Source: Candidatus Hydrogenedentota bacterium (GTDB taxonomy: Bacteria; Hydrogenedentota; Hydrogenedentia; Hydrogenedentales; SLHB01). From it: a stretch of DNA of 64,000 nt. The notes under the pieces were generated by a model. That model worked only from the letters and a program-made list of their open reading frames with translations. It was not told where the DNA came from and made no database searches. Location of the stretch: NCBI GenBank assembly GCA_963745075.1, contig CAVUWV010000017.1:64001-128000 (forward strand). Reading direction: 5' to 3'. Positions within the stretch are counted from its first letter, which is position 1; every line of letters starts with the position of its first letter. Shown one piece after another: positions 1 to 64,000 of this stretch. Both the position numbers and the translations under genes were made by a program.

Positions 1-2
1 TG

Positions 3-323
3 CTTGTCGACCCCGGCGGCGAACCCGGGATCAAGAGCGATGACGGCAAGATCGCCGACCGAACCGCTATTCTGCAACTGAAGGACGGATCCTTCGTGTT
101 CCTGTATCACGCCAAGACAACTCTGTTCGCCCTTTCGCAATACATCCTGACCGAATACCGCACGGCCGATCGCGCCGTCAACCTCGATGGCGGTCCCGAA
201 GCGGGCATCGCGACAAGGATCCCGACGCTCGAGTTTCGCGAGAATACAATTGCGAGCAAGGCGTATATTGTGGTGTCAGAAAAGACGAAAGGCGAAGCCG
301 ACTCACTCTTAGAGAAGGAATAA
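3..323 (+). CDS. 5'-truncated phosphodiester glycosidase (NAGPA-like) family protein, C-terminal part
   Basis: The frame is open from the window edge. It contains RTAI...AVNLDGGP, matching the RTA and NLDGG motifs of this family. Confidence 0.6.
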   Translation, partial: LVDPGGEPGIKSDDGKIADRTAILQLKDGSFVFLYHAKTTLFALSQYILTEYRTADRAVNLDGGPEAGIATRIPTLEFRENTIASKAYIVVSEKTKGEADSLLEKE

Positions 324-407
324 ACTCTCGGGGTGTACCGCACCCGTGTGATTCGCATATAATCACACCCAATCTACAACAACAAACGAGGGCGTTGCGG
401 CACCAGG

Positions 408-746
408 ATGTCAGACTTCACTATGTTCGTACCGGGATTCATAGTTGGTGTATTGACGATGCTTTTTGTCCAGTTCCTGCTATACGCGGCACGACCTTGG
501 ACGAAAGCCCTGCTGTCTGGCGCTCGGGTGCCTTTTCTCCTGATTGTCGCCATGCGGCTGCGCGGCAACCCGCCGACCCGCATCATCGATGCATACGTTC
601 AGCTGAGGAAACGCGGACGCTCTGTATCGCTTAGTGAAGTGGAGGCCACGTATATGGCCTTTCGCGAAAGCGCGTCGTCCGTCGAAGACCTTGTTCGAAT
701 GGTGGATGAAGGGCACCTTCGACAACAGGAAATATCCACAAATTAA
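408..746 (+). CDS. Short membrane protein resembling the N-terminal domain of flotillin-like FloA (YqfA)
   Basis: An N-terminal TM helix is followed by WTKALLSGARVPFLLIVAMRLRGNPPTRIIDAYV...SLSEVEATYMA, which resembles the FloA N-terminus. Only 112 aa long. Confidence 0.6.
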   Translation: MSDFTMFVPGFIVGVLTMLFVQFLLYAARPWTKALLSGARVPFLLIVAMRLRGNPPTRIIDAYVQLRKRGRSVSLSEVEATYMAFRESASSVEDLVRMVDEGHLRQQEISTN

Positions 747-793
747 TTGTAAATGATGATACCAGGGAGTGGATCTAGCGAGTCCGTGTTCTT

Positions 794-2227
794 CTACGCA
801 TCCTGATACGTGCGCCGCATCGTGGTCGACAGGATTCCCATGCCTTCGCGGTATTTGGTGACCGTGCGGCGGGCGATGTTGATGCCTTGCTCCTTCAGCA
901 GATTCGCGATTTTCTGATCGCTCAGCGGTTTTGATTTGTCCTCGTCTTCGATGATCTTCTTGATAAGGGATTGGACACTCTTCGAGGATTGCGCCTCGCC
1001 GCTGTCCCGCCGCAATCCGGGGGAGAAGAAGTACTTCATTTCGAAGAGGCCTTGCGGGGTCTGCATGTATTTGCCGCGGGTGGTCCGGCTCACCGTCGCC
1101 TCATGGACGCCAACCTTGTCCGCGATTTCCTGCAAGGTGAGCGGCCTGATCGCTTCGACACCCTTGTCAAAAAACTCCTGCTGAACGTCCACGATGGCGC
1201 TCGCAATGCGCAGAATGGTCTGTTGCCGCTGTTGAATGTTGCGGATTAACCACCGCGCGGATTCCACCTTGTCCCGCAGATACTGTTTCTCGTCCTTGGT
1301 CACCTTGCCGTTCTGCATCATCCGGCGGTAATCGCCGTTGATGCGCAGTTCCGGCACGGTTTCATCGGAGAGATACACCACGAACTCGCCATCAATCTTT
1401 TCGACGATGACGTCCGGCGTAACGTACTGCGGCGGATCCGACGAGTACTCCAACCCCGGCCACGGATCCAGAGTCGAGAGCATTTCTTTCAACTCTTCCA
1501 CCCGCTCCGGCGCGACCGCCATCGCTTTGGCAATCTTGGGAATCTGCCGGTGCTCCAATTCCTCGAGGTGTTCCGAAACCAATGTCTTCAGCTGGACCTC
1601 GTCCGGATACTCCACGTTGATTTGGAGTAGCAGACACTCGACAATATCGCGGGCTCCCACGCCCGTCGGTTCAAAGCGCTGGATCCGATAGAGGACACGC
1701 TCCACCTCCGTGGGCGTGACGTTCAAGGTCTGGGCGATTTCGTCGATGTCGCCGGTGAAGTAGCCTTTGTGATCGATGTCCCCGATGATTTGTTCCCCGA
1801 TGGCATAGGTCTTCTCATCGGGTGCCGCCATCCGCAACTGCGTCAGGAGCTTCGAGGTGAAGGATTCCTCCTTCGTGATGGAGTTCTGGTAATACTCCCG
1901 GCGTCCCTGCATGTCCGGGTTGCGCGAGAAGTCCGTGCCTTCCCGCCGGAAATCCGTCCACATGCTGGCGTAGTCATCGAGATTGAAGGCGCTGTCGTCG
2001 ACCGTTGCCCCGTCGGAATTCGTCGTGGTTTCCGACTTGGGTTCCGGCTCCGGTTTGGCCTCTTGTTGAAGCTGATCCAGGACCGGGTTGGTCTCCAATT
2101 CCTGCTGAACGTACTGTTCCAGTTCTATGCCGGACAGTTGCAGTATATGGATCGCCTGCTGCATCTTTTGGGTCAGCATCAGACGCTGGGTTTGCGTCTG
2201 GGCCAACCGATGTTCCATATGCATCAT
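794..2227 (-). CDS. rpoN: RNA polymerase sigma-54 factor
   Basis: Gln/Leu-rich region I (QTQRLMLTQKMQQAIHILQL), EPTGVGAR, HEATVSR HTH and the RpoN box ARRTVTKYRE. Confidence 0.98.
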   Translation of the reverse strand: MMHMEHRLAQTQTQRLMLTQKMQQAIHILQLSGIELEQYVQQELETNPVLDQLQQEAKPEPEPKSETTTNSDGATVDDSAFNLDDYASMWTDFRREGTDFSRNPDMQGRREYYQNSITKEESFTSKLLTQLRMAAPDEKTYAIGEQIIGDIDHKGYFTGDIDEIAQTLNVTPTEVERVLYRIQRFEPTGVGARDIVECLLLQINVEYPDEVQLKTLVSEHLEELEHRQIPKIAKAMAVAPERVEELKEMLSTLDPWPGLEYSSDPPQYVTPDVIVEKIDGEFVVYLSDETVPELRINGDYRRMMQNGKVTKDEKQYLRDKVESARWLIRNIQQRQQTILRIASAIVDVQQEFFDKGVEAIRPLTLQEIADKVGVHEATVSRTTRGKYMQTPQGLFEMKYFFSPGLRRDSGEAQSSKSVQSLIKKIIEDEDKSKPLSDQKIANLLKEQGINIARRTVTKYREGMGILSTTMRRTYQDA

Positions 2228-2571
2228 GCGCTAAGTTCCTCCCAAGCAAGTCACGTGCCATTATACTCGAACATCCCGGGCCTGTCAATTGAACCGAAAC
2301 CCCACCGTTGTTATAATTTGCTACAGTACAATAGGTTATGCTTAGGCCAGTCTGGATATCGCACGCGCGCGAACCGGCCGGTGCACAACTGGTGACGGTA
2401 TCAAGGGTTCTACGTGATACCGCGAGCCTGAGGTGACAAACCACCGCGAGTTCGCTATCCTCACAACGGAGCTGCGGGTGTGCTCGGGAGCTTTTCTCAC
2501 CGCACCACAGGCTATATCGCGCCGGCAGGCGCTGTTCGCGGCCACGAAGAATGCGGGTTAGGAGGCCGGTT

Positions 2572-3348
2572 TTGATACGCTTTTGTCTGCTCGGGAGTGG
2601 TAGCAGTGGCAACGCGATCCTGGTCAAGACGCGCGACTCCAAGATTCTCATTGACAATGGCTTAAGCTTCAAACAACTCCGGCTCCGCGCCGCCGAGATC
2701 GGCGAGGATCTCTCCAATCTCAAGGCCGTTTTCGTCACCCACGAGCATTCCGACCATGTGAGCGGCGTCGGAATCCTCGCCCGCAAGATCGATGTTCCCG
2801 TATACATGACACCCGAAACCTTCGCATCGCTTCCCGCGACGATCGGTCGAATCCCCATGGTGCGTTTTATCGAGGCCGGGGAAGAAACTGCCTTCAACGG
2901 CGTGTCCGTCGGAAGTTTCAGCATTTCCCACGACGCGGCCGACCCGGTGAGCTACATCGTCGAATCCGACGGGATGAAACTTGGCATTGCCGCAGATATG
3001 GGCCAAGCGTCGGCGCTGGTGCGGCAGCGACTCGCGGGTTCCCACGGCTTGATTCTCGAATCCAATTATTGCCCCAAGATGCTGCGGCGCGGAACGTATC
3101 CCCCCATGATTCAGCAGCGAATCCGGGGCCGCCAGGGGCACCTGTCCAACGCGACCATGTGCTCGCTCTTGTCGCAGGTGCTTCATGACGCGCTCCGAGT
3201 CGTCGTGTTGGTCCACATCAGCGCTGAGAACAACACGGCGGATCTCGCCCTGAGCATGGCCGGTCATGTTGTGCGGAACCTGCCTGTGCAACTCGTCGCG
3301 GCTTGTCAGGACCGGCCCACGCCGGTCTTCGAGCTGGTGCCCTCATGA
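2572..3348 (+). CDS. MBL-fold metallohydrolase (YycJ/WalJ-like)
   Basis: LGSGSSGNA, THEHSDH metal motif, HDAADP, LILESNY and GHLSN. TTG start follows an AGGAGG RBS. Confidence 0.9.
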   Translation: MIRFCLLGSGSSGNAILVKTRDSKILIDNGLSFKQLRLRAAEIGEDLSNLKAVFVTHEHSDHVSGVGILARKIDVPVYMTPETFASLPATIGRIPMVRFIEAGEETAFNGVSVGSFSISHDAADPVSYIVESDGMKLGIAADMGQASALVRQRLAGSHGLILESNYCPKMLRRGTYPPMIQQRIRGRQGHLSNATMCSLLSQVLHDALRVVVLVHISAENNTADLALSMAGHVVRNLPVQLVAACQDRPTPVFELVPS

Positions 3349-4601
3349 AGCCCGCCGCCTTCTTCCGGACCGATCCCGTACGCCGGGTCCTGAAGCGGGC
3401 ATCTACTGCCGGGTCTGTGCCCGTAAGCGTTCACTTCGTCGATTCCGAAGCAGACTGGCCGGCATTGGCGAGCGAGGGTCAGTGCGAGGCGTGCCGTTAT
3501 GTGAACGGGTTGGAAGGAGGTGCGGAGGCGTGCCGTCAATCCCGGCGGACCGCCGCTCTCAGGACCTGCAAGACGAGGCGGCCGGCCCCGTTTCTGTGCC
3601 ACATGGGCTTCGCGTGCGTTGCCACCCCCGGCATGCCGGACGACGCGCAGGGAATTGTCGTTACGTTGGGTCCATTCTGTCCCTCGGAAGCGCCGGAAAC
3701 CCTGGTTGAAGATGCCATGCGGGGCCTGAAGATACTTGAGAAGAAGGACCGGCCCTTCTTGCCCATGCCGGTCTCCGACATCGCCTCGGTATCGGGGGAG
3801 GCGGTTCCGGCGATCGCGGAATGGACTTCGGAAGCGCTGGCCGCACTCTGGAAGGATGCCGAAGAACAAGAGCGCAGCGCTCGAGGAGAATCGGAATCGC
3901 CCGAGCAACCGCGAGAACGGACCACGCGTCGCCGGAGGGGCAAAGCGCCGGATACCTCGCCCTACCGCGGCGCCGACATTGCCGCCGCATTGGCGGGGGG
4001 AAACCAAACCCAGGCGCGCGCCTTGGTCCGGTCGGCCGTCGCCGACGTCGGCGACCGGGGCGAGGTGATCGCCGTTCGCCGGGCCAGGACCATCGCCCTA
4101 GTCGGGGCGACGCTCGAAGCCGCGGAACGGGCAGGCTTGGAAACGCCGGAGTCCTGGGAAGAGTTTCCAGCGTTTCTAGCGTCCGTCCGGCAGGCCCGAA
4201 CGGACAGCGAGTTGGTCGACGGCGCTATGGCCCTGCTGGCGATTATCCTGCGCCGAACCGTGCGCGCGACAACGGACGGGGTACTCGCGGAGTTGAATCG
4301 CATCGTCATGGAGCGTCTTCCGGAAGCGATTCAACTGAATGAAGTCGCAGAACGGCTGGGCCGGCATCCCACGGCGATTACCCACCAGCTTCAGCGCAAG
4401 TTCGGTCTTTCCTATACCCAGTTTGTCGGACGCCTCCGTATCGACATGGCCAAAGATCTTCTTCGCCGGACGCGGCTCAGCGTCCGGGACGTGGCCAGCC
4501 GGGTCGGGGTCCAGGACGGCAGCAATTTCAGCAAATTATTCCGGAAGTTCGAGGGCGTATCCCCTCAGCAGTACCGGACGCAATACAGGAGTAAACGATG
4601 A
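3345..4601 (+). CDS. AraC-family regulator with N-terminal PocR-like sensory domain
   Basis: Cys-rich CEACRY...ACRQS...FLCHMGF in the N-terminal part; C-terminal AraC double HTH (VASRVGVQDGSNFSKLFRKFEGVSPQQYR). ATGA overlap with the upstream gene. Confidence 0.88.
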   Translation: MKPAAFFRTDPVRRVLKRASTAGSVPVSVHFVDSEADWPALASEGQCEACRYVNGLEGGAEACRQSRRTAALRTCKTRRPAPFLCHMGFACVATPGMPDDAQGIVVTLGPFCPSEAPETLVEDAMRGLKILEKKDRPFLPMPVSDIASVSGEAVPAIAEWTSEALAALWKDAEEQERSARGESESPEQPRERTTRRRRGKAPDTSPYRGADIAAALAGGNQTQARALVRSAVADVGDRGEVIAVRRARTIALVGATLEAAERAGLETPESWEEFPAFLASVRQARTDSELVDGAMALLAIILRRTVRATTDGVLAELNRIVMERLPEAIQLNEVAERLGRHPTAITHQLQRKFGLSYTQFVGRLRIDMAKDLLRRTRLSVRDVASRVGVQDGSNFSKLFRKFEGVSPQQYRTQYRSKR

Positions 4602-4821
4602 CTGTCCCCCCGAAACCGCAGCAATCCGTTGCGGATCGCATAAAGGAGTGGTGGCTGCGCGTTCGTTGCCCGACGGAATTTCTATGTGACAATTGCCGCT
4701 ACGATCATCCGTCGGCGTGTCTGCATCCCGAGCGGCCCAATGCCGTAAAGTGCCCGGATTACCGCCCGAAATGACGTTCTGCCGAGGCCGCTGGGTGTCG
4801 GCGGTTGAACAAGGAGGACTC

Positions 4822-6555
4822 ATGAATCGACGTTCGTTCATGGTTCGCTGGAGCGGCGCAGTTTCGGCCGCGTGTCTGATTCTGGGAGTGCTCGCCGGCT
4901 GCGGCGGACGTGACGAAGAGACCGCCACCTCCGCGAAGACCGCCCCCGAGCATCACCCAGCCGTAGTCGATCTCTTGGAACTGATGCCGGAATCAGCCGT
5001 GACGGCCATCGCGACGCCTTCCGTGCGTGAATTCGGCGACAGCGTCGAAGGGTTCTTGCTCCGTGCTTCCCCCGATTCCATCAATATGGAGGCCGAGATC
5101 CGAGTCGTCATTCAACAGATGGGCCGGGCGATCGGCGTACCCGACGCGCATCACCTGGATGACATCGCCTTCGAATACGCGGTAGACCCGGAACGACCGG
5201 CAGCCCTCTTCGTAGGTACCTCCTTGCCGAAGCCCATTCGGGGCGAAGTCAGCGAGGGTGAGCCAGAACCAAGCCTCGGCAGTTCGAACGAGCGCGATAG
5301 ATTGACGCCTGCCGACAATAACGACGCTGAGTTCGCCATAGTCGCGTACACACTCGACCCCGCGGAAACGGAACGTGCCATCCTGCGCTTCTTGGACGAT
5401 GCCGAACTTTATCCGGATCCGGTCCAAATCAATGGCATCCCAATGCACTTCACGAAGGATCTGCAATGGTGTTACTTCCTCCACGACGACATGGCGGCAT
5501 TCGGAACGTACGCTCTGGTGCAAATGATTCCCCGTCACATCAACAGTTCGGCCCCCGTGCGGTATGGTACTGCCGACTGCCCTTCCGATCCCAACGATCG
5601 ACTCGTGCAGCTCACGCGTTTTGACCGGTTCGATCGCACGATGCCCGTTGTGTCCGAGGCGGAAGCTGACCTGCCACCGGAAGTGTCGGAATCCGTGTCC
5701 GGTGTGCTCCGCAACATGCAGACCTTGTTTCAAGGGAACGATCCCATGATTACGGTGTATCGCGTTGCCGACGACTCGATCAACGTCGTGACGCGCCTCG
5801 ACCGGCATCGCTATCCCGCGCTGGCCGACTGGCGCGGACCGGGACATGGACTCTCGCACCTGGCCATGCTGCCCGACGACACGGTCTCCACACTCTCGTG
5901 GGACTTCGACGGCACCATGCGCGACCTAATCGTCAATGCCATCAAGAGTCCGCTCGCCGCCGAAAGCAAGACCGATCAACCCGCCGCGCCGATGTTTGCA
6001 TCGATGGGAGCGCTCGTTGACTTGGTGCGAGGCAACATCACGATTGCCGTTGTAAAGCCCGACGCAGGTGATCCCGCGCTGCTGGTCTTGGCCGACGTTG
6101 CCGACGGCGATAATGCAAGAACGCAACTTCGAGCGTCCGGTTTGATGCCGCTCGTCAGCGAAACCTACAACGGGACCGATATCTGCCTTCTCCCAGTGCC
6201 CGTCCCCATCGGTGATGGCCTGTGCTATGCCTTGCCCGGCAATACGTTCGTGCTTTCCACGGACCTTGGCCGGCTTAAAACGGCGATCGATTCCATCGAG
6301 GGGTCCCGCACCACAAACTGGGCCGCCAATCAGGAGCCGGCGTTGGATCCACATGCTCCGACGTTCACGGCCCTCCTGATTAAGCCGCATCCCCTGTCCG
6401 AAGCGCTGCTTCCGCAATTGGAGTCGCAGCATGCGGTCGATGCCGGCGATATGGCCACCGCTAAGTTGGTATGGGAGCACATTCGGGAAGTGCGCTTCAC
6501 GACCAGCATCAACGGAATCTGGCAAGAAGGACATTTGCGCGTCACGACGGACTAA
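4822..6555 (+). CDS. Large hypothetical lipoprotein
   Basis: AAGGAGG RBS. Signal peptide MNRRSF...LGVLAG-C ends in a lipobox. Long ORF with no recognised domain. Confidence 0.7.
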   Translation: MNRRSFMVRWSGAVSAACLILGVLAGCGGRDEETATSAKTAPEHHPAVVDLLELMPESAVTAIATPSVREFGDSVEGFLLRASPDSINMEAEIRVVIQQMGRAIGVPDAHHLDDIAFEYAVDPERPAALFVGTSLPKPIRGEVSEGEPEPSLGSSNERDRLTPADNNDAEFAIVAYTLDPAETERAILRFLDDAELYPDPVQINGIPMHFTKDLQWCYFLHDDMAAFGTYALVQMIPRHINSSAPVRYGTADCPSDPNDRLVQLTRFDRFDRTMPVVSEAEADLPPEVSESVSGVLRNMQTLFQGNDPMITVYRVADDSINVVTRLDRHRYPALADWRGPGHGLSHLAMLPDDTVSTLSWDFDGTMRDLIVNAIKSPLAAESKTDQPAAPMFASMGALVDLVRGNITIAVVKPDAGDPALLVLADVADGDNARTQLRASGLMPLVSETYNGTDICLLPVPVPIGDGLCYALPGNTFVLSTDLGRLKTAIDSIEGSRTTNWAANQEPALDPHAPTFTALLIKPHPLSEALLPQLESQHAVDAGDMATAKLVWEHIREVRFTTSINGIWQEGHLRVTTD

Positions 6556-6593
6556 GTGTTTGCGCCGGCACGCTTTTGCGAATAGTGCGCATT

Positions 6594-6621
6594 TTGTCAA
6601 ACTTCCCGCCTGTGGTATGCT
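6594..6621 (+). promoter_or_regulatory. Candidate sigma70 promoter of the partner-switching operon
   Basis: TTGTCA-N16-TATGCT with an extended -10 TG, 44 nt upstream of the GTG start. Confidence 0.4.
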
Positions 6622-6664
6622 TTATACGGCGAATGCCGGGAGCCGGAACCCTGAGGAATGCTTC

Positions 6665-7093
6665 GTGCCGAAGCCATTTTTCGTAAAAGAGTTCGACAGC
6701 ACGATGGACGCGCTCGGCCAGACCCTGAAGAGCGCACTCGATAAGCTGGTGGAACGGGGCTGGGTGGAAGCCGACCAGACCTTCTACGCCCAGCTCTGCC
6801 TGGAGGAAGCACTGGTAAACGCCATAACCCACGGAAATAAGTGCGACGCCTGTCGTAAGGTGCGCATCGAGATGGTCGAAGAAGGGGAATTCTGCCACAT
6901 ACGTGTGTATGATGAAGGCAGTGGGTTTTGTCCGGATGACGTTGAGCTTCCAAGTCAGGAGCAACTTAACGGACGTGGGGTGTGTTTGATGCGATACTGT
7001 ATGGATGATGTGTCCTATAACCACGAGACAAAGTGTCTGGAGATGAAGATGCGGCGCAACGCCTTGTGCAAAGGGGGGTCCCGCCATGAGTGA
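6665..7093 (+). CDS. Anti-sigma factor / Ser kinase (RsbW/SpoIIAB-like HATPase_c_2)
   Basis: N-box LEEALVNAITHGN, G1 box DEGSGF and G2 box NGRGVCLM. Confidence 0.9.
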   Translation: MPKPFFVKEFDSTMDALGQTLKSALDKLVERGWVEADQTFYAQLCLEEALVNAITHGNKCDACRKVRIEMVEEGEFCHIRVYDEGSGFCPDDVELPSQEQLNGRGVCLMRYCMDDVSYNHETKCLEMKMRRNALCKGGSRHE

Positions 7094-7499
7094 CGGATCC
7101 TTGATTGATTTTACCGAACGCGGTGTTATTACCATCGGGAAGATCCAGGCGGGGAGTGTGCTGGACGCGGTCAACGTGAACCAATTCGGTAAAGAGGTGC
7201 TCGAGTTCGTTGCGACCCACCCCGATTTGAATCTGTTACTGGACTTCCAGAGTGTTGAGTATTTGTCGAGTGCCGTTCTGACCGAACTTCTGCGCATCAA
7301 TCAGGCGTGCAAGGAGGCGGGGGGCGGTCTGCGTCTGTGCGGACTCAATGCGGATATTACGAAGGTATTCGAGATCACCAATCTCGATCGCATGTTCGTG
7401 ATATACGGAGCCGTCGACGACGCCGTCAAGCGGTATGCCCGTTCGCTGACCATCCAGGCTGAGGAGCAAGCGTGGTCCCACGTCCGTAAGGACACCTGA
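7086..7499 (+). CDS. STAS-domain anti-anti-sigma factor
   Basis: LLLDFQSVEYLSSAVL phospho-acceptor loop and LRLCGL...KVFEITNLDRMF. Confidence 0.92.
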   Translation: MSDGSLIDFTERGVITIGKIQAGSVLDAVNVNQFGKEVLEFVATHPDLNLLLDFQSVEYLSSAVLTELLRINQACKEAGGGLRLCGLNADITKVFEITNLDRMFVIYGAVDDAVKRYARSLTIQAEEQAWSHVRKDT

Positions 7500-9460
7500 T
7501 GGCCCTGCGATTTCAGACGCGTCTCAGCCTCGCGATGAGTTTCCTGATCGGCATGGCAATCTGCGCCATGGCGATTCTCGTTTTGTGGGCCGCGACGCGG
7601 ATGATCCTCGAGCATTACCACAGCATGGGGGTTACCCTCACCAAGCTCGCGACTCGCAACATCCAATATGGCGTGAGCTTGCCCGACCGGGTGACGGACC
7701 GGGTCGGCGAACAGATGGTCGTCAGTGGCCTGCTCGTAGCGGAACTCGTCGCCATTGCCGAAGGCGATGCCGGAAAATCGCCGGACGAAATATCTGCCCT
7801 GCTTCGCGACGTGCGTGACCGGTCGAAAGAAGTCCGCGGCTATCCGCTCGTCGACGATATCTGGGTAACGGATGAAACCGGACGCGAATACATCGGAGCC
7901 AGCAAGGTCTCCGGATTTACCTTCTCCCCCGATCCGACGAAGAATCCCCAATCCTACGAGTTCTATTCCCTGCTGTCCCCGGGCACCCCGCCCATCATCC
8001 AACGCTTCCAACCGCGCGACGAGGATGGCGAATACTATGAATACGTCGGAGTCTCAGGCGTCGACAAACCCCGCATCATCCAGATTGGCGCCGGGGAACG
8101 GCTCATCAAAGGAATCAAAGAAGAGTTCTCGGTCCAAAACGTTGTCGATCGTTTTTTCGAAGACCTTAACGCCACGCGAATGATGGTGATCGATGCCGAC
8201 GGAAAGGTTCTCGCCGCCGCGGGCCTAGACACCTTACCACCGGAACAACTGAAGGATCCGGTGGTGTGCAAATTCGCGCAGAATTTTCTGGCGAACCCGG
8301 GGAGCACCTTCAGCGTCAAGCCCTTTGGCGAGGAAATGGGGGTCGTTACGCGTCTGCAAGGCGTTGACGGCCAGACGCCCAGCGCCCTCTTCATTCAGCA
8401 TCGCACCGAAGAAGGGTTTCATCTGATCCGGGAAAGTTTCCGGTATGTCATCGGCTTGAGCATCGTCACCATCGGTGCCGCAATCATATTGATCATGGTG
8501 CTCAGCAATGGATTCTCGCGACCGCTCCGCGCCTTGGCCGCCGGGGCCCGTCAGTTCGGGAAAGGGAACCTCGACTACCGCGTCCGTCTGGATACCCGTG
8601 ACGAGATGGAAAGCCTGGCCGTTGCCTTCAATTCCATGGCTGACTCGCTGCAAAACCGCATGCGCGAACTCGAGCGCGAGACCAAGCGCCGGGAACGCCT
8701 CGAGAGTGAATTGGCCATCGCGGCGGAAATGCAGCGAGGGCTATTACCCGAATCCGCACCGCGTATCGAGGGACTGGAACTGACCGGCTGGTCGCAGCCG
8801 GCCCGCGAGGTGGGCGGGGATTTCTACGACTTCCTGGATATGGGACCGGGGCGCATCGGGGTTGCGATTGGTGACGCCACGGGGAAGGGCCTGACCGCCG
8901 CCATGCTGACCAGCGAGTGCTGGAGCGTATTTCGCGCCCTCGCCACGGAACTGCAATCGCCGGCCGAATTGCTCGCACGAACCAACCGGGCCCTCTGCAA
9001 TAACGTGGGTATGTCGGGCCGATTCGTCACACTCTTCTTCATGATCGTCGATACCGACGAAGGCACCATCACCTACGCTCAGGGTGGACATAACCCCCCG
9101 ATTCTGGCCGGCGTCGACCCGAAACGCCGAATCCGGTTGTCGAGTTCGAAGGGGTTGCCGCTGGGAATCGAGCGGGATTGCGGCTTCGAGGACCGCGTGG
9201 TGGCTCTCGAACCGAACGACACGATCGTGCTGTACAGCGACGGCGTAACGGAGGCCCGCACCCGCGACGACCGCCTCTACGGCGAGCCGCGTTTTCAGGA
9301 CATTGTCGATCGCCTGGTGATGGGATCCATCGAAGATATCATCGACGGTCTGCGCCGTGACGTGGAATCGTACCTTTCGGGGCAGGATTTGACCGACGAC
9401 ATTACGATGGTCGCGGTGCGTTTCAAAGGCACGTTGTCCGCGGTCGATCCGTCCGCGTGA
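7499..9460 (+). CDS. Membrane-bound PP2C/SpoIIE phosphatase (RsbU-like) with extracytoplasmic sensor and HAMP domain
   Basis: TM helices flank an extracytoplasmic region. HAMP (RPLRALA...DEMESLAVAFNSM) precedes PP2C motifs VGGDFYDF, IGDATGKG, YSDGVTEA and DDIT. Confidence 0.93.
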   Translation: MALRFQTRLSLAMSFLIGMAICAMAILVLWAATRMILEHYHSMGVTLTKLATRNIQYGVSLPDRVTDRVGEQMVVSGLLVAELVAIAEGDAGKSPDEISALLRDVRDRSKEVRGYPLVDDIWVTDETGREYIGASKVSGFTFSPDPTKNPQSYEFYSLLSPGTPPIIQRFQPRDEDGEYYEYVGVSGVDKPRIIQIGAGERLIKGIKEEFSVQNVVDRFFEDLNATRMMVIDADGKVLAAAGLDTLPPEQLKDPVVCKFAQNFLANPGSTFSVKPFGEEMGVVTRLQGVDGQTPSALFIQHRTEEGFHLIRESFRYVIGLSIVTIGAAIILIMVLSNGFSRPLRALAAGARQFGKGNLDYRVRLDTRDEMESLAVAFNSMADSLQNRMRELERETKRRERLESELAIAAEMQRGLLPESAPRIEGLELTGWSQPAREVGGDFYDFLDMGPGRIGVAIGDATGKGLTAAMLTSECWSVFRALATELQSPAELLARTNRALCNNVGMSGRFVTLFFMIVDTDEGTITYAQGGHNPPILAGVDPKRRIRLSSSKGLPLGIERDCGFEDRVVALEPNDTIVLYSDGVTEARTRDDRLYGEPRFQDIVDRLVMGSIEDIIDGLRRDVESYLSGQDLTDDITMVAVRFKGTLSAVDPSA

Positions 9461-9462
9461 GA

Positions 9463-9792
9463 TTAGCGTCGAACCCGTTTCTTCAAGCGTTTCAACACGG
9501 TATAGGCCTCATTCAGCGCACGCATCGTATCGTCGTCGCCGCCGTGATCGGGATGGTGAAGCTTCGCCTTGCGCCGGTAAGCCTGTTCGACCTGATCCCA
9601 CGTCGACGACGGGGAAATACCAAGCATCTTGTAACACAGATCGACTTCCCGGTCGGACGGCGGAGATTCGTCTTCCACACGTTCGCCGCGTAATTGCCGG
9701 ATGCCGCGGATAATCTGGGGCCAAAGCCCCGTCATGCTCAACACCGCCACGATGAGCATCAGGATAATCAGTTCCTGGAAACCTGTCATCAT
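9463..9792 (-). CDS. Small membrane-anchored J-domain protein
   Basis: N-terminal TM helix, then YRRKAKLHHPDHGG with the HPD motif. Confidence 0.85.
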   Translation of the reverse strand: MMTGFQELIILMLIVAVLSMTGLWPQIIRGIRQLRGERVEDESPPSDREVDLCYKMLGISPSSTWDQVEQAYRRKAKLHHPDHGGDDDTMRALNEAYTVLKRLKKRVRR

Positions 9793-9879
9793 AGTACCTG
9801 CCACCCGCCGCGCGAGAGCATTTCGATTGATACCGGCCAATCCGGGTGGGTCGAATCCTTCAACCCGTTGCGGTCGTTG

Positions 9880-10648
9880 TTACTTGCGCCGGCGTTTTTC
9901 ATCGTCAAACTTAAAGATATTATCCACCGCTTCGCCCACGGCGTCTACCGAATTCTTTGGCCGGGAGCGCCGACGGCCCAAAGATTCCGCCCAATTGCGG
10001 ATGTGCGGCGCTAGTTTCATGTAGGCAAAGGCAACCGCCATCCCGCCGAGATGGGTGGAAATGGCCACGTTCGACTCTCCCATCGCCTGGAGCAAGCTGA
10101 GCACGACGACAATCAGGACGATGGCGCGGGCGTTAATTGGAAACGGAAGCGGAAACAGGAAGATCTCGCGCTCCGGATACGCGAATGCGAACGCCACCAG
10201 CACGCCCAGGGTCGCCCCGCTCGCCCCGACGACGGGTGCGTCGGCGCCGCGCAGCCACCACGGAATTAGGCTCCCCATGACGCCTAACGCACCGCACAGA
10301 ATGTAAAACCGAAAGAACTGCCGGGTGCTCAGAACGCGCTCGAACGTCCGGCCCGAAGAAATACAACACCAGCATGTTGAAGAACAAATGCCCGAGTCCG
10401 CCATGAATGAACATGTACGTGAACGGCTGCCAGACAAACCCGTGTGTAAACTGATCGGGGTGGAAACCTAACAAGCCCGCCACTAGAAATCCGCCGGGAA
10501 GCGTACCGTCGCCGAAAGGAATGTTGACGATCAACTGGACGGCAAACAGGAGCACGTTCGCAAGGATGAGGCGCTGGACCGCGTACGTGATGCGGTTTCG
10601 CGGTGCGAACGTGAAGTTCTTCCGTTCTTGGTCGTAGTAACTGGTCAT
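9880..10648 (-). CDS. Rhomboid intramembrane serine protease (one +1 frameshift near 10343)
   Basis: The N-terminal half (WQPFTYMFIH, HLFFNM) and the C-terminal half (VGASG, STHLGG) are in different frames. Removing one base of the AA at 10343-10344 gives FFGPDVERVLS. Confidence 0.88.
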
Positions 10649-10780
10649 GACTCGATTCTACGTAATCCGCCCCCAGCCAAAGGGCATAAACGGCACCAGA
10701 CAGTTTTCCTCGCGCGGCGGGCGGCACTTGCCCATAGCGTGACAGATTGACCCGAGCGGAGGCAAACCGGGGTCGGCCGC

Positions 10781-11440
10781 TCAATCCCCCGCGGTGTTCG
10801 TCAGGGGGTAGGAATGGAGGGGGCCCATACGGCTGAACGGGAGGTAGATGTAATGCACCTTGCCCACAATGCTTTTCATGGGAACGGTGCGTTTCCATCT
10901 CTTCCCATTGACCGTGTCCACGTTCGGCTTGTCGGTTTCGATGGCGTGCCCCGTTTCCGGGTCGATGAGCCAATGACTTGCGTCGTCGCTCTCGTTCCGG
11001 TTGTCGCCCAAGACAAACATCTCTCCGTCGGGAACCTTTCGCGGCGGCATTTGGTAATTCATCGGCTCCCGGATGTAGGGTTCGGATGCGTATAACCCGT
11101 CGATCGCCAGATATCCATTCTCCGCAGAAATCGTGTCGCCGGGCATGCCCACGATTCGTTTGACAAGATAGCCTCCCGGTGTGAGCGGATCCGTCAGCAC
11201 GACGATATCGCCCCGGTGGTATTGCGGTTGCGGCACCGCGAACAGAAAATCGCCCGGCACGAGGGTCGGAATCATCGAGCCGGACGGTACTTCAAATGGG
11301 CGCACGCCCACGTACCCGAATTCGTAAATGAAAACGGCCGCAAAGACGAGGAATACGATATAAAAAATGCGTCTTCCCCGCGATAGACGCGTGCGCTTCG
11401 GGGCCTCGGGGGGCGGATTGGCTGCGTTTTCTGAATTCAC
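10781..11440 (-). CDS. lepB: Signal peptidase I
   Basis: PSGSMIPTL (catalytic Ser), YLVKRIVGMPGD (catalytic Lys) and FVLGDNRNESDD. Confidence 0.95.
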   Translation of the reverse strand: MNSENAANPPPEAPKRTRLSRGRRIFYIVFLVFAAVFIYEFGYVGVRPFEVPSGSMIPTLVPGDFLFAVPQPQYHRGDIVVLTDPLTPGGYLVKRIVGMPGDTISAENGYLAIDGLYASEPYIREPMNYQMPPRKVPDGEMFVLGDNRNESDDASHWLIDPETGHAIETDKPNVDTVNGKRWKRTVPMKSIVGKVHYIYLPFSRMGPLHSYPLTNTAGD

Positions 11441-12390
11441 GAAGACGTTTGATTCTTTCCGGCTTTCGCTTCGGCTTGTGTCAGCAGTTTTTGCGCCACG
11501 TCATTGGTGGGGAGGATCTTGAGGGCCTCCTTGAGGCAGGCGACCGCATGTTCGTAATCGGGAACTTCGAGCCAAACCCGCGCTTCATTCAGCCACGTGT
11601 AGAACACTTGATCGAGAGCCGTCGCGCTCTTTCGCGCATGCTGCCATGCCTTGGCTGCGTTCTTCCAGTCCGGTGTCACGCCGAACCGGTCCGCGGCGAA
11701 GAAGTTCACCGCGTAATCCTGCTGCAGCAGATAGTCCGTCGGGCGTAGTTCCGCTGCTTCCCGCGAGAGCTTCATCGCCTCCTTGAATACTTTGGCGTCA
11801 TCCCACTTGTACTCTTCTTTCACTTGCGGGAAATTGATGAGATAGGTCTGCGCGAGATTGAATTTGAAGTCCGCATTATCCGGATCAAGTTCGATAGCCT
11901 TCTTATACTCGGCGAGCCCCCTGCGATAATCCCCGGTGTGCGTGTAGAAGATGCCCAGGTTATTGTGGGGCAAGCTCAGGTCCGAATCTTCGGCGGCAGA
12001 CTGTTTCCACATGCGGATGGCCCCGGCGATCTCACCACGTTGATCGCAAAGATACTCCCCGTAGTAATTCAGCGCCCGCGCGTTCCTGGGGTAGTACTCC
12101 ATCAGGACCGAGTAAATCTTGCCCACCAGTTGTTTGCGCTGTTCGATGAGATCCATCCGCCGGCGCACTTCATCCTGGTCCCTGGATGCGGCGGCCGTCT
12201 TCGCCAGATCCTCGTCCCAACTCATTAGGGCTTGCTGCAATACGTCATAGTCGCGCACCGCCTCAACCAGCTTCGCCTCGTCGTTTACCAGCCCGTTAAG
12301 GTAGCTCACTTCGTCCGGAAACGACACGGTCGCAGCATGCGCGGGTGCGGCGATGAACGCGGTAAGGCATACGATGGAGAGCATTTTCAT
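11437..12390 (-). CDS. Exported tetratricopeptide-repeat protein
   Basis: Signal peptide ending AHA; TPR-like helices (HNNLGIFY...YKKAIELDPDNADFKFNLA). Confidence 0.82.
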   Translation of the reverse strand: MKMLSIVCLTAFIAAPAHAATVSFPDEVSYLNGLVNDEAKLVEAVRDYDVLQQALMSWDEDLAKTAAASRDQDEVRRRMDLIEQRKQLVGKIYSVLMEYYPRNARALNYYGEYLCDQRGEIAGAIRMWKQSAAEDSDLSLPHNNLGIFYTHTGDYRRGLAEYKKAIELDPDNADFKFNLAQTYLINFPQVKEEYKWDDAKVFKEAMKLSREAAELRPTDYLLQQDYAVNFFAADRFGVTPDWKNAAKAWQHARKSATALDQVFYTWLNEARVWLEVPDYEHAVACLKEALKILPTNDVAQKLLTQAEAKAGKNQTSS

Positions 12391-12470
12391 GACAAACCTC
12401 GCTTCGGGTTGGAGGAAGTTTCAGCGTATGTCGGAAACAGTATACAATTCGGTCCCGCACAAAACCCATG

Positions 12471-13448
12471 TCACCGTTGGGACCGCCACCACACGTACGC
12501 GTTCACCGCTCGCTGCTGCCGGAACCCGAGACGTTCGTACAACCGCCGAGCCGGATTGCCCACCGTGACGCCCAACGCTATCTGGCGAAAACCAGCCTCG
12601 CAAAAGCACTGTGCAACTTCGCGCAGCAACACGGCGCCCAGACCCCGGTTCTGGTACGGCGGCTCGACAACGACTTGCAACACGAAACCGACGCCCGGCG
12701 CGATTTCGCTGCCGACCAGACCGGCAACGATCCGGCCGTCACGCTGGACAACCCGCGTAAACGCCGCCCGCGTTGTGCCGAACGCGCCGACCATGGCGCT
12801 CTCGAGAAACGCGACGGCCCCTTCATGACTGCGTACCTCGACGTGCAAATCGCGTCCGGGGTGGTCCCGGTAAGCCTCCACAATGACGTCGGCCAGCGCC
12901 TCAACCTCCTCCCGGACGAGAGGGCGGCTTTCCTTGAGTGTCGGCCGCGCAATGCCCTCCGCTCTGAGGTCAGCAATCATGAGCAAACGCGGAATGCGGC
13001 GAAAACCGAGCGACAAGAACGGGCCGTCGAGGTCCAGCGGCGCCATCGGAATGGCTTCGCAGATGATCCCCTCTACATCCTTGGACCGCAGTTGCTCCAC
13101 CAATCCGCGAATCAACGCCGGGCCGGACCCGCGCTCTAACGCACCCCGCAGGACGTGAATCAGGGTTACCTGCGCCACCTTCGACCGGTTCACAGCGACG
13201 GCAAGCCCGTCGCAGGTTCTTGTTTCTTCCCGGTTTGCCAACGCCGCTGCGGTACGCGCCGCGCCCACCGCCGTCACGGAAGGGTGCGTGAGCGAAGCGC
13301 GAATCGCCTGGGGCGCTACCAATTGATAATGCGTTGCCGCGTCAGGCCCGTAAAGTTCGGACAGGCCCTCCCCGATCTCGTCAATGAATTCGCCCAGATT
13401 TCCGGGAGCACGCGATAAGGGTTCGACCCGCTGCATGGAGGTGTTCAC
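12471..13448 (-). CDS. Tandem GNAT-family acetyltransferase
   Basis: C-terminal VVVEPPYQNRGLG...NPARRLYERLGF and a degenerate N-terminal GNAT copy. Confidence 0.85.
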   Translation of the reverse strand: MNTSMQRVEPLSRAPGNLGEFIDEIGEGLSELYGPDAATHYQLVAPQAIRASLTHPSVTAVGAARTAAALANREETRTCDGLAVAVNRSKVAQVTLIHVLRGALERGSGPALIRGLVEQLRSKDVEGIICEAIPMAPLDLDGPFLSLGFRRIPRLLMIADLRAEGIARPTLKESRPLVREEVEALADVIVEAYRDHPGRDLHVEVRSHEGAVAFLESAMVGAFGTTRAAFTRVVQRDGRIVAGLVGSEIAPGVGFVLQVVVEPPYQNRGLGAVLLREVAQCFCEAGFRQIALGVTVGNPARRLYERLGFRQQRAVNAYVWWRSQR

Positions 13449-13685
13449 GGTATGCTCGCACCCAATGGAATTTGCTTGTCTCGCGGCACATGGTAGCTGC
13501 CCTGTATATGCGTGTCAACGATTCTCCCTCCGTTCGCATCAAACACGATGGCTTTTGCCCAACTGAGCGGGGACTTTCGATCTGTATGCGACAATTCCCG
13601 TCCGGGACTTTTATTGCATAAATGCTTATTTTGTAGTTGGTTAGATCGAATATGGTGTTACCTCCCCCAGAATGTCATCGCCCGT

Positions 13686-13753
13686 TTCGGATGTCCGAAT
13701 GAAAAATTAGATTGACTTGTTGTTAAATTTCGATATAATTCGATTATCTAATT
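13686..13753 (+). promoter_or_regulatory. Sigma70 promoter with flanking palindromes (candidate MarR operators)
   Basis: TTGACT(13712)-N16-TATAAT(13734). Palindromes TTCGGA-TG-TCCGAA (13686-13699) and AATTCGATTATCTAATT (13737-13753). Confidence 0.55.
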
Positions 13754-13782
13754 ATTTGACGACCTTACTGGAAGAAAAAACG

Positions 13783-14289
13783 ATGAATGCAAACGTCTTC
13801 GAACAGGCGCGGTACGTTTTCGATACCGTGCGGATGCTCCAGGCCCGGATGGCCTCCCGCCACGCCGAATTGAACCCTTGTTGTGGGAAAGTGGGGGAGA
13901 TGCACGAACTGACCATTCCCCAAATGAATATGCTGAACAAGATTCGGGACTTGGGAGGCGCGACGATCAAGGACTTGGCGGTCGCCTTGCACGTGTCGGC
14001 CCCGTCGGCGTCGGCCATGGTCGAGCGGTTGGTGGAAATGGGCGTGGCGACACGCGAGCAGAGTCAGGTGGATCGGCGCGAAGTGGTGGTCCGCCTTTCC
14101 CCCGACGGTGAGCATACCCTCTCCGTAATGGAGAAGCAGATTCTCGAGTCCATTGTGGAGTTGCTGAAGGGGGTCGGTCCCGTGCACGCCCAGATGTGGT
14201 GCGACGTGTACGAACGAATCCGCGACGTGTTAAATCGGGAGCAGGTCGGCCGCGATCGCGGCGCCGGCCGGGAAGTTGAGAGCGTATGA
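13783..14289 (+). CDS. MarR-family transcriptional regulator
   Basis: LTIPQ...TIKDLA...SAPSASAMVERLVEMG...DRREVVVRLSPDG winged HTH. Confidence 0.93.
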   Translation: MNANVFEQARYVFDTVRMLQARMASRHAELNPCCGKVGEMHELTIPQMNMLNKIRDLGGATIKDLAVALHVSAPSASAMVERLVEMGVATREQSQVDRREVVVRLSPDGEHTLSVMEKQILESIVELLKGVGPVHAQMWCDVYERIRDVLNREQVGRDRGAGREVESV

Positions 14290-15671
14290 GTCGAATCAGC
14301 AAGCGGATCATCATTTCCGTCGTGGGCTGCGCGATGATGGTGTTGCTGGGGTTCACGGGTAAGGCGATTCTTGCAAGTTTTCGAAAGCCTCCCGCGCAAG
14401 TGAAAACCACCGAGCGGGTAATTCGCGTGGAAGCGACACGCGTACAACCCTCGGAAGTTCCCATCACCATAACCGGTTTTGGGGAGGTGCAGCCGCTCAA
14501 CACCGTTACCATAACCCCGGAAGTCGGCGGGCAAATCGTGGAGATTCACCCGAAGCTCGAAGTGGGAATGCTGATCCCGAAAGGAGAAACCCTCTTTGTC
14601 GTCGATCCCCGCACCTACGACGCACGAGTGAAGGTGGGCGAAGCGGCCGTAGCGCAGGCGGAGGCTTCGTTGTCACGGCTCAAAAAACAGTACACGACCG
14701 ATAAGGCGCGTTTGGCCACGCTTGAACGAACGCGGGATTTGGCCAAAGCCGAATACGAACGCCGGAGCCGCCTGATGAAAGAAGATCAGGTCGGCACTCA
14801 GTCCGCTGTCGATGCGGCCGAACAGGCGTGGAATGGGGCGCAGGATGCGTACGACCAATTGGATCAGGCAGTCACCCTCTATCCAATGCGAGTGAAGGAA
14901 GCGGAGAGCGCCCTCGCATCGGCCCGCGCAAACCTGGAAACGGCACGTATCGATCTGAAACGGACCCACGTCGTGGCGCCCTTCGACGCCCGCGTCAAAT
15001 CGGTCAATCTGGAGAAGGGGCAATACGTGGGTTCGGGCGGTTTCGGCGGGGCCGGCGGTCCGGTTCTTGAACTGGCCGACGATTCCGTGTTGGAGCTTTC
15101 CGTTCCGCTGGACAGCCGGGAAGCGCGGCGCTGGCTGCGATTCAATGGCGAGAAAAACGCGTCTGACCTGGCCTGGTTCAGAAACCTCAAGCCCGTCCCC
15201 TGTACGATTCGGTGGACCGAGGATCCGGAAAGCCACTGTTGGGAAGGGTCCCTGGACCGAGTGGAGCAATTCGACCCCGAGACGCGCACCTTAACCGTCG
15301 CCGTTCGGGTGGACGGTTCGAACGCGTTGTCAAAAGACGATGCCGCGCTCCCGCTGGTTGAAGGCATGTTTTGTTCCGTGGAGATTCCCGGAAAAGTGCT
15401 TGAGGGCGCATACCGCTTGCCAAACAGCGCCGTATCCTTCGAGAACACGGTTTACCTCTCGGTTGACGGGCGGCTACGCACCGCGCCGGTCGAAGTGTCT
15501 CATCGAACCGGAGATTATGTTTGTGTGACCGGCGGTCTGAAGCCCGGCGACATCGTCGTGACGACGCGATTGACCAACCCGCTCGAGAACACGCTTCTTG
15601 ACCTCGAACTCGCGGGCGAGACCAAGGCATTGCCGAAATCCACGGCTGGCACGAATGAGGAAGCCGCGTAG
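14286..15671 (+). CDS. RND efflux periplasmic adaptor (MFP)
   Basis: N-terminal anchor, ITPEVGGQIV lipoyl half, coiled coil, VVAPFDARV and DPETRTL. Confidence 0.93.
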   Translation: MSRISKRIIISVVGCAMMVLLGFTGKAILASFRKPPAQVKTTERVIRVEATRVQPSEVPITITGFGEVQPLNTVTITPEVGGQIVEIHPKLEVGMLIPKGETLFVVDPRTYDARVKVGEAAVAQAEASLSRLKKQYTTDKARLATLERTRDLAKAEYERRSRLMKEDQVGTQSAVDAAEQAWNGAQDAYDQLDQAVTLYPMRVKEAESALASARANLETARIDLKRTHVVAPFDARVKSVNLEKGQYVGSGGFGGAGGPVLELADDSVLELSVPLDSREARRWLRFNGEKNASDLAWFRNLKPVPCTIRWTEDPESHCWEGSLDRVEQFDPETRTLTVAVRVDGSNALSKDDAALPLVEGMFCSVEIPGKVLEGAYRLPNSAVSFENTVYLSVDGRLRTAPVEVSHRTGDYVCVTGGLKPGDIVVTTRLTNPLENTLLDLELAGETKALPKSTAGTNEEAA

Positions 15672-18600
15672 TGAAAGCGTTGATTCGCAGACTGATCAGC
15701 AACAACGTCTTTGCCAACGTCGTTCTGATCATCATCATAATCACAGGGATTGTCTCGGCGAAACGTATGGTTCGCGAGTTCTTTCCCGAGTTCTCCGTCG
15801 AAACGATCTTTGTGGAAGTTCCCTATCCCGGCGCCGATCCGGAGGAGGTGGAGGAGGGGATCAGCCGGAAAATCGAGGAGGAGGTCGACAGTCTCGAAGG
15901 TATCAAACGCTATACGACCGTGTCCTCCGAGAATATCGCGCGCACCATCATCGAAGTCCGGGAAGATTACCCCGTGGATGAGGTCTACGACCGCGTACGG
16001 AACGCCGTGGATTCCATCTCGACCTTCCCGGTCGACGCGGAGAAACCCATTCTGTCCCAACTGACACTGCGCAACGAAGTGCTCTACCTTGCCCTTTGGG
16101 GGAACCAGAGCGAGCGGGTCATGAAGGAGTGGGCGGAGCGCATCAAGGACGAACTGCAGCAGCTTCCCGGGTTGTCCCAGGTCACCGTGTTCGGCACGCG
16201 GGACTACGAAATCTCCATCGAAGTCTCCGAGGACCGGCTGCGCGAATACGGCCTTTCCTTCGACCAAGTGGCGTCGGCGGTGCGCCGGGGCAGTATGAAC
16301 CTGTCCGCCGGCACGATCCGCACGCAGGACGAAGAAATCCGTCTGCGCACCATCGGTCGCAGCTATACGGGCGCGGACTTCGCCAAGATTGTCGTTTTGG
16401 CCAAGCCGGACGGCGATATCATTACCCTGGATCGTGTCGCGGACATCCGCGACGGATTCACGGAGGACCCTATCGAAGCGACCTTTAATGGCGAACCCGC
16501 CGTTATGCTGGGCATTTATAAAACCCAGGAAGAAGACGCCATCGCTATCGCTGATACCGTGACCGAGTACATGAAAGAAAAAACCCCCTCCCTGCCCGAA
16601 GGCGTGCATATCTCGCCCTGGAGCAACCGGTCCGATCTGATTCGCGACCGCATTTCGCTGTTGACGCGAAACGGCATTATGGGGTTGTGTCTCGTCTTCA
16701 TCCTGTTGTGGACCTTCCTGGACTTGCGCCTCAGCTTCTGGGTTGCCATGGGTATTCCCATATCGCTTTCGGGCGCCATGGCGTTGATGTACATGGTTGG
16801 CGGCACGATCAACATGATCTCCTTGTTCGGACTGATCATGGTGCTGGGGATCATCGTGGACGATGCCATCGTCGTCGGGGAGGCAATCTACGTTCATCGC
16901 AAGAACGGCGATCCGCCATTGACCGCTGCGGTGAACGGTGTCTGCGAAGTCGGCCTGCCCGTAATCGCGGCCGTGTTGACCACCGTTGTCGCGTTCATTC
17001 CGCTCGGCTTCGTCGGTGGCGTCATGGGTAAATTCATCGCAATCCTTCCGTTGGTCGTGATTGCGGCGCTCCTCGTGTCGCTAATCGAGGGGCTTTTCCT
17101 CCTACCGGCCCATTTGAGCCACCTGCCGGATATGAACGCCGACGTGGGCCCGGGCCATCCCTGGAAACGGCGGGCCAAGCGGATTCGCCGCGGCATCAGC
17201 AATGGCCTTGAGTATTTTGCCGACCATATCTACCGGCCCTTCGCTGAGAAGACCATACGCTGGCGGTACATCACGTTCTCCATCGCGATTTGTGCCATGT
17301 TGCTGGCCACCGGTCTCTTCGAAGCCGGATTCCTGCATTTCGTGATGTTCAGTCGCGTCGACGGAAACGATGTCGTCGCTTCCATCGAGTTTCCCCAAGG
17401 AACGCCCTTCGAGGTTACCCGCGATGCCGTCGAGAAAACACAAAAAGCACTCGAGCGTGTCGCCACCAAAATGGAGACGATTAGCGGCGACCCTCTAATC
17501 CAGAATATCTATGCGGTCACCGGCGAAGCGGGGGAAGGATTCGAGGCCCGGCAAGGTCCCAACATGGGAAGCGTGCGGGTCGAATTACTTCCCACCGAAA
17601 AGCGTGGGATCTACTCCGAAGACATCAACGTGGCTTGGGAAAAGGAAGTAGGTCCCATTCCCGGCGCCCTGTCCCAAACCTTTACCGGGCTTGAATCGGG
17701 CCCTCCGGGGTCGGCCATCGAGGTTTGGCTGCAAGGTGAAGACATGGACGTCCTGCTCGCCGCCGCCGAACAAATCAAGGATAAGCTGCGCGCCTACGAC
17801 GGGGTCTACCAGATCTCCGACGACTTCCGGCCCGGTAAGAACGAACTACAATTCAACATTAAGCCGGAGGCACGGGCGCTTGGCCTTACGCTGGACGATC
17901 TGGCCCGGCAAGTCTACGCCGGGTACTTCGGCGAAGAAGCGCTGCGGCTGCAACGCGGCCGGGACGACATCCGAGTACGGGTGCGGTACACCGAAGACGA
18001 AAGGCGCACCGTGGCCGATCTGGACAAGGTACGGATTCGCACCCCGCAGGGCTATGAAGTCCCGTTGTTTTCCGTGGCCGATGTGAAATATGCGCGCGGC
18101 TTCTCCAGCATCACCCGCGTCGATGGTCTGCGACTCGTCAAGGTGACGGCCGAAGTGGATACCAAGCGAGCCAACGCGGATAACGTGCTCAACGACTTGG
18201 AGGAGTCGGGCTACCTTCCCAATCTCCGGAAGCAAATCCCGGGATTCTCCTATGCCTTCGAGGGACCGAAAAAGGATAGTCGCGACGCGTTCGCCGGGCT
18301 TGCTATCGGATTTCCCATCGCCATGTTCGGCATCTACATCATCATCGCTACAATCTTCCGCTCTTACATACAACCCCTGATCGTGATGATCACGGTCCCC
18401 TTTGGCTTCATCGGGGCCATGCTCGGCCACTTGGCTCTTGGATATGACCTCACGATCATGAGCGTCTTCGGGATGGTCGCGCTGGCGGGCGTCGTGGTGA
18501 ACGATGCCATCGTCTTGATCGAGTGTTTCAACGCGCTTATCGCCGAAGGCGTGCCCTTTTTCGAGGCGTTGCCCCGCGCGGGAGCCCGGCGTTTTCGCGC

Positions 18601-18913
18601 GGTTATGCTGACGACCGTTACCACCGTCGGAGGCTTGACACCGCTCATTATGGAGCAGGACTTGCAGGCTCAGTTCCTGATTCCTATGGCGGTTACGATT
18701 GCCGCGGGTGTGGCATTTGCCACGCTGCTCACGCTGCTGTTCATCCCGTGTATGCTCGGTGTCTTAAGCGACTTCCGGCGAATCTTCCATTACCTGAGAT
18801 ATCGAACCTGGGTCGCCGCGGAAGATTTGGAACCGGCCCGCAGACGATACGTCGACGAGGATGACGCCGGATCTTCCGGCGCGACTCCTCAGACCGTCGC
18901 GATCGGAAAGTAA
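15671..18913 (+). CDS. RND efflux permease (AcrB/AcrD/AcrF family)
   Basis: 1080 aa. GIIVDDAIVVGE, GVVVNDAIVL and RFRAVMLTTVTT motifs. Confidence 0.96.
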   Translation: MKALIRRLISNNVFANVVLIIIIITGIVSAKRMVREFFPEFSVETIFVEVPYPGADPEEVEEGISRKIEEEVDSLEGIKRYTTVSSENIARTIIEVREDYPVDEVYDRVRNAVDSISTFPVDAEKPILSQLTLRNEVLYLALWGNQSERVMKEWAERIKDELQQLPGLSQVTVFGTRDYEISIEVSEDRLREYGLSFDQVASAVRRGSMNLSAGTIRTQDEEIRLRTIGRSYTGADFAKIVVLAKPDGDIITLDRVADIRDGFTEDPIEATFNGEPAVMLGIYKTQEEDAIAIADTVTEYMKEKTPSLPEGVHISPWSNRSDLIRDRISLLTRNGIMGLCLVFILLWTFLDLRLSFWVAMGIPISLSGAMALMYMVGGTINMISLFGLIMVLGIIVDDAIVVGEAIYVHRKNGDPPLTAAVNGVCEVGLPVIAAVLTTVVAFIPLGFVGGVMGKFIAILPLVVIAALLVSLIEGLFLLPAHLSHLPDMNADVGPGHPWKRRAKRIRRGISNGLEYFADHIYRPFAEKTIRWRYITFSIAICAMLLATGLFEAGFLHFVMFSRVDGNDVVASIEFPQGTPFEVTRDAVEKTQKALERVATKMETISGDPLIQNIYAVTGEAGEGFEARQGPNMGSVRVELLPTEKRGIYSEDINVAWEKEVGPIPGALSQTFTGLESGPPGSAIEVWLQGEDMDVLLAAAEQIKDKLRAYDGVYQISDDFRPGKNELQFNIKPEARALGLTLDDLARQVYAGYFGEEALRLQRGRDDIRVRVRYTEDERRTVADLDKVRIRTPQGYEVPLFSVADVKYARGFSSITRVDGLRLVKVTAEVDTKRANADNVLNDLEESGYLPNLRKQIPGFSYAFEGPKKDSRDAFAGLAIGFPIAMFGIYIIIATIFRSYIQPLIVMITVPFGFIGAMLGHLALGYDLTIMSVFGMVALAGVVVNDAIVLIECFNALIAEGVPFFEALPRAGARRFRAVMLTTVTTVGGLTPLIMEQDLQAQFLIPMAVTIAAGVAFATLLTLLFIPCMLGVLSDFRRIFHYLRYRTWVAAEDLEPARRRYVDEDDAGSSGATPQTVAIGK

Positions 18914-18966
18914 TTCCTGGCCGGACGCAGGGTACGGCTACCATTGTTTTGCAGAAGGATGAGAAC

Positions 18967-20679
18967 ATGACCCAAACCCTCGTTGCCTTTACCTTGGTGT
19001 TGACACAGTCGTTCGTTCCGGCGGCCGCGGATTCGCCGGAATCCTCCGGGGATTCCACAGCAACCCAGAGTGTCGAGTCCATTGAGGGGGAATCGAAAAC
19101 CCCGTTGAAGGCCTTGGCGCCTCTCGATTCAGAGTCTACGGAAGGCAAAACCATCTTGGATCTGGACATGGCCGAACAGTTGGCCATCGCAGACAACCCT
19201 TCTCTGAAGGCTGCGGAAGCGCGAATCGCGCAGGCGAAAGCCCGCGTACGCCAAGCTATGGCGCAATGGTATCCGCAGCTCGATCTCCTGGCCTCGGCGA
19301 CCGATACCTGGCTTTCCGAACGGGACTATCTGAACGCGAAACGCGCCGCCTCGAATGGTCTCTGGTCCCAATGGGCCTTGGGTACGCAATCCCGCCTTCA
19401 GGGACAAATTGTGTCGAACGTCAGCCAGGTCTTGAATGGCATTACATCCCTCGTGCTTCCGAATTCCGGTCAGGGGACTCAGCAGGGGTACGGCGCGTCA
19501 ACACCGGCGTTGACCAACGCCCAAATCACGCAAGACTTTCTCGACACGGGTCTGATGAGCATCAAGAGCCGCGGATTGGTGGACGATTCCTATGAGAGTT
19601 ACAGCATACGCCTCGTCGCTTCGTGGATGATGTTCAACGGATTCGAGCGTAAGTTCGCTATTGCCGAGGCCAAATATGGCGCCAAGGAGTTGGAGTCCGC
19701 GTTCGAGGAGGCACAACGGTTGCTGCTCTCTGCGGTTGCGCAGACTTTTCACTCCGCGCAACTCGCTCGCGAGAATATCCGCATCGCCGAGGCCGACCAG
19801 TCATTCAATGAACGCCAGTTGAAAGAAGCGAAAGCGCGCCGTCGGGTGGGCACGGGATCCCTCAGCGACGAACTCAACTTCGAGGTGCGGGTGAACGCGG
19901 CCCGCGCAAACCTCATTCAGGCCTACCAGGACTACAACGTCGCGCTTATTGCCTTGTCTGAACTGCTGGCATTTCCCGATGCGCGGTTCCCAGAAGACTA
20001 CGCACTCGCGCCATTGCAACCCGAAACGCTGGAAGATCTCAATCCCCCCGATCCGGATGGGTTGGTTACGGTGGCCAAGTCCACCCGGCCCGATCTGGCC
20101 GGCAGCGAATACGCTGTCAAGCGAACGGACGCTGGCGTCGGACGGGCAAAGGCCCCGTTCTATCCCACCGTCACCGCGCAAGCCTCCAAGGACGGATTTC
20201 GGTCGGACAACTACAAGTTCGGGGAGAAGGATTTTGCCACCTCCGTGGGCGTCAACCTTCGGTACAACCTGTACGCCGGTGGCAGCAAAGGCGCCCGCGT
20301 CACCGAGGCCAAGGCACAGCGGACGGAAGCCGAACACCTGCTGCACGACACGAAGCTGGCCGTCGCCAGTGAGGTGCGTCGTGCCGTCGAGCAGCTCCGC
20401 GCCGCCCAGGAACAACTGGTCCTGCAACGGGCCAATGCCGTATTCGTTCAACGCAACCGCGACCTCGTGGAGAAAGAGTACCGGGGCGGCGTCGGTTCGT
20501 TGGTCCGGTTGAACGAAGCCCAGCGGGATCTCGTATCCGCGGAGGGCACCTTGGCCACCGCTCGCGTTCAACTCCGCCAGGCGTGGTACGACGTGCACAC
20601 GGCCACCGGGGAAACGATAACGTCCTTCATATCGGACGGTGTCGACACGACGGTGGTGGAACCGAACGCGGACGAGTAA
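18967..20679 (+). CDS. TolC-family outer-membrane efflux protein
   Basis: Two OEP repeats (AIADNPSLKAA...WYPQL; RPDL...FYPTV); last gene of the RND operon. Confidence 0.9.
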   Translation: MTQTLVAFTLVLTQSFVPAAADSPESSGDSTATQSVESIEGESKTPLKALAPLDSESTEGKTILDLDMAEQLAIADNPSLKAAEARIAQAKARVRQAMAQWYPQLDLLASATDTWLSERDYLNAKRAASNGLWSQWALGTQSRLQGQIVSNVSQVLNGITSLVLPNSGQGTQQGYGASTPALTNAQITQDFLDTGLMSIKSRGLVDDSYESYSIRLVASWMMFNGFERKFAIAEAKYGAKELESAFEEAQRLLLSAVAQTFHSAQLARENIRIAEADQSFNERQLKEAKARRRVGTGSLSDELNFEVRVNAARANLIQAYQDYNVALIALSELLAFPDARFPEDYALAPLQPETLEDLNPPDPDGLVTVAKSTRPDLAGSEYAVKRTDAGVGRAKAPFYPTVTAQASKDGFRSDNYKFGEKDFATSVGVNLRYNLYAGGSKGARVTEAKAQRTEAEHLLHDTKLAVASEVRRAVEQLRAAQEQLVLQRANAVFVQRNRDLVEKEYRGGVGSLVRLNEAQRDLVSAEGTLATARVQLRQAWYDVHTATGETITSFISDGVDTTVVEPNADE

Positions 20680-20686
20680 CGAAAGG

Positions 20687-22804
20687 TCACGGCGTCCACT
20701 CGGGCAACGATGTAACCCAGTCCTCGTACGTCTGCCGGATGGCGTCGGCACTCTCGAACGGAACGTAGCGCATCCGCGCCCGGTACCCGTAGGTTTTACC
20801 CGGCTGCGGATCGCGTATCACGAATTGCCAGTCCCATGCCGGCGAATGCGGGTCGAATTCGCCAGCGGCGTTCTTAATGAAATTCCAAAGCGCGAGCCGC
20901 ATCGGCTCTTTCCGGTCGAACATCATCACGTAGGCCATCGTGTCGTCGCGCGTTTCCGCGTTGCCGTCGCCGTCCACCAACCCGTAGTAAAACGGCAACA
21001 GAAACTTCTTGCGCGGATTCTCAATGAGGTTCAGGGTCTGCGCCCCTTCTTCGTATGGCAGATCCGGCACGCCCTGATACGACAAGGTCCCGGTCTCGAA
21101 ACCGTCGTCCGTATCCTCGCCGAAGGCAAACCATCCTTCCCGGTCTCCGTCCATTCCGTAAAGGTGATACTGCCTTTCCCGGGTGTGGTTCATGTAGCTC
21201 GCCCACATGAACGCCGCGAACCCCAGCGGAAACCGATCCCGCGTCGGCGTTGCCCGGAATTCAATATCCACCGCGTCGCCGTGGAACGAGAACGTCATGT
21301 CGCTTTCGATGCCCCAGGTGTTACCTTCCGCGGGGTAGTGGATGGTCGCCGTTGCCGGCCCCTGTGAGGTGACCGTGTGGGGATCCGCGTTGGGTGTGAA
21401 CATGGCGAGGTCGTGGTCCGCCTCCGTTCCGTTGAAGATATGTTCGAAATACAGCCCTGTCGCGTCGTCCCGGAACAGGTTCTGATCGGGATACGCGCTG
21501 TGGCGAAGCGGGTTGAAGCCATTTCCCGAGCGCCGGGTGTTGGCCGTTGCGTCGAGTACGCGTCCCCGGAAGTTCCCGCCCGCGAGATCGACTTTATGAC
21601 CGCCCTCCGCGTACAGCCGGATACGATGATTCGCCAGTTGGATCGCGCGCAGGAACGGTTTCCGGTCGTTGTCCGGCGTAACGTTGATGCTATCGTCTTG
21701 CCGGGGGTAGTCGTAGACCCACAGCGCAGATAAGGGGACCTCGTTTAGTTCCAGGTCGGTAATCAGTTGGAGTACTTCCCGCCGCGCCTTGTCCGGTCCG
21801 CCATGCTCCGCGTCGTCAGGCGCGCCGAATTCTCCCACGAAGAGCGCTTTGTGTGCCGATTTGCATGCTTCCATGCTGAGAGACAGCAGTTCATCGTACG
21901 AGGTATACGGCTGGCCGAACCGCTCCCCGTGGACGTGGGGATATACATGGATGGATACGAGATCCAGCGGATCCGGATTCTCATAGAGAAGCGATTGCTT
22001 GAACTCCTCTTTCGAGTCGTGCGTCCACGACAGGTCTTGACGCTGATGCAATGCCGACGGCCGCGGCAGGCTGTTCCCCGATGTGATCGGTCGATGCGGG
22101 TCCAGTTCGCGCACGGTCTTGGCGAACTCCTGCAGTGCGGTGATCAGCATCGGTCCCGTCAAATCGTCCGCTTCGCTGCGCTCGGTAGGCGTTCCCATCT
22201 TGGGAACGACCCACGGCCGATGATCCGCCGCATTGGGCAAATCGATCGCGAGGTCGTATTCATTGCCGAATTCCCACGCCCAAATCGTCGGGGAATCGAG
22301 GTACCGCTGAACGACCTCCCGCGTGTACGCCCGCATGAAGGCGATGGTCTTGCTGTCCGGATTCCCCCACTGGTTGCGTGGTTCGCCTACCAGATCCGGC
22401 ACGACCCCATTCCACCAGAAGAGGCTCGGAATCAGTCCCACGCCCGCCTCATCCGCCGCGTCGACCACGGCGTCGAGACGCGCGAAATAAGCCTCACGGT
22501 CTTCCTGATACAACTTCCAGTCCGACGGCCAGAACCCGCAGGCCATGAACCGGGCGAAGGGAATGTCGCGCTCAGCCAGTGCCTGGAAACCCTCGCGGAA
22601 GCTGGTGTCATTGGGATCGGCCAGGGTCCGGCTGAATGCGCTGAAATAATTGACCCCGACCCCACGATAGCGGGCGCCATCCTTCAAGAGTGCGCCATCC
22701 GCGCTGATAGTGAGCGTTGCGGGGTTGGCATCGTCCGCCGCGGCTGTACCTGACGCGACCAACAGCACGGCAACCGTCCACCCAATCCAATGCGACATTT
22801 CCAT
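20687..22804 (-). CDS. Exported clan GH-A (GH5-like) glycoside hydrolase with an extra C-terminal domain
   Basis: Signal peptide; AWEFGNE acid/base, SIHVY and FVGEFG nucleophile motifs; about 300 aa aromatic-rich C-terminal domain. Confidence 0.8.
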   Translation of the reverse strand: MEMSHWIGWTVAVLLVASGTAAADDANPATLTISADGALLKDGARYRGVGVNYFSAFSRTLADPNDTSFREGFQALAERDIPFARFMACGFWPSDWKLYQEDREAYFARLDAVVDAADEAGVGLIPSLFWWNGVVPDLVGEPRNQWGNPDSKTIAFMRAYTREVVQRYLDSPTIWAWEFGNEYDLAIDLPNAADHRPWVVPKMGTPTERSEADDLTGPMLITALQEFAKTVRELDPHRPITSGNSLPRPSALHQRQDLSWTHDSKEEFKQSLLYENPDPLDLVSIHVYPHVHGERFGQPYTSYDELLSLSMEACKSAHKALFVGEFGAPDDAEHGGPDKARREVLQLITDLELNEVPLSALWVYDYPRQDDSINVTPDNDRKPFLRAIQLANHRIRLYAEGGHKVDLAGGNFRGRVLDATANTRRSGNGFNPLRHSAYPDQNLFRDDATGLYFEHIFNGTEADHDLAMFTPNADPHTVTSQGPATATIHYPAEGNTWGIESDMTFSFHGDAVDIEFRATPTRDRFPLGFAAFMWASYMNHTRERQYHLYGMDGDREGWFAFGEDTDDGFETGTLSYQGVPDLPYEEGAQTLNLIENPRKKFLLPFYYGLVDGDGNAETRDDTMAYVMMFDRKEPMRLALWNFIKNAAGEFDPHSPAWDWQFVIRDPQPGKTYGYRARMRYVPFESADAIRQTYEDWVTSLPEWTP

Positions 22805-22954
22805 TCTCTCCCCTGATACGCAGCCTGCGACTTCTCGATAGTCCCGAATCCTACCGGTTTCCGTTGGGTTCCCGCCAATCGGGTCTCATTGATGAGGTTT
22901 GAGGGCTGTGATACGATTAATGGTCTCAGGAAACTATGCGTGGAGGCTAGGCGG

Positions 22955-23680
22955 ATGCGTTCCGTACTTGTACTGTGTATTGTAGTTGGGACGGCGTACG
23001 TCCCGGCCAGAGCACAAGGTGTTGTGGGCGACCTGATCGCGGGAAAACTCGTCGACCCTCAAGTAGGCCAATGGGCTTGGTACGATCTCGTCGCGGGCCG
23101 CGAGAAGAAAAAATTCGTCGTCCGCCAGGCCATCGTCGGCGAGGAGAAAGTGGGCCGCAAGACGGGTTACTGGGTGGAAGTCGAGGTGGTTCCGGAGGTC
23201 GGCTACCGCGTCGTTTACAAGATGCTGCTGACGGGGCCCGCGAGCGACCCCGAGAATATTGCCCGTGCGATCGAGAAATCGGGTCCCGACCCCGCGGTCG
23301 AGGTCGACTTGGAGAAAGCCCGCGGCCAGAATGCTCCCGACGCGCCAAAAGTAAAACGAGAGACGGTTGGCAGCGAGGATGTGGAAACGCTGAACGGCAC
23401 GATCCGCGCGGAACACTATGAAGTAACCCAGGGCGATCAAACGATGCAGCTCTGGACGAGTGACAAGATTAAGCCGACCGGCGTCGTGAAGCTTCAATCA
23501 CTGGATGGCGTGATGGTGCTCCGCAATCACGGGGAAGGGGGCGAGTACGCCCACAGCATCATTGTGGAGACGCCGCTCTCTGCGGAGGAGGCGGCCAAGA
23601 TTCAGACCCCGGAATCCGGAGCCACTCCGCCAATCGAAACCCATACCAGCGTCGGAAACGACTCGGCCACGGAGAAATAA
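22955..23680 (+). CDS. Exported hypothetical protein
   Basis: GGAGG RBS, signal peptide ending ARA, and VGQWAWY. Confidence 0.7.
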   Translation: MRSVLVLCIVVGTAYVPARAQGVVGDLIAGKLVDPQVGQWAWYDLVAGREKKKFVVRQAIVGEEKVGRKTGYWVEVEVVPEVGYRVVYKMLLTGPASDPENIARAIEKSGPDPAVEVDLEKARGQNAPDAPKVKRETVGSEDVETLNGTIRAEHYEVTQGDQTMQLWTSDKIKPTGVVKLQSLDGVMVLRNHGEGGEYAHSIIVETPLSAEEAAKIQTPESGATPPIETHTSVGNDSATEK

Positions 23681-23692
23681 CCCGGTGGGAGA

Positions 23693-24427
23693 ATGATTAT
23701 GAAAGTGCAGATCGGTGTGCTCGCGGTATGCCTGTGCGTCATGTTGACCGCGTGTCAGACTCCCCGGAAGCCGGAACCTCCCCCGCCGCAGCAAGCCTAC
23801 GTGCGTTTTGAACCGGCTTGGGCCGTGTCGCCCGTTCATCGCGGCGACGGCCGCTACGGCGACCTTTTCAGCGGTGAGTCGCGCGGCGTCTGGGTCACGC
23901 CGGAAGTCTCGGATATGAAGAAGGAGGCGGCTACCGCGCCAAGTCCCGCACCACCCCATATCGACGAGGACGCCCAGGCGCTTTCCGATGCCTACATCGT
24001 GATCGAGTGCCACTTGGTATCGGAATTCAGCGACATGAGCATAGCCTATGACGCGGTACGGCTGCGGGGCATCGAAATGTATTTGGAAGCGCCCGACGGC
24101 ACCCACTTGAAGCCGATTCAGACGAGGAGTTTCGGGACCGTCGAGGAATCCCCGATCGATGCGCTGAAGCGGTTCTCCTTGACCACCGTGGTTATCTTTC
24201 CCCGAGACAATCTGTTGGTGGGAATGCCGGCGCTGAGTGCCCAGGCCAAGAGTGTGCGACTGGTCTTCGAGGGGTACGACAGCACGTACTATTTCGAGTG
24301 GGCTGCCATGCCCACGGACCAGCCGGGGATCCGGCCGCCTACGCCCGAGGAGTCCATCTACATTACCAAGCTGGGCTACTACGAATTGTACGGCGGAATC
24401 CGGCGCCTGGCGCATATCTTTGACTGA
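23693..24427 (+). CDS. Hypothetical lipoprotein
   Basis: Lipobox LTA-C followed by a Pro-rich linker; operonic spacing. Confidence 0.7.
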   Translation: MIMKVQIGVLAVCLCVMLTACQTPRKPEPPPPQQAYVRFEPAWAVSPVHRGDGRYGDLFSGESRGVWVTPEVSDMKKEAATAPSPAPPHIDEDAQALSDAYIVIECHLVSEFSDMSIAYDAVRLRGIEMYLEAPDGTHLKPIQTRSFGTVEESPIDALKRFSLTTVVIFPRDNLLVGMPALSAQAKSVRLVFEGYDSTYYFEWAAMPTDQPGIRPPTPEESIYITKLGYYELYGGIRRLAHIFD

Positions 24428-24466
24428 CGTGCGAGCGGGTTCGCTCAACTCCCCGGAGACCGATTC

Positions 24467-25228
24467 GTGCGATTCCTGCTGAAGACAGCGGTCACCGGGA
24501 CCGGGTTGGTCCTGATTTTCATCGGTGTCGCGGCACTGTTTCTCATGACGCAGCTCGACGGAGCAGTCCAGTCCGCCATCGAGCGCAGCCTGTCGTACAT
24601 TTACCAGACGCAGGTGCACGTAGATAAGGTTACATTTGTGATATCCCAGGGCGCCATGGACCTCGAGGGCCTGACCATTTCCAATCCGGAACCGTTCAAA
24701 GAAGGGCCGGCGGTGGAGATCAGCCATGTCCATTTGGAATTCAAACCGTCGACGCTTTTCACCCGGACGCCCGTCATCGAAATGGTCACCCTCCACAACG
24801 CGCGCGTGCACTTGCGCCTCGAAACGGGGCACGGCACGAATCTCGGGCGGCTGGACGCCAACGCGTCCCGCCTGTCCGGAGAGCCGGACGTCGCCGCGCC
24901 GCCGACCGCGCGCCGGAAGTTCGTGATTCGCGAATTCCGTAGCGACGCCGCGCGCGTCGAGTTTTCATCGAATATCTTGCCGGTTTCATCCGTCGGAATG
25001 GATGTCAAGCCGTTTACCATGAACGAGTTGAGCAGCACGAAACCGGTATCCACCATTGATGTCTGCGTTTTGTTCATGCGAAACGTTCTCAAGGAAGGCC
25101 TCTCCATCAAAGGAGTCCTCGGACCGGTTGCCGATCGCCTGCGCGCGGAGTTTGGGCGAGGCACTACCGGCGCCGCCGATTCTACGGATGCCGAAGAAGA
25201 GGGGCAGCCGCGTGCCCCGGCCCAATGA
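24467..25228 (+). CDS. AsmA-like membrane-anchored protein
   Basis: N-terminal TM helix, then LEGLTISNPEPF...PVIEMVTL...TNL, typical of short AsmA/DUF748-like proteins. Confidence 0.6.
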   Translation: MRFLLKTAVTGTGLVLIFIGVAALFLMTQLDGAVQSAIERSLSYIYQTQVHVDKVTFVISQGAMDLEGLTISNPEPFKEGPAVEISHVHLEFKPSTLFTRTPVIEMVTLHNARVHLRLETGHGTNLGRLDANASRLSGEPDVAAPPTARRKFVIREFRSDAARVEFSSNILPVSSVGMDVKPFTMNELSSTKPVSTIDVCVLFMRNVLKEGLSIKGVLGPVADRLRAEFGRGTTGAADSTDAEEEGQPRAPAQ

Positions 25229-25265
25229 CCGGATCGTGTTCCCATAACTGTCTGGAGGATAAGCG

Positions 25266-25586
25266 ATGGCTGTAAGACAATATAGAAAGATGGTAATTGC
25301 CGCATTTATGACCGGCGCTCTCGTGGGTGCAACCCTGGTGGGCGTATCCGTGCGGCCGGTCGCCCATGCCGACACCTCGACCCTGCCCGGAATCTTTCAA
25401 GTGGGCGCCCAATTGAAAAGCCCTCTCGGTCCCGTGGAAATCCTTGAGATCCAAGGCGAATGGATTTGCGTGAAAAGTCTTCACGCTTTGGCCTCCACCA
25501 ATTCAGAACACGAGTGGATGTACGTGCCGTCTATCGCGGGCACCTGGATTCCGAAGGATGGCTCGGAGAGCGCTATTGCGCGCTAG
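25266..25586 (+). CDS. Small exported hypothetical protein
   Basis: GGAGG RBS; signal peptide ending AHA. Confidence 0.65.
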   Translation: MAVRQYRKMVIAAFMTGALVGATLVGVSVRPVAHADTSTLPGIFQVGAQLKSPLGPVEILEIQGEWICVKSLHALASTNSEHEWMYVPSIAGTWIPKDGSESAIAR

Positions 25587-25619
25587 TGCGCGCACGGGAC
25601 TTGACGCCGTGAGGAGACC

Positions 25620-26411
25620 ATGACGCCGCAACTTCTTCTTATTCGAATTGCACCGATCCTGTTACTGGCAGTTTCATCCGTACATGCTCAGGCGCTTTCC
25701 AACACCGACGAACGGCTCAAGGCCGATTCCCTGGTCATGAAGCGGATCGAATTGGTGCAGATTCCGACATTGACAACCGCCTTCGAGGCTAGTCTCGTGA
25801 CCGCCCAACTTGCGGGCGGCAAACGAATCGTGACCCTGCGGCGCAAGAGCGACGCGGAGTTTGCCGCATTGGACTGGTTCGGTCTCCGGGACAGCGATGT
25901 GATTGAACGCGTGAACGGCGTCGTTCCACGCGACCGGAATTCGGTGCTCGAACCGCTGCGCGCGCTCAACGCGGGCGATGAATTCACCTTGGCGGTCTTG
26001 CGCGATGGAAAGCGCAGCGTACACGTGTTGCAGGCCCACGGCGCCGATCCGGCGCAGGAACAAACTGAATCCGAACGGGACGACGACGTGCAGGTCCTCA
26101 GCGAGGACGACCTGGAAGCGGAGTTCAATAAACAGGATCCCTGGAACCTGCTGACCACCGCCGCGCCGACCATGGCGTACAGCGCCGACGGCAAGGTAAT
26201 TGGCGTGACCTCGTCTTCGATCGGCAACATGCCGCTGGCCCGAATGCTGGGAATCCAAAACGGTGATATCATTCAATCGGTCAACGGCTATCCCATCAAC
26301 AGCGAATTGGCGATCTTTAATCTCGTCAACCGGCTGAACGGACAACGCACGTTCGTGGCAAATATCTTGCGCAATGGCAAACCCGTTACGTTAAGATACC
26401 GCGTCAAATAA
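25620..26411 (+). CDS. Exported tandem PDZ-domain protein (GspC C-terminal-like)
   Basis: Two PDZ-like repeats (GLRDSDVIERVNG; GIQNGDIIQSVNG...ILRNGK). Confidence 0.75.
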   Translation: MTPQLLLIRIAPILLLAVSSVHAQALSNTDERLKADSLVMKRIELVQIPTLTTAFEASLVTAQLAGGKRIVTLRRKSDAEFAALDWFGLRDSDVIERVNGVVPRDRNSVLEPLRALNAGDEFTLAVLRDGKRSVHVLQAHGADPAQEQTESERDDDVQVLSEDDLEAEFNKQDPWNLLTTAAPTMAYSADGKVIGVTSSSIGNMPLARMLGIQNGDIIQSVNGYPINSELAIFNLVNRLNGQRTFVANILRNGKPVTLRYRVK

Positions 26412-26501
26412 CACGCACGGCGCGGTCCGGGGCAGCGGGGGAATAGCACGAAACCCGAGTCGGAATCCCGCGGTTAGACCGCGTTCTTTTGAGGAGGAAG
26501 T

Positions 26502-27786
26502 ATGGATTTCACGCGATCCAAGGAGTTATTCAAACAGGCCAACCAAGTCATGGTCGGCGGAGTAAACAGTCCCGTTCGGGCGTTCAAAGGGGTCGGCGGC
26601 GATCCCTTCTTTGTGGCGTCCGGAGCGGGCGCGCGGATTATGGACGTTGACGGAAACGAATACGTCGACTACGTGCTTTCCTGGGGCCCGTTGGTTTTGG
26701 GCCACGCGCATCCGCGGGTAGTCGAGGCGGTCTCGGATGCCATGAAACGCGGATCGAGTTTTGGGATCCCGACCGAAGCTGAAGTGCGGCTGGCCGAGCG
26801 CATCATTGAACTCGTGCCGTCCATCGAGAAGGTCCGTCTGGTGAACAGCGGGACCGAAGCCTCGATGAGTGCCATCCGGCTGGCCCGGGGATACACGAAA
26901 CGCGACCTCGTGGTCAAAGTGGAGGGCTGCTATCACGGTCACGTGGACGGACTGCTCGTCAAAGCGGGCAGCGGCCTGACCACGCTCGGCGTGCCGACGA
27001 GCCCGGGAATCCCCGAGGCCTATGCCTCGTGCACGCTGACTATTCCCTTCAACGACATCGAAGCGGCGAGAGCCGTCTTCGAGAAGCGCGGCGACTCCAT
27101 TGCCTGCATCGTCGTCGAACCGGTGGCCGGCAATATGGGCGTGATTCCTCCCGAGCCGAACTACCTGAACGGACTGCGGAAACTCGCGGATAAGTACGGA
27201 TCCCTACTTATCTTCGATGAAGTAATGACCGGTTTCCGGGTCGCCTTGGGCGGCGCACAGTCGCACTACAACGTGCTCCCGGATTTGACGATTCTAGGCA
27301 AGGTGATTGGCGGCGGACTGCCCGTCGGGGCCTATGGTGGACCCCACGCGATCATGGACCACGTGTCGCCCACCGGCCCGGTCTATCAGGCCGGTACCTT
27401 GTCCGGGAACCCCCTTGCGACCGCCGCCGGGCTTGCGACGCTGGAGGTCTTGTCGGAACCCGGAACCGTACCTAAGATTCGAAGATTCCCTGGCCAAACT
27501 GGGCCAAGGTCTCGGTGCATTGGCAACGGAAGCGGGCGTTCCCGTGTATCAGACGCGGGTTGGCTCCATGGCTTGTACCTTCTTCCAGGATGGTCCGGTC
27601 ACCAATTACGCCGAGGCGACCGCCTCCGATACGGAACGCTATGCAAAGTTTTTCTGGGGAATGCTCGAACGAGGGGTGTACTTGGCGCCGTCCCAATTCG
27701 AAGCCGCCTTCATGAGTTCAGCCCATACGGATCGGGATTTGGACCAGACCCTCACCGCAGCCAAAGAGACCTTTGCGACCTTGTAG
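26502..27786 (+). CDS. hemL: Glutamate-1-semialdehyde 2,1-aminomutase (one +1 frameshift near 27466)
   Basis: [30 protein letters not shown] and [10 protein letters not shown]. The C-terminus ([13 protein letters not shown]) continues in the shifted frame to 27786. Confidence 0.95.
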
Positions 27787-27837
27787 AGATCTGTGTGCGC
27801 AGCGGCCCGGGTCCGTGAAGGTCCGTGTAAATCCCTC

Positions 27838-27880
27838 AAAAGAAACCGGGAGGACGCGTCAATCAATCGCGTCCTCCCGG
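27838..27880 (-). terminator. Intrinsic terminator between convergent hemL and the CsgG-like gene
   Basis: 13-bp perfect stem CCGGGAGGACGCG/CGCGTCCTCCCGG, followed by TTTCTTTT on the minus strand. Confidence 0.8.
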
Positions 27881-27908
27881 CTAATTCAACCGATATCTTC
27901 GGGCCCCG

Positions 27909-28940
27909 CTACTTCTCCAGTCGCAGGTTGTCGCCCCGTTTCGGCGTCTGGCCGTCGACCAGTGAACAAACCGACAATTTGTCCTGGACGGAATCCACTT
28001 TGACCGAACCGATCTTTTCCAATTTCACGTCCAACGGGAGCCCCGTGTCGGGGTCCGTGATGATTTTGCCGGTCTTGTACAGGCCGAGCACCATCCCTTC
28101 CGTCACGCCGCGGTTGTTGCCCGCGTTGATATAAATGCTACTACCATCCACCTCAGCCACGCGCGCCGAGAACGGCACGTTCGACATGACCGAAATAATA
28201 TGGTCAACGCACTTATTGATGCACTCTTCCGCGGTTTCACCGAGCGGCGTGTTTTTGAACTTGTCACCGCCGGCACTGCCGATGTTGGTATACACGTCCA
28301 TACCCATGGACTTGTGCGTGCCCGTGGCTTCGGCTTTGTGGGTCGAAAGCACCTGGGAAGTGGTCAGGTCGATAATGCGAAGTTGCATCGCCACTTTCGA
28401 CGTCACTTTGCTCCCCCCAAGGCCGATACCGCCGCCGATGCCGCCGATCGGGATATTCACGTGGCCGCTCTTGCCTTCTTCCCCCGGCTCAAACTGGGTG
28501 ACCGTCCCTTGAATCATGATGCTGGCGCCCACAATCTGACCGATCTTCAATGCCGTTTCGGAATTGATGCGGCCCGCGGCGCCGAGATCCTGTTCCTTCA
28601 GGATCGAATCCAACTGCTGGCGTTCGACCACGATAAAGCGGCCGGAATTCATCAGCGCATCTTGCAGCAACGCGGCCATCACCGGGCCTTCGTCCCAACC
28701 CAGTTTGCCGGCTCCTTCAAACGCGCCGACCGCCACAACCTGTTTCGGTCCCTTGTACGACGATGGCGCCGGCTCACTCGACGCAGATTCCGCCGACGAA
28801 CTGGACTCATCGTTACCACCGCCCTTGAGCTTCTTCAGCAATCCCGCTTCGGCCGGCACGCATTGGAACAGCACCAGTGTGGCGCAAAGCGTCAGCGCAG
28901 CAAACCAGGAGATCCCCCCACGAGTATTTGACATGATCAT
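27909..28940 (-). CDS. CsgG/HfaB-family protein with FlgT-like C-terminal domain
   Basis: SGRFIVVERQQLDSILKEQDL...KIGQIVGA...GTVTQFE; C-terminal IYINAG...ITDPDTG. GAGGAGG RBS. Confidence 0.82.
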   Translation of the reverse strand: MIMSNTRGGISWFAALTLCATLVLFQCVPAEAGLLKKLKGGGNDESSSSAESASSEPAPSSYKGPKQVVAVGAFEGAGKLGWDEGPVMAALLQDALMNSGRFIVVERQQLDSILKEQDLGAAGRINSETALKIGQIVGASIMIQGTVTQFEPGEEGKSGHVNIPIGGIGGGIGLGGSKVTSKVAMQLRIIDLTTSQVLSTHKAEATGTHKSMGMDVYTNIGSAGGDKFKNTPLGETAEECINKCVDHIISVMSNVPFSARVAEVDGSSIYINAGNNRGVTEGMVLGLYKTGKIITDPDTGLPLDVKLEKIGSVKVDSVQDKLSVCSLVDGQTPKRGDNLRLEK

Positions 28941-29162
28941 CCCACAACCTCCTCGAGTTCCTTGTGAACACCGTAAACCCATGCCCAACAGCGTTGTGCA
29001 CATATACCCCTGCGTAGTTCGGCCGAATCAATCGCACTGCGACCGATTGCCCGATACAGCAGAACGGATTCTACGCGACGGCCTGTGTCGTTCGCAACCA
29101 CGTTGACCGGCATCGCATCACCCTATGCGGTAAGCGACGTTGTGCAGGATGTCCCGGGAAGA

Positions 29163-31259
29163 TTACTTGGATGCTTTGGCGGGCAAGGGCCCCTTGATCC
29201 GGCGCTTCTTCCCCTTTGGGTCCGTGACCTGCCCTTCCACCGCCGTAGCGCGTCGTTGTTTGAACCACACCACAAACCCGAGAAGGACAACGACGGCTTC
29301 AATCGCGTAGAAGGTCATCAGGGACTGCATTACGCCGCTTGTGAAGCCATAGCTGTGCAGGCCGACGCCCAGCAAATTGACGCCCCACCACGAGAACGCC
29401 ACGATGATGCCCCCGAATACGCAGGCGATCGCCATACCGAGATCGCGAATGTAGCCCCCCATGCGGCCGTGAAGAATGGCCAGTTCCCAGAGGACGATCA
29501 TGAGCGCACCGTTTTCCTTGGGGTCCCATCCCCAAAACCGGCCCCAGCTTTCGTTGGCCCAAATACCCCCTAATACGGTGCCGACAACGGAGAATACAAG
29601 GCCGAAACAAAGCACGCCATAGGTCATGCGGCTTACCGACTTGTAAAAGCTCTTGTTGGTGCGTTGAATCCCCAGAATCTTGCCGAGAATGTAGATATGT
29701 GCGATGGCCCCCGCGAAAAGGCCGGCCGCATATCCCATCGTGACGGTCGTCACGTGCGTCGCGAGCCAGAAGTTGGTGTCAAGCACCGCGACCAGGCTGG
29801 GCATCGTGTCGACTCCTTCTTTCGCCTCGTAGCGGTAGGCGAGAAACATCCCCATCATTCCGAGGAGCGCACCCACGGAGAACGCAATCTTCTGGCGATT
29901 CATAAACTCGGTTATGCACGCCACCACCACAATCACCGCCGTGATGAAAAGAATAGTCTCATAGAGCGTGCTTACCGGGGGGCGTCCGCGAATGATGCAG
30001 CGGTAGGTTATGGCTGTTATCAAGAGCGCGCCGGGCGGAATCAGAAACAGCGGATAGACCTTGCCCAGAAACTTGTTGTACGGAATCATCCACGACACGG
30101 TCGCAACCACGAACGCCAGGACAAAAAGTATCAGGCTCCAGTAGAGGAAATCCGCCTTGTAATAGGTGACTTCCAACGGCACCTTGTCATATTCGCCGCG
30201 TGCTTTGGCCAGGCCGACAACGGCATCGTCGAACTTCCTCAGTTGGGCTTTGAACGCTTGGGGATCGTCCCGCAGGCGGGCCACGTCCTCGAATGAACGC
30301 AACAGGGCCAACTCGTTGTCCATGGGCGCACTCGCCGAGAACGCGAGATCCGCCATCTCACCCGCAGCCAACCATTGTTGCTGATCGTGCATGTCTTCCG
30401 TTGGAGGAAACAGCGCTAACCCCTCCGCTCGGGTCGACATGATGTCGACTTCATGCAGCAACTGGCGCAAGTCACCCAGGTTCTTCTCGCGCGTGGCCGG
30501 TGGAAGGTCGGCCAGGCCCGGGGGAAGAACCTCCTTTAGCCGGTCCACTTCCGAAGGTTCGAGGCGTTGGGTGACCGCATCCATTCCCTGATCGAGGGCG
30601 AGCGTGAGCAATCGCAAGGTAACCGCCCGGCCCAGAATCGCACTGTATCGGTTCTCAGGAAGCACGGCCGCCAGGGCCGAACCTTCCGGAATCGTGTATG
30701 CGTGCCGCGCGAAGTCCGCATAATGGCTGATCTGCTGGAATTGGAATACATTCGATGCGAGATTGACGATTTGCCGTTGGGTCGAACTCAGAGTTTTCGG
30801 ATCGTACTTGTTTTCGTCGGAATATTCGCGTCCGAGTTCGTAGAGTTTGCTGACGCCCGGCGCCAGTTCCGCCATGGAGTACCGGTCGCGTTTCTTCTTG
30901 TCGTCATGCAGTACGCCGATCGCGTCGAGCACTTCCGAATTCTGGACAAGGAAGATCGTGTAGTGCTCCCCGGCCTCGGGATAGAACATCGTGTCCAGAA
31001 GCCATTCCATCGGCGTGATGCGATTGCCGTCTAAATCGTCGGTCGAGCGCTTGCCGTTGAGTTTCAACAACGCGAACCCGGCATAGGTGCTCAGGGGCTT
31101 GATGCGGCCGCCATCCTGGATCGGGAGTTTCGAAAACGCGTCGAGCGTCTCCTGGTCCCAATCCATGGGCTTGACGATCATGTCGGCACTTTGCGCCAGT
31201 GCAACGCCGCTTCCGATGACCGCCAGTGCGACCAGCATGATTCCCGTTGGAACCCTCAT
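29163..31259 (-). CDS. ccsA: Cytochrome c biogenesis System II heme lyase (CcsA/ResC) with large N-terminal soluble domain
   Basis: LPIQDGGRIKP, NFWLATHV, WWD domain GGIWANESWGRFWGWDPKE, and GLHSY. Confidence 0.92.
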   Translation of the reverse strand: MRVPTGIMLVALAVIGSGVALAQSADMIVKPMDWDQETLDAFSKLPIQDGGRIKPLSTYAGFALLKLNGKRSTDDLDGNRITPMEWLLDTMFYPEAGEHYTIFLVQNSEVLDAIGVLHDDKKKRDRYSMAELAPGVSKLYELGREYSDENKYDPKTLSSTQRQIVNLASNVFQFQQISHYADFARHAYTIPEGSALAAVLPENRYSAILGRAVTLRLLTLALDQGMDAVTQRLEPSEVDRLKEVLPPGLADLPPATREKNLGDLRQLLHEVDIMSTRAEGLALFPPTEDMHDQQQWLAAGEMADLAFSASAPMDNELALLRSFEDVARLRDDPQAFKAQLRKFDDAVVGLAKARGEYDKVPLEVTYYKADFLYWSLILFVLAFVVATVSWMIPYNKFLGKVYPLFLIPPGALLITAITYRCIIRGRPPVSTLYETILFITAVIVVVACITEFMNRQKIAFSVGALLGMMGMFLAYRYEAKEGVDTMPSLVAVLDTNFWLATHVTTVTMGYAAGLFAGAIAHIYILGKILGIQRTNKSFYKSVSRMTYGVLCFGLVFSVVGTVLGGIWANESWGRFWGWDPKENGALMIVLWELAILHGRMGGYIRDLGMAIACVFGGIIVAFSWWGVNLLGVGLHSYGFTSGVMQSLMTFYAIEAVVVLLGFVVWFKQRRATAVEGQVTDPKGKKRRIKGPLPAKASK

Positions 31260-32443
31260 GCCACTGCCTCCTTTGCTTCCAGACGCCGGCTCTCGCGACG
31301 CAAGTACTTGCTCAATTTCAAACCGAAATGCACCAGCAGACCGAACGTGATGATGATGCAGGAATACAGCGGAATTCGATCCGCCGGATTCTTAACCACC
31401 GCCAGCGTAGAGCGAACGGGGATCCCCCGCGACGGATCGGCCGGCTGCCACGAAGCCTGATAGAACGTATACCCCCCGTGACGCAACGGCTCGTTCATGG
31501 TGATCTTGATGCTCTGATCGACGCCGTTCTCCGTCTTGGTAACGTCACTCATGAAGGTCTTGGCCATCTGCGTGCCGGGGTGCAGTTCGTGCGTGAACTT
31601 GTCCAGCGTGATGGCGAATGGCAAGGGGTATCGTTTCTTATGCAAGTCTACCGCCCATCGTGTTCCGTTTACGTCAAACGTTGCCGGGTACTGCTGGAAT
31701 CCCCACAGAATGGCCTCCTGCGTCGTTCCGGTATTCTTGTCCGTTACGGTCGCGTACGCGCCGGCCGCGTTTCGCTCCGCTTCCTTTTCCAAGGGCTGAT
31801 CCTGCAGAAAGTATCCATCTACCGTGCGCACTTGGTCTGCGATGACCGGACCCGTCGGCAAGGGCTGGGAATTCCGTTGGAAGCCGTCCAGGGTGAAGTT
31901 GAATGGTAATTGGTCGTTCCGGAATGTGACCGACTGGTCCGGCTTCAAGGACGCAAAATCTTCATCCGGGATCACGTATGCCGTTGTCGCGCCGGCGCCG
32001 TCCAGCGGGGTCAGGGTGATCTCCCAGAGATAGTAACTCTCGAATTCGTTCCGGGTGTCGTTCTCCGCGAGCGTCATATGGCCGTCCACGGCAAACCAAT
32101 ACTTGATGCCTCCCCCGAGGATCATAAGCACCATGCCCCCGTGGATAATCAGATTCCCAAACGTATTCTTCCCTTTCCGCATCCGGATGATGCCTCCCAG
32201 CACCAGGTTGATGCAGAACAACACCAAGAGCAGGTACACACCCGGCAAGGGCACTGGGATTCGGTCGAATGCCCAGTACACGGTGAAGAGTGAATCAAAG
32301 TATTTTCGCTGGACTTCGAAGAGTCCCTGGCTCGTTTGTTCGATGGTGCCCAGGAAGGTGATGAGAAGCATGAATAAAAATATCACGCACGCAAACCCGT
32401 AGGATGCGAGAAAATCTACCGTCAGTTTCAAAACTTTGGTCAT
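31256..32443 (-). CDS. resB: Cytochrome c biogenesis ResB/CcsB-like protein
   Basis: TM helices with LIIHGG, ITMNEPLRHGGYTFYQAS; overlaps ccsA. Confidence 0.85.
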   Translation of the reverse strand: MTKVLKLTVDFLASYGFACVIFLFMLLITFLGTIEQTSQGLFEVQRKYFDSLFTVYWAFDRIPVPLPGVYLLLVLFCINLVLGGIIRMRKGKNTFGNLIIHGGMVLMILGGGIKYWFAVDGHMTLAENDTRNEFESYYLWEITLTPLDGAGATTAYVIPDEDFASLKPDQSVTFRNDQLPFNFTLDGFQRNSQPLPTGPVIADQVRTVDGYFLQDQPLEKEAERNAAGAYATVTDKNTGTTQEAILWGFQQYPATFDVNGTRWAVDLHKKRYPLPFAITLDKFTHELHPGTQMAKTFMSDVTKTENGVDQSIKITMNEPLRHGGYTFYQASWQPADPSRGIPVRSTLAVVKNPADRIPLYSCIIITFGLLVHFGLKLSKYLRRESRRLEAKEAVA

Positions 32444-32471
32444 GTCAACGTGTGCCCGCTCTTTAATCCGC

Positions 32472-33593
32472 TCAGTGTTCGATTGATTGGCAGAAAGCCA
32501 GGAATTGGGCCTTCTGCCGTGCCACGTCGTTCGAGGGGCCGACCAGTTTTATGAAAATCGCGTGACCCGCATGTTGCGCCACTACGCCCAACAAAGTTGC
32601 ATCGTCCACGTGATTGCCACTCATGGTGTCGTTAAAGGCGCCGGTGAACTCCACCACCGGAGCTTTCGCGCCCAGAACATCGACCACTGGAAGGTCCGCC
32701 ACGGCCGCCTCCGTTAGCGGCTCCGCGCCGATTTGACGTGCCCAACGATTGATGTTGGACACGAGGCCGCCGCCATCGCCCGCGAGTACGCTGACGTAAC
32801 ATTCGGTCGCGTCGTTAGCACCCATGGTAAAGGTCACCGCGCGCATCGGCCGGTCCGGCCCCTGCTTCCATCCGTCCGGCGCGGTCCAGTGAAGCCCCAG
32901 TCCATCCGAGGAATTGCCGCCTCCCGAACCGGACATCGCGGGCGGAGGCGCCGCCGCCGAACGACGGATGGTCAGCGACGAGCAAAAATCGGTGAAATGC
33001 GCCATTTCCCGGTCTACAACATCCTTGGGCCCGAGGAGTTTTACAAAAAGGCCTTGATCGTTCAGGGGAAGTATCAGCCCGGCGAGCTTGTATCCGGGCT
33101 CGTTCCGATCTCCTCGCATGCCTTTGTACATCCCCTCGAATTCCACGTAGATCGCCTCCTGGCCGAGCAATGGTCTTTTGGGGAGTGACGTAAGTTCCTC
33201 TGGTGAATAGGGTTCCAGGGACATCTGCTTCCGCCAGCGGTTGACGTTGGCCGCGATACCGCCACCGCCTCCGGGCAAGACCGTCAAATAACATTCCGCC
33301 CGGTTGTCGCCAGCCGGCACCAGATTGACCAAGCGCATGGAATTGGCCGGCGCCTCAATCCATCCTTGAGGAACATCCCAGGTGAAGGGAAGTTGGCTCT
33401 CACTGGGAGCGGGATTGGCGGCCATCCTCACGCCGAACCGCTGCGCGCTGGTTAGACCCGCCGGAATTGGGGCCGTGTGGTCAGCGGTTCTGGTTTCCGT
33501 GATTTCTTGAACGGTCGCGTCTTGGCCGCAGGCTACCACGAAAATGGGCAGCGCAAGCACGAGAAAGGGGCACAGAAAACGAGCAGATTTCAT
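32472..33593 (-). CDS. Hypothetical lipoprotein with an internally duplicated domain
   Basis: Lipobox VVA-C. Two copies of W-x-x-P-x-GW...MR...ECY..VL.G.GGG...N.NRW..Q...F.KL.GP...FC.S. Confidence 0.75.
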   Translation of the reverse strand: MKSARFLCPFLVLALPIFVVACGQDATVQEITETRTADHTAPIPAGLTSAQRFGVRMAANPAPSESQLPFTWDVPQGWIEAPANSMRLVNLVPAGDNRAECYLTVLPGGGGGIAANVNRWRKQMSLEPYSPEELTSLPKRPLLGQEAIYVEFEGMYKGMRGDRNEPGYKLAGLILPLNDQGLFVKLLGPKDVVDREMAHFTDFCSSLTIRRSAAAPPPAMSGSGGGNSSDGLGLHWTAPDGWKQGPDRPMRAVTFTMGANDATECYVSVLAGDGGGLVSNINRWARQIGAEPLTEAAVADLPVVDVLGAKAPVVEFTGAFNDTMSGNHVDDATLLGVVAQHAGHAIFIKLVGPSNDVARQKAQFLAFCQSIEH

Positions 33594-33764
33594 GACAACC
33601 TTGCCGCGCCGGAGCCGGCGCAGTCTTTGTAACTCCAGGTAGATTCAATAGGTTATGATGCCGGGGCCCGCGAAGTCAAAACAGACACCACCCCCTAATG
33701 AACACAAAAGGCAGGTTGGGGAATTCCGCGCCGGCGGTCTGAATCGTTCGGTACGACCCAGATG

Positions 33765-34922
33765 CTAAACCACTGCGGCGTCCGGCTGCGGAATGCGCTT
33801 GAGCGCGTGCCGAGACAATGCGCCCCGCCACCGTTGCGCCCGCGCATAGTTCAGAAGCTTGCTGTACAACTCGGGGCCCAATTTGGGAAAGGGTACCGCC
33901 GTATCAGTAGCCCGCACCGTGTTGGTTCGGTCGAAAATAGGCTGGTGCTGCAGGTACACCCGGTAGTGTTGGAAGGCGGAATGGGCGATACCTTCAAGGG
34001 TGGACGGCGTACCGTCCAATTCCGGCACAACTTCGAACTCGATGTTGCTTTCCCGGATGATCTCGTTGACCCACTCTTTGAGTCGGCCAACCGTATCCGG
34101 GTAGGGGTTTGTCAAGTGGTACGTCAGGCAGCGGTCGCCTTCCGTTTCGATTATGTGCCACAGCGCCCGCGCGGTCCAATCCACCGGCACCAGGTTCGTC
34201 GTGGCGTCCGCATTGCCTTCAAGGCGGATTCGATGGTGTCCGTTCGGCTTCCGGGACGAGGCCATGTCGACCAAACGCAGGAATCCATAGAAATTCTGGA
34301 AATCGCAAATCTTTCCGTGGTCGGTCGCTCCGACGATAATCGAAGGACGGAAAATGGCGCCGTACGTTCGGCCATCCGCGAACGCGTCGCGCACCAGCCG
34401 TTCCGAGACGCACTTGGTGCGTTCGTAGGTGTTATTGAAATCCTGTCCGCTCTCAAGTTCGTATTCCATCGCCGGGCCGCGAAGGTTTCCAGCCACGTAG
34501 GCGGTGCTGACATGGTAAAACGCCAAATCGCTTTCAGCAACGAAATCGAGGACGTTCTGCACCCCCGCTACATTCGTCTGCCAGAGGCTCTCATCGTCCT
34601 TGGGGTTGAAGCTCGTGGATGCCGCGCAGTGAATGAACGCGCCGGCCGATTCCCGCAAGCGCTTGGAGTCCTCGTTGTCCAGGCCAAGATTGGGTTCACA
34701 GGCGTCTCCGTGAATAATCTCGACCATGCCTCGAAGCTGCTGTTTACCAAGCAGACGCAGTACCGCATCCAACCGGGTCTCGGCGTGGTGGCGATCCACG
34801 TCACGCATAAGAACCGCCGGACAATGGCCCCGTTCCAGGGCCTCGTTGAGGATCCAACTCCCCAGGATTCCGGTGGCGCCGGTGATAGCGATAGACGGAC
34901 GACGAATGGGACTGGCTTTCAC
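33765..34922 (-). CDS. Extended SDR oxidoreductase (fatty-acyl/thioester reductase-like, NAD_binding_4)
   Basis: ITGATGILG, IHCAA, HVSTAYV, YERTK and RPSIIVG. Confidence 0.85.
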   Translation of the reverse strand: MKASPIRRPSIAITGATGILGSWILNEALERGHCPAVLMRDVDRHHAETRLDAVLRLLGKQQLRGMVEIIHGDACEPNLGLDNEDSKRLRESAGAFIHCAASTSFNPKDDESLWQTNVAGVQNVLDFVAESDLAFYHVSTAYVAGNLRGPAMEYELESGQDFNNTYERTKCVSERLVRDAFADGRTYGAIFRPSIIVGATDHGKICDFQNFYGFLRLVDMASSRKPNGHHRIRLEGNADATTNLVPVDWTARALWHIIETEGDRCLTYHLTNPYPDTVGRLKEWVNEIIRESNIEFEVVPELDGTPSTLEGIAHSAFQHYRVYLQHQPIFDRTNTVRATDTAVPFPKLGPELYSKLLNYARAQRWRGALSRHALKRIPQPDAAVV

Positions 34923-35289
34923 GTTGATTCCTTCAGTTCCTCGGCTTCAGGTGCCCCCAAATTGGCGGGTAGTGAGACGACTGGGTGATTATACCTTTTG
35001 ATCGCTGTCAAACACTACCTCTCGAACGCCCCATCATTACACGCGGGCCCTTCGTAAGTCCCCACAATTCCCCATGGTACGCGGTGAAGGCCAAACACCG
35101 GGAATATTAGGATACTCTATCTGCTTGCACAAAGCGTATCGGGGAATCCCCTTATACACGAATCTTCGGCGCCATTTGCAGTGGATACCGGCGCCGATAC
35201 AACCCTGGCCCGCGTCTTGTCGGAATCACGTGGTCCAAAACGCCTGCCAATCCTTTGACGTGTGGCTGTTCCGTTTGGTTTCAATGCGG

Positions 35290-36297
35290 TTATTTGGTTT
35301 CGCGGCCCGCGTATTGCCGTTTGTAGTATTCGAGGAACTCACCGGTCTTGATTTTCCGCCACCACCACTCGTTGTCCTGGTACCACTTCACCGTCAACGC
35401 GATGCCCTCGTCCCAGTTCATAACCGGCTTCCAGCCAAGTGCCTTAAGTTTCGAGGAATCGATCGAATACCGACGGTCGTGGCCGGGCCGGTCTGTGATA
35501 GGTTGAATCAACGACTCGTCCTTGCCGACGCACTCCAGTATTTTCCGGGTTAATACGATGTTTTCCCGTTCGTTTTCCCCCGCGATATTATACACCTCGC
35601 CGGGGGCACCGTGCCGCAACGCGTGGTCCACGCCGCGGCAATGGTCTTCGACGAACAACCAGTCGCGCACGTTCTTGCCGTCGCCATAAAGCGGCAAAGG
35701 TTCGCTATCGATGGCGTTCGTGACAAACAAGGGCAGCACCTTTTCCGGGTATTGATACGGGCCGTAGGTATTCGAACCCCGCGTAATCGTCACGGGAACG
35801 CCAAAGGTGTGGAAATAGGAAAGGCCCAGCAGTTCACCGCCCGCCTTGCTCGCCGAGTACGGATTGCGCGGCCCCACCGGGTCGGTTTCCTTGAACGATC
35901 CTTTTTCGATGCTGCCGTAGACTTCATCCGTCGAGACGAGCAGCACGCGCTTCGTGCCTTGCGCCTTGGCGGCTTCGAGGATGTTGTGGACTCCCCGCAC
36001 GTTGGTCGCGATGAAGTCGGACGCTTCAATGATGCTGCGGTCCACGTGACTGTCCGCCGCGAAATTTACGACCGCATCGCACCCTTCCATGGCTTGGGCC
36101 ATGGTTTCGGCGTCCGCGATGTCCGCCTGCACGAACGTGTGCCGCGACGCATCGAGGTCTCTGAGATTGTCGAGATTGCCGGCGTACGTGAGCTTATCCA
36201 CGTTCACCACATGCACCTCGGGATAGGTCTTCAAGGTGTGGCGCACGAAATTAGATCCGATGAATCCCGCGCCTCCGGTGACGACAATTCGTTTCAT
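35290..36297 (-). CDS. rfbB: dTDP-glucose 4,6-dehydratase
   Basis: TGGAGFIGSN, DKLTYAGN, SHVDRS, STDEVYG, YSASK and DRPGHDRRY. Confidence 0.97.
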   Translation of the reverse strand: MKRIVVTGGAGFIGSNFVRHTLKTYPEVHVVNVDKLTYAGNLDNLRDLDASRHTFVQADIADAETMAQAMEGCDAVVNFAADSHVDRSIIEASDFIATNVRGVHNILEAAKAQGTKRVLLVSTDEVYGSIEKGSFKETDPVGPRNPYSASKAGGELLGLSYFHTFGVPVTITRGSNTYGPYQYPEKVLPLFVTNAIDSEPLPLYGDGKNVRDWLFVEDHCRGVDHALRHGAPGEVYNIAGENERENIVLTRKILECVGKDESLIQPITDRPGHDRRYSIDSSKLKALGWKPVMNWDEGIALTVKWYQDNEWWWRKIKTGEFLEYYKRQYAGRETK

Positions 36298-37142
36298 TCA
36301 CGAGTCTCCCGTTTCTGCATGTAGCGCTGCAGCGCGTCGGTCCAATGCGGCATAGTAAAACCGCAGGCCGCCACGAGTCGCGCATTCGACAATACGGAGT
36401 AGGCCGGTCGCGGCGCTTTCGAGGGATACTCCGTAGCCGCGCACGGCTCCACCGGTGTCGAGACGCCGGCGGTTTTCAAGATTGCCTGCGCAAATTCAAA
36501 ACGTGAACAAGTCCCCTCGTTCACGGCGTGGTACGTTCCGTACGCCGCGGTACGCGCCAGCGCGCGTGTCGCTTCGGCCAGATCCCGCGTGTAGGTCGGC
36601 GAGCCCACTTCGTCACTCACCACGCGGAGCGACGGCCGCTTCGACGCGGCCGCGAGGATTTTCTCCACAAAATTGTTTCCACCGATTCCGTACAACCACG
36701 CGGTCCGCACGATGAAGTGCCGTTCCCACGATCCCCGCGTCGCCGCTTCACCCGCCGCCTTGCTCTCCGCATAAACGCCGTGCGGCGAAATGGGATCGCC
36801 GGCTTCGTACGGTGTCGTCTTTGTGCCGTCGAACACAAAGTCCGTGCTGAAGTACACCACCGGCACTTCCCGCGCGGCTGCCATCTGCGCCACGTTGCGC
36901 GCGCCGCGTTCGTTCACGGCATACGCCGCGTCACGGTCCGACTCGGCGCGTTCCACATCCGTGTACGCAGCCGCATTGATGATGATTTCCGGTCGCGCGC
37001 GCTCGACTGCCGCGCGCAGCGCCGTTGCATCGGTGATATCGAGTTCAGCGTAGGTCAGACCCGTCGTCGGTCCGGCTGTGGCGAATACGTCGATGAGCAC
37101 GTGACCTAACTGACCATCCGCGCCGACTATCAGTGTTTGCAT
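36294..37142 (-). CDS. rfbD: dTDP-4-dehydrorhamnose reductase
   Basis: GADGQLG, NAAAYTDV, STDFVFDG, YAESK, RTAWLY and RPAYS. Confidence 0.96.
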   Translation of the reverse strand: MQTLIVGADGQLGHVLIDVFATAGPTTGLTYAELDITDATALRAAVERARPEIIINAAAYTDVERAESDRDAAYAVNERGARNVAQMAAAREVPVVYFSTDFVFDGTKTTPYEAGDPISPHGVYAESKAAGEAATRGSWERHFIVRTAWLYGIGGNNFVEKILAAASKRPSLRVVSDEVGSPTYTRDLAEATRALARTAAYGTYHAVNEGTCSRFEFAQAILKTAGVSTPVEPCAATEYPSKAPRPAYSVLSNARLVAACGFTMPHWTDALQRYMQKRETRE

Positions 37143-37246
37143 GAGATCCCCTTGAGCGGTCGGGATTGTAGCAAGACGGGGAGTGCAAAAGAAATCTCCC
37201 GCATCGCAGTTTTCGCACCGGCAATCCGGCTATCTTGTGCGGAAGC

Positions 37247-37273
37247 TCAAGTTTTTGAGTGTTTCGCCGATAC
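37247..37273 (+). promoter_or_regulatory. Sigma28 (FliA)-type promoter 1
   Basis: TCAAGTTT...GCCGATAC with TCAA-N15-GCCGATAC spacing. Confidence 0.75.
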
Positions 37274-37279
37274 ATGTAG

Positions 37280-37558
37280 TACAACGCCGAGGCACGGAGG
37301 CCGAGGCAGAATCAGACACGGATGTCGCAAGAGTTGAATGTGGGGTTGGGTAGGCCAATCCTCCCAACCGTCAGCAAAACGGCGTGATGCATGTCCCTGC
37401 ATCCCGTCTTTGCATAGAATGCCCGGTGACCATCCCTACACCGGGTAATCGCAGTGTAGGTGGGTGCTCATCCCTGCACCATACCTGAAAAAGTGACCAT
37501 AGTTTTACCCTCCATGAGTGGCGCCACAATCCCATAGTTGTGGCGTCCTTCCTTTTTT
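37280..37558 (+). ncRNA. Candidate sigma28-dependent structured sRNA, copy 1 (~280 nt; ends approximate)
   Basis: Lies between a sigma28 promoter and an intrinsic terminator with no credible ORF. Has two ACGGA-loop hairpins and five hairpins with C-rich loops, and is homologous to copy 2. Confidence 0.6.
37520..37558 (+). terminator. Intrinsic terminator closing sRNA copy 1
   Basis: Stem GGCGCCACAA/TTGTGGCGTC (G-U wobble only on the + strand), followed by CTTCCTTTTTT. Confidence 0.65.
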
Positions 37559-37600
37559 CTCTTGCCGCGCCAGTCCGAAATCTTTCATCAAATTTGCCGC

Positions 37601-37627
37601 TAAAGTTCCCCGCCCTTCCGCCGATAA
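37601..37627 (+). promoter_or_regulatory. Sigma28 (FliA)-type promoter 2
   Basis: TAAA-N15-GCCGATAA, an exact match to the canonical sigma28 consensus. Confidence 0.85.
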
Positions 37628-37633
37628 AAGTAC

Positions 37634-37825
37634 TGCACGGACCGAGACACGGAGGTCGAGGTCACCTGACACGGATGTCACCCATTTTAATAGGTCTGAG
37701 GACGACGCCGGCGAAAGCCGCACGGGGCGACCAATCCCATCGCCCGCTACGTGACGCGTCCGAAAGGTCTAACCCTCTGTAGAGTGCGCTATGGCACTGC
37801 GTGGCATAGCGCATTTCTCCTTTTT
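37634..37825 (+). ncRNA. Candidate sigma28-dependent structured sRNA, copy 2 (~190 nt; ends approximate)
   Basis: Three ACGGA motifs (two in hairpins), a GAAA-tetraloop hairpin, a CCAATCCCA-loop hairpin and a terminator; homologous to copy 1. Confidence 0.6.
37784..37825 (+). terminator. Intrinsic terminator closing sRNA copy 2
   Basis: Stem TGCGCTATG/CATAGCGCA followed by TTTCTCCTTTTT. Confidence 0.65.
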
Positions 37826-37852
37826 CCCCGCATCATGCCAGTCTTCCTTCGC

Positions 37853-37876
37853 TAATCGTAATCGTAATCGTAATTG
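37853..37876. repeat. Hexanucleotide tandem repeat (TAATCG)x3 plus TAATTG
   Basis: Read directly from the sequence, just beyond the truA stop codon. Confidence 0.85.
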
Positions 37877-37883
37877 GCCCGCC

Positions 37884-38651
37884 TCAATACTCCACCGCCA
37901 TCAAGGTCAGCCCCCGTGCAGGCGCTGTAAAGCCGTGATACGGTCCTGGCGATCCCAACAACGCGTCGATACGCGACTCCGGCAGGTGGCCGCGTGCCAC
38001 CTCCACCAAGGTCCCCGTGATGTTACGGACCATTTTGTAGAGGAACCCGTTCCCGTGGAATTCCAACCGCCACAGGTTTTCCACGTCCGGGGTTTGAATC
38101 ATGCCGCCTTTCGCCAATCGCAGCGAATACAGGGTGCGGACGGTGGAATGCTTCGGGCTGGCATTGCTTCCCTCGAAACTCGCGAAATCATGTTCACCCT
38201 CGAACTTCGTGCACAGATTACCCAACCGCTCGAGATTCAAATCGCGGGGGGCGTGCCACGCAAAGTCCGCACAAAAAGGATCCGGTTCCCGATTCAGATC
38301 GAGCGCGTACCAGTATCGCTTGGCACGGGCGGATTTACGGGCGTGAAATCCCTCCGGCGCCGGCGTAATCGATTCGAAACGAATCTCCGGACCCAGCATT
38401 TGCGACAGGGACCGCCGCAGCCGCTTCGGATCCACGTGATCCGGCAGGGTGAACGAACACACTTGCCCCAAGGCGTGGACTCCGGCATCGGTGCGGCTCG
38501 CGCCGTGGACGGGCACCGGTTCGCCCACAATCCGCTCGACGGCGGCCAGGATCTCGCCCTGCACCGTCCGTTCCGTGGGCTGAACCTGCCATCCGGCAAA
38601 ATTGGAGCCCACGTAGCGCACAACGGCTTTGTAGTTCCGAGTCTCCGGCAT
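37884..38651 (-). CDS. truA: tRNA pseudouridine(38-40) synthase
   Basis: GWQVQ, ASRTDAGVHALGQ, GEHDFASF, GFLYKMVR and TAPARGL. Confidence 0.97.
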   Translation of the reverse strand: MPETRNYKAVVRYVGSNFAGWQVQPTERTVQGEILAAVERIVGEPVPVHGASRTDAGVHALGQVCSFTLPDHVDPKRLRRSLSQMLGPEIRFESITPAPEGFHARKSARAKRYWYALDLNREPDPFCADFAWHAPRDLNLERLGNLCTKFEGEHDFASFEGSNASPKHSTVRTLYSLRLAKGGMIQTPDVENLWRLEFHGNGFLYKMVRNITGTLVEVARGHLPESRIDALLGSPGPYHGFTAPARGLTLMAVEY

Positions 38652-38840
38652 GTCGCGCAGCGATGCCGCACCCTCCTCGTGATTGGTTTCCGGCGCTCAC
38701 GGAGTAGCAGGAACCGCGCGCCATGTCAACTTAAATGTATCGAGAGGCGTATCTTAGACGATCCCTGTGGTTTGACAGGGTCCGTTGCCGTGGGATACGC
38801 TGTGGCCATACGAATGTATCGACGCTGGGAGATAACGGGA

Positions 38841-39323
38841 ATGAGACATCCAGGTGCCGTGCTGCTGTGCGTGCTGGTGGCGGGAACGATGATGGGCTGC
38901 AATACCCTTGGGCGGCAACCGAGACTTGAAAATGCCACCATTGCGCCGGCGAGCCTGATGCCCGAACAGAGCGCCGTCATTACGGTGAAAGTTGTCGATA
39001 AACGCCACATCGTCGACCGGGTTGTGGGCGTCGTGCTGGAAGACCCGCGTATGAAGTTCCCCTTGCGTGACGACGGTGTCGCGCCCGATGAAAAGGCCGA
39101 CGATCATATCTGGTCGCTTCAGGTTGACGTTCCCTTCGGAGCGCCGCCCGGACAATTCACGCTGGAACTGACGGCCTTCAACGCCAAAGGTGATGCCATC
39201 ACCGTTCGGAAGTCCAAGAGTGAAGAAGGACCTCTGACGGCCACCTGCACGCTCGTCATCGAGTACCCGCCCGAGTCGGCCGACAACGCCGAGTCTCCCG
39301 AAACCGCCCCCTCCGGAGGGTAA
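38841..39323 (+). CDS. Lipoprotein with a choice-of-anchor-X-like Ca-binding motif
   Basis: Lipobox MMG-C; LRDDGVAPDEKADDHIWS motif. Confidence 0.7.
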   Translation: MRHPGAVLLCVLVAGTMMGCNTLGRQPRLENATIAPASLMPEQSAVITVKVVDKRHIVDRVVGVVLEDPRMKFPLRDDGVAPDEKADDHIWSLQVDVPFGAPPGQFTLELTAFNAKGDAITVRKSKSEEGPLTATCTLVIEYPPESADNAESPETAPSGG

Positions 39324-39336
39324 GGGATTCCTCGAA

Positions 39337-40592
39337 ATGATTAGTCTTTTGGTGGCGGCGTGTTTGAGCGCCCCCAATGTCGTGATGCTTTCTGTTGATA
39401 CCCTGCGGGCCGATCATCTCGGTTGCTATGGGTACGAGTACGATACCACCCCTCATCTCGACCAGTTCGCCCGGGACGCAATGGTTTTCGACAACTGCGT
39501 TACGGAAGTCCCCCTGAACGTCGCCGTCCTTCGGCGCCATGATGACCTCGCATTATCCGCGTATGAACGGCGCCGCGCGCAACGGATTGCCCCTTCCCGA
39601 GTCCGTGCCGACCCTGGCCGAACAGTTTCAAGGCGGCCGGGTATTATACGTTTTGCGTGCAAAGCAATTGGACCCTCAAGGCGCCACTCTGCGGACTCGC
39701 GCGAGGGTTCGACACGTACGAGGACAGTTTCCACAAGAAGCGCTGGGGTTTCCTGAAGTCCGAGCGTTACGCCGATGAAGTCGCGAAGATCGCGGTGGAG
39801 TTCCTGACGAAACGCGATCCGGACAAACCATTTTTCGCCTGGATCCATTTCTCCGATCCGCACGCCCCGTACAAGTTTCACAAAAAGTTCAATCCCGGCG
39901 ACCGCGACCTGCGAAAGCTGAGCGATGATGAAGACACCCGCGCCCGGTACGATTCGGAAGTGGCATACGCGGACCACAACATCCAGAAGGTGCTCGACGC
40001 CATTCCCGAAAACACCTACGTGCTTTTCGTGGCGGACCATGGGGAAAGCCTACACGAACACGATTACCTCGGTCACGGGCGCAGAATCTATCAGACGGGG
40101 CTTCACATCCCTCTGATGGTGCGCGGTCCCGGGATCGCGCCGGGGCGTACGGTGGCGCCCGCGCGGGGTGTCGATATCGCACCGACGATTCTGGGTCTGG
40201 CCGGTCTGTCGCGGCCAGACGGCATGCTTGGTCTGGATTTGTTGAACGATCCCGTTCCGGACGATCGCGTTCGTGTGGTCGAGACCTACGGCGGAGCGGT
40301 TCCCAAGATTCCCGGCGCGAAGGCGCTGATGGCGTCGCGCCCGCCCATGCGCCAGGGCGTGATCTCGGGGAACTGGAAGCTCATCATCGGCGGCCCGGAA
40401 ACCGAGTTGTTCAATCTCGCCGATGATCCCGAGGAATTGAACAATGTCGCGGGGCAGGCGGAGGACCGTCAAAAGAACCTCGCCGCCTTTATCTCAACCT
40501 GGGATACCGCGACCTCGAAAGAGGACACGGAAGCCGCGGACTTGAGCAACGAGGATATCGAAGCCTTAAAGAGTCTGGGCTACGTGGAGTGA
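39337..40592 (+). CDS. Sulfatase/alkaline-phosphatase-superfamily hydrolase (two +1 frameshifts near 39517 and 39630)
   Basis: PNVVMLSVDTLRADHLGCYGY, WIHFSDPHAPY, ADHGE and EALKSLGY. Three consecutive frames join when one base is removed at each of the two sites. Confidence 0.85.
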
Positions 40593-41747
40593 GTCGCCGG
40601 TAAGCATCGGCAAGGGATCTATGGGAACGTCGTTTTTTCGCACCTCGTAATGGAGGTGCGGTCCCGTCGAACGCCCGGTCGATCCCACGTTCGCAATTGG
40701 CGTGTCCGCCGTGACCGTTTGGCCCGCTTTCACCAGAATCTTTGAGGCGTGACCGTAGACGGTTTCCAGCCCGTTGGCATGTTTGACCACCACGACCTTA
40801 CCGTATCCGGGTTTCCACCCGCTGAACGCCACCTTCCCCGGCATGGATGGATACACGTTCGTGCCCGATTTTGCGGCAATGTCGATACCCTCGTGAAACT
40901 CCGGCCTTCCCGAAAAAGGATCATTGCGCATGCCGTACTTCGAGGTCAGCCGGGCAGGGCCACCCAGAACCTGCGCCCATGGGCTCTCGGAGACTCCCTC
41001 AAACTCGTCCATGGACCCCGGTTCGAGGATGGACTGAATCAGCCCGGTAATGTCCGTCGACACGGGGGACGCGGCCGAAGCAACGTCACCGCGTCCGCCA
41101 ACCGATCCGGTTGAACGAACCGGGTGGGGAGTCAGCGGCGGAACCCGCGTGGACGAAACGCGAGGCAATCCGATGGCGCTATGGTTCTTGCCATTGCCCG
41201 ACGGTGCCGGCATGGAGAACCGCGGCTTGCGCTCGGGCATCGCGAATTGCTGCGTCTTTTGAGGCATGGCGGGCATGGTCCGCGGCGCCGTGACCATGGC
41301 CGCGTTGATCGTGCGAGACGGTGGGCCTGCGGTCACGGCCGGGGGAACGATCGCTTCGACCTTTGCGTGGATTTTGACTGCATTCGCGAGCGCTTTGGCG
41401 CCTTCTCCGAATGCGTTTAGCGCGGACAGGTCCAGCTTTTGTCCCACCGACAGAAAGTCAGGGTCCCGCAATCCATTTGATTTCGCGACCGTCATGACGG
41501 CGCGATGAACGGCCGCTTGGGTCGGATTCTTCCCCTGGCCGGTCAGAGAACGCTTGCAGATCTGCCAGAGATTTTGGCCCCGTTCCACGATATGAATCTG
41601 CCGTGCTGCTGCGCCGCTCGATCCGGGTTGTCCAATGCCAATCCGGTCGAGAAACTTGGGAAACCCTCCGCCGTTCGGACTGAGCGGAGGAATGTGGCTC
41701 CCAAGTGCTTCCGGAAGTTGATCGGTCGATATCGGCATAATCCGCAT
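40566..41747 (-). CDS. LysM-domain M23 peptidoglycan metallopeptidase
   Basis: N-terminal LysM-like region (HIVERGQNLWQI...NGLRDPDFLSVGQKL); HEGID, YGH and GRSTGPHLHYE. Confidence 0.92.
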   Translation of the reverse strand: MRIMPISTDQLPEALGSHIPPLSPNGGGFPKFLDRIGIGQPGSSGAAARQIHIVERGQNLWQICKRSLTGQGKNPTQAAVHRAVMTVAKSNGLRDPDFLSVGQKLDLSALNAFGEGAKALANAVKIHAKVEAIVPPAVTAGPPSRTINAAMVTAPRTMPAMPQKTQQFAMPERKPRFSMPAPSGNGKNHSAIGLPRVSSTRVPPLTPHPVRSTGSVGGRGDVASAASPVSTDITGLIQSILEPGSMDEFEGVSESPWAQVLGGPARLTSKYGMRNDPFSGRPEFHEGIDIAAKSGTNVYPSMPGKVAFSGWKPGYGKVVVVKHANGLETVYGHASKILVKAGQTVTADTPIANVGSTGRSTGPHLHYEVRKNDVPIDPLPMLTGDSLHVAQTL

Positions 41748-41789
41748 TCAATCACTACCCCAATGGACGGTTCCCCGTGATTCGAGTGG

Positions 41790-41805
41790 AGCAAGGGGTA
41801 TGCCG
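41790..41805 (-). promoter_or_regulatory. Sigma54 -24/-12 promoter of the M23 peptidase gene
   Basis: The minus strand reads CGGCATACCCCTTGCT, with exact GG-N10-GC spacing, 43 nt upstream of the ATG. Confidence 0.7.
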
Positions 41806-41929
41806 ATTACCTGGAATTGCGTAAGATACTTATATGTAATGTCTTGTGGCAGGTGTGTGCACGAAAAACCGGGCGCGGGCTATGGGCAGAAAGTTCCCGG
41901 GGTAGGAGATTTCTGCATAGTTTCCACCG

Positions 41930-42571
41930 TTATCGCTCCACGACCGCAAACAATCGGCACCCGCTCGAATCGATCCCCTTAATCTTCAACGGGACTGCAA
42001 AGAGGTAGAACAAATCCTTGTCCAAGTCGGCGGCACTATCCGGGAACTCGACTAACAGTGTGTCTCGACTCAGGAGGAGGTCGTGAAACGTCTTACCCGC
42101 TTCTGCCCCCTCCCCGAAGTTGATCGTGCTGTCGAACGCGAACAACTTGAGAGTCAGCTCGGCGAAATAGGGGACGCAGTCCAGGTCGAACATCAGGGGG
42201 CGCCGGGGGGTGTCGTTGCGAACGAACAGCATCTCAAACGATCCCCGCCGTGGCTCAAGTTGCTCCTTGACAAAATCGAGTGTTACGGTGGGCGAATCCT
42301 CCGCGATGTCCGTCTTGAGCAGCGTGGCCTGTCCCATGAAATGCTCGAGCGGATAGTCGGTGCAGGAGTTGCCCTTGAAGTAGAAATGGTACGGCGATTC
42401 GATGTGGGTGCCCACGTGCGTGTGCGTGTTTACAATGTCGTATTTTAGCGTGCCGTCGCCGAGACGGCCTTCCTTCACTTCGAAAGGCCGGCCTTCGACT
42501 TTCTGATTCGGCACGACCTCCAATGACAAGTCCACGAGTTTGTACTTCTTGAAATCGATGTCGAAAACCAT
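41930..42571 (-). CDS. Cyclase family (kynurenine formamidase-like) metallohydrolase
   Basis: VDLS, HTHVGTHIESPYHF (HxGTHxDxPxH variant) and PLKIKGIDSSGCR. Confidence 0.88.
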   Translation of the reverse strand: MVFDIDFKKYKLVDLSLEVVPNQKVEGRPFEVKEGRLGDGTLKYDIVNTHTHVGTHIESPYHFYFKGNSCTDYPLEHFMGQATLLKTDIAEDSPTVTLDFVKEQLEPRRGSFEMLFVRNDTPRRPLMFDLDCVPYFAELTLKLFAFDSTINFGEGAEAGKTFHDLLLSRDTLLVEFPDSAADLDKDLFYLFAVPLKIKGIDSSGCRLFAVVER

Positions 42572-42712
42572 ACCTGCTCCATTCCCAGTGTTCGTTTACC
42601 ATCGTTCAGCGAGCAAACAGCGTGAGTGTACCACAGTCCGCCCAAGAGACGCTCGATTGAAAGATTCGCGTTGTCCCGGTAAGCTCTTCTATAAACGACA
42701 GGAGGTCGCTGC

Positions 42713-43054
42713 ATGGGTGCTTTCAAGACAGGAAACGTGGCGCTGGTGTTGGCCTTTGCCGCCTTGGGCCTGGCCATTCTGCCCCGCTACGTCATTCAAG
42801 CCCAAGACGAGCAGAAGACGTTGAGTGAACATTTCGAAGACGCCGCCGACAAGATTTCCGCGGAATTGAAGGGCGAACCGCAAGCCGATCCCATTACCTA
42901 CTACGATCTGGCAGCCGTGGTCTGCGGATTCCTTGGGATCGTTTTGGGCGTGCTCGCCTGGCTCCAGCAGTCCAACGCCAAGGTCAGCATCGCCGCGGTG
43001 GCGATTTCGGCCGTGGCCATACTCTGGCGATTCTTCATAGCCAAGGGAGGATAG
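42713..43054 (+). CDS. Small hypothetical membrane protein
   Basis: AGGAGG RBS; three hydrophobic segments. Confidence 0.7.
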   Translation: MGAFKTGNVALVLAFAALGLAILPRYVIQAQDEQKTLSEHFEDAADKISAELKGEPQADPITYYDLAAVVCGFLGIVLGVLAWLQQSNAKVSIAAVAISAVAILWRFFIAKGG

Positions 43055-43298
43055 CCCTACAGCGCTGAATCTCCGTTGTAGACGGACGCCATGAAGAAGA
43101 GTTTGCACGCGAACCTAATGGACGCGTTGGTCTGAAGGGACGGTATGAACGTGCGCACGTGCCGCCCAAGTTGTAAAACATGTCCATACTGCCCATGCGC
43201 CGCTCGCGGAATGGACCAGACGCCCGTGTTTATGGGAAAATAACGGGTGTTTTGTCCGGTGGCCGCAATCCAGCCATAACCTTTCGTGGAGTGTCCTC

Positions 43299-44030
43299 GT
43301 GACGACCTGCCCCGCAGCAGATGAATCGCCCGCGCCGTCCCGCCAGGACGTGTGGCGTATGTTCGACCGGATCGCCCACCGCTACGATCTCCTTAATCGG
43401 CTGCTGTCGTTCCGGCAGGATGTTGCGTGGCGCAAACGGCTGGCGCGCCTGTTGCCGGATCGCTCCAACTTGCGCGTGCTCGACCTCGCCACCGGAACGG
43501 GCGATGTCCTGCTTTCGCTTTATGGCACGAGTGGAAAGGTTCGATCGGGCGTCGGGGTGGACATGGCCGGGAAGATGATCGCAATCGGGAATCGGAAGAT
43601 CCGGGATCGGCGCCTCGACCAATCCTTGCGGATGGTTCGTGGGGACGCGATGTGTATCGCGTTCAACGACGCTTCTTTCGATGCCGTGACCATCGCCTTT
43701 GGCATTCGCAACGTGTTGGATGTTTCGGAGGCGCTTCGCGAAATGCGGCGCATCCTTGCGCCCGGCGGGCGCGCCTTGGTGCTGGAGTTTTCCCTTCCGC
43801 GAAACGCGGTGTTCCGCGTCGGATATCTCTTCTACTTTCGCCACGTCCTGCCGCGAATCGGCGGGCTCGTGTCCGGCGACAGCTACGCGTATCGCTACTT
43901 GAACAAGACGGTCGAGAGTTTTCCCTATGGTGAAGTATTTTGTGCACTCATGCGGGAGGCGGGATTCGACGCCGTAAAGGCCCACCCGCTGACCTTTGGA
44001 ATTGCTACAATCTACCAGGGGAGTGCATAG
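43299..44030 (+). CDS. menG: Demethylmenaquinone methyltransferase
   Basis: MFDRIAHRYDLLN, LDLATGTGD, FGIRNV and AYRYL; first gene of the men operon. Confidence 0.93.
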   Translation: MTTCPAADESPAPSRQDVWRMFDRIAHRYDLLNRLLSFRQDVAWRKRLARLLPDRSNLRVLDLATGTGDVLLSLYGTSGKVRSGVGVDMAGKMIAIGNRKIRDRRLDQSLRMVRGDAMCIAFNDASFDAVTIAFGIRNVLDVSEALREMRRILAPGGRALVLEFSLPRNAVFRVGYLFYFRHVLPRIGGLVSGDSYAYRYLNKTVESFPYGEVFCALMREAGFDAVKAHPLTFGIATIYQGSA

Positions 44031-44037
44031 CAGTACC

Positions 44038-45435
44038 ATGACCGCTCCGATTCTGTATCCCGAAACCGTAGAACCCGGCCAGGCCAAGGAAACCCTGGCC
44101 ATGCTCATCGAACAGGCCTTTGAATCGGCGTCCGCCAAGGCGGACCAACACCGGCGGGCCTTACGCGTGGAAGTGCCGGTCGAAGGCGTTGAACCGCTGG
44201 CATGGCTTGAGGCGCAGGGGATGCGCTCGCGCGGGTACTGGTGTTCGCGCGACCGGGATTTTGAACTGGCCGGCGTGGGGACCGCCGACATCATTTCGGC
44301 CGAAGTGGAATGCGATTACGACGAGTTGTTCGACCGACTGAAGGCGGGGATTTCGACGGTCCATCCCAATCTCCGGTACTACGGCGGCATGCGCTTCCGC
44401 CAATGCGCGCCTGCGGCCCCCAAGTGGCGGCCTTTCGGTGCATATCGATTCGTGTTGCCCCGCTTTGAAGTCTTCACGCGCGGGGCGCAGGTGTATCTCG
44501 CGTGCAACGCCATCCTTGACAAGGAGACGGGGGACTTGCCGGAACAGATCCTGGCGGCCTTGAGGGCCATGCCCTTTCCCGGTCGCGAAGACATCGGAGC
44601 GATCCCTCCCATCGAGTCACGTACGGACACACCGGACTACGCGCAGTGGACGCAGTCCGTGCAGCGCCTGCTCGAGGAGTTCGATAGCGGTGCGTTGGAC
44701 AAGGTGGTCCTGGCCCGCGAAACCGAATTTGCCTTTGACGTGACGCCCGATCCGATCGCGATTCTGCGGCGTTTGTCGAAGACCGGCCAACGGCACTATC
44801 GATTCCTTTTTCAGCCCAGGCCCGATGCCGCTTTTGTCGGCGTGTCACCGGAGCGCTTGTACAAGCGGCAGGATCAGTTCGTGCGAAGCGAGGCCGTTGC
44901 CGGAACCCGTCCGCGTGGTGAAACCCTCGGGAAGGACGAGGCGCTTGCCCGCGAATTGCTTGCCTGCGAGAAGGAAAGGCGAGAGCACCAGTTTGTGATG
45001 GATGCCATTCGTGCGGACTTCGAGCGCCAGTGCACGGCCGTTCACGCGGACACCGAGGTAACGGTCGTGAAAGTCGCCGAATGCCAGCACCTGTACGCGC
45101 GGATCGAAGGTATTCTCCGCGATACCGAAACCGACGCCGATTTGCTCCGTTCATTGCATCCAACGCCGGCGGTGGGCGGGAGCCCTCGCGAAGCCGCGCT
45201 GCCGTGGATCGACCAAGCCGAACCCTTCGACCGCGGCTGGTACGCGGGCCCTGTGGGTTGGGTCGGCGCCGACTGCGCCGAGTTCGCGGTCGGCATACGG
45301 TCGGCGTTAGTCCAAGAGAAGGCCTTGTCGGTCTACGCTGGGGCCGGTATTGTGGCCGGTTCCGACGCCGAGGCGGAATGGGCGGAACTGGAAAACAAGA
45401 TCGGCGGATTCGTGGGAGTACTCTCCGCACAATGA
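44038..45435 (+). CDS. menF: Isochorismate synthase
   Basis: KVVLAR, SPERL, AVAGT, LHPTPAVGG, DRGWYAG and YAGAGIV. Confidence 0.94.
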   Translation: MTAPILYPETVEPGQAKETLAMLIEQAFESASAKADQHRRALRVEVPVEGVEPLAWLEAQGMRSRGYWCSRDRDFELAGVGTADIISAEVECDYDELFDRLKAGISTVHPNLRYYGGMRFRQCAPAAPKWRPFGAYRFVLPRFEVFTRGAQVYLACNAILDKETGDLPEQILAALRAMPFPGREDIGAIPPIESRTDTPDYAQWTQSVQRLLEEFDSGALDKVVLARETEFAFDVTPDPIAILRRLSKTGQRHYRFLFQPRPDAAFVGVSPERLYKRQDQFVRSEAVAGTRPRGETLGKDEALARELLACEKERREHQFVMDAIRADFERQCTAVHADTEVTVVKVAECQHLYARIEGILRDTETDADLLRSLHPTPAVGGSPREAALPWIDQAEPFDRGWYAGPVGWVGADCAEFAVGIRSALVQEKALSVYAGAGIVAGSDAEAEWAELENKIGGFVGVLSAQ

Positions 45436-47198
45436 CCGTTTCGGCCAAGAATATGAACCAGCTCTGGGCGAAGCTGATCGTCGAAGAACTGATTCGATGC
45501 GGCGTGAACCGTTTCGTGTTGTCACCGGGGTCACGTTGTACGCCGCTGACCCTGGCCGTGGCGGAGCATCCCCGGGCCTACTCCACGGTCCACTATGACG
45601 AGCGCGGCGCGGCCTTCTTCGCCCTCGGCCAAGCCCGCGCGCTGCAACGCCCTGTCGCGCTTGTTTGTACGTCGGGCACCGCCGCCGCGAACTACTTCCC
45701 CGCCGTGATCGAGGCCTCGCAATCCCGCGTGCCGCTCATGGTTTTGACGGCGGACCGTCCCCCGGAGTTATTGGACACCGGCGCCAACCAGACCATCGAG
45801 CAGAACCACCTTTACGGCCGGTACGCCCGGTGGTATCACGCGTTTGCGTGTCCCAACGCTGCCATCGCCCCGGAGGTTGTGCTGACGGCCGTGGATCATG
45901 CCGTGCACCGCGCGCTCGGCGCGCATGCCGGTCCCGTCCATTTGAACTGTCCCTACCGGGAGCCGCTCGCGCCGGTTGCCACGGGTGAAGACTTTGGTGT
46001 GTATCTCGCCTCCGTCTCCAAGTGGCAATCCGAAGGCCGGCCGTACACGACCTACGCCAGAACCGAGCAGACCGTCAAAGTTGAAGACGAGCGGTTCTTA
46101 ACGGAATTGCTGCAATCGGCGAAACGCGGTCTGATCGTTGCCGGGCAAATCGAGGACCACGCCGTGGCGGAAGCGACGCTGCGCTTAGGCCAAACCCTCG
46201 GGTGGCCCATCGCGGCCGACGTGGCGTCGGGGCTGCGATTGGGGTCTCGCGGCGCCTCCGTCTTGCATTATTGCGACCAAATGCTTTGCTCGGATGTCTT
46301 TCGCGGGCACTTCGCGCCGGATGTGGTCCTGCACTTCGGCGGGCCGGTTACCTCCAAACGGCTGATGCAGCATCTGGAAACATCCGCTCCCGAGCATTAC
46401 ATCCGCGTCGCGCGCCATCCCCTTCGGCATGATCCCATTCACCGCGTGACATTGCATATCCAGACCGAGCCGGCGGCCTTTTGTATTGGCTTGGCGTCGG
46501 CCTGTCGAGGCACCGGCGATTCAGGCTGGCGCGACGCTCTCATGGAGATGAACGATACGGCTGGAATGGCACTGAAAGCGGAACTGGCGAAACGCAATGA
46601 ACTGACAGAACCCGAAATCGCTCGCTTCGTCGCAGAGCATGCCGAGGATAGCTTGTTCCTGGGCAATAGCATGCCCATTCGCGATATGGACATGTTCGCT
46701 GCCGCGCCGGCGAAGAAGCTCAGGGTTTACGCCAATCGCGGCGCCAGCGGGATCGACGGTAACATCGCTACAGCAGCGGGCATCGCGCATGGGACAGGAA
46801 ATCCGGTGACCGCCATAATCGGCGACTTGGCCGCGCTGCACGATCTGAATTCGCTCGCACTTCTTCGTAATGACAAGACGAAGGCCATCCTCATTGTCAT
46901 CAACAATAACGGCGGCGGCATCTTCCATTTTCTCCCCATCGCCGGCCAGACCGATCGCTTCGAGACCTACTTCGGCACGCCGCATGGACTCGGTTTTGCT
47001 CACGCGGCGGAACAATTTGGGCTGAAATACGCGCGGCCCAGGGATTGCGATTCGCTTGCGTTCGCGTATGAGGCCGCGCAACAGCTCGATGAATCATCGA
47101 TCATCGAAGTTTCAACCGACCGGGAATCCAACCTGCGTCTCCACCGCGAATTGCGGGAGGCGGTGGTTTCCGCGATCGCTCGAACACACGGGACGTAA
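45432..47198 (+). CDS. menD: SEPHCHC synthase
   Basis: SPGSRCTPL, DERGAAFFALG, TSGTA, TADRPPEL, NRGASGIDG and NNNGGGIF. Confidence 0.97.
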   Translation: MTVSAKNMNQLWAKLIVEELIRCGVNRFVLSPGSRCTPLTLAVAEHPRAYSTVHYDERGAAFFALGQARALQRPVALVCTSGTAAANYFPAVIEASQSRVPLMVLTADRPPELLDTGANQTIEQNHLYGRYARWYHAFACPNAAIAPEVVLTAVDHAVHRALGAHAGPVHLNCPYREPLAPVATGEDFGVYLASVSKWQSEGRPYTTYARTEQTVKVEDERFLTELLQSAKRGLIVAGQIEDHAVAEATLRLGQTLGWPIAADVASGLRLGSRGASVLHYCDQMLCSDVFRGHFAPDVVLHFGGPVTSKRLMQHLETSAPEHYIRVARHPLRHDPIHRVTLHIQTEPAAFCIGLASACRGTGDSGWRDALMEMNDTAGMALKAELAKRNELTEPEIARFVAEHAEDSLFLGNSMPIRDMDMFAAAPAKKLRVYANRGASGIDGNIATAAGIAHGTGNPVTAIIGDLAALHDLNSLALLRNDKTKAILIVINNNGGGIFHFLPIAGQTDRFETYFGTPHGLGFAHAAEQFGLKYARPRDCDSLAFAYEAAQQLDESSIIEVSTDRESNLRLHRELREAVVSAIARTHGT

Positions 47199-48001
47199 TG
47201 GCGCTCATGCGGTTCAGTCATCAATTGACCGGCAATCCCGACGGCCCATTGGTCCTGTTTTTCCACGGTTTCCTTGGCGATCGATCCGAGTGGGATTCGA
47301 TTCTCCCCGCGTTCGAGCGGCGCTACTGTTGCGTCGCGGTCGATTTGCCGGGCCACGGCGACAGCCGGATTCCGAAATCTGAAACTTGCGAATTCGTGGA
47401 GACCGCGACGGCCATCATCGACCTTGTGGATGAACTGGACACGGCGACGTTCTCGGTCGTCGGATACTCCATGGGCGGACGCATCGCACTCTATCTCTCG
47501 ACCATTTACGCGATGCGAATCGACGCGCTGGTGCTGGAGTCCGCGTCGCCGGGGCTCCGCTCTCCGGAAGATCGCGCATCCCGACGCGAACGCGACGAGG
47601 CGCTCGCCCGGCGGCTGGAATCCGGGGATCTTCACGCGTTTCTATCGGACTGGTACGCGCAGCCCCTGTTTACGTCGCTTCGTCGCGATCCGGAAGCCTT
47701 GGAAGCGCTCATCCACCACCGCGCCCGGCAGGATGGTCCGCAACTCGCAATGGCCCTGCGCGCCCTGGGTACCGGCTCGCAGCCGTCACTGTGGACCGAG
47801 TGGGAGAATAACCACATCCCCACGCTGTTGCTTACGGGAGCACTGGACGAAAATTACGCCTGGCTCGCGCGGGACATGGCCGAACGGTGCGACGCTGCTA
47901 AAGTGGATATCATCCCCGATTGCGGACACAACGTGCACTTCGAAAACCCGAGCGTCTATACTGATCGGGTTCTGACTTTTCTCAAACAGTCGCAGGAGTG
48001 A
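47198..48001 (+). CDS. menH: SHCHC synthase (alpha/beta hydrolase)
   Basis: [14 protein letters not shown] and CGHNVHFE; located between menD and menB. Confidence 0.93.
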
Positions 48002-48006
48002 ATTTC

Positions 48007-48831
48007 ATGGCATCCATTGCATGGGTCGAATCCGGCCAATACACGGACATCACGTATCACAAAGCCGAAGGCATCGCGAAGATCACGATCAACCGGCCCC
48101 AGGTGCGAAACGCTTTCCGGCCACTGACCGTCGACGAAATGCAGGACGCGCTTCGCGACGCGCGATTCGACAGCGACATCGGTGTCATCATCCTGACCGG
48201 CGAAGGGGAGAAAGCCTTCTGCTCCGGCGGCGACCAGAAAATTCGCGGCGACGCGGGATACAAGGACGACGCGAAGGAAACCATGCGGCTCAATGTCCTC
48301 GATTTCCAGCGTCAGATGCGGACCTGTCCCAAGCCCATCATCGCCATGGTGGCAGGTTACGCCATCGGCGGCGGCCACATCCTGCATCTGGTTTCCGACC
48401 TCACCATCGCTGCGGATAACGCCGTTTTCGGCCAGACCGGGCCCAAAGTGGGGTCCTTCGATGGCGGCTATGGCGCGAGCTACATGGCCCGCATCGTTGG
48501 CCAGAAGAAGGCCCGCGAAATCTGGTTCCTCTGTCGTCAGTACAGCGCACAGCAGGCCCTCGATATGGGGCTCGTAAACGCCGTTGTGCCCTACGAGAAA
48601 CTCGAGGAAGAAACGGTCCAATGGTGCCGCGAGATTCTCGCCAACTCGCCCATGGCAATCCGCTGTCTCAAGGCTGCTCTGAACGCCGATTGCGACGGGC
48701 AGGCGGGTTTGCAGGAACTCGCAGGCAATGCGACCATGCTCTTCTACATGACCGAAGAGGGCCAGGAGGGCCGCAACGCCTTCAACGAAAAGCGCAAACC
48801 CAACTTCTCCAAATTCAAACGGTTTCCGTGA
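48007..48831 (+). CDS. menB: 1,4-dihydroxy-2-naphthoyl-CoA synthase
   Basis: [27 protein letters not shown] and KKAREIW. Confidence 0.98.
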
Positions 48832-48864
48832 TTCTGCGCCACTAGCACGGAGCGTTGTCCGACA

Positions 48865-49752
48865 TTGTCAGATTCACGCATCAAGATTTGGCTGCTTGCA
48901 GCACGTCCCAAAACCCTGTGGGCCGCGGTGGGTCCCGTAATTATCGGTACCGCGATGGCCTACGGGCACGGCCACGTCGATTGGTTATCGCTGGTTTGTG
49001 CGTTGACCGGCGCGGTCCTCATCCAGATCGGGACGAATCTGTCCAACGACTATTTCGATTATCTCAAAGGCACCGATACGGTTGAGCGGATCGGTCCGGC
49101 TCGCGCCACCCAGTCCGGATTGGTCTCACCCGCCGGTATGCGGCGGGCCTTCATCATCACCTTTGCGCTGGTGCTGGTGCCCGGCGCATACATCATCTGG
49201 CGCGGCGGCTGGCCCTTCCTGATGGTCGGTCTTGTCTCCATCCTATGCGGCATTCTCTATACCGCTGGACCCTTCCCGCTGGGATATATCGGTCTCGGGG
49301 ACCTCTTCGTATTGATCTTCTTCGGTCCGGTCGCGGTGGGCGGCACGTATTATCTGCACACCTTGACCCTGGACACCGCTGCCGTCATCGCGGGGTTGGC
49401 GCCGGGCCTGATCAGCGTCGCCATTCTCGCCGTGAACAACATGCGCGACATCGACGAGGACCGGCAAGCGGGCAAACGAACGCTTGCGGTGCGATTTGGC
49501 CGGCGCTTCGCACGGATCGAGTATCTGATCTGTATCCTGCTCGCGGGGTTTGTCATTCCCCTATATTTCTACGCGGCTGCCGAGAGCCGGTTCTTCGTGC
49601 TGGTGCCGCTTATTGTGATCACCGCGGCGACCCCGGCCATCAAGACCGTTTTCGTGACAACCGATGGACCCGCGCTGAACGGCGTGCTGGCCAAGACCGG
49701 CAAGTTGCTTCTCGTGTTCAGTATCGTGTTCTCGTTGGGGTGGATCCTGTGA
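48865..49752 (+). CDS. menA: DHNA polyprenyltransferase
   Basis: AARPKTL, NDYFDYLKGTD and NNMRDIDED...KRTLAVR; multiple TM helices. Confidence 0.96.
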   Translation: MSDSRIKIWLLAARPKTLWAAVGPVIIGTAMAYGHGHVDWLSLVCALTGAVLIQIGTNLSNDYFDYLKGTDTVERIGPARATQSGLVSPAGMRRAFIITFALVLVPGAYIIWRGGWPFLMVGLVSILCGILYTAGPFPLGYIGLGDLFVLIFFGPVAVGGTYYLHTLTLDTAAVIAGLAPGLISVAILAVNNMRDIDEDRQAGKRTLAVRFGRRFARIEYLICILLAGFVIPLYFYAAAESRFFVLVPLIVITAATPAIKTVFVTTDGPALNGVLAKTGKLLLVFSIVFSLGWIL

Positions 49753-50906
49753 GCGGGGGCGGCGCGATATTCTATCGCTACTGCTTACCGCTCCGGCGGC
49801 CGCTGCAGTTGCGCGACGTGACACTCAAAGAACGGACCGGATTTCTCGTCTGTCTGCGTTCGCCTTCGGGACACGCGGGATGGGGCGAAGTCGCTCCGTT
49901 GCCCGGATTCAGTGCGGAGTCTTTCGAGGAGGCACTGCGCCAGGCGGGCGGCGTTGTGGCGACGGTCGTATATCGAAATCTGGATGACGACGAACCGCGA
50001 TTCACCGGGTTGCGGCGCCAGGATTCCTTTCATCCTTCGGTTCGATTTGGAATGGAATCGGCGTTGTTGTCGCTTCGCGCAGCCAACGCGGGTACGCATC
50101 CAGCCAAGCTTCTCAATGAGTCTCCGCCCGATCGAATCGCCGTGAACGCTTTGCTTACCGGCACGGGCAAGTCCGTCGTCGACGAGGCGATAAGGCTGGC
50201 CGAACGCGGTTATGCAGCGGTGAAGCTGAAGGTTGGCCATGGTCCCCTTCGAGACGAAGCCGCGACCGTTCGCGATTTGCGCGCGGAACTGCCCGGCGCC
50301 GTGGCGATCCGTCTTGACGCGAACCGCGCCTGGAACTTCGAGGACGCTTGTGAATTTAGCGCAGCGATCGATCCCGAGACCATAGCCTATATCGAAGAAC
50401 CGCTTGTCGATCCAGGGAACTTGCTGGAATTCCACGCGAAAACCGGCGCCCCATATGCCGTAGATGAAACCCTTCAAGACATCGGCTGGCGCGTTGCTTC
50501 CTCCGTGCGCGAACACGGAAAAGAGCAGCTCGACCTGTTACCGGCTTATCCGCAGGTACATCTGGTGGACGCGGCCCTCCATGCCACGGCGTGGATTGTA
50601 AAACCAACGCTTCTCGGCGCGCCATTGGAGTTCTACTCGTCGTCGGCGCCGTCGCATGGCTATGGCGGGCCAGTCGTGGTAAGCTCTTCCTTCGAGACGG
50701 GTATGGGGTTGGTTTCGCTCGCAAATCTCGCCGCCGCGGCGAATCATGGTAGTATTCCCGTGGGGCTTGATACGCAATCCTGGCTTGCGGACGATACGCT
50801 GGAGGAGGAGTTGATCGACGTGAACGGTACCTGCGACGTCATACGCGCCTGCCGGTTGGCGGCGTCGCCCAAGTTGAGCGTGCTGGAGGAGATCGCCCAT
50901 GTCTGA
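49749..50906 (+). CDS. menC: o-succinylbenzoate synthase
   Basis: GWGEVAPLPGFS, KLKVG, RLDANRAW, YIEEP and AVDE enolase-superfamily motifs; the GTG start overlaps the menA stop. Confidence 0.92.
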   Translation: MSGGGAIFYRYCLPLRRPLQLRDVTLKERTGFLVCLRSPSGHAGWGEVAPLPGFSAESFEEALRQAGGVVATVVYRNLDDDEPRFTGLRRQDSFHPSVRFGMESALLSLRAANAGTHPAKLLNESPPDRIAVNALLTGTGKSVVDEAIRLAERGYAAVKLKVGHGPLRDEAATVRDLRAELPGAVAIRLDANRAWNFEDACEFSAAIDPETIAYIEEPLVDPGNLLEFHAKTGAPYAVDETLQDIGWRVASSVREHGKEQLDLLPAYPQVHLVDAALHATAWIVKPTLLGAPLEFYSSSAPSHGYGGPVVVSSSFETGMGLVSLANLAAAANHGSIPVGLDTQSWLADDTLEEELIDVNGTCDVIRACRLAASPKLSVLEEIAHV

Positions 50907-52365
50907 ACGCTCCTGGCCCCTGGCGGTGCCGGCGGGCGGTATCGGCGACGCTCCGGCCATCGTGGGCACGGAAAGCGTGACGACGTACAACGCCTATGCC
51001 GAAGTCGCAGAGCGGATCGCAGGTGTCTTTTACCGGGCCGGTCTGGAGCCCGGCGACCGCATCGCCATTCTTTCCCTTCCTTCCAGCGACTACCCGAAAC
51101 TGATCGTGGGGTGCTTTCATGCGGGGGTTGTGGCCTGTCCGCTGAATACGCGTGTCCCGCGGCAGAGTCTCGGCGACTGGTGTCAACGCACGAACATCAA
51201 AGCCCTGTGTGTGGACGAATGCTTTTCCGGCGTGGAGTTCGACTCCATTCCGACCATTGAAATCGCCGAAGTGTTGGCCTCCACCTTTAGCGATCCCGCA
51301 CCCCACGTCGTGGATCCGCGTCAGCCCGCGGTTATCCTCGGCACGTCGGGCAGTACCGGCGAGCCGAAAGCCGCGCTGCATACCTTGGGCAGCCTGAGCC
51401 AGAACGCGTTTGCGTCAAATCGCAACCTTCCCCTGGCGCCCGGCGATCGGTGGCTGCTATCCCTTCCACTGTTTCACGTGTCCGGCTTGGGCATCCTGTT
51501 CCGTTGTCTGTGGAGCGGGGCGACGGTCGTCGTCCGCGAGCCCGACGTTCCCCTCGATCGGGCGATCCTCGAGCATGAAGTCACACACGTCTCCCTTGTT
51601 GCGACACAACTGTTCCGGTTGCTTCAGACCCGGGACGGCATGGAAGCTTTGGCTCGTTTGAAAGTCATCCTCGTCGGCGGGAGCGCCATCCCCACCTCCG
51701 TCATCGGCGAAGCGTATGTGCGGAAACTTCCGGTGTGCACGACCTACGGCCTCACCGAGACCGCCTCGCAGATTACGGCCACCCGGCCGGGAGAACCCTT
51801 GCGCGTGCTCCAGACCTCGGGCCGTCCGCTGCTTCCCGGCACGGTGTCCATCTCACCGGACGGCGAGATTCTGGTACGCGGCGCGACCTTGTTCCAGGGG
51901 TACGTCGACAGGGACCGGATGGACTTGCCGCTTACGCCGGACGGTTGGTTCGAAACCGGCGATCTCGGCGAATTCGATGATGCCGGTAATCTCCACGTCA
52001 TCGGGCGCCGGGACAACATGTTTGTATCCGGAGGGGAGAACATCCAACCGGAAGAAGTGGAACGCTGGCTGTGCCGCCTCGAGGGCGTAATCGAGACCAT
52101 AGTCGTCCCGGTCCAGAACGCCGAGTTCGGCTCCCGGCCCGTGGCCTTCGTGCGGGTGTCGCAAAAGGAATTCATGCAGCCGGTGCGCTTTGCTGCGTTT
52201 CTCGTGGAGCATTTGCCCGGCTACAAGGTCCCGAACATCTTCCTCCCCTGGCCCGAAGAACGCGATGAACGGAGCATGAAAGTGAACCGCGAACACCTCC
52301 GGGAACTCGCTGAACTGCACCAACAGGGCGAATCCGCCCGAATCGTCGGCGCGGAAGAAGACTGA
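50899..52365 (+). CDS. menE: o-succinylbenzoate-CoA ligase
   Basis: TSGSTGEPK, LPLFHVSG, TYGLTE, TGDLG and SGGENIQPEE. Confidence 0.95.
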   Translation: MSERSWPLAVPAGGIGDAPAIVGTESVTTYNAYAEVAERIAGVFYRAGLEPGDRIAILSLPSSDYPKLIVGCFHAGVVACPLNTRVPRQSLGDWCQRTNIKALCVDECFSGVEFDSIPTIEIAEVLASTFSDPAPHVVDPRQPAVILGTSGSTGEPKAALHTLGSLSQNAFASNRNLPLAPGDRWLLSLPLFHVSGLGILFRCLWSGATVVVREPDVPLDRAILEHEVTHVSLVATQLFRLLQTRDGMEALARLKVILVGGSAIPTSVIGEAYVRKLPVCTTYGLTETASQITATRPGEPLRVLQTSGRPLLPGTVSISPDGEILVRGATLFQGYVDRDRMDLPLTPDGWFETGDLGEFDDAGNLHVIGRRDNMFVSGGENIQPEEVERWLCRLEGVIETIVVPVQNAEFGSRPVAFVRVSQKEFMQPVRFAAFLVEHLPGYKVPNIFLPWPEERDERSMKVNREHLRELAELHQQGESARIVGAEED

Positions 52366-52366
52366 T

Positions 52367-53647
52367 TCAGTTCTTCCCCAGAAACTCCCAGAAATTCCCG
52401 CCCAAAAGCTTTGCCGTATCGCGGCGGATTTCGTCTTCCGTGAGCGTCCATCCCGTCGCAAGAATATCCGCATACTTATCCGCAAGCACCTTGCCGACGA
52501 TCGCGCGGGAGTGGCCCCATTTGTAGAGCACTTGTTCGAGCACCCGCGCGTCGGAATGCTGGGGAACGACGCTCGTTCCGAGCAATTCGAAGCGCATGCG
52601 CGTCATCTCTTCGATCAGGCTCGGGTTGTTTAAGAACCACCAGCACCCGAACAGGAACAGGTTCGGAAATTTGCGGGCCGTCACGCACAGTTCGTGCTGG
52701 TTCTCCCGCGACAAAAATGTGGTCATGAATTTGTTATCCGGATGGGCCGCACAGAGCCGTTCCAATGCGCCCACGTCCGACTTTGCCACGCCGTCTCCCG
52801 CCAGCCGCAGTGCCGGATTCACCGCGCGCTTCACGCCAATCATCGTGGCGAAGGGAATGCCCTGTTCCGCCGCGACCGGGACAATGCACGAATCAATGAC
52901 CTTCACCCGCACGGAGTCCTCGGGGTAAGCGAAGTCCGGCGGCAGGGAGACGGCCATATAAAGCGCCTTCATCCGCTGAATCCATTCCGTCAAGAAACGG
53001 CGGACCTCCCGGACGGTCTTGGCATTCAGCGTAGCTTCCACGTCGTAGCCCCACGCCTTAAGCCGCTGGTGTGCGTTGCCCCAGTCGTTCAACAAGGGAT
53101 CGATGCGGAGTGCTGCGTGAAACCGCGGATCCCCGCCGTAGCCCCGCTCCCACACGGGACGCTCCAGGTCGTCGAAGGGATCGTTCGTCATCACGACGCT
53201 GCTCAGATTTGCCCGTTCGAACACGCGGTCGATATGTGCGGAAGGATCGGCGTCCTTAAAGAATTCGCGGTACGATGCGAGATTGCGCGAAGCCACATCC
53301 AGCCCAAGCTTGTCGAGCACGGTCAATACGCCGCGGCAGGCTTCGCTGTACGGTGTGCGCTTCACAAATAACTCGTGCCAAATGCAGTCTGCCTGTTCCT
53401 GTTTAGACCGCTTCCAGTAGGCGTCGTAGTCCATCCGCGTGGCCCGCATGACCTCCGCGATGAGGTAGTGATACGTTAGCAACTCGTCCAGACCGAACAA
53501 CAGCAGCTCGCCGAAGGGCGGGGCGTAAAGATGCGTGTGCAAGTCCGTCACCGGCGTTTCGGCGACAATGCCCGACACCGCCTCACGCATCGCTGCGGCG
53601 TCATTCCGGCCATAGATTTTGATGTTGACATGCGTGCTGGTTGTCAT
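52367..53647 (-). CDS. uxaC: Uronate (glucuronate) isomerase, divergent UxaC-like subfamily
   Basis: DLHTHL, LLTYHYL, MTNDPFD, GCWWFLNNP and QHSDAR. Confidence 0.85.
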   Translation of the reverse strand: MTTSTHVNIKIYGRNDAAAMREAVSGIVAETPVTDLHTHLYAPPFGELLLFGLDELLTYHYLIAEVMRATRMDYDAYWKRSKQEQADCIWHELFVKRTPYSEACRGVLTVLDKLGLDVASRNLASYREFFKDADPSAHIDRVFERANLSSVVMTNDPFDDLERPVWERGYGGDPRFHAALRIDPLLNDWGNAHQRLKAWGYDVEATLNAKTVREVRRFLTEWIQRMKALYMAVSLPPDFAYPEDSVRVKVIDSCIVPVAAEQGIPFATMIGVKRAVNPALRLAGDGVAKSDVGALERLCAAHPDNKFMTTFLSRENQHELCVTARKFPNLFLFGCWWFLNNPSLIEEMTRMRFELLGTSVVPQHSDARVLEQVLYKWGHSRAIVGKVLADKYADILATGWTLTEDEIRRDTAKLLGGNFWEFLGKN

Positions 53648-53771
53648 GGTGCGAAACCCTCTCGATTCTCGTTCTAGACGCGCTCGCCCGTTCTTGGCGA
53701 GCACCTATGAGGCTACGCAATTTTCACGCGAGTAGTGCCGGGAACGAATAGAAACCCGTCGAGCGGTTGCG

Positions 53772-54058
53772 AAGAACATCCCGCTTGATCCCCCTTCAAA
53801 GGGGGAAGTGGGAACTTCGCAAATTGCGGGTACCCTTCACGTCGTCCTGCAATCATATGGGTTCGCCGTTCGTCCGAACGCGCCGCGAAGCGGACGCAAG
53901 CAATTCCCTCCCTTTGAAGACAGGACCGACAAAAGTCAATGCCTGGACCTTGGGTGACGCGCAAGTCGTTGCCGAGCCTGGACCGCTTTTGCACAAACCG
54001 GACCGTTGGCGACTTTTGTCGGCTCCCCCTTTGAAGGGGGATCAAGGGGGATGTTCTT
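53772..54058. repeat. Nested inverted-repeat REP/MITE-like element
   Basis: 35-bp arms at 53772-53806 and 54024-54058 are reverse complements at 34/35 positions. There is also an inner perfect 12-bp IR at 53926-53937/54011-54022. Confidence 0.85.
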
Positions 54059-54095
54059 TCGCGTATGCCTCTTGTGCTTCCGATTCTGTCTTCTG

Positions 54096-55685
54096 CTAAC
54101 TCAACGCCTTCCGCGCGTCGCCGGCGATCCGGGTCGGAATGCCCAGGTGCAGGCAGGTGCTCACCAGCTCCTGTAGGATATCGCCATACCCGATGGTGAT
54201 GTGGTTCGACATGTGCGATGCCATGCACTGGTCGCGGTCATATCCCGGGATGTGCACGTTGGCGATAGGCCACACCTTCGTGGTCTTGTTCAGCCGGTCC
54301 TGGACTTCGGCGTCCGGCATGTCCAGCACGTCGCCCGTGCCGCAGTCCATACCGAGTTGACCGAAGTGCTCGTAACACCGTGCCCAGGTAATCACGCCGG
54401 GTTTCGACACGCCCGAACAGGTCCCGCCGCCCTTCGGGAAGTACATCGGCGGCTGGCGATAGACCTTCGCGTGTTGCCATCCGCCATAGTGGGCGGGCGG
54501 CGCGCCGCCGGAAATGAGCAGCACCCACGCGAACTTGCCCTCCCATTCACGGCCCCAACGCACGTCGTGGAGCGTCGTCTCCGGCGCCATCTTCTTGCGC
54601 TGGTAGATTTCGTTCATAAGCATCTGCGGAATGCCAGACCCCAAATCGCCTTCGTTGAAGTGGGGGAGGGGCTTGCCCTTGTGCACCACTTTCCGCGTTT
54701 CCAGGCTTACGATATCGGGGCGGTCCACATTGTTCAGCATCCCTTCCACAAGATCCGACGCGGGCACCTGGCGCATCAGGCCCAATTGATAGGGGATGCC
54801 GATGGCCGACAATCCGTAGCGCTCGTACACGCGTCCGGCGGCGATGTACATCTTCATCTGGCTCAGGACCTGCGCATGCACCAGATGTTCGGAGGCGTCG
54901 TGGCCCCAATCGAACCACGTCTTCTTCTTGACGAGCCAATTCAACATCTTCTGCGCTTCGGCGTCGCTGACGAGGTCCATTTCCGCCATAAGGTCCGACT
55001 GATTGAGGTATTCAATCGGCATTCCGACTGCGCCGACTTTGCCCGGATCGAGCACGGCGTTCAGCATGCCCATGCAGCCTGGATCGAACTGCCCCATAAT
55101 GCGGCGGTTGGTCAGGATATCCTTGGCAAACGCCTCGCCAAATTTGTGCGCGCTCGCGGAAAGCTTCAGTTTGTTAGCATCCGTCACGTGGGACAGGCTG
55201 TGGGTAATCACGCCCGTCTTCACCCACGTTTGGAGTTGCTTCATGAACGACTTGTCTTTCGCGAAGCTCTCGCTCCAGATGCGCGAATGCTTGACCCCGA
55301 GTCGCGCCAGTGTGCCGGCGTGGTTGAGCAACGCCACCAGTCCCGGCCACGTGCCGTCGAAATTGGCCAGCAGCAGGATCGGTCCTTTGTGCGTTTGCAG
55401 TGCGCCCGAGACATGCGTCGAGTAGGCCCAGCAACTGAGTACAATTACGACGGGTGCATCGGGTTCGATCTTGGAGAAAACCCCTGTCCCGGCACATTGG
55501 CGATTGAGAAAACCGTGTTTCTTCTTCTTGTCGAATCTGGGCAGAACTTCCGTCTGCACACCGAGTTTGGTGAACGCGGCCTTTACGGACTTTAACGTGG
55601 CTTCCTGCATCGGCCAGCACACGACGTTGGCCGAATCCCGAAAGTCCCCGTTGGAAATGAGATATACCTTCTTACTCTTCGCCAT
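54096..55685 (-). CDS. L-fucose/L-arabinose isomerase-superfamily protein, substrate uncertain
   Basis: WPGLVALLN, GCMGM, IGIPYQ, PHFNEGD, TLHDVRWG and SNHITIGYG resemble FucI-fold proteins. Confidence 0.75.
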   Translation of the reverse strand: MAKSKKVYLISNGDFRDSANVVCWPMQEATLKSVKAAFTKLGVQTEVLPRFDKKKKHGFLNRQCAGTGVFSKIEPDAPVVIVLSCWAYSTHVSGALQTHKGPILLLANFDGTWPGLVALLNHAGTLARLGVKHSRIWSESFAKDKSFMKQLQTWVKTGVITHSLSHVTDANKLKLSASAHKFGEAFAKDILTNRRIMGQFDPGCMGMLNAVLDPGKVGAVGMPIEYLNQSDLMAEMDLVSDAEAQKMLNWLVKKKTWFDWGHDASEHLVHAQVLSQMKMYIAAGRVYERYGLSAIGIPYQLGLMRQVPASDLVEGMLNNVDRPDIVSLETRKVVHKGKPLPHFNEGDLGSGIPQMLMNEIYQRKKMAPETTLHDVRWGREWEGKFAWVLLISGGAPPAHYGGWQHAKVYRQPPMYFPKGGGTCSGVSKPGVITWARCYEHFGQLGMDCGTGDVLDMPDAEVQDRLNKTTKVWPIANVHIPGYDRDQCMASHMSNHITIGYGDILQELVSTCLHLGIPTRIAGDARKALS

Positions 55686-55869
55686 AATTCCCCATCCCTA
55701 TTGGTTATCCCCCTGGCTCGCGTATGAGTAGATATGATTCCGACTTCCGCGGCAGACGGGTCGCCTCATTCTGGAAGGATTCTGCGCAAAGATCAAGCGT
55801 CCCGAGGTCCCGGAGCCGCGTGCCCGAAATCCGTTGCCTGCCGTCTTTCGTTGTGCGAGAATGGCGCAC

Positions 55870-56841
55870 ATGCGATACGTTCGAACCATTGAAGTCATCC
55901 TGGGGGCGGTGTTTATCTTTTCCGCCGTGACCAAGGCGCTCGATATCTACCAGTTCGCGGTGCAGGTGTCGTATTACGGCTTGGTCAAGGAGCCCTCGCT
56001 GGTCCGGCTCATCGCCTACCTCATGGTCGGCTTGGAGACCGCCCTGGGCGCGTGCCTCTTGGCAGGCGTGCGTCTACGCGGATTGACGCCGATCGGTACG
56101 ATCGCCTTGCTTCTCGCGTTTTCCGGGCTTGTCTTGTACGCGTGGCAGTACCGTGGCTTGCAGGAGTGTGGCTGTTTCGGCAAATACATCCAGATGGGTC
56201 CCAAGTCAACGCTTGCCAAGAACGTGGTGCTGATTGCACTCGCCGTTGCTGCATGGGCTGGTGCTCGCCGCATACCCAAACCGGCCGAGGGCCCCGTACC
56301 TGACAAGACATCCAAATGGCGCCCGGGATACGTGCTCGGAACGCTGGGGCTTCTCGCGGTGGTTCTCGCCGCGGCCATGGGCAAGACGCCCCCGCCCAAG
56401 ACGCCAACGTCAACGACTTCAACGTCCGGCGCGCCGTTCGCGAAGTTCGTGTTCACCACGGAAACTGGGGAGGAGGTCGACCTGGGGTCTGGCGAGTATT
56501 TTGTCGCCATGTTGAGCGCCACGTGTGAACATTGTCAGGCGGCGAGTATCCTGCTCAACGACCTCATGTTCATGCCCGATGTCCCGACGACAGTCGGCCT
56601 GCTGATGGCGGAGGACTCCTCGGAAGTCGACGACTTCAATGCCATCGTCCAGCCGGTGTTCGTCATCCACGTTATCGACACCTTGGAGTGGAGTTATTTG
56701 ATCGGAAAGGAACCGCCGCGCTTCTATGTCATCCACGACGGTGTCCCCCTCCGGCATCTGGACACGTTGGACCCCACCCTCGACGAACTCTACGAATTCG
56801 CTACACAGCCGGATGAGGAACCCGCCGCCGCTGCCAATTAG
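55870..56841 (+). CDS. MauE/DoxX-family membrane protein fused to a thioredoxin-like domain
   Basis: Several TM helices with ECGCFG; C-terminal SATCEHC CxxC and a PP motif. Confidence 0.8.
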   Translation: MRYVRTIEVILGAVFIFSAVTKALDIYQFAVQVSYYGLVKEPSLVRLIAYLMVGLETALGACLLAGVRLRGLTPIGTIALLLAFSGLVLYAWQYRGLQECGCFGKYIQMGPKSTLAKNVVLIALAVAAWAGARRIPKPAEGPVPDKTSKWRPGYVLGTLGLLAVVLAAAMGKTPPPKTPTSTTSTSGAPFAKFVFTTETGEEVDLGSGEYFVAMLSATCEHCQAASILLNDLMFMPDVPTTVGLLMAEDSSEVDDFNAIVQPVFVIHVIDTLEWSYLIGKEPPRFYVIHDGVPLRHLDTLDPTLDELYEFATQPDEEPAAAAN

Positions 56842-58022
56842 CTCCAGCGGGTCAACGGGTGCGTGCGATTCTTCAGGGGAAGTTCAACTGTCTTTCCCGC
56901 TGTATACGCCGCAAAGACACCCTGGATCATTTCCTCCGTGTTCCGGCCGTCCTGCAAGCTGACCTCAGGCATCCGGTCTTCTTCGATGGAGGCGATCAGA
57001 TCGTTGATAATCGGCGCGTACCGTTCCAGGTGCTCGTCCTTCATCACCTGCTTCGGAGCGCCCGGCAGCGGTTCCCATCGGGCCCCGTTCATGCCCGTCC
57101 ACGATTTGTCACGCAGCAGCAGCACCTCCGGGATGACGTCCATGCGCACCGAGATCATGCCTTCCGCGCCGCAAATATCCATGCCCCACCGGGAGCCGCT
57201 CGCGTCGCCGCTCTTCATGGATCCGAATGTCCCCGGGACGCCCTTCGCAAAACCGTAGGCGGCGTGCAGACGATTCCCCACGATCGGCCCCAGTGGTTCG
57301 GAGGCTTCCATCACATTCGCTGGCGTGGCCGGCCGCCCGTTCCAGGTGATGTCCGACGAGCACCAGGTCGGCATGCCGAACAGCCAAATCATGATGTCGA
57401 ATACGTGACAGCCCAGGACGATCAGGTCTTCACCGCCCGCCCGATTGTCCTCCTTGCCTCGCGCGCGAATCTCGAGCGGGCTGCCGATGAGCTTATCGTC
57501 GTAAATGGCTTTCTTGAGGTATTGGATGATCTGCGTGACGCGAAAGTTGAACCCGATGGTCCATTTCAGATTCCTGGCTTCGATGGCCGAAATCATCTCA
57601 TCGGCTTCGGCGAGGTCGACACAAAGCGGTTTCTCCATGAACCCGTGCGCGCCGATGTCTGCGCACGCGAGAAGATACTCCTTGTGATTCACCGACCAGC
57701 GCGGCGCAATGGCGACCAGATTCGGTTTTTCCTTGTCCAGCATTTCCCGCCAATCGGCGTACAGGTTCTGGGCATTCGCTTCCTTGCCGTGCTTGACCCG
57801 GCCCGCCTCGTTCGGATCGGCCAATCCCACGACAGCCACATCGTCGCGTACGCCCCAGACCCGATGCACGTCGTGACCGTAGCCGCCGTGTTCCGTGTCG
57901 CCGATGATACAGGCGCGGTACTTCTTCCCACCCTCGGCGGCGAAGGCCTTTCCTGCCGCCCCCGCGAGGATCGGCGCGGCGGCCATGGACGTGAGAAAGG
58001 AACGTCTATTCAGATTCGCCAT
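56838..58022 (-). CDS. Tat-exported Gfo/Idh/MocA oxidoreductase
   Basis: NRRSFL twin-arginine signal, Rossmann region, MEKPL and CHVFD. Confidence 0.9.
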   Translation of the reverse strand: MANLNRRSFLTSMAAAPILAGAAGKAFAAEGGKKYRACIIGDTEHGGYGHDVHRVWGVRDDVAVVGLADPNEAGRVKHGKEANAQNLYADWREMLDKEKPNLVAIAPRWSVNHKEYLLACADIGAHGFMEKPLCVDLAEADEMISAIEARNLKWTIGFNFRVTQIIQYLKKAIYDDKLIGSPLEIRARGKEDNRAGGEDLIVLGCHVFDIMIWLFGMPTWCSSDITWNGRPATPANVMEASEPLGPIVGNRLHAAYGFAKGVPGTFGSMKSGDASGSRWGMDICGAEGMISVRMDVIPEVLLLRDKSWTGMNGARWEPLPGAPKQVMKDEHLERYAPIINDLIASIEEDRMPEVSLQDGRNTEEMIQGVFAAYTAGKTVELPLKNRTHPLTRWS

Positions 58023-58257
58023 GAGAATTCTCCTTTGCGACGTGCCGTGCATTCCGGTGTTCAGAGCTGCCAGAATACATCACGATTCGCCGCCGAGTCC
58101 ACGAAAGCACAGCGCGCTACGTTGAATTCGCCTCGAAATTGGCGTTCCCCTCAAAAACCATTTCGCGCGTGCCGACATGCAAAGGTAGACGCCGCAACGA
58201 TCCCTTGGTACAATCCCCGCCCTTGTCCATGCGCAATCCCTGACGAAGGATGTAACA

Positions 58258-60336
58258 TTGATTTCGAGTCGAAAACTACTCGCCGGACTCAATCCGGAGC
58301 AAGCGGAAGCGGTCCGTCAGACGGAAGGTCCGGTCCTCATTCTCGCCGGCGCCGGCAGTGGCAAGACGCGCGTGATCACCCGGCGCATCGCCTATCTTAT
58401 CGCCGAAGGGATTGCGGAGCCCGAATCCATTCTGGCGTTGACCTTTACCAACAAAGCCGCGGAAGAAATGCGCGTCCGCATTGCAGAACTGGTCGGCAAG
58501 AAGACTGCCGACCGTCTCGTTCTGTCCACGTTTCATTCGTTCTGCTTGCGCGTATTGCGCACCGAATGTGATCGCATCGGGTATCGCCGGAATTTCACGG
58601 TATCCGGCGAGTCGGATACGCGGACGCTGGTCCGCCGTATGCTTGACGACATTGCGGACGTGAAAGAGAGCTTCAGTCCGGCCATCGTGCTCGAACGGAT
58701 CAGCTTGGTGAAATGCGGTAAGGCGACACTGGATGCCAACGGTACGACGACAAAGAGTGAGGTCGAGTCCGCGACGGAAGCGAAGTACGGCAAGTGGCTG
58801 CCCGAGTTTTACCAACGGTATCAGTCGGCGTTGCGGGCGTCCAATACCATGGATTTCGACGATCTCCTCGGGCTCACATTGAAACTGTGGCAGGAACACC
58901 CGCGCGTGCTGGCCCGATATCAGAAGCAGTATCGGTATGTGATGGTCGACGAGTACCAGGACACCAATCACATCCAGTACGAATTGCTGTCCGCACTCGT
59001 CGCGGCGCACCGCAACCTGTGTGTCGTCGGCGACGACGACCAATCTATCTACGCCTGGCGAGGCGCGGGGATCGAAAACATCCTCGACTTCGAGCGGGAG
59101 TATCCGAAAGCCCACGTCGTCCGGCTCGAACAGAACTATCGCTCGACGACGACAATCCTCGATGCGGCAAACCACGTCATCCTGAACAACCGGGAGCGGC
59201 GTCCCAAGAAACTCTGGAGTGACCTCGGCGAAGGCCGAGTCATCGACTGGATCGTCACGGGGGACGAAGAACACGAAGCCAAGGAAGCCGTGAACTGGCT
59301 TGGCCACATCGTCCAGCGGTCCAATGCGGAATTCGGCGACTTCGCCTTGTTGTACCGGTCCAACCAGCAGTCCCGTCCCCTGGAAATCGCCTTCCGGCAA
59401 GCGGGCATCCCGTACGAAGTGTATGGGGGGCAGGACTTCTTCGAGCGCAGCGAGGTGCGCGATGTGGTGGCTTACCTGCGTACCATCGCCAATCCCCGGG
59501 ATGAGTCGGCCTTTCTCCGTGTGGTCAATGTTCCGCGGCGCGGCATTGGGGACGTCACCCTGCACGAAGTGCACGAACTGTGCCGGGCCGAATCCCTGAC
59601 CCTCGGAAAAGGGCTGGCGGCGGCGCTGGCCCGTCAGAAAGTCTCCAGCCAGGCGGAAGCCGGTATCCGTACGTTTCTCGCGGTACTGACCGAGTTTCGG
59701 CGGCGTTTTCGGGAGTGCGATGGGCGTTTGGCCGAAACCCTCGAAGCGCTCCTCATGCGGATCGCCTACCGCGCCGAACTCGTCCGAACCAGCAAGACTC
59801 CCGACCAAGCCTCGGTTCGTTGGGCGAACGTCGAAGCGGTCGTCGCGGCCATGGCCGACTACGAACGTTCCACGTCCCATCCGACCCTGAGCGGATTCCT
59901 CGATCAAAGCTCTCTCGATACGTCCGACATCAAAGGACGCGGGCGGGAACGGCGCAAGGATGCGGTGTCGCTCATGACAATTCACAGTGCAAAAGGGCTG
60001 GAGTTCCCCTTCGTCTTCGTGATGGGCGTGGAGGAAGGGCTACTGCCGCACGACAAGTGCGTGGGCGAACGGGCCGTCGAAGAAGAGCGCCGTCTGTTTT
60101 ACGTGGCACTGACACGCGGAAAGCGCCATGTGACGCTATTCGAAGCCATCTCCCGCGTGCGCAACGGGCGGGAGCGCATGGCGTCGACCAGCCGCTTCGT
60201 CAAGGAGATTCCCGAGTCCCTGGTGAATCGTCACATCCGGGCCGCGCACGACATGGTGCGTGCTCGCGTCGAGCCACCTGCGTTGAAGACGCGCCGCGGC
60301 AAGCCTAGGGCATCGACTCGCAGTCGAAAGCGATAA
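58258..60336 (+). CDS. UvrD/PcrA/Rep superfamily 1 DNA helicase
   Basis: AGAGSGKT, TFTNKAA, VDEYQDTN, VGDDDQSIY, LEQNYRS, TIHSAKGLEF and EERRLFYVALTR. Confidence 0.96.
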   Translation: MISSRKLLAGLNPEQAEAVRQTEGPVLILAGAGSGKTRVITRRIAYLIAEGIAEPESILALTFTNKAAEEMRVRIAELVGKKTADRLVLSTFHSFCLRVLRTECDRIGYRRNFTVSGESDTRTLVRRMLDDIADVKESFSPAIVLERISLVKCGKATLDANGTTTKSEVESATEAKYGKWLPEFYQRYQSALRASNTMDFDDLLGLTLKLWQEHPRVLARYQKQYRYVMVDEYQDTNHIQYELLSALVAAHRNLCVVGDDDQSIYAWRGAGIENILDFEREYPKAHVVRLEQNYRSTTTILDAANHVILNNRERRPKKLWSDLGEGRVIDWIVTGDEEHEAKEAVNWLGHIVQRSNAEFGDFALLYRSNQQSRPLEIAFRQAGIPYEVYGGQDFFERSEVRDVVAYLRTIANPRDESAFLRVVNVPRRGIGDVTLHEVHELCRAESLTLGKGLAAALARQKVSSQAEAGIRTFLAVLTEFRRRFRECDGRLAETLEALLMRIAYRAELVRTSKTPDQASVRWANVEAVVAAMADYERSTSHPTLSGFLDQSSLDTSDIKGRGRERRKDAVSLMTIHSAKGLEFPFVFVMGVEEGLLPHDKCVGERAVEEERRLFYVALTRGKRHVTLFEAISRVRNGRERMASTSRFVKEIPESLVNRHIRAAHDMVRARVEPPALKTRRGKPRASTRSRKR

Positions 60337-60373
60337 AAAACAAACGGACTGCGGCTTCACACCGCAGTCCGTT
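60335..60373 (-). terminator. Intrinsic terminator of the small-peptide cluster
   Basis: 12-bp perfect stem AACGGACTGCGG/CCGCAGTCCGTT, followed by TGTTTTTT on the minus strand. Confidence 0.8.
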
Positions 60374-60427
60374 CGAATCACCATTCAAGCGCCGGTCGAA
60401 CCGGCGACTCTACTTTCGAATACCAGA

Positions 60428-60637
60428 TTACTGGCCGTCAATGACGCCGTTGCCGTTCCGGTCACCCAGCAGCCCTTCGGGCAGCAGGGTCCCGCCGAAC
60501 AGCCAGCCCCACCACTTCTCCATGGTCAGGCCGATGACGACGACGATATCCGTCAAGCTCATGATGTCAAAATAGTTTCTCGGCACCTGATAGGCGGTAG
60601 CCGGAAGCGCCTTCGAAACGCGACCGATGTGCTTCAT
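60428..60637 (-). CDS. MKH-leader small peptide 3 (69 aa)
   Basis: AAGGAGG RBS; MKHIGRVSKALPATA leader shared with the two neighbouring genes. Confidence 0.8.
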   Translation of the reverse strand: MKHIGRVSKALPATAYQVPRNYFDIMSLTDIVVVIGLTMEKWWGWLFGGTLLPEGLLGDRNGNGVIDGQ

Positions 60638-60761
60638 GTTCCTTAAACCTCCTTAAGGTTTGTATCCCGGTTGAAACGCATTTACGAACCCCGCCGCCCC
60701 GCGAATGCGGGACGAACTTCAACCCTGGGGTGCCCATGCCGGGCGCGAACCCGGTGGGCAG

Positions 60762-60920
60762 TTACACGTCTCGGGGATCCAAGGAGCCGTTGGTGAACCA
60801 AAGCTGATTGATGTAGTTGGTCTTGGCACCAGTACCCTTCAGCTCACCGCCCTTACCGAACCAGCCGAACCACCAAGCGGTCACCGGCGCATTCTTCGAT
60901 ATCTTGCGAACGTGTTTCAT
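60762..60920 (-). CDS. MKH-leader small peptide 2 (52 aa; not in the ORF track)
   Basis: Translated by hand: MKHVRKISKNAPVTAWWFGWFGKGGELKGTGAKTNYINQLWFTNGSLDPRDV. GAAAGGG RBS; alternative ATG at 60926. Confidence 0.8.
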   Translation of the reverse strand: MKHVRKISKNAPVTAWWFGWFGKGGELKGTGAKTNYINQLWFTNGSLDPRDV

Positions 60921-61097
60921 TGTCATTTACCCTTTCGCGAAACACTCCCATTGCACACAGGCATGGGTTGTTTTTTCCAATCCGTTGTCAATAGGAGCTT
61001 CGTTCGCGGAAGCCTTGGAATGGATAGATACCGGAGCTATCCCCTCCATCTCTCCTTCCGCTTTTACCCTCACGGGATTGTGTCATTGATTCGAATC

Positions 61098-61250
61098 CTA
61101 GCTCTGCAGCCAGTTATCGAATAACGCGACGAGCCAGTTCTGTTGCGCAGGACGCAACTTCAACGGCCCAAAAATGTTCTTCAATTCGACCCACGCGACC
61201 TGCTCGGCACGCACGGGCTTTTCGGTCGACAGCACCTTCACATGCTTCAT
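61098..61250 (-). CDS. MKH-leader small peptide 1 (50 aa)
   Basis: GGAGGTG RBS before an internal ATG of track ORF 61098..61322. Sequence: MKHVKVLSTEKPVRAEQVAWVELKNIFGPLKLRPAQQNWLVALFDNWLQS. Confidence 0.8.
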   Translation of the reverse strand: MKHVKVLSTEKPVRAEQVAWVELKNIFGPLKLRPAQQNWLVALFDNWLQS

Positions 61251-61414
61251 ATGGCGATTCACCTCCCTTCTCCTTCCGTCTTGTTGTTGGTTGGAAACCA
61301 TTTCCCAATCCGCTTGGTCCAAACAATTGACCTGTCTGTACCCCTTATTGTGAACGATTTGATCGCAATAAGCAACCCCTTGTGGGTGTCAACAACGGCG
61401 GGCACCGTATGTGC

Positions 61415-62986
61415 TTACTGCGCCCCGTTCAGCGAGATCCCCATCCCTCGCAAATAATCGAAGAGTGAGAGGTCCCCGGATTGCAGTATCCACCCGGAAA
61501 TCATGTTGAGGAAATCGGTTCCGCTCTGACTGGAGAAGAGCTGATCCAACTCTTGGAAGAACCCGCCCAACTGGTCGATGCTCGTGACCAGGTCCGCCGT
61601 TTGTGACGTTAACTGATCGATTCCCTCAGGAGATTCAATTGTTGTGTAAAGCTGTTCAAGCACATCAATTGCGGCCGCCTGCATATCCAGTCCGGCCAAT
61701 TGCTCCTGAGAAAGAGACGCCCCGGTCTCCACCTGCTGGCCCAACCGCTGTACGGCCTGCGCAATGTCTTGGGCGGTATTGTAATCCCCTACCGCCATAT
61801 AGTCTTGGCCGTATTCTAGCAGATTCTTCCCTAGATCGCAAAGGAAATTGTACTGATCCACTCCCGCTGTCAACGCGGATACGGCCTTGGCCTGATCGGC
61901 CGGAAGCCCGCTTGCCATAAGCGCTTCCGCCTTTGCCATCGCCGACTCCAGCGAATAGGCGCTGGCCGTGGGCAGCGTCTGCGCGATCCGCAACGCTTCC
62001 AGCGCCCCGGCGAGGTCGTTCTGTTCCAGCCGAAGCTTCGCTTCCAGGTAGTAGGGCAAGGCGTTATTGGGATCGAGCGTATGGAGCGTCGGCACTTGTT
62101 CGAGGGCTTGCGTCTCCGATTCCGGCGTCGCGGTCTCGTCCAACGCTTTTGCCAATTCAAGCTGAGCGGGCGCGTTGTCTGGCACCTGCCCCACCACCGT
62201 CAACAACACTTGAGCCGCTTCTTCGCCCGTAAGCGATTCCGCCGCCCCCAACTTCACCTGAGGCGACGAATCCGGACTTCGAGCCAAGTCGATTGCCTCC
62301 TCTTTCTTGAGGCTGGCCCATTGCATCAGGCGGCTTATTCCCCGGCTGTCATTCGACGCGTCGCGCCGTGCCGCCAGGATTTCGTCCATCGTCGGCGTGT
62401 CCAGCGCAGGGCTTTCCGTAGCTTCCATCTCGCCCGAAGGCTGTCCGGACCGCGTCTCGTCGGGGATTCGTTTGCGCTTCTCATCAAACTGCTTGAGCCG
62501 AGTCGCGATCGTGGTGTCCAGTTGAGGCGTTGGCTCGATGGCGCGTTCTATCGGAGTCTTCTCCGGCGTAACCAATTGATTGCCGCCGCCGGGCACGTTC
62601 GCCGGCGTTGGAACTTCTTTGAACAGCACGTACCCCAGCAAGGCGAGAATCGCGGCCGCCGCCGCCGCTACACCCAACCAGGTCCGGCCACGCTCCCGCC
62701 GGCGCGCGCGTTCGGCATCGATGGACACAATCTTCTCGGGACGATTGGCCTGAGCTACGGTGTCCATGACGGATTCGACCAAGTCGACCTGAGGTGTCTT
62801 GGAGGCAAAGGCGCGGCCCATGGCATCCAAGTCCGCGTAAGCGGACTGTAGCCACATGTGCTCCCGGCGATACGCGTCCGACGAAGCGATTTGCGCTTCC
62901 ACGCGCCGCGCCTCCTCGGGGCTCAACTCGCCCTCCAGGAGAGCCAGTAGCTCTTCCTGGATCTTTTCCAGTTCCCCAGTGTTCAC
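61415..62986 (-). CDS. Putative transmembrane anti-sigma factor with large helical extracytoplasmic domain
   Basis: N-terminal LLALLEGELSPEEARRVE (ASD-like), a single TM helix and TPR-like DPNNALPYYLEA; overlaps the ECF sigma stop. Confidence 0.75.
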   Translation of the reverse strand: MNTGELEKIQEELLALLEGELSPEEARRVEAQIASSDAYRREHMWLQSAYADLDAMGRAFASKTPQVDLVESVMDTVAQANRPEKIVSIDAERARRRERGRTWLGVAAAAAAILALLGYVLFKEVPTPANVPGGGNQLVTPEKTPIERAIEPTPQLDTTIATRLKQFDEKRKRIPDETRSGQPSGEMEATESPALDTPTMDEILAARRDASNDSRGISRLMQWASLKKEEAIDLARSPDSSPQVKLGAAESLTGEEAAQVLLTVVGQVPDNAPAQLELAKALDETATPESETQALEQVPTLHTLDPNNALPYYLEAKLRLEQNDLAGALEALRIAQTLPTASAYSLESAMAKAEALMASGLPADQAKAVSALTAGVDQYNFLCDLGKNLLEYGQDYMAVGDYNTAQDIAQAVQRLGQQVETGASLSQEQLAGLDMQAAAIDVLEQLYTTIESPEGIDQLTSQTADLVTSIDQLGGFFQELDQLFSSQSGTDFLNMISGWILQSGDLSLFDYLRGMGISLNGAQ

Positions 62987-63624
62987 AAATCGTCCTTTGC
63001 CGACTGATATACGTCCCGCAGCGACTTCAGGATGCGGTGCAGTCGGGTTCGCACCGCGCCCTCCGTGCTGCCGACGATTTCCGCAATATCGCGTGCCTGC
63101 ATCCGTTCAAAGAACCGCAAGGTCACGATTTCCCTGGACTCATGATCGAGCGAGGCCAGCGCTTCCGCCAACAACTCATAGCGCTCGGCCATCATGAGAA
63201 GCCCATCCGGCCCGTCTGCCGGCGACTGCAACACCTCGCCGGTCTCCTCCCGGGCGCTGCTCGCGTATTCCTCGAGGGATTCCATGGGTACCGCCTTCTT
63301 GCGCTTCAACTCGTTCAGACAAAGGTTGCGCGCGATGCACAGTACCCAGGGGCGAAACTTTCGACTCGCGTCGAACCGCGCCCGGGCCACATACACGCGG
63401 ATGAACGTTTCCTGGGCCATTTCCCGGGCCCGTTCCACGTCCCGCACGTAGTGGAGGCAGAATCTGAAAATGTCGTTCTGGTACCGGTGTACGAGCGTGC
63501 CCAGAGCGTCCGCCGTGCCCTCGCACAGGAGGACCATCAGCGCCTCATCGGTTTGAGTGCTCGCGCTCAACCGGTAATCCATTGCCGGTAACGAGTTACG
63601 AGGGCCTTGCGGTTTCGTTGCCAC
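62983..63624 (-). CDS. ECF-type RNA polymerase sigma factor
   Basis: Region 2 AREMAQETFIRVY...FRPWVLCIARNLC; region 4 DIAEIVGSTEGAVRTRLHR. Confidence 0.93.
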   Translation of the reverse strand: MATKPQGPRNSLPAMDYRLSASTQTDEALMVLLCEGTADALGTLVHRYQNDIFRFCLHYVRDVERAREMAQETFIRVYVARARFDASRKFRPWVLCIARNLCLNELKRKKAVPMESLEEYASSAREETGEVLQSPADGPDGLLMMAERYELLAEALASLDHESREIVTLRFFERMQARDIAEIVGSTEGAVRTRLHRILKSLRDVYQSAKDDL

Positions 63625-63775
63625 GTTCCGGTCCCATCATTACTACAGCCCATGCCATCAAACATCACAAGTGGTTGAGATCCCTGAGAATCGGCGATGC
63701 CGACCGTCCCTGCACCTCTCCAGTGTACGGCATTCCCGAGCACTTCGCCAACCTCCTCGGACACCGTGTCTCGCA

Positions 63776-64000
63776 TCATGGTGACTTCCGCCGCGGCGGT
63801 CTCGAGGCCGTAATCCGGTCTTCGACGGCTGCCGCCGCATCGAATACGTTATCGGTCGCCAGTTGGCGCAGGTTGAGTTGGTCCGGTTCGCGCGCCATCG
63901 CTACCATTCGGTCCGCCGCGGCCAGCAAAGCCCCGAGGGCATCGCCCGAGGCCGGGGACGCCTGAATGCGACGTCGCACTTCGCTCGCGCGCGGTCCGAA
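63776..64000 (-). CDS. 3' end of a hypothetical protein continuing beyond the window
   Basis: The frame is open from the window edge to a TGA at 63776, on the same strand as the ECF operon. Confidence 0.45.
   Translation of the reverse strand, partial: FGPRASEVRRRIQASPASGDALGALLAAADRMVAMAREPDQLNLRQLATDNVFDAAAAVEDRITASRPPRRKSP

Follow-up and report, generated by a model that had tools for sequence, protein, structure and literature searches.

The small RNA FlaX of Vibrio cholerae is described as repressing a secondary flagellin by pairing at three sites in the leader of its mRNA and as changing the make-up of the filament; it is cut by RNase E out of the flaA 3' UTR, depends on RpoN and not on FliA, and requires ProQ (PMC11879080; 10.64898/2026.08.28.747715). 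Other sRNAs reported to tune flagella synthesis are driven by the flagellar sigma factor, namely the sigma28-dependent UhpU, MotR, FliX and FlgO (PMC10578931) and CJnc170/FlmR (PMC11187230). In Bacillus subtilis, a CsrA-FliW organism, CsrA is reported to bind the sRNA SR1 and to promote its pairing with the ahrC mRNA (PMC6546359), and the hag leader is reported to carry two GGA stem-loops bound by CsrA (PMC13443453). C. jejuni is portrayed as having no antagonising sRNAs, the flaA leader serving as a decoy (PMC4894983). According to a 2020 review, fliW is anti-correlated with the BarA-UvrY system that stands behind the Csr sRNAs, and joint action of FliW and an sRNA on CsrA was undetermined in any species (PMC7652899). 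Here we describe two short units, found between rfbD and truA of a Candidatus Hydrogenedentota bacterium, that represent a real, phylum-wide and apparently undescribed sRNA family.

Two homologous units between rfbD and truA

The source is Candidatus Hydrogenedentota bacterium (SLHB01; assembly GCA_963745075.1; genome of 6.8 Mb, 89.7% complete), of which contig CAVUWV010000017.1 was analysed over forward-strand positions 64,001-128,000; this whole stretch of 64,000 nt is referred to as the window, and all coordinates are those of the window unless given as G000. Two homologous units lie inside the 741-bp gap (37143-37883) between rfbD and truA, both of which are on the minus strand (Table 1). 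The original prediction had read them as a tandem pair of sigma28-promoted, CsrA-titrating non-coding RNAs, and every element that it listed (promoters, hairpins, ACCCTC and GAGTG) was found in place; it had passed over the outer stem that encloses the first hairpin (37286-37307), as well as the UCCC loops and what the 3' segment signifies. The genes csrA, fliW and fliA, whose presence the prediction had asked to see confirmed, are all present in the genome, where fliW adjoins csrA; a gene for RNase III is present as well.

These elements go beyond chance: across the 6.8 Mb of the genome, there are 10 occurrences of the strict sigma28 promoter pattern and only two, unit 1 and unit 2, of tandem GGA hairpins. 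No further paralogue was found in the source genome by nhmmer with the 3' module. The predicted fold of unit 1 is better than that of all 200 shuffles (z -3.79), while 15 of 200 shuffles fold as well as unit 2 (z -1.52). It had also been held that neither unit contains a credible ORF. Across the family no ORF is conserved, the longest closed one ranging from 0 to 56 codons, but an 80-codon GTG ORF overlapping unit 2 (37540-37782, plus strand) had escaped attention; it is not taken as a gene because its start lies upstream of the unit-2 promoter and because the spacing between the two units varies among relatives, from 354 to about 1150 bases. A run of the hexamer TAATCG lies between unit 2 and the truA stop (37853-37874), and similar runs are found at many sites in the genome.

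Table 1. Features of the rfbD-truA gap and its flanking genes, in window coordinates; the ends of both RNAs are inferred.
Feature	Position	Strand	Basis or remark
rfbD/rmlD	36294..37142	-	TIGR01214 over cut-off; flanking gene, outside the sRNA system
Unit 1, sigma28-type promoter	37247..37273	+	Pattern; fliA present in genome
sRNA unit 1, long multi-loop form, ~280 nt	37280..37559	+	Model R1, 74 bits; z -3.79
Unit 1, hairpin P1, ACGGAG loop, two-tier stem: CsrA-type site 1	37286..37307	+	Column pair 14-52
Unit 1, hairpin P2, ACGGAU loop: CsrA-type site 2	37315..37326	+	Pattern, alignment
Unit 1, UCCC loop	37391..37399	+	9-nt complement within the 562-nt leader of the second flagellin
Unit 1, UCCC loop	37431..37439	+	Complements, over 9 nt, the GGGA loop of the third flagellin's upstream hairpin
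Unit 1, conserved UCCC loop, ~52 nt before seed end	37468..37476	+	Covariation; candidate loop-loop contact
Unit 1, seed, antisense to third flagellin -22..+4 (G000:C8:8376, minus)	37497..37522	+	25/26 complementary
Unit 1, terminator-like hairpin and U tract	37521..37558	+	Start-codon region complemented a second time by the loop, over 10 nt
Unit 2, sigma28-type promoter	37601..37627	+	Pattern match
sRNA unit 2, short form, ~190 nt	37634..37825	+	Model R1, 123.7 bits; itself a training sequence
Unit 2, hairpins P1 and P2, ACGGA loops	37641..37679	+	Pattern, model R1
Unit 2, UCCC loop, tip of long stem	37733..37739	+	Predicted fold
Unit 2, seed	37766..37787	+	Anti-Shine-Dalgarno core kept; anti-start-codon part lost in the source genome
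Unit 2, terminator-like hairpin and U tract	37785..37825	+	Predicted fold, model R1, alignment
truA	37884..38651	-	TIGR00071 over cut-off; flanking gene, outside the sRNA system
Promoter patterns	TCAA-N15-GCCGATA at 37247; TAAA-N15-GCCGATA at 37601	+	Pattern match
Hairpins	37291, 37315 (unit 1); 37646, 37668 (unit 2)	+	Pattern match
ACCCTC; GAGTG	37507 and 37772; 37516 and 37782	+	Pattern match

A family that accompanies flagellin

When 185,579 species genomes were scanned with the pattern, 40 loci emerged, of which 26 bear the title of Ca. Hydrogenedentota or one of its sub-taxa, 7 that of Nitrospiraceae or Nitrospirales and 4 that of other groups, with 3 unlabelled; no viral contig contained the pattern. 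The seven loci with Nitrospiraceae or Nitrospirales titles (L031, L032, L041, L053, L054, L063 and L068) are either mislabelled or a sign that the family is spread more widely. The four others (Desulfobacterales, Desulforhopalus, Muribaculaceae and delta proteobacterium titles) were discarded, the model giving no match at the loci themselves and, elsewhere in these genomes, partial matches only, the best of them, to the terminator part, at E 8.6e-6. A sample of 151 genomes from the phylum of the Desulfobacterales-titled genome, searched with no positive control, yielded none at E 1e-6.

The covariance model and search of relatives that the original prediction had recommended revealed a family conserved throughout the phylum, with compensatory changes. 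Built from 28 copies, whose own sequences match by construction, the model has matches in 108 of the 135 Ca. Hydrogenedentota genomes at E 0.01, of which 100 are at E <=1e-9 and 8 are weak (E above 1e-6). Flagellin was found in 104 of the 135, and strong RNA matches are present in 98 of these 104 flagellin-positive genomes versus 2 of the 31 flagellin-negative ones, kin among the counted genomes being non-independent; the two exceptions are 80% and 60% complete. In family f11, the RNA is found in 2 of 23 genomes, which are precisely the two flagellated ones, and losses of RNA and flagellin coincide in several lineages. All four genomes of genus g29 (G033, G126, G127 and G128) encode csrA, and neither flagellin nor the RNA was detected in any of them; since csrA is kept there without a flagellin match, CsrA may have another job in this genus. 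Genomes that have flagellin and lack a strong match were searched again under loose settings; the five searched (4 flagellin-positive and, as a control, 1 flagellin-negative) gave nothing above 18 bits. The genes next to the RNA vary, and in G109 and G110 the RNAs are located just upstream of the flagellin cluster. Rfam returned no match at gathering over the window and none at E up to 10 over 37100-37900, nor did TwoAYGGAY (RF01731) match the source genome at E up to 10. The suspected novelty is supported within the scope of Rfam and of the main text of openly available papers, in which no description was found.

Removal of four matches under 120 nt and one truncated match from the 149 model matches, which come from 100 loci, left 144 copies. 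These copies support the prediction of stand-alone non-coding RNAs: a sigma28-type promoter lies upstream of 136 of them, compared with 2% of random windows, a same-strand gene follows in only 5 of 86 cases, and compensatory changes are frequent. In the alignment fitted to the model, 18 of 22 base pairs have changed on both sides; in the unfitted alignment A1, 9 of 19 have done so, mostly in the terminator. In P1, both sides of column pair 14-52 have changed in 14 alignment rows. In the consensus structure, P1 and P2 stand side by side with no enclosing stem. Two ANGGA sites are found within the first 75 nt of 120 of the 144 copies and are absent as a pair from the other 24, among which those inspected retain the 3' module. 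Such seed-only paralogues (L157:1058-1193, L143:732-866, L227:713-847 and others) often belong to tandem arrays of three together with full copies. The mid-region contains DTCCC in 110 of 120 copies, versus 20.6 expected, and the UCCC motif lies within a hairpin loop in 116 of 133 cases, versus 82 of 400 genomic controls.

At L263:1454-1590 (G061, from another order-level group), a unit of ~100 nt combines a single clear ACGGAT hairpin with a sigma28-type promoter and a terminator; no clear seed was seen for the one flagellin leader checked, and the unit is perhaps a decoy-only relative.

Contigs from RNA libraries of relatives give a weak hint that the units are expressed. Eleven RNA runs contained under 0.1 of the sequence words, and four were compared in detail, as assembled contigs that carry no strand and in which uncovered stretches have no weight as evidence. 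X2 contains one 183-nt contig entirely within unit 1 (5 differences) and none on the flanks. In X3, one contig of 192 nt falls on unit 2 and another extends 87 bases beyond the unit-1 terminator, and in X4 a 294-nt contig lies across unit 1. The 1868-nt contig of X1, which spans rfbD and beyond, looks like DNA.

The 3' segment is complementary to a flagellin start site

Three neighbouring flagellin genes, labelled first, second and third in this analysis, are encoded on contig C8, which is not the contig of the sRNAs, with starts at 11214, 9413 and 8376, the last two on the minus strand. When the gap was compared with its own genome in a short-word search, 37497-37522 matched C8:8373-8398 as its complement in 25 of 26 bases (E 2.6e-4), which is, the hexamer repeat aside, the sole clear match of the gap outside its own locus. 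The matched segment corresponds to positions -22..+4 of the third flagellin; it spans the Shine-Dalgarno sequence and the start codon, and the seed covers the predicted GGA site that CsrA would bind there. The unit-1 seed was scored against 27,894 candidate start regions, roughly called as ORF starts that have a purine-rich site. The third flagellin takes rank 1 (-48.8 kcal/mol), the second flagellin rank 2 (-35.7 kcal/mol) and the first flagellin rank 3315. Some pairing with many genes is to be expected of any anti-Shine-Dalgarno stretch. On the strength of the pairing and of this ranking on flagellin starts, ACCCTC..GAGTG is read as an anti-Shine-Dalgarno seed. For the unit-2 seed, the third flagellin ranks only 690th of the 27,894 (-26.8 kcal/mol) and no flagellar gene is among the top 15, several of which are doubtful ORFs, nor is any other target convincing; the orthologue of unit 2 in G002 pairs at -35.2 kcal/mol. 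The three UCCC loops of unit 1 and one in its terminator each have a complement of 9-10 nt in the leader of the second or third flagellin, these complements being best matches chosen among three leaders with no chance control.

A sigma28-type promoter of its own precedes the first flagellin, and another lies 560 bases upstream of the second. Before the third none was seen, and this gene is therefore probably transcribed together with the second. Flagellins of one operon are near-identical (254 of about 272 residues).

Several further features of these genes deserve mention. The 562-nt leader of the second flagellin (G000:C8:9413-9975, minus), behind its sigma28-type promoter, contains 15 matches to GGA-type motifs, many of them predicted to lie in hairpin loops, and thus resembles a CsrB-like sponge within an mRNA leader. 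An orphan strong Shine-Dalgarno-like motif, AAAGGAGGTG, is situated ~137 nt upstream of G000:C8:8376 (minus). Of 70 downstream-type leaders, 12 have this motif 125-258 nt ahead of the start, versus 1 of 40 lead-type leaders, and the whole genome has 18 copies. Orphan motifs of this kind recall mRNA-stabilising ribosome sites, and the one found here hints that the flagellin operon mRNA is processed. A fourth, divergent flagellin-domain gene (G000:C21:146348-146761, minus) has neither the strict sigma28 pattern nor GGAGG upstream. Finally, behind another sigma28-type promoter at G000:C23:91722 come a leader in which several GGA motifs are found and a short cysteine-rich ORF; this may be one more late gene under CsrA control.

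Seed and loop vary together with the flagellin leaders

We compared the RNAs with 130 flagellin leaders from 54 genomes, a collection in which the flagellin set of a given genome is incomplete. These leaders show two CsrA-type sites, one in an upstream hairpin and one over the Shine-Dalgarno sequence, and were classed by pattern as stand-alone (A), operon-lead (B) or downstream (C). Even though some leaders are probably misassigned and the test ignores the tree, C leaders of the same genome pair better than those of other genera in 66 of 77 sRNAs and 20 of 24 genera, with a mean advantage of -5.0 kcal/mol (p 4e-5), whereas the corresponding counts are 38 of 78 sRNAs and 12 of 22 genera for B leaders, and 12 of 39 and 4 of 15 for A leaders. 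Since no such effect is seen for A and B leaders, base composition does not explain the advantage of the C class. The variable spacer before the start codon is also paired more in own than in other-genus leaders (0.65 vs 0.55; 17 of 24 genera, p 0.018). Where a genome has three leaders or more (26 genomes), a C leader is the best own target for 55 of 60 RNAs, C leaders making up 57 of the 89 available; 10 of the 60 show no advantage for own over foreign leaders, and two (L252:694 and L228:249) show none over shuffles. The paralogues of genus g45 each favour a different downstream flagellin.

A second contact is indicated by the loops. GGGA is found in the upstream leader site of 66 of 71 C leaders, 25 of 41 B leaders and none of 18 A leaders. 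Of 57 pairs in which both motifs occur and the duplex reaches -28 or lower, 46 have complementary bases next to the UCCC of the RNA and the GGGA of the target, versus 31.1 expected, a value reached in 0 of 10,000 permutations that ignore the tree; after collapsing repeats, the count is 38 of 49 versus 25.5 expected. The second base beside the loop does not covary in these pairs (22 vs 17.6 expected, p 0.12). The UCCC loop is placed 48-57 nt before the seed end in 9 of 10 pairs. The RNAs thus possess a seed over the ribosome-binding site that is conserved and co-varies with its target, as is characteristic of trans-encoded base-pairing sRNAs, as well as the computed multi-site complementarity to a secondary flagellin leader that marks FlaX-type sRNAs.

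Proposed mechanism

We consider it probable that the units encode sigma28-driven, trans-acting antisense sRNAs of the late flagellar tier that repress translation of the downstream flagellins of a multi-flagellin operon and are equipped with an accessory, predicted two-site CsrA-binding domain. Each unit, as its promoter suggests, would be transcribed by sigma28 as a stand-alone RNA alongside the flagellin operon. A UCCC hairpin loop would then contact, in the target leader, the GGGA loop that belongs to the upstream CsrA-type hairpin, and zipping of the 3' seed would engage the second CsrA-type site, the Shine-Dalgarno sequence and the start codon; complementarity and covariation are observed for both contacts, from which we infer pairing in cells. 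Ribosome entry would be blocked, perhaps followed by cleavage of the 26-bp duplex by RNase III. The 5' hairpins likely bind CsrA, and, judging from the motif, the two GGA hairpins may hold one CsrA dimer. Bound in this manner, CsrA could be withdrawn from the lead flagellins, largely left alone by the seed; alternatively, it could stabilise or deliver the RNA in a phylum in which no Hfq was found. The net effect would be a ratio of lead to downstream flagellin in the filament that is set gene by gene. In the source genome, unit 1 would act as the strong repressor, the seed of unit 2 being partly decayed.

Hfq dependence is usual for enterobacterial trans-encoded base-pairing sRNAs, McaS and GadY being Hfq-associated. 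Hfq (PF17209) was found in none of the 135 Ca. Hydrogenedentota genomes, and ProQ (PF04352) was not found in the source genome at its 89.7% completeness. Tentatively, and with more doubt than confidence, one might go further and picture CsrA as a dedicated loading factor for guide-like RNAs in a phylum without Hfq, to be replaced at the leader by an RNA clamp. Flagellin binding to FliW would free CsrA, which would grip the 5' hairpins and bring the RNA to a flagellin leader, where the RNA would take its place and cover both CsrA sites. As each paralogue would address one flagellin, the FliW checkpoint would become a gene-by-gene control of the filament.

Alternative explanations

The same complementarity could be read in the reverse direction, the RNA being a CsrA decoy and the downstream flagellin mRNA pairing with it so as to trigger RNA decay or CsrA release. 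A long duplex and the presence of RNase III are compatible with this, and there are known cases of flagellin leaders that act on CsrA pools (PMC4894983). Nevertheless, pairing that falls exactly on the ribosome-binding site and start codon would silence the mRNA anyway, and copies devoid of GGA sites would have nothing to release, which makes this reading unlikely.

That the RNA only titrates CsrA, its 3' part being incidental or needed for folding, is the notion closest to the original prediction. The two GGA hairpins are indeed its best-conserved part, accounting for 21 of the 23 invariant columns of A1, and are shared as a pair by most copies, their six-base loops closed by AC/GU fit the SELEX description given in PMC7652899, and the seed of unit 2 is weak in the source genome. 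Yet a pure sponge is quite improbable as the main function. The RNA tracks flagellin and not csrA, being absent from the csrA-positive, flagellin-negative genus g29; copies lacking the two sites keep the 3' module wherever inspected; two sites are few beside the 13-22 reported for CsrB/C (PMC6546359); and the covariation of seed and loop with flagellin leaders would be left unexplained. What is supported of the predicted CsrA-titrating sRNA is its stand-alone, non-coding and sigma28-type character, and CsrA binding by its 5' hairpins continues to be likely.

Minimum-energy folds of both units pair bases of the 5' hairpins with the 3' part, as though the seed were folded onto its own GGA hairpins until CsrA binding frees it. 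Such a CsrA-gated intramolecular switch appears rather implausible: in only 35% of 105 homologues does the probability of pairing between the seed core and the 5' 75 nt exceed 0.5, and holding the GGA loops open lifts the unpaired probability of the seed core from 0.49 to no more than 0.55.

A role as activator, in which pairing strips CsrA from the leader, or stabilises the downstream mRNA part, and so raises downstream flagellin output, is very unlikely, given that a duplex over -22..+4, with the Shine-Dalgarno sequence and AUG, would keep the ribosome from loading; this holds even though the RNA masks both CsrA-type sites of its target and FlaX is reported to activate some minor flagellins (10.64898/2026.08.28.747715).

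Finally, a relic, repeat, cis-leader or small-peptide mRNA with no function in trans can hardly be credited in view of the phylum-wide conservation, the compensatory changes, the few copies per genome, the rarity of same-strand genes downstream and the varying length of the longest closed ORF, for all that the 5' half is similar to a flagellin leader, the 3' half to the reverse complement of such a leader, and that transcript support is limited to RNA-library contigs.

Comparison with known systems and significance

If antisense repression is indeed what these RNAs exert, it would offer a route to unequal expression of near-identical flagellins within one operon, and the combination of base pairing and CsrA sites would let cells choose the flagellins of their filament, coupling the CsrA-FliW circuit to gene-by-gene flagellin choice. 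The family brings CsrA-type sites into a conserved RNA of genomes of the CsrA-flagellin type (fliW being shown in the source genome only), and it constitutes a natural set of sRNAs and targets with intermolecular covariation in a phylum in which no Hfq was found.

Among stand-alone non-coding RNAs, CsrB/CsrC and RsmX/Y/Z likewise present GGA in short hairpin loops. The CsrB/CsrC sponges have many sites (22 GGA in CsrB), are under BarA-UvrY control and, as described in the cited parts of PMC7652899, carry no mRNA seed, whereas the present RNA has two conserved GGA sites and a sigma28-type promoter and matches no Rfam entry. TwoAYGGAY (RF01731) also consists of two successive hairpins with AYGGAY-like loops, but these are set on a common basal stem and occur in many copies near REP arrays, going by the cited parts of 10.64898/2026.09.22.753630 and PMC2864571; the present RNA has no common basal stem and few copies per genome.

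Among base-pairing RNAs, McaS and GadY of E. coli resemble the present RNA in having two or more GGA motifs and binding CsrA as well, the latter being likely for the present RNA, and differ in that the cited sections of PMC7652899 do not describe them as pairing with CsrA sites of flagellin mRNAs; their hosts are Gammaproteobacteria without FliW, unlike the source genome. SR1 offers a precedent for CsrA-assisted pairing, which for the present RNA is a hypothesis only, suggested by the CsrA-type sites that both RNAs carry; as described in the cited sections of PMC6546359, SR1 is, in contrast, a peptide-coding metabolic regulator whose target is not a flagellin. UhpU, MotR, FliX and FlgO of E. 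coli are described as UTR-derived and Hfq-linked (PMC10578931), unlike the present RNA, and neither pairing at flagellin start sites nor CsrA sites are named for the sigma28-dependent sRNAs in the cited sections of PMC10578931 and PMC11187230.

FlaX comes closest in logic, since it represses a secondary flagellin through several leader sites that include the ribosome-binding site, a property that is computed for the RNA described here. The latter differs in having its own sigma28-type promoter and a terminator, in lying on another contig than the flagellins, and in a source genome in which no ProQ was found; it carries CsrA-type hairpins and its targets are CsrA-type sites, whereas CsrA goes unmentioned for FlaX in the cited sections of PMC11879080 and 10.64898/2026.08.28.747715. 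This separation from FlaX is one of description, Rfam having given no match. The RNA family is thus a member of none of the families compared here, and would represent a second, independent route to the logic of FlaX.

Follow-up and report, generated by a model that had tools for sequence, protein, structure and literature searches.

A region between rfbD/rmlD and a truA-type gene in the window (the whole 64,000-nt stretch of Candidatus Hydrogenedentota DNA that was analyzed) contains six hairpins with unrelated stems, to which the original prediction assigned one shared C-rich loop, CA(A)UCCC. This raises the question of what kind of RNA presents these loops, from which strand, and with what the loops pair. 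The hairpins appear to be parts of two tandem plus-strand small RNAs, each with its own FliA/sigma-28-type promoter and terminator and each with the same order of modules: two GGA hexaloop hairpins, UCCC hairpins, a C/U-rich antisense stretch, and the terminator (Table 1). We infer that both RNAs are transcribed, with ends placed from the promoter and the U tail. The promoters match what we take to be the FliA/sigma-28 consensus, and a scan of the region for sigma-70 promoters gave 0 matches. The same FliA-type motif is also present ahead of two flagellin transcripts in this genome, and it is conserved across 36 aligned copies of the RNA, for which the motif was part of the selection criterion. 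The genome carries fliA, csrA, and fliW, and two features expected of a sigma-28-dependent flagellar sRNA, a FliA-type promoter and fliA in the genome, are seen. The contigs of the one RNA run listed (share 0.07) span only pieces of rfbD and truA, outside the RNA locus. A 36-codon frame in RNA 1, read by eye, is not retained in homologues and was rejected as a small ORF. The idea of a TnpB/TldR guide was also set aside, as it is an analogy only (PMC10705468) and no such gene flanks the locus.

Table 1. Features of the two putative small RNAs and their flanking genes (window positions)
Feature	Position	Strand	Remarks
rfbD/rmlD gene, flanking, divergent	36294..37142	-	
FliA/sigma-28-type promoter, RNA 1	37247..37273	+	TCAA-N15-GCCGATAC motif match
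Small RNA 1	37280..37558	+	ends from promoter and U tail; about 280 nt
GGA hairpin 1, predicted CsrA site	37286..37307	+	ACGGAG loop, internal GA/GA loop
GGA hairpin 2, predicted CsrA site	37315..37326	+	ACGGAU loop
Hairpin with CCAAU loop, not UCCC	37344..37369	+	stem kept, loop variable
UCCC-loop hairpin, RNA 1	37386..37403	+	9-nt complement, 376 nt upstream of flaB start
UCCC-loop hairpin, RNA 1	37422..37445	+	9-nt complement in a loop 40 nt upstream of flaC start; 8-nt complement in flaB leader
UCCC-loop hairpin, RNA 1	37463..37480	+	9-nt complement, 55 nt upstream of flaB start
Antisense stretch, RNA 1	37497..37522	+	against flaC ribosome site and start codon (G000:C8:8373-8398), 25/26 bases
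Intrinsic terminator, RNA 1	37520..37558	+	UCCCAUAG loop; 10-nt complement across flaC start codon
FliA/sigma-28-type promoter, RNA 2	37601..37627	+	TAAA-N15-GCCGATAA motif match
Small RNA 2, paralogue of RNA 1	37634..37825	+	inferred ends; about 190 nt
Two GGA hairpins, RNA 2	37640..37680	+	
UCCC-loop hairpin, RNA 2	37725..37745	+	covarying stem; no partner of at least 7 nt in own flaB-flaC transcript
Anti-ribosome-site stretch, RNA 2	37766..37786	+	weaker flaC match, only rank 74 of 5,892 gene starts
Intrinsic terminator, RNA 2	37785..37825	+	
truA-type pseudouridine synthase gene, flanking, convergent	37884..38651	-	

Both terminators are on the plus strand, and the promoters and the polarity of the G-U pairs agree with a plus-strand RNA, as had been proposed. 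Across the 36 aligned copies, 98.8% of the 5' module is paired; among 324 cells, 14 are G-U and 4 are non-pairs, a pattern that suits the plus strand and not the minus strand. Relative to dinucleotide shuffles, the RNA 1 fold has a z score of -4.98 on the plus strand (0 of 200 shuffles were as good) and of -1.57 on the minus strand. RNA 2 folded alone has a z score of -1.66 (11 of 200 shuffles were as good) and is not significant on either strand, and the plus strand folds better than the minus strand in only 28 of 44 homologues. The hairpins also fold on the minus strand, and rfbD is located divergently upstream at 8 of 31 loci, in six genomes, which favors the competing view, named in the original prediction, that these are ordinary AGGGAUG CsrA loops in a minus-strand rfbD leader. 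However, rfbD is absent within 1.5 kb at the other 23 of the 31 loci, the promoters, terminators, and G-U polarity point to the plus strand, and the distribution of the RNA tracks flagellin, so that we find an rfbD leader scarcely credible.

A DNA search detected matches in 24 of 41 related genomes. Among GTDB species genomes, the exact 5'-module pattern occurs in 38 stretches (26 labelled as Hydrogenedentota, 8 labelled as Nitrospira relatives, 2 tandem-repeat false hits, and 2 others); it has 0 matches in viral contigs, and a phage origin was rejected. A covariance model of the promoter and 5' module matches 104 of 135 Ca. Hydrogenedentota genomes (98 at E<=1e-9), a count that overstates the distribution because weak model matches include flagellin leaders. 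The RNA and flagellin agree in presence in 129 of the 135 genomes (both, 101; neither, 28; RNA only, 3; flagellin only, 3), and for the RNA and FliW the counts are 98 with both, 24 with neither, and 6 and 7 discordant, all of these being counts over related genomes in which kin are not independent. In four genomes of one genus (G124 to G127; completeness, 78 to 91%), fliW is kept and flagellin and the RNA are both absent (4/4). At G096:C178, G097:C2, and G025:C32, flagellin genes are found no more than about 2 kb from copies of the RNA. The same kind of search that found Hfq in 5 of 14 controls did not find it in the 41 genomes searched. Rfam gave no match at the gathering score anywhere in the window, none at E<=10 within 37100-37950, and just 2 sub-threshold chance matches (E values of 0.32 and 0.85) over five loci. 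A literature search, mostly of main texts available without subscription, turned up no account of the family; motif tables from RNA discovery screens could hold it. Based on these sequence comparisons, we conclude that this is a structured RNA family without an Rfam 15 entry, which is a member of no named family compared here.

All six hairpins are present, and all are formed in the predicted minimum-energy folds. The claim of a common loop holds in a narrower form: five of the six display UCCC, with a shared core of (A/G)UCCC rather than CA(A)UCCC, but the hairpin at 37344-37369 shows only CCAAU and has CCUCCC in its stem. Since it does not display UCCC and its loop differs among 8 aligned homologues that keep the stem, we do not count it as a member of the UCCC set. 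The loops at 37392-97, 37429-38, and 37468-75 are predicted to be unpaired at a probability of about 0.9 to 1.0, the terminator loop (37530-37) at about 0.6 to 1.0, and the RNA 2 loop at 1.0. Conservation of loops despite divergence of stems was borne out, in that 5 of the 6 stem pairs of the RNA 2 hairpin have changes in both partners and its AUCCC is invariant (11 homologues). The 3' parts of 44 homologues contain 88 copies of (A/G/U)UCCC, versus 31 to 43 in six shuffles, with at least one copy in 40 of the 44; 74% of copies are accessible, versus 32% in shuffles. These 44 homologues are what remains of 62 extracted rows after removal of 18 (2 tandem-repeat false hits, 1 duplicate, and 15 near-duplicates).

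The flagellin genes of this genome were given labels of our own: flaA, flaB, and flaC, in tandem on contig C8, and a divergent flaD on C21. FlaB and FlaC are identical at 253 of 272 positions; flaD (G000:C21:145964-146773, minus strand) shows about 40 to 43% identity and has a leader without a FliA promoter match or a GGA hairpin. The second-best own-genome match of RNA 1 is the opposite strand of the flaC ribosome site and start codon (25/26 bases). When 5,892 gene starts from a crude ORF caller were ranked for pairing with this stretch, flaC was 1st (-53.8 kcal/mol, z score of -7.5), flaB was 4th, flaA was 1,219th, and flaD was 3,310th; a control segment placed the flagellins at ranks 373 to 3,466, which is no flagellin preference. 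Across genomes, with one genome per genus (29 RNAs, 14 genera), the duplex of an RNA with flagellin starts of its own genome is 2.7 kcal/mol better than expected (0 of 20,000 label permutations), and the genome-level p is 0.0002 for this co-variation. The set consisted of 31 RNAs, obtained from 61 model matches in 15 genomes of which 40 were examined (8 weak matches and 1 strong match without a recognizable terminator were left out), and of 69 flagellin starts from 86 matches (15 weak FlgL-like matches and 2 without an N terminus were left out). Among the 31 RNAs, 11 placed their own genome first of 15, and 7 placed it at rank 11 or lower; of these 7, five are from genomes with fragmented-looking flagellin clusters and two are not. 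With flagellin classes judged by eye, and with 5 RNAs skipped because classes were missing, the best own target of the other 26 RNAs is of the downstream type in 20 cases, of the long-leader type in 5, and of the stand-alone type in 1. Part of the antisense stretch is itself base-paired in the predicted fold. By computation, the RNAs do have a separate conserved target-pairing region, as is characteristic of the McaS-like class.

Leaders of the flagellin genes carry two kinds of hairpin. Stand-alone and first genes (kinds assigned by eye) have an A(C/A/U)GGA hairpin in the leader, and another 24 genes, most of them downstream members of clusters and grouped by the hairpin itself, have an AGGGA hairpin 34 to 41 nt before the start, which is accessible in 18 of the 24. 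The flaB-type gene has a leader of 280 to 610 nt, preceded by a FliA promoter. The flaB leader of this genome contains 9 GGGAY motifs, the highest count among 5,852 upstream windows (mean, 1.38), and 14 long flaB-type leaders contain 89 GGGA versus 5 UCCC, with one leader (G019) having no GGGAY. GGGA loops are also CsrA-type sites, and this enrichment could therefore come from CsrA alone. In RNA 1, three loops are complementary over 9 nt to sites in the flaB and flaC leaders, and the hairpin at 37344-37369 has no more than a 7-nt match, which falls within flaC; when 7-mer loop matches are counted, flaB only shares first place with 3 other windows. The length of the loop-to-leader match co-varies by genome, modestly (73 loops; p = 0.008). 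The flaB leader (G000:C8:9414-9978, minus strand, in L005) is 563 nt, FliA-driven, GGGA-rich, and without a conserved ORF. Long flaB-type leaders were seen at 14 loci in 13 genomes and may be structured RNAs themselves, some copies matching the 5' model weakly. A UUGAA motif (window positions 37334-37338) lies 3' of the second GGA hairpin of RNA 1; UUGAR is present there in 20 of 44 RNAs, and UUGAA is present in 13 of 14 long flaB-type leaders and is rare on the other strand. It may be a nuclease or protein site.

The two GGA hairpins of the 5' module are 22 to 24 nt apart and have hexaloops near the CsrA SELEX consensus, and this spacing falls in the bridging range of a CsrA dimer (PMC7652899). 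We predict that one CsrA dimer docks on the pair. The five-base complementarity of GGAUG and CAUCC had also suggested a conformational switch, in which the UCCC loops kiss the GGA loops of the same RNA in cis. This was not supported: the loop-only duplex is about -3 kcal/mol (-2.8 to -3.8, versus -6.4 to -11.3 kcal/mol with two flagellin-leader loops), and the GGA loops of the RNA avoid AGGGA (4 of 72 cases), even though UCCC never varies at its third C. We regard a cis switch as highly unlikely. The weak pairing with its own loops, which are so rarely AGGGA, indicates that the partner of UCCC is in trans.

Building on the layout, strand, conservation, complementarity, co-variation, and co-occurrence computed above, we propose, with a probability of about 0.7, that these are two FliA-driven dual RNAs that bind CsrA, block the operon flagellins, and spare the stand-alone flagellin; transcription, CsrA binding, the order of pairing, and the sign of regulation are the parts that we infer. 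Since the RNAs lie behind FliA (sigma-28) promoters, FliA would switch both on together with the late flagellar genes. The UCCC loops would act as seeds that kiss GGGA(U/C) loops of the flagellin operon mRNA, in the long flaB leader and the flaC leader, as well as the AUG-GGA-C start, and the 3' antisense stretch would then zip across the ribosome site and start codon. Translation of flaB/flaC-type flagellins would probably be blocked as a result, perhaps with cleavage of the duplex. The 5' module would hold one CsrA dimer, as sponge, stabilizer, or matchmaker, and the stand-alone flaA-type flagellin would be spared and could be relieved via CsrA titration. Blocking flaB/flaC and sparing flaA would tune the make-up of the filament or the flagellin load. 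A dual design of CsrA binding and antisense pairing, with loops directed at AGGGAUG-type sites, had been anticipated by the original prediction and stands; the flagellin target, the sigma-28 promoters, and the 26-nt stretch were absent from it. Such RNAs would offer a mechanism for post-transcriptional choice among near-identical flagellins in a lineage without detected Hfq, and they form a structured family, new to Rfam 15, whose predicted target is backed by co-variation.

Two extensions of this proposal go further. We tentatively suggest, as a possibility to which we give well under even odds, that FliW and the sRNAs jointly control CsrA across the phylum and that the RNA reads a one-letter loop code, in which AGGGA loops, those of operon flagellins, are caught by UCCC seeds and silenced and A(C/A/U)GGA loops, those of the stand-alone flagellin and of the RNA itself, are not; if true, the composition of the filament would be switched by an RNA. 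According to a 2020 review, whether FliW and small RNAs act jointly on CsrA was yet to be determined in any species (PMC7652899), and the 98 of 135 genomes with FliW and an RNA model match are a concrete system for this question. In its boldest form, which we consider very unlikely, the RNA with four loops and the leader with nine sites would make a kissing-loop network that stores or localizes flagellin mRNA.

The same pairing could be read with a different role for CsrA, as a matchmaker or cargo rather than a sponged protein: CsrA bound to the 5' module would stabilize the RNA or aid annealing, replacing Hfq, and the RNA would be purely repressive, not a sponge, and would relay the status of free CsrA to the operon flagellins. 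Such a role fits the number of GGA hairpins (exactly two, 22 to 24 nt apart, as many as a single dimer would occupy), the negative search for Hfq in 41 genomes, and the case of B. subtilis, where pairing of SR1 with ahrC is promoted by CsrA (PMC6546359). We nevertheless think it rather less probable than a sponge, because a dimer bridging both hairpins would have no free face for mRNA and a 25-bp duplex should need no chaperone. The direction of control could also be reversed, with flagellin mRNA that is not translated, and the long flaB leader most of all, sponging a CsrA-titrating RNA or triggering its decay, in which case pairing would free CsrA. That the flaB leader has many sites distant from the ribosome site, that no conserved ORF was seen in it, and that some long leaders weakly match the 5' model of the RNA would suit this direction. 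The longest pairing, however, covers the ribosome site and start codon, which is the usual mark of mRNA repression, and we judge the reversed direction unlikely.

A more doubtful alternative still is that the UCCC loops bind a second protein and that mRNA pairing is left to the 3' stretch only. It would account for an invariant core that is short, for an RNA 2 loop that has no long partner in its own genome, and for loop co-variation that is modest. It does not explain why three loops have 9-nt complements in the very transcript that the 3' stretch targets, or why the leaders are GGGA-rich and UCCC-poor. We therefore retain the reading of dual RNAs in which the loops pair with flagellin mRNA.

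Judged by sequence, these RNAs resemble in their workings the dual RNAs of the McaS type and also FliX, FlmR, and similar sigma-28 RNAs, but they are outside the named families. S. aureus RsaE and RNAIII have unpaired UCCC seeds, as do the RNAs described here; we know of no CsrA module in either, and neither has an Rfam model match here. Repeated C-rich loops on variable stems are likewise found in the cuckoo RNAs of Alphaproteobacteria, which are defined by a CCUCCUCCC loop in each of 2 to 4 adjacent hairpins (PMC4615179). In contrast, the loop here is (A/G)UCCC rather than CCUCCUCCC and complements GGGAY loops rather than the SD, and the RNAs have extra 5' and 3' modules and come from another phylum. 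With 0 Rfam matches, the suggested kinship with cuckoo RNAs or RsaE is reduced to analogy. E. coli McaS and GadY are likewise dual, with a minimum of two GGA motifs alongside base pairing (PMC7652899), but there is no sequence or Rfam link to them, and the RNAs here are FliA-driven, target flagellin, and occur in FliW hosts; McaS-like dependence on Hfq is not indicated, as Hfq was not found in the 41 genomes. FliX, MotR, and UhpU of E. coli and FlmR (CJnc170) of C. jejuni are late-class RNAs that also feed back on flagellin or flagellar genes (PMC10578931, PMC11187230). FliX and MotR pair mostly within the fliC coding region, and that report does not contain the term CsrA (PMC10578931); FlmR is 47 nt (PMC11187230). 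The RNAs here are stand-alone, 160 to 290 nt long, and equipped with CsrA hairpins and several seeds, and they form a long predicted duplex over the start region. GGA hexaloop hairpins near the SELEX consensus are shared with CsrB/CsrC and RsmY/RsmZ, which have 13 to 22 sites (PMC6546359) versus two conserved sites here; the FliA promoter and the lack of an Rfam match also set the present RNAs apart. The protein trio of the B. subtilis Hag-FliW-CsrA switch, where SR1 and CsrA also interact, is encoded here too, but in B. subtilis CsrA is held by FliW and not by RNA (PMC6546359, PMC7652899).

Several further elements were seen during these searches. At G000:C23:91722 (plus strand, L160), a FliA promoter and GGA hairpins precede a small cysteine-rich ORF, giving a third, weak model match in this genome, and at G000:C23:77577 (minus strand), a FliA promoter and a GGA hairpin lie upstream of an ORF that we presume to be FlgK-like. 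An element present in six copies in G000 (C1, C8, C10, C14, C15, and C24) is probably an insertion sequence with a chance match to the GGA-hairpin regex. At L010 and L011, an insert of ~800 bp with a small upstream gene separates the paralogous RNAs; a motif in it, read by eye, is one we take to be Fic/Doc-like, and the insert is likely a doc-phd-type toxin-antitoxin pair. Window positions 39337-40592 hold two overlapping ORFs that resemble, by what we take to be a sulfatase likeness, halves of one gene that is possibly frameshifted.

Follow-up and report, generated by a model that had tools for sequence, protein, structure and literature searches.

Three small tandem genes at the locus

The stretch of Ca. 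Hydrogenedentota DNA analysed here, 64,000 nucleotides long and referred to as the window, carries three small open reading frames in tandem, which we call peptides A, B and C. All three lie on the minus strand, a detail left out by the earlier note on this DNA, which had otherwise placed and translated the same frames correctly. Together with the genes on either side, the array comprises the following features:

62983..63624, minus strand: ECF-type sigma-70 factor (PF04542, PF08281, TIGR02937), start codon uncertain
61415..62986, minus strand: anti-sigma-like protein with a zf-HC2-like N-terminus and a TPR-like region (Pfam and NCBIfam matches below cut-off)
61370..61375, minus strand: putative -35 box (TTGCTT) of a sigma-70-type promoter belonging to the array; consensus TTGc.T kept in 29 aligned upstream regions of A
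61347..61352, minus strand: putative -10 box CACAAT, 17 nt from the -35 box, kept in the upstream alignment
61260..61266, minus strand: Shine-Dalgarno site of peptide A, conserved in the alignment
61250-61098, minus strand: peptide A, 50 aa; leader residues 1-15 (61250-61206), core residues 16-50
61179..61181, minus strand: Lys24 codon of A, candidate (predicted) acylation site; K24 in 28/28 orthologues
61006..61061, minus strand: hairpin-like element GCGGAAG...CTTCCGC in the A-B spacer, ends conserved in the alignment
60930..60935, minus strand: ribosome-binding site of peptide B, weaker; GAAAGG nearly invariant in 25 aligned spacers
60920-60762, minus strand: peptide B, 52 aa; leader residues 1-15, core that begins Trp-rich and, in close relatives, ends in (S/T)LDPxD
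60647..60655, minus strand: Shine-Dalgarno-like site of peptide C
60637-60428, minus strand: peptide C, 69 aa; leader residues 1-15, core with a hydrophobic 17-residue segment (KD 1.8) and then a single Lys
60375-60341, minus strand: intrinsic-terminator-like hairpin closing the array, 15 pairs and a T tail
58258..60336, plus strand: UvrD/Rep helicase (PF00580, PF13361), convergent neighbour that is not part of the system

As had been claimed from the letters alone, the 15-residue leaders of A, B and C align without gaps, each gene has a ribosome-binding site of its own (that of B weaker yet conserved), and a terminator-like hairpin closes the array. The three cores hold 3, 4 and 3 Trp residues, respectively, and no Cys, and their net charges are 0, +1 and -3. 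An AlphaFold model of A shows helices at residues 13-27 and 34-49 (pLDDT 73); a Foldseek search with this model returned no match, and the ESM Atlas clusters nearest to A are unnamed. Searches of Pfam and NCBIfam gave no family for A, B or C, and a profile built from 15 peptides of the leader family described below found nothing among the PDB sequences.

The TTGCTT-17-CACAAT element upstream of A suggests that the array has its own sigma-70-type promoter. A sigma-70 scan missed this conserved candidate, and the promoter that it placed inside C was disregarded. The closing hairpin separates the array from the convergent uvrD and is probably shared by the two; terminator-like sites as such are no more frequent in the region than expected (4 versus 4.7). 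As for the element in the A-B spacer, inspection by eye places its closing stem in 18 of 28 single-sequence MFE structures and not in that of the window genome itself, while RNAalifold over the whole A-B spacer yielded no consensus structure and an Rfam search of 60300-61450 no match. Transcription of the array is weakly seen: RNA-library contigs from 4 of 20 matching runs (4 studies) cover mainly 60428-61445 and bridge the spacers, but they stem from relatives that are <90% to >99% alike, leave strand and level unreadable and may include DNA. No run contained half of the query words, and lack of cover elsewhere is no evidence of absence.

Conservation of and selection on A, B and C

Orthologues of A were present in 32 of 135 genomes, including 30 of the 53 other genomes of the same family and one outside it. 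In one genome (G015), A is 88% identical to that of the window genome and the anti-sigma protein 44%. Across the 30 loci that we fetched, the A-B-C order is mostly preserved, and each locus yielded 2-6 peptides. Residues M1, K2, H3, P12, A15, K24 and W39 are invariant in the alignment of 28 A peptides, and M1, H3, P12 and A15 in that of 26 second-position (B) peptides; the C alignment comprises 19 third-position peptides. Concatenated dN/dS values for six genome pairs were 0.16, 0.11, 0.14, 0.21, 0.32 and 0.22. Taken separately, the core of A gave 0.04-0.14 where computable and that of B 0.11-0.44, whereas the core of C gave 0.11-0.15 within the genus and looser values of 0.33-0.85 against the next genus. 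Judged by these ratios (0.11-0.32), A, B and C each form an orthologous group, three in all, on which purifying selection acts, and this selection strongly supports their translation. The cores had previously been described as unrelated and hypervariable; they are indeed unrelated to each other, but they are conserved between genomes rather than hypervariable.

A leader family across the genome and the phylum

In the genome as a whole (6.8 Mb), the strict leader pattern of the earlier note matched 5 out of 440,258 candidate starts, compared with 0.0007 expected. Iterated PSSM and HMM searches, with seeds partly hand-picked from the regex lists, led to a family of 25 leader ORFs of 32-71 aa at 14 loci. 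Members passing the RBS filter had HMM scores of at least 24 bits, versus 11.4 for the best non-member; a first loose regex and HMM run had been discarded as too noisy. The length of the leader varies across the family, with modes of 14-15 and a spread of about 10-17 residues or more, and the cores differ widely. Indeed, 13 of the 25 have no Trp and 13 of the 25 have at least two core Cys, and Cys-free cores with 3-4 Trp, which the earlier note had seen in A, B and C, are therefore not a trait of the family. The paralogues other than A, B and C are patchy and mobile. Their neighbours at the other 13 loci (asparagine-synthetase-like, FadL-like, an M4 protease and an RND pump) were rejected as general machinery, as they are not common across loci.

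At the level of the phylum, a strict DNA pattern encoding M-K-H-[ILVM]-x-x-[ILVM]-[ST-like] gave 782 matches in 135 genomes, 132 of which had at least one, versus 52 matches for a reversed control. The lineage-specific leader-core family proposed earlier, along with the leader search suggested as its check, thus received clear backing from the 25 paralogues and the phylum-wide matches, with the qualification that the lineage is essentially the whole of Ca. Hydrogenedentota.

Likeness of the leader to SCIFF ranthipeptides

Residues 1-7 of the leader match the leader of the SCIFF ranthipeptides. For this comparison, at least 70 distinct SCIFF peptides were taken from 80 of the 119 metagenome stretches that match a SCIFF core motif, and TIGR03973 confirmed three of three SCIFF peptides tested. 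Position profiles of 66 SCIFFs and 157 family peptides gave the start M-K-[HR]-[IV]-K-T-[LI]-[NET] for the former and M-K-H-[IVL]-[KR]-x-[VIL]-[ST] for the latter, with differences at positions 6 and 8. A PSSM built from the 66 SCIFFs alone placed 12 of the 25 family members among the top 20 of 270,922 starts; A ranked 3rd, B 16th and C 161st, and three divergent paralogues (C9) ranked between 567 and 2610. No SCIFF gene over the cut-off was found in the window genome. Given this likeness, the leader of the array is not unprecedented. According to two reports, the CteA leader binds the maturase CteB as a strand that extends the beta-sheet of its RRE (PMC6231123, PMC8326336).

A candidate machinery operon on another contig

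The earlier note had assumed that the maturation machinery is encoded elsewhere, and a candidate was found on a contig other than that of the array:

G000:C20:140571-133684, minus strand: candidate machinery operon, single-copy in the window genome

Two leader peptides head this operon. Three GNATs and a type II CAAX protease come with them, as do an ABC ATPase with its ABC-2 permease and a maturase of 640 aa. Of 38 loci with the CAAX protease, 33 have one to five leader peptides immediately ahead of the GNATs; four of the remaining five loci are cut by contig ends, and the fifth (G029) has none within 3.5 kb. The last operon-linked peptide is strongly conserved (consensus RA-DAFxDFxNAxWRAWxDFxYxKKNE), and most of the others are hydrophobic helices that end in Lys. 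The CAAX protease (Rce1-like, PF02517) was found in 39 of 41 genomes, with one copy each (one split in two), and carries the EExxxR and FxxxH motifs in 38/38 and HxxRD/N in 35/38 cases. The exporter consists of a 346-aa DrrA-like ATPase (PF00005) and a separate ABC-2 permease (PF12698).

Two or three standalone GNATs are present per operon and match PF13302/PF13420 (RimJ/SpeG-type). With the R/Q-x-x-G-x-G/A loop and N-x-x-S taken as the GNAT motifs, the loop is absent from 35/35 GNAT3, 6/6 GNAT2 and 31/34 GNAT1 sequences, and N-x-x-S is kept only by GNAT3 (34/35). The closest solved relatives of GNAT3 are SpeG amine acetyltransferases (PDB 8FV0, 4MJ8). All four GNAT domains, including one fused to the maturase, look atypical, GNAT1 and GNAT2 even degenerate, so that their chemistry may differ.

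The maturase gene lies directly behind that of the permease at 19 of 20 loci and was found in 123/135 genomes, or 83 of the 86 high-quality ones; GTDB records with it are mostly titled Ca. Hydrogenedentota, with a minority under other labels. Its product combines a CteB-type RRE, a SAM barrel, a SPASM domain and a fused C-terminal GNAT. The best PDB match is CteB itself (5WGG; sequence E 1.5e-20, Foldseek E 4e-17), which covers the RRE, barrel and SPASM, while the C-terminal domain matches SpeG-type GNATs and, weakly, an L7/L12 acetyltransferase model. The SPASM domain scores over the cut-off of TIGR04085, and its residues C393, C396, C402 and C425, together with C25/C28, are invariant in 19 orthologues. 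By contrast with CteB, none of the 19 orthologues has the radical-SAM CxxxCxxC; the residues aligned with the CteB motif are replaced, and PF04055 gave no match. Of the co-occurring genes anticipated earlier, those for an RRE, a peptidase and an ABC exporter are hence present in the distant operon, but the radical-SAM motif is not, which makes the maturase a candidate pseudoenzyme, radical-dead yet RRE-bearing. Its RRE is the only CteB-type one found in the window genome (E 8e-50; next match E 0.49). The N-terminus of the other SPASM radical-SAM protein checked (C26) is not of RRE length. The two ESM Atlas clusters nearest to the maturase are labelled 'hypothetical' and are mostly from Hydrogenedentota. 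As far as sequence comparison goes, leader and RRE are both SCIFF-derived, while neither the thioether chemistry nor the Cys core has been retained.

The leader family and the maturase are largely lost together. The 12 genomes without a maturase match had a mean of 1.7 pattern matches versus 6.2 in the other 123, although 9 of these 12 belong to one family (f3) and thus represent few independent events. Seven pattern matches read from five maturase-less genomes were not leader-like (ORFs of 7, 14 and 18 aa, long proteins, no end motif), whereas 10 of 12 from five maturase-bearing genomes were typical family members. Four maturase-less genomes that are 93-97% complete (G037, G072, G074 and G042) also lack a GNAT3 orthologue. 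In a further one (G102, 88% complete), the missing maturase is probably an assembly gap, since a GNAT3 orthologue and five pattern matches are retained.

Lysine in the cores

Only 1 of 157 non-redundant family peptides, drawn from all the loci fetched, has a core without Lys, compared with 24.6 expected from composition, and no other residue shows such a deficit. The result was the same with fixed cut points at residues 15, 17 or 20 (1/157 versus about 26) and similar at 22 (4 versus 32); the minimum in 2000 shuffles was 12 Lys-less cores. Related peptides are not independent in this statistic; with one peptide per cluster, the counts were 1/99 versus 16, 1/66 versus 11 and, for the coarsest clustering, 0/31 versus 4.5 (z -2.3). 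A set of 208 control short genes showed the opposite, with 60 lacking Lys versus 35 expected, and within the window genome alone the test was not significant (0/25 versus 1.7 expected). No common sequence pattern stood out around the core Lys, and the residue that follows the leader Ala (+1) is highly variable.

A proposed maturation and export pathway and its alternatives

From these observations we consider it probable, with considerable room for doubt, that A, B and C are remote precursors of a phylum-wide, SCIFF-derived peptide-maturation and export pathway, in which their cores would undergo RRE-guided Lys acylation, cleavage after Ala and export in trans. The array has no physical link to the machinery operon, which speaks against such a pathway. 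Transcribed from its own sigma-70-type promoter and translated, the array would yield peptides whose leader residues 1-8 may bind the RRE of the maturase as a beta-strand, in the way the SCIFF leader does on CteB; given the homology of both partners, this binding in trans very likely applies to A, B and C. A GNAT complex, with GNAT3 as the likeliest catalytic subunit, would then acylate the epsilon-amine of the core Lys, for example K24 of A. We regard this step as rather probable because of the near-universal core Lys and the likeness to SpeG. The CAAX protease could cut after the conserved Ala of P-x-x-A, which is residue 15 in A, B and C, and the ABC-2 transporter could export the cores, acylated and for the most part amphipathic, to the envelope or the medium; cleavage at Ala15 and export by these proteins are likely. 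The neutral to acidic amphipathic cores, the fixed gene order and the purifying selection suggest that mature A, B and C would be envelope or signalling components rather than weapons or bacteriocins, which is the weakest step of the proposal.

A wider version, which we offer as a tentative possibility, is that a SCIFF system has been turned into a general lipidation and secretion pathway in Ca. Hydrogenedentota. A radical-dead RRE-SPASM protein would read the tag, GNATs with a remodelled donor-binding loop would add a fatty acyl group to Lys, the CAAX protease would act as a dedicated signal peptidase, and the ABC-2 transporter would export dozens of conserved mini-proteins that build or signal at the envelope, as a Lys-anchored counterpart of the cysteine lipoprotein pathway.

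The same route of leader, RRE, CAAX protease and ABC transporter might serve another chemistry, which is unlikely but has to be weighed. Here the GNATs would acylate the new N-terminus in a RimJ/RimL-like manner, or modify only the operon-linked peptides, or else Lys would be needed for cross-linking, anchoring or transporter recognition. The match of the operon GNATs to PF13302 (RimJ/RimL-type), the weak L7/L12 match of the maturase GNAT, the missing CoA-binding loop motif and the lack of a common Lys context all fit such a reading, and the SPASM cysteines, invariant in 19/19 maturases, would allow an Fe-S-dependent step. N-terminal acylation would, however, leave the Lys in 156 of 157 cores unexplained; moreover, the closest solved structures are alkyl-amine acetyltransferases and the +1 residue varies too widely to favour it.

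Alternatively, the array could serve the adjacent pair of ECF sigma and anti-sigma factors, with the exported peptides as ligand or output of a signalling loop, a reading that is compatible with the maturation route and that we hold to be quite unlikely. In its favour, the array comes straight after the anti-sigma gene at 26 of the 30 loci, an arrangement that spans genera in which the anti-sigma protein is only 34-57% identical. In addition, SCIFF products are listed as quorum-sensing peptides in one report (PMC8326336). Of the four other array loci, one is cut by a contig end, but in the three from one genus (g8) the A-B pair stands behind an unrelated gene. Furthermore, the anti-sigma-like gene, found in 38/41 genomes, occurs without the array in most other families, and the conserved array promoter looks sigma-70-like. 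Downstream, the neighbours vary, with uvrD next to the array in this genus alone, so that positional inertia may explain the link. In one family the association of array and ECF pair is ancient, without being obligatory.

The function named first in the earlier note, here taken as bacteriocin-like antimicrobials with diversifying cores, is improbable. Trp-rich amphipathic helices and the patchy, mobile nature of the other paralogues would suit it, as would the CAAX proteases and ABC transporters that toxin RiPP clusters carry according to one report (PMC4603692). The conserved orthologous cores, with dN/dS of 0.11-0.32 in six pairs, argue against a fast-diversifying antimicrobial role; the fixed A-B-C order, the core net charges of 0, +1 and -3, the near-universal, single-copy machinery and the lack of an immunity-like gene adjoining the array in the window genome also stand against it.

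Finally, A, B and C might be small proteins that stay unprocessed, or else substrates of Sec and signal peptidase I, with a common N-terminus that has nothing to do with the GNAT-CAAX-ABC operon. This is very improbable: the P/A-x-A end of the leader resembles a signal-peptidase site and the family genes are scattered among unrelated neighbours, but, in agreement with the earlier reading, the leader has no h-region (best 8-residue Kyte-Doolittle means of 0.29, 0.00 and 0.59 for A, B and C), and the same leader heads the operon in 33/38 loci, matches the SCIFF leader and is lost along with the operon.

Comparison with known systems

The proposed maturation and export pathway shares features with several known systems. 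It resembles the SCIFF ranthipeptides (TIGR03973/TIGR03974; CteA/CteB, 5WGG) in leader residues 1-7, in a maturase with RRE, barrel and SPASM, and in its lineage-wide, housekeeping-like spread. It differs in that the cores of A, B and C lack the six Cys (they have no core Cys) and match no NCBIfam model, in that the maturase has a fused GNAT and no CxxxCxxC (0/19), and in the many unrelated precursors served in trans by additional GNATs, a CAAX protease and an ABC-2 exporter. With the selidamides (kamptornamide, phaeornamide and nostolysamides), whose GNATs are able to attach fatty acyl groups to Lys or Orn of ribosomal peptides (PMC8784127), it has in common GNAT maturases (here three standalone and one fused), Lys-containing cores (156/157 here) and the proposed acylation of a side-chain amine. 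The precursors of selidamides carry leaders of the NHLP or Nif11 type with a Gly-Gly end, and they come with LanM and with GNATs cited as PF00583 (PMC8784127). Here, in contrast, a SCIFF-type tag of 10-17 aa is combined with GNATs matching PF13302/PF13420 and SpeG and with a CAAX-type protease, and no lanthionine synthetase is found in the operon. The pathway would thus work like a selidamide route driven by SCIFF-type recognition while belonging to neither: the absent radical motif and six-Cys core set it outside SCIFF, and the absent leader and LanM features outside the selidamides.

The cytolysin-type TOMMs of the streptolysin S family likewise have a CaaX-like protease and an ABC transporter beside a leader-core precursor (PMC4603692); unlike there, no cyclodehydratase or dehydrogenase is among the operon genes and the cores lack Cys/Ser/Thr runs. 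SpeG spermidine N-acetyltransferases (8FV0, 4MJ8), the closest solved relatives of both GNAT3 and the maturase GNAT domain, differ in their low identity (about 15-18% for the maturase domain), in the altered CoA loop here and in the context, which is that of peptide precursors rather than polyamine metabolism. Class II double-glycine bacteriocins are set apart by the leader, which ends in Ala and, as already pointed out in the earlier note, has no double-glycine site, and by the exporter, which has no C39 domain. In the cyanobacterial prochlorosin and Nif11 systems, one maturase, a lanthionine synthetase, serves many scattered precursors with a common leader and hypervariable cores. The system proposed here would resemble them in having one maturase for many scattered precursors, but its cores form conserved orthologous groups.

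A literature search on Hydrogenedentota RiPPs and leaders, GNATs with CPBP, degenerate radical SAM proteins with RRE and GNAT, and CAAX leader peptidases, which covered mostly non-subscription papers in their main texts, found no description of such a system, although the tables of a compendium of RiPP radical-SAM proteins (PMC10288494) might list the maturase. If the proposal is correct, a near-universal core pathway of an uncultured phylum would have been overlooked, its substrates being genes of 30-75 aa without a Pfam or NCBIfam model and its maturase having no radical-SAM Pfam match. A radical-SAM RiPP enzyme would then have lost its radical chemistry, kept leader recognition and become an adaptor for acylation. 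With the operon, the role of a type II CAAX protease as a leader peptidase could also be put to a direct test, and a machine tolerant of very diverse cores after a tag of about 15 residues could be useful for making defined lysine-acylated peptides; the size of all the genes would allow co-expression in E. coli. A third ESM Atlas cluster near the maturase, at 0.85, combines radical SAM and GNAT in Bacillota and is noted as a lead only.

Maturase motif and surroundings of the machinery operon

The RRE of the maturase, the 640-aa protein encoded in the machinery operon, carries a short cysteine-rich motif which is near-invariant among orthologues, and the operon itself is preceded by a promoter-like sequence (coordinates with L refer to separate sequence stretches, those with G000:C to contigs of the genome under study):

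L113:15523-15540 region, maturase residues 23-28: C-F-C-F-E-C motif
L009:6650-6690, minus strand: near-consensus promoter TTGACA-17-TATACT, upstream of the machinery operon, read by eye
L113:10803-13534 (G000:C20): fatty-acid genes yceD-plsX-fabG, adjoining the maturase gene and convergent with it

C25 and C28 were conserved in all 19 orthologues and C23 in 18 of them, whereas the aligned stretch of CteB lacks the motif; C-F-C-F-E-C is possibly a new metal site. The promoter sequence suggests housekeeping expression of the machinery operon. Among the 20 maturase loci compared, yceD-plsX-fabG were convergent with the maturase in three genomes of the genus and plsX lay nearby in one more, but given that neither arrangement occurred at the other 16 loci, these genes do not count as evidence for a fatty acyl donor.

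Elements and neighbours of the A-B-C array

Three further features were found in connection with the array:

window 61006-61061, minus strand: conserved hairpin-like element GCGGAAG...CTTCCGC whose inner stem varies, located in the spacer between A and B
L392:4030-4680 (G000:C21:7030-7680), minus strand: protein of 216 aa that has a hydrophobic segment at its N-terminus
L007:12099-12272 (G000:C17:132272), minus strand: fourth leader-family peptide, with a four-Cys core, just past the window end

The spacer element, which had no match in Rfam and whose word CGGAAGGAGA is found again upstream of A, within its 5' UTR (61269-61278), may act as a cis-regulatory or processing element. Homologues of the 216-aa protein, itself without a Pfam match, follow the array on the same strand at 5 of 30 loci, making it a possible partner. 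The gene for the four-Cys peptide precedes recF, close to gyrB, and is placed approximately 7 kb upstream of the array.

Other peptide loci in the genome

Two additional leader-peptide arrays and one further short ORF were located elsewhere:

G000:C9:112898-116203 (L001:4898-8203): five peptides with two-Cys cores
G000:C18:191493-193913 (L008): at least two peptides with two-Cys cores
L394:4502-4657 (G000:C10:373502), plus strand: 51-aa ORF containing the stretch LFIRDL and two copies of a TTLAxGEE repeat

Both arrays are preceded by genes for secreted M4 thermolysin-type proteases and have the family's most divergent leaders; the C9 array also encloses a partial duplicate of the M4 C-terminal part. 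The 51-aa ORF is followed by an ATP-grasp-like fragment (L394:5382-5600), a pair that resembles a graspetide precursor and its ligase.
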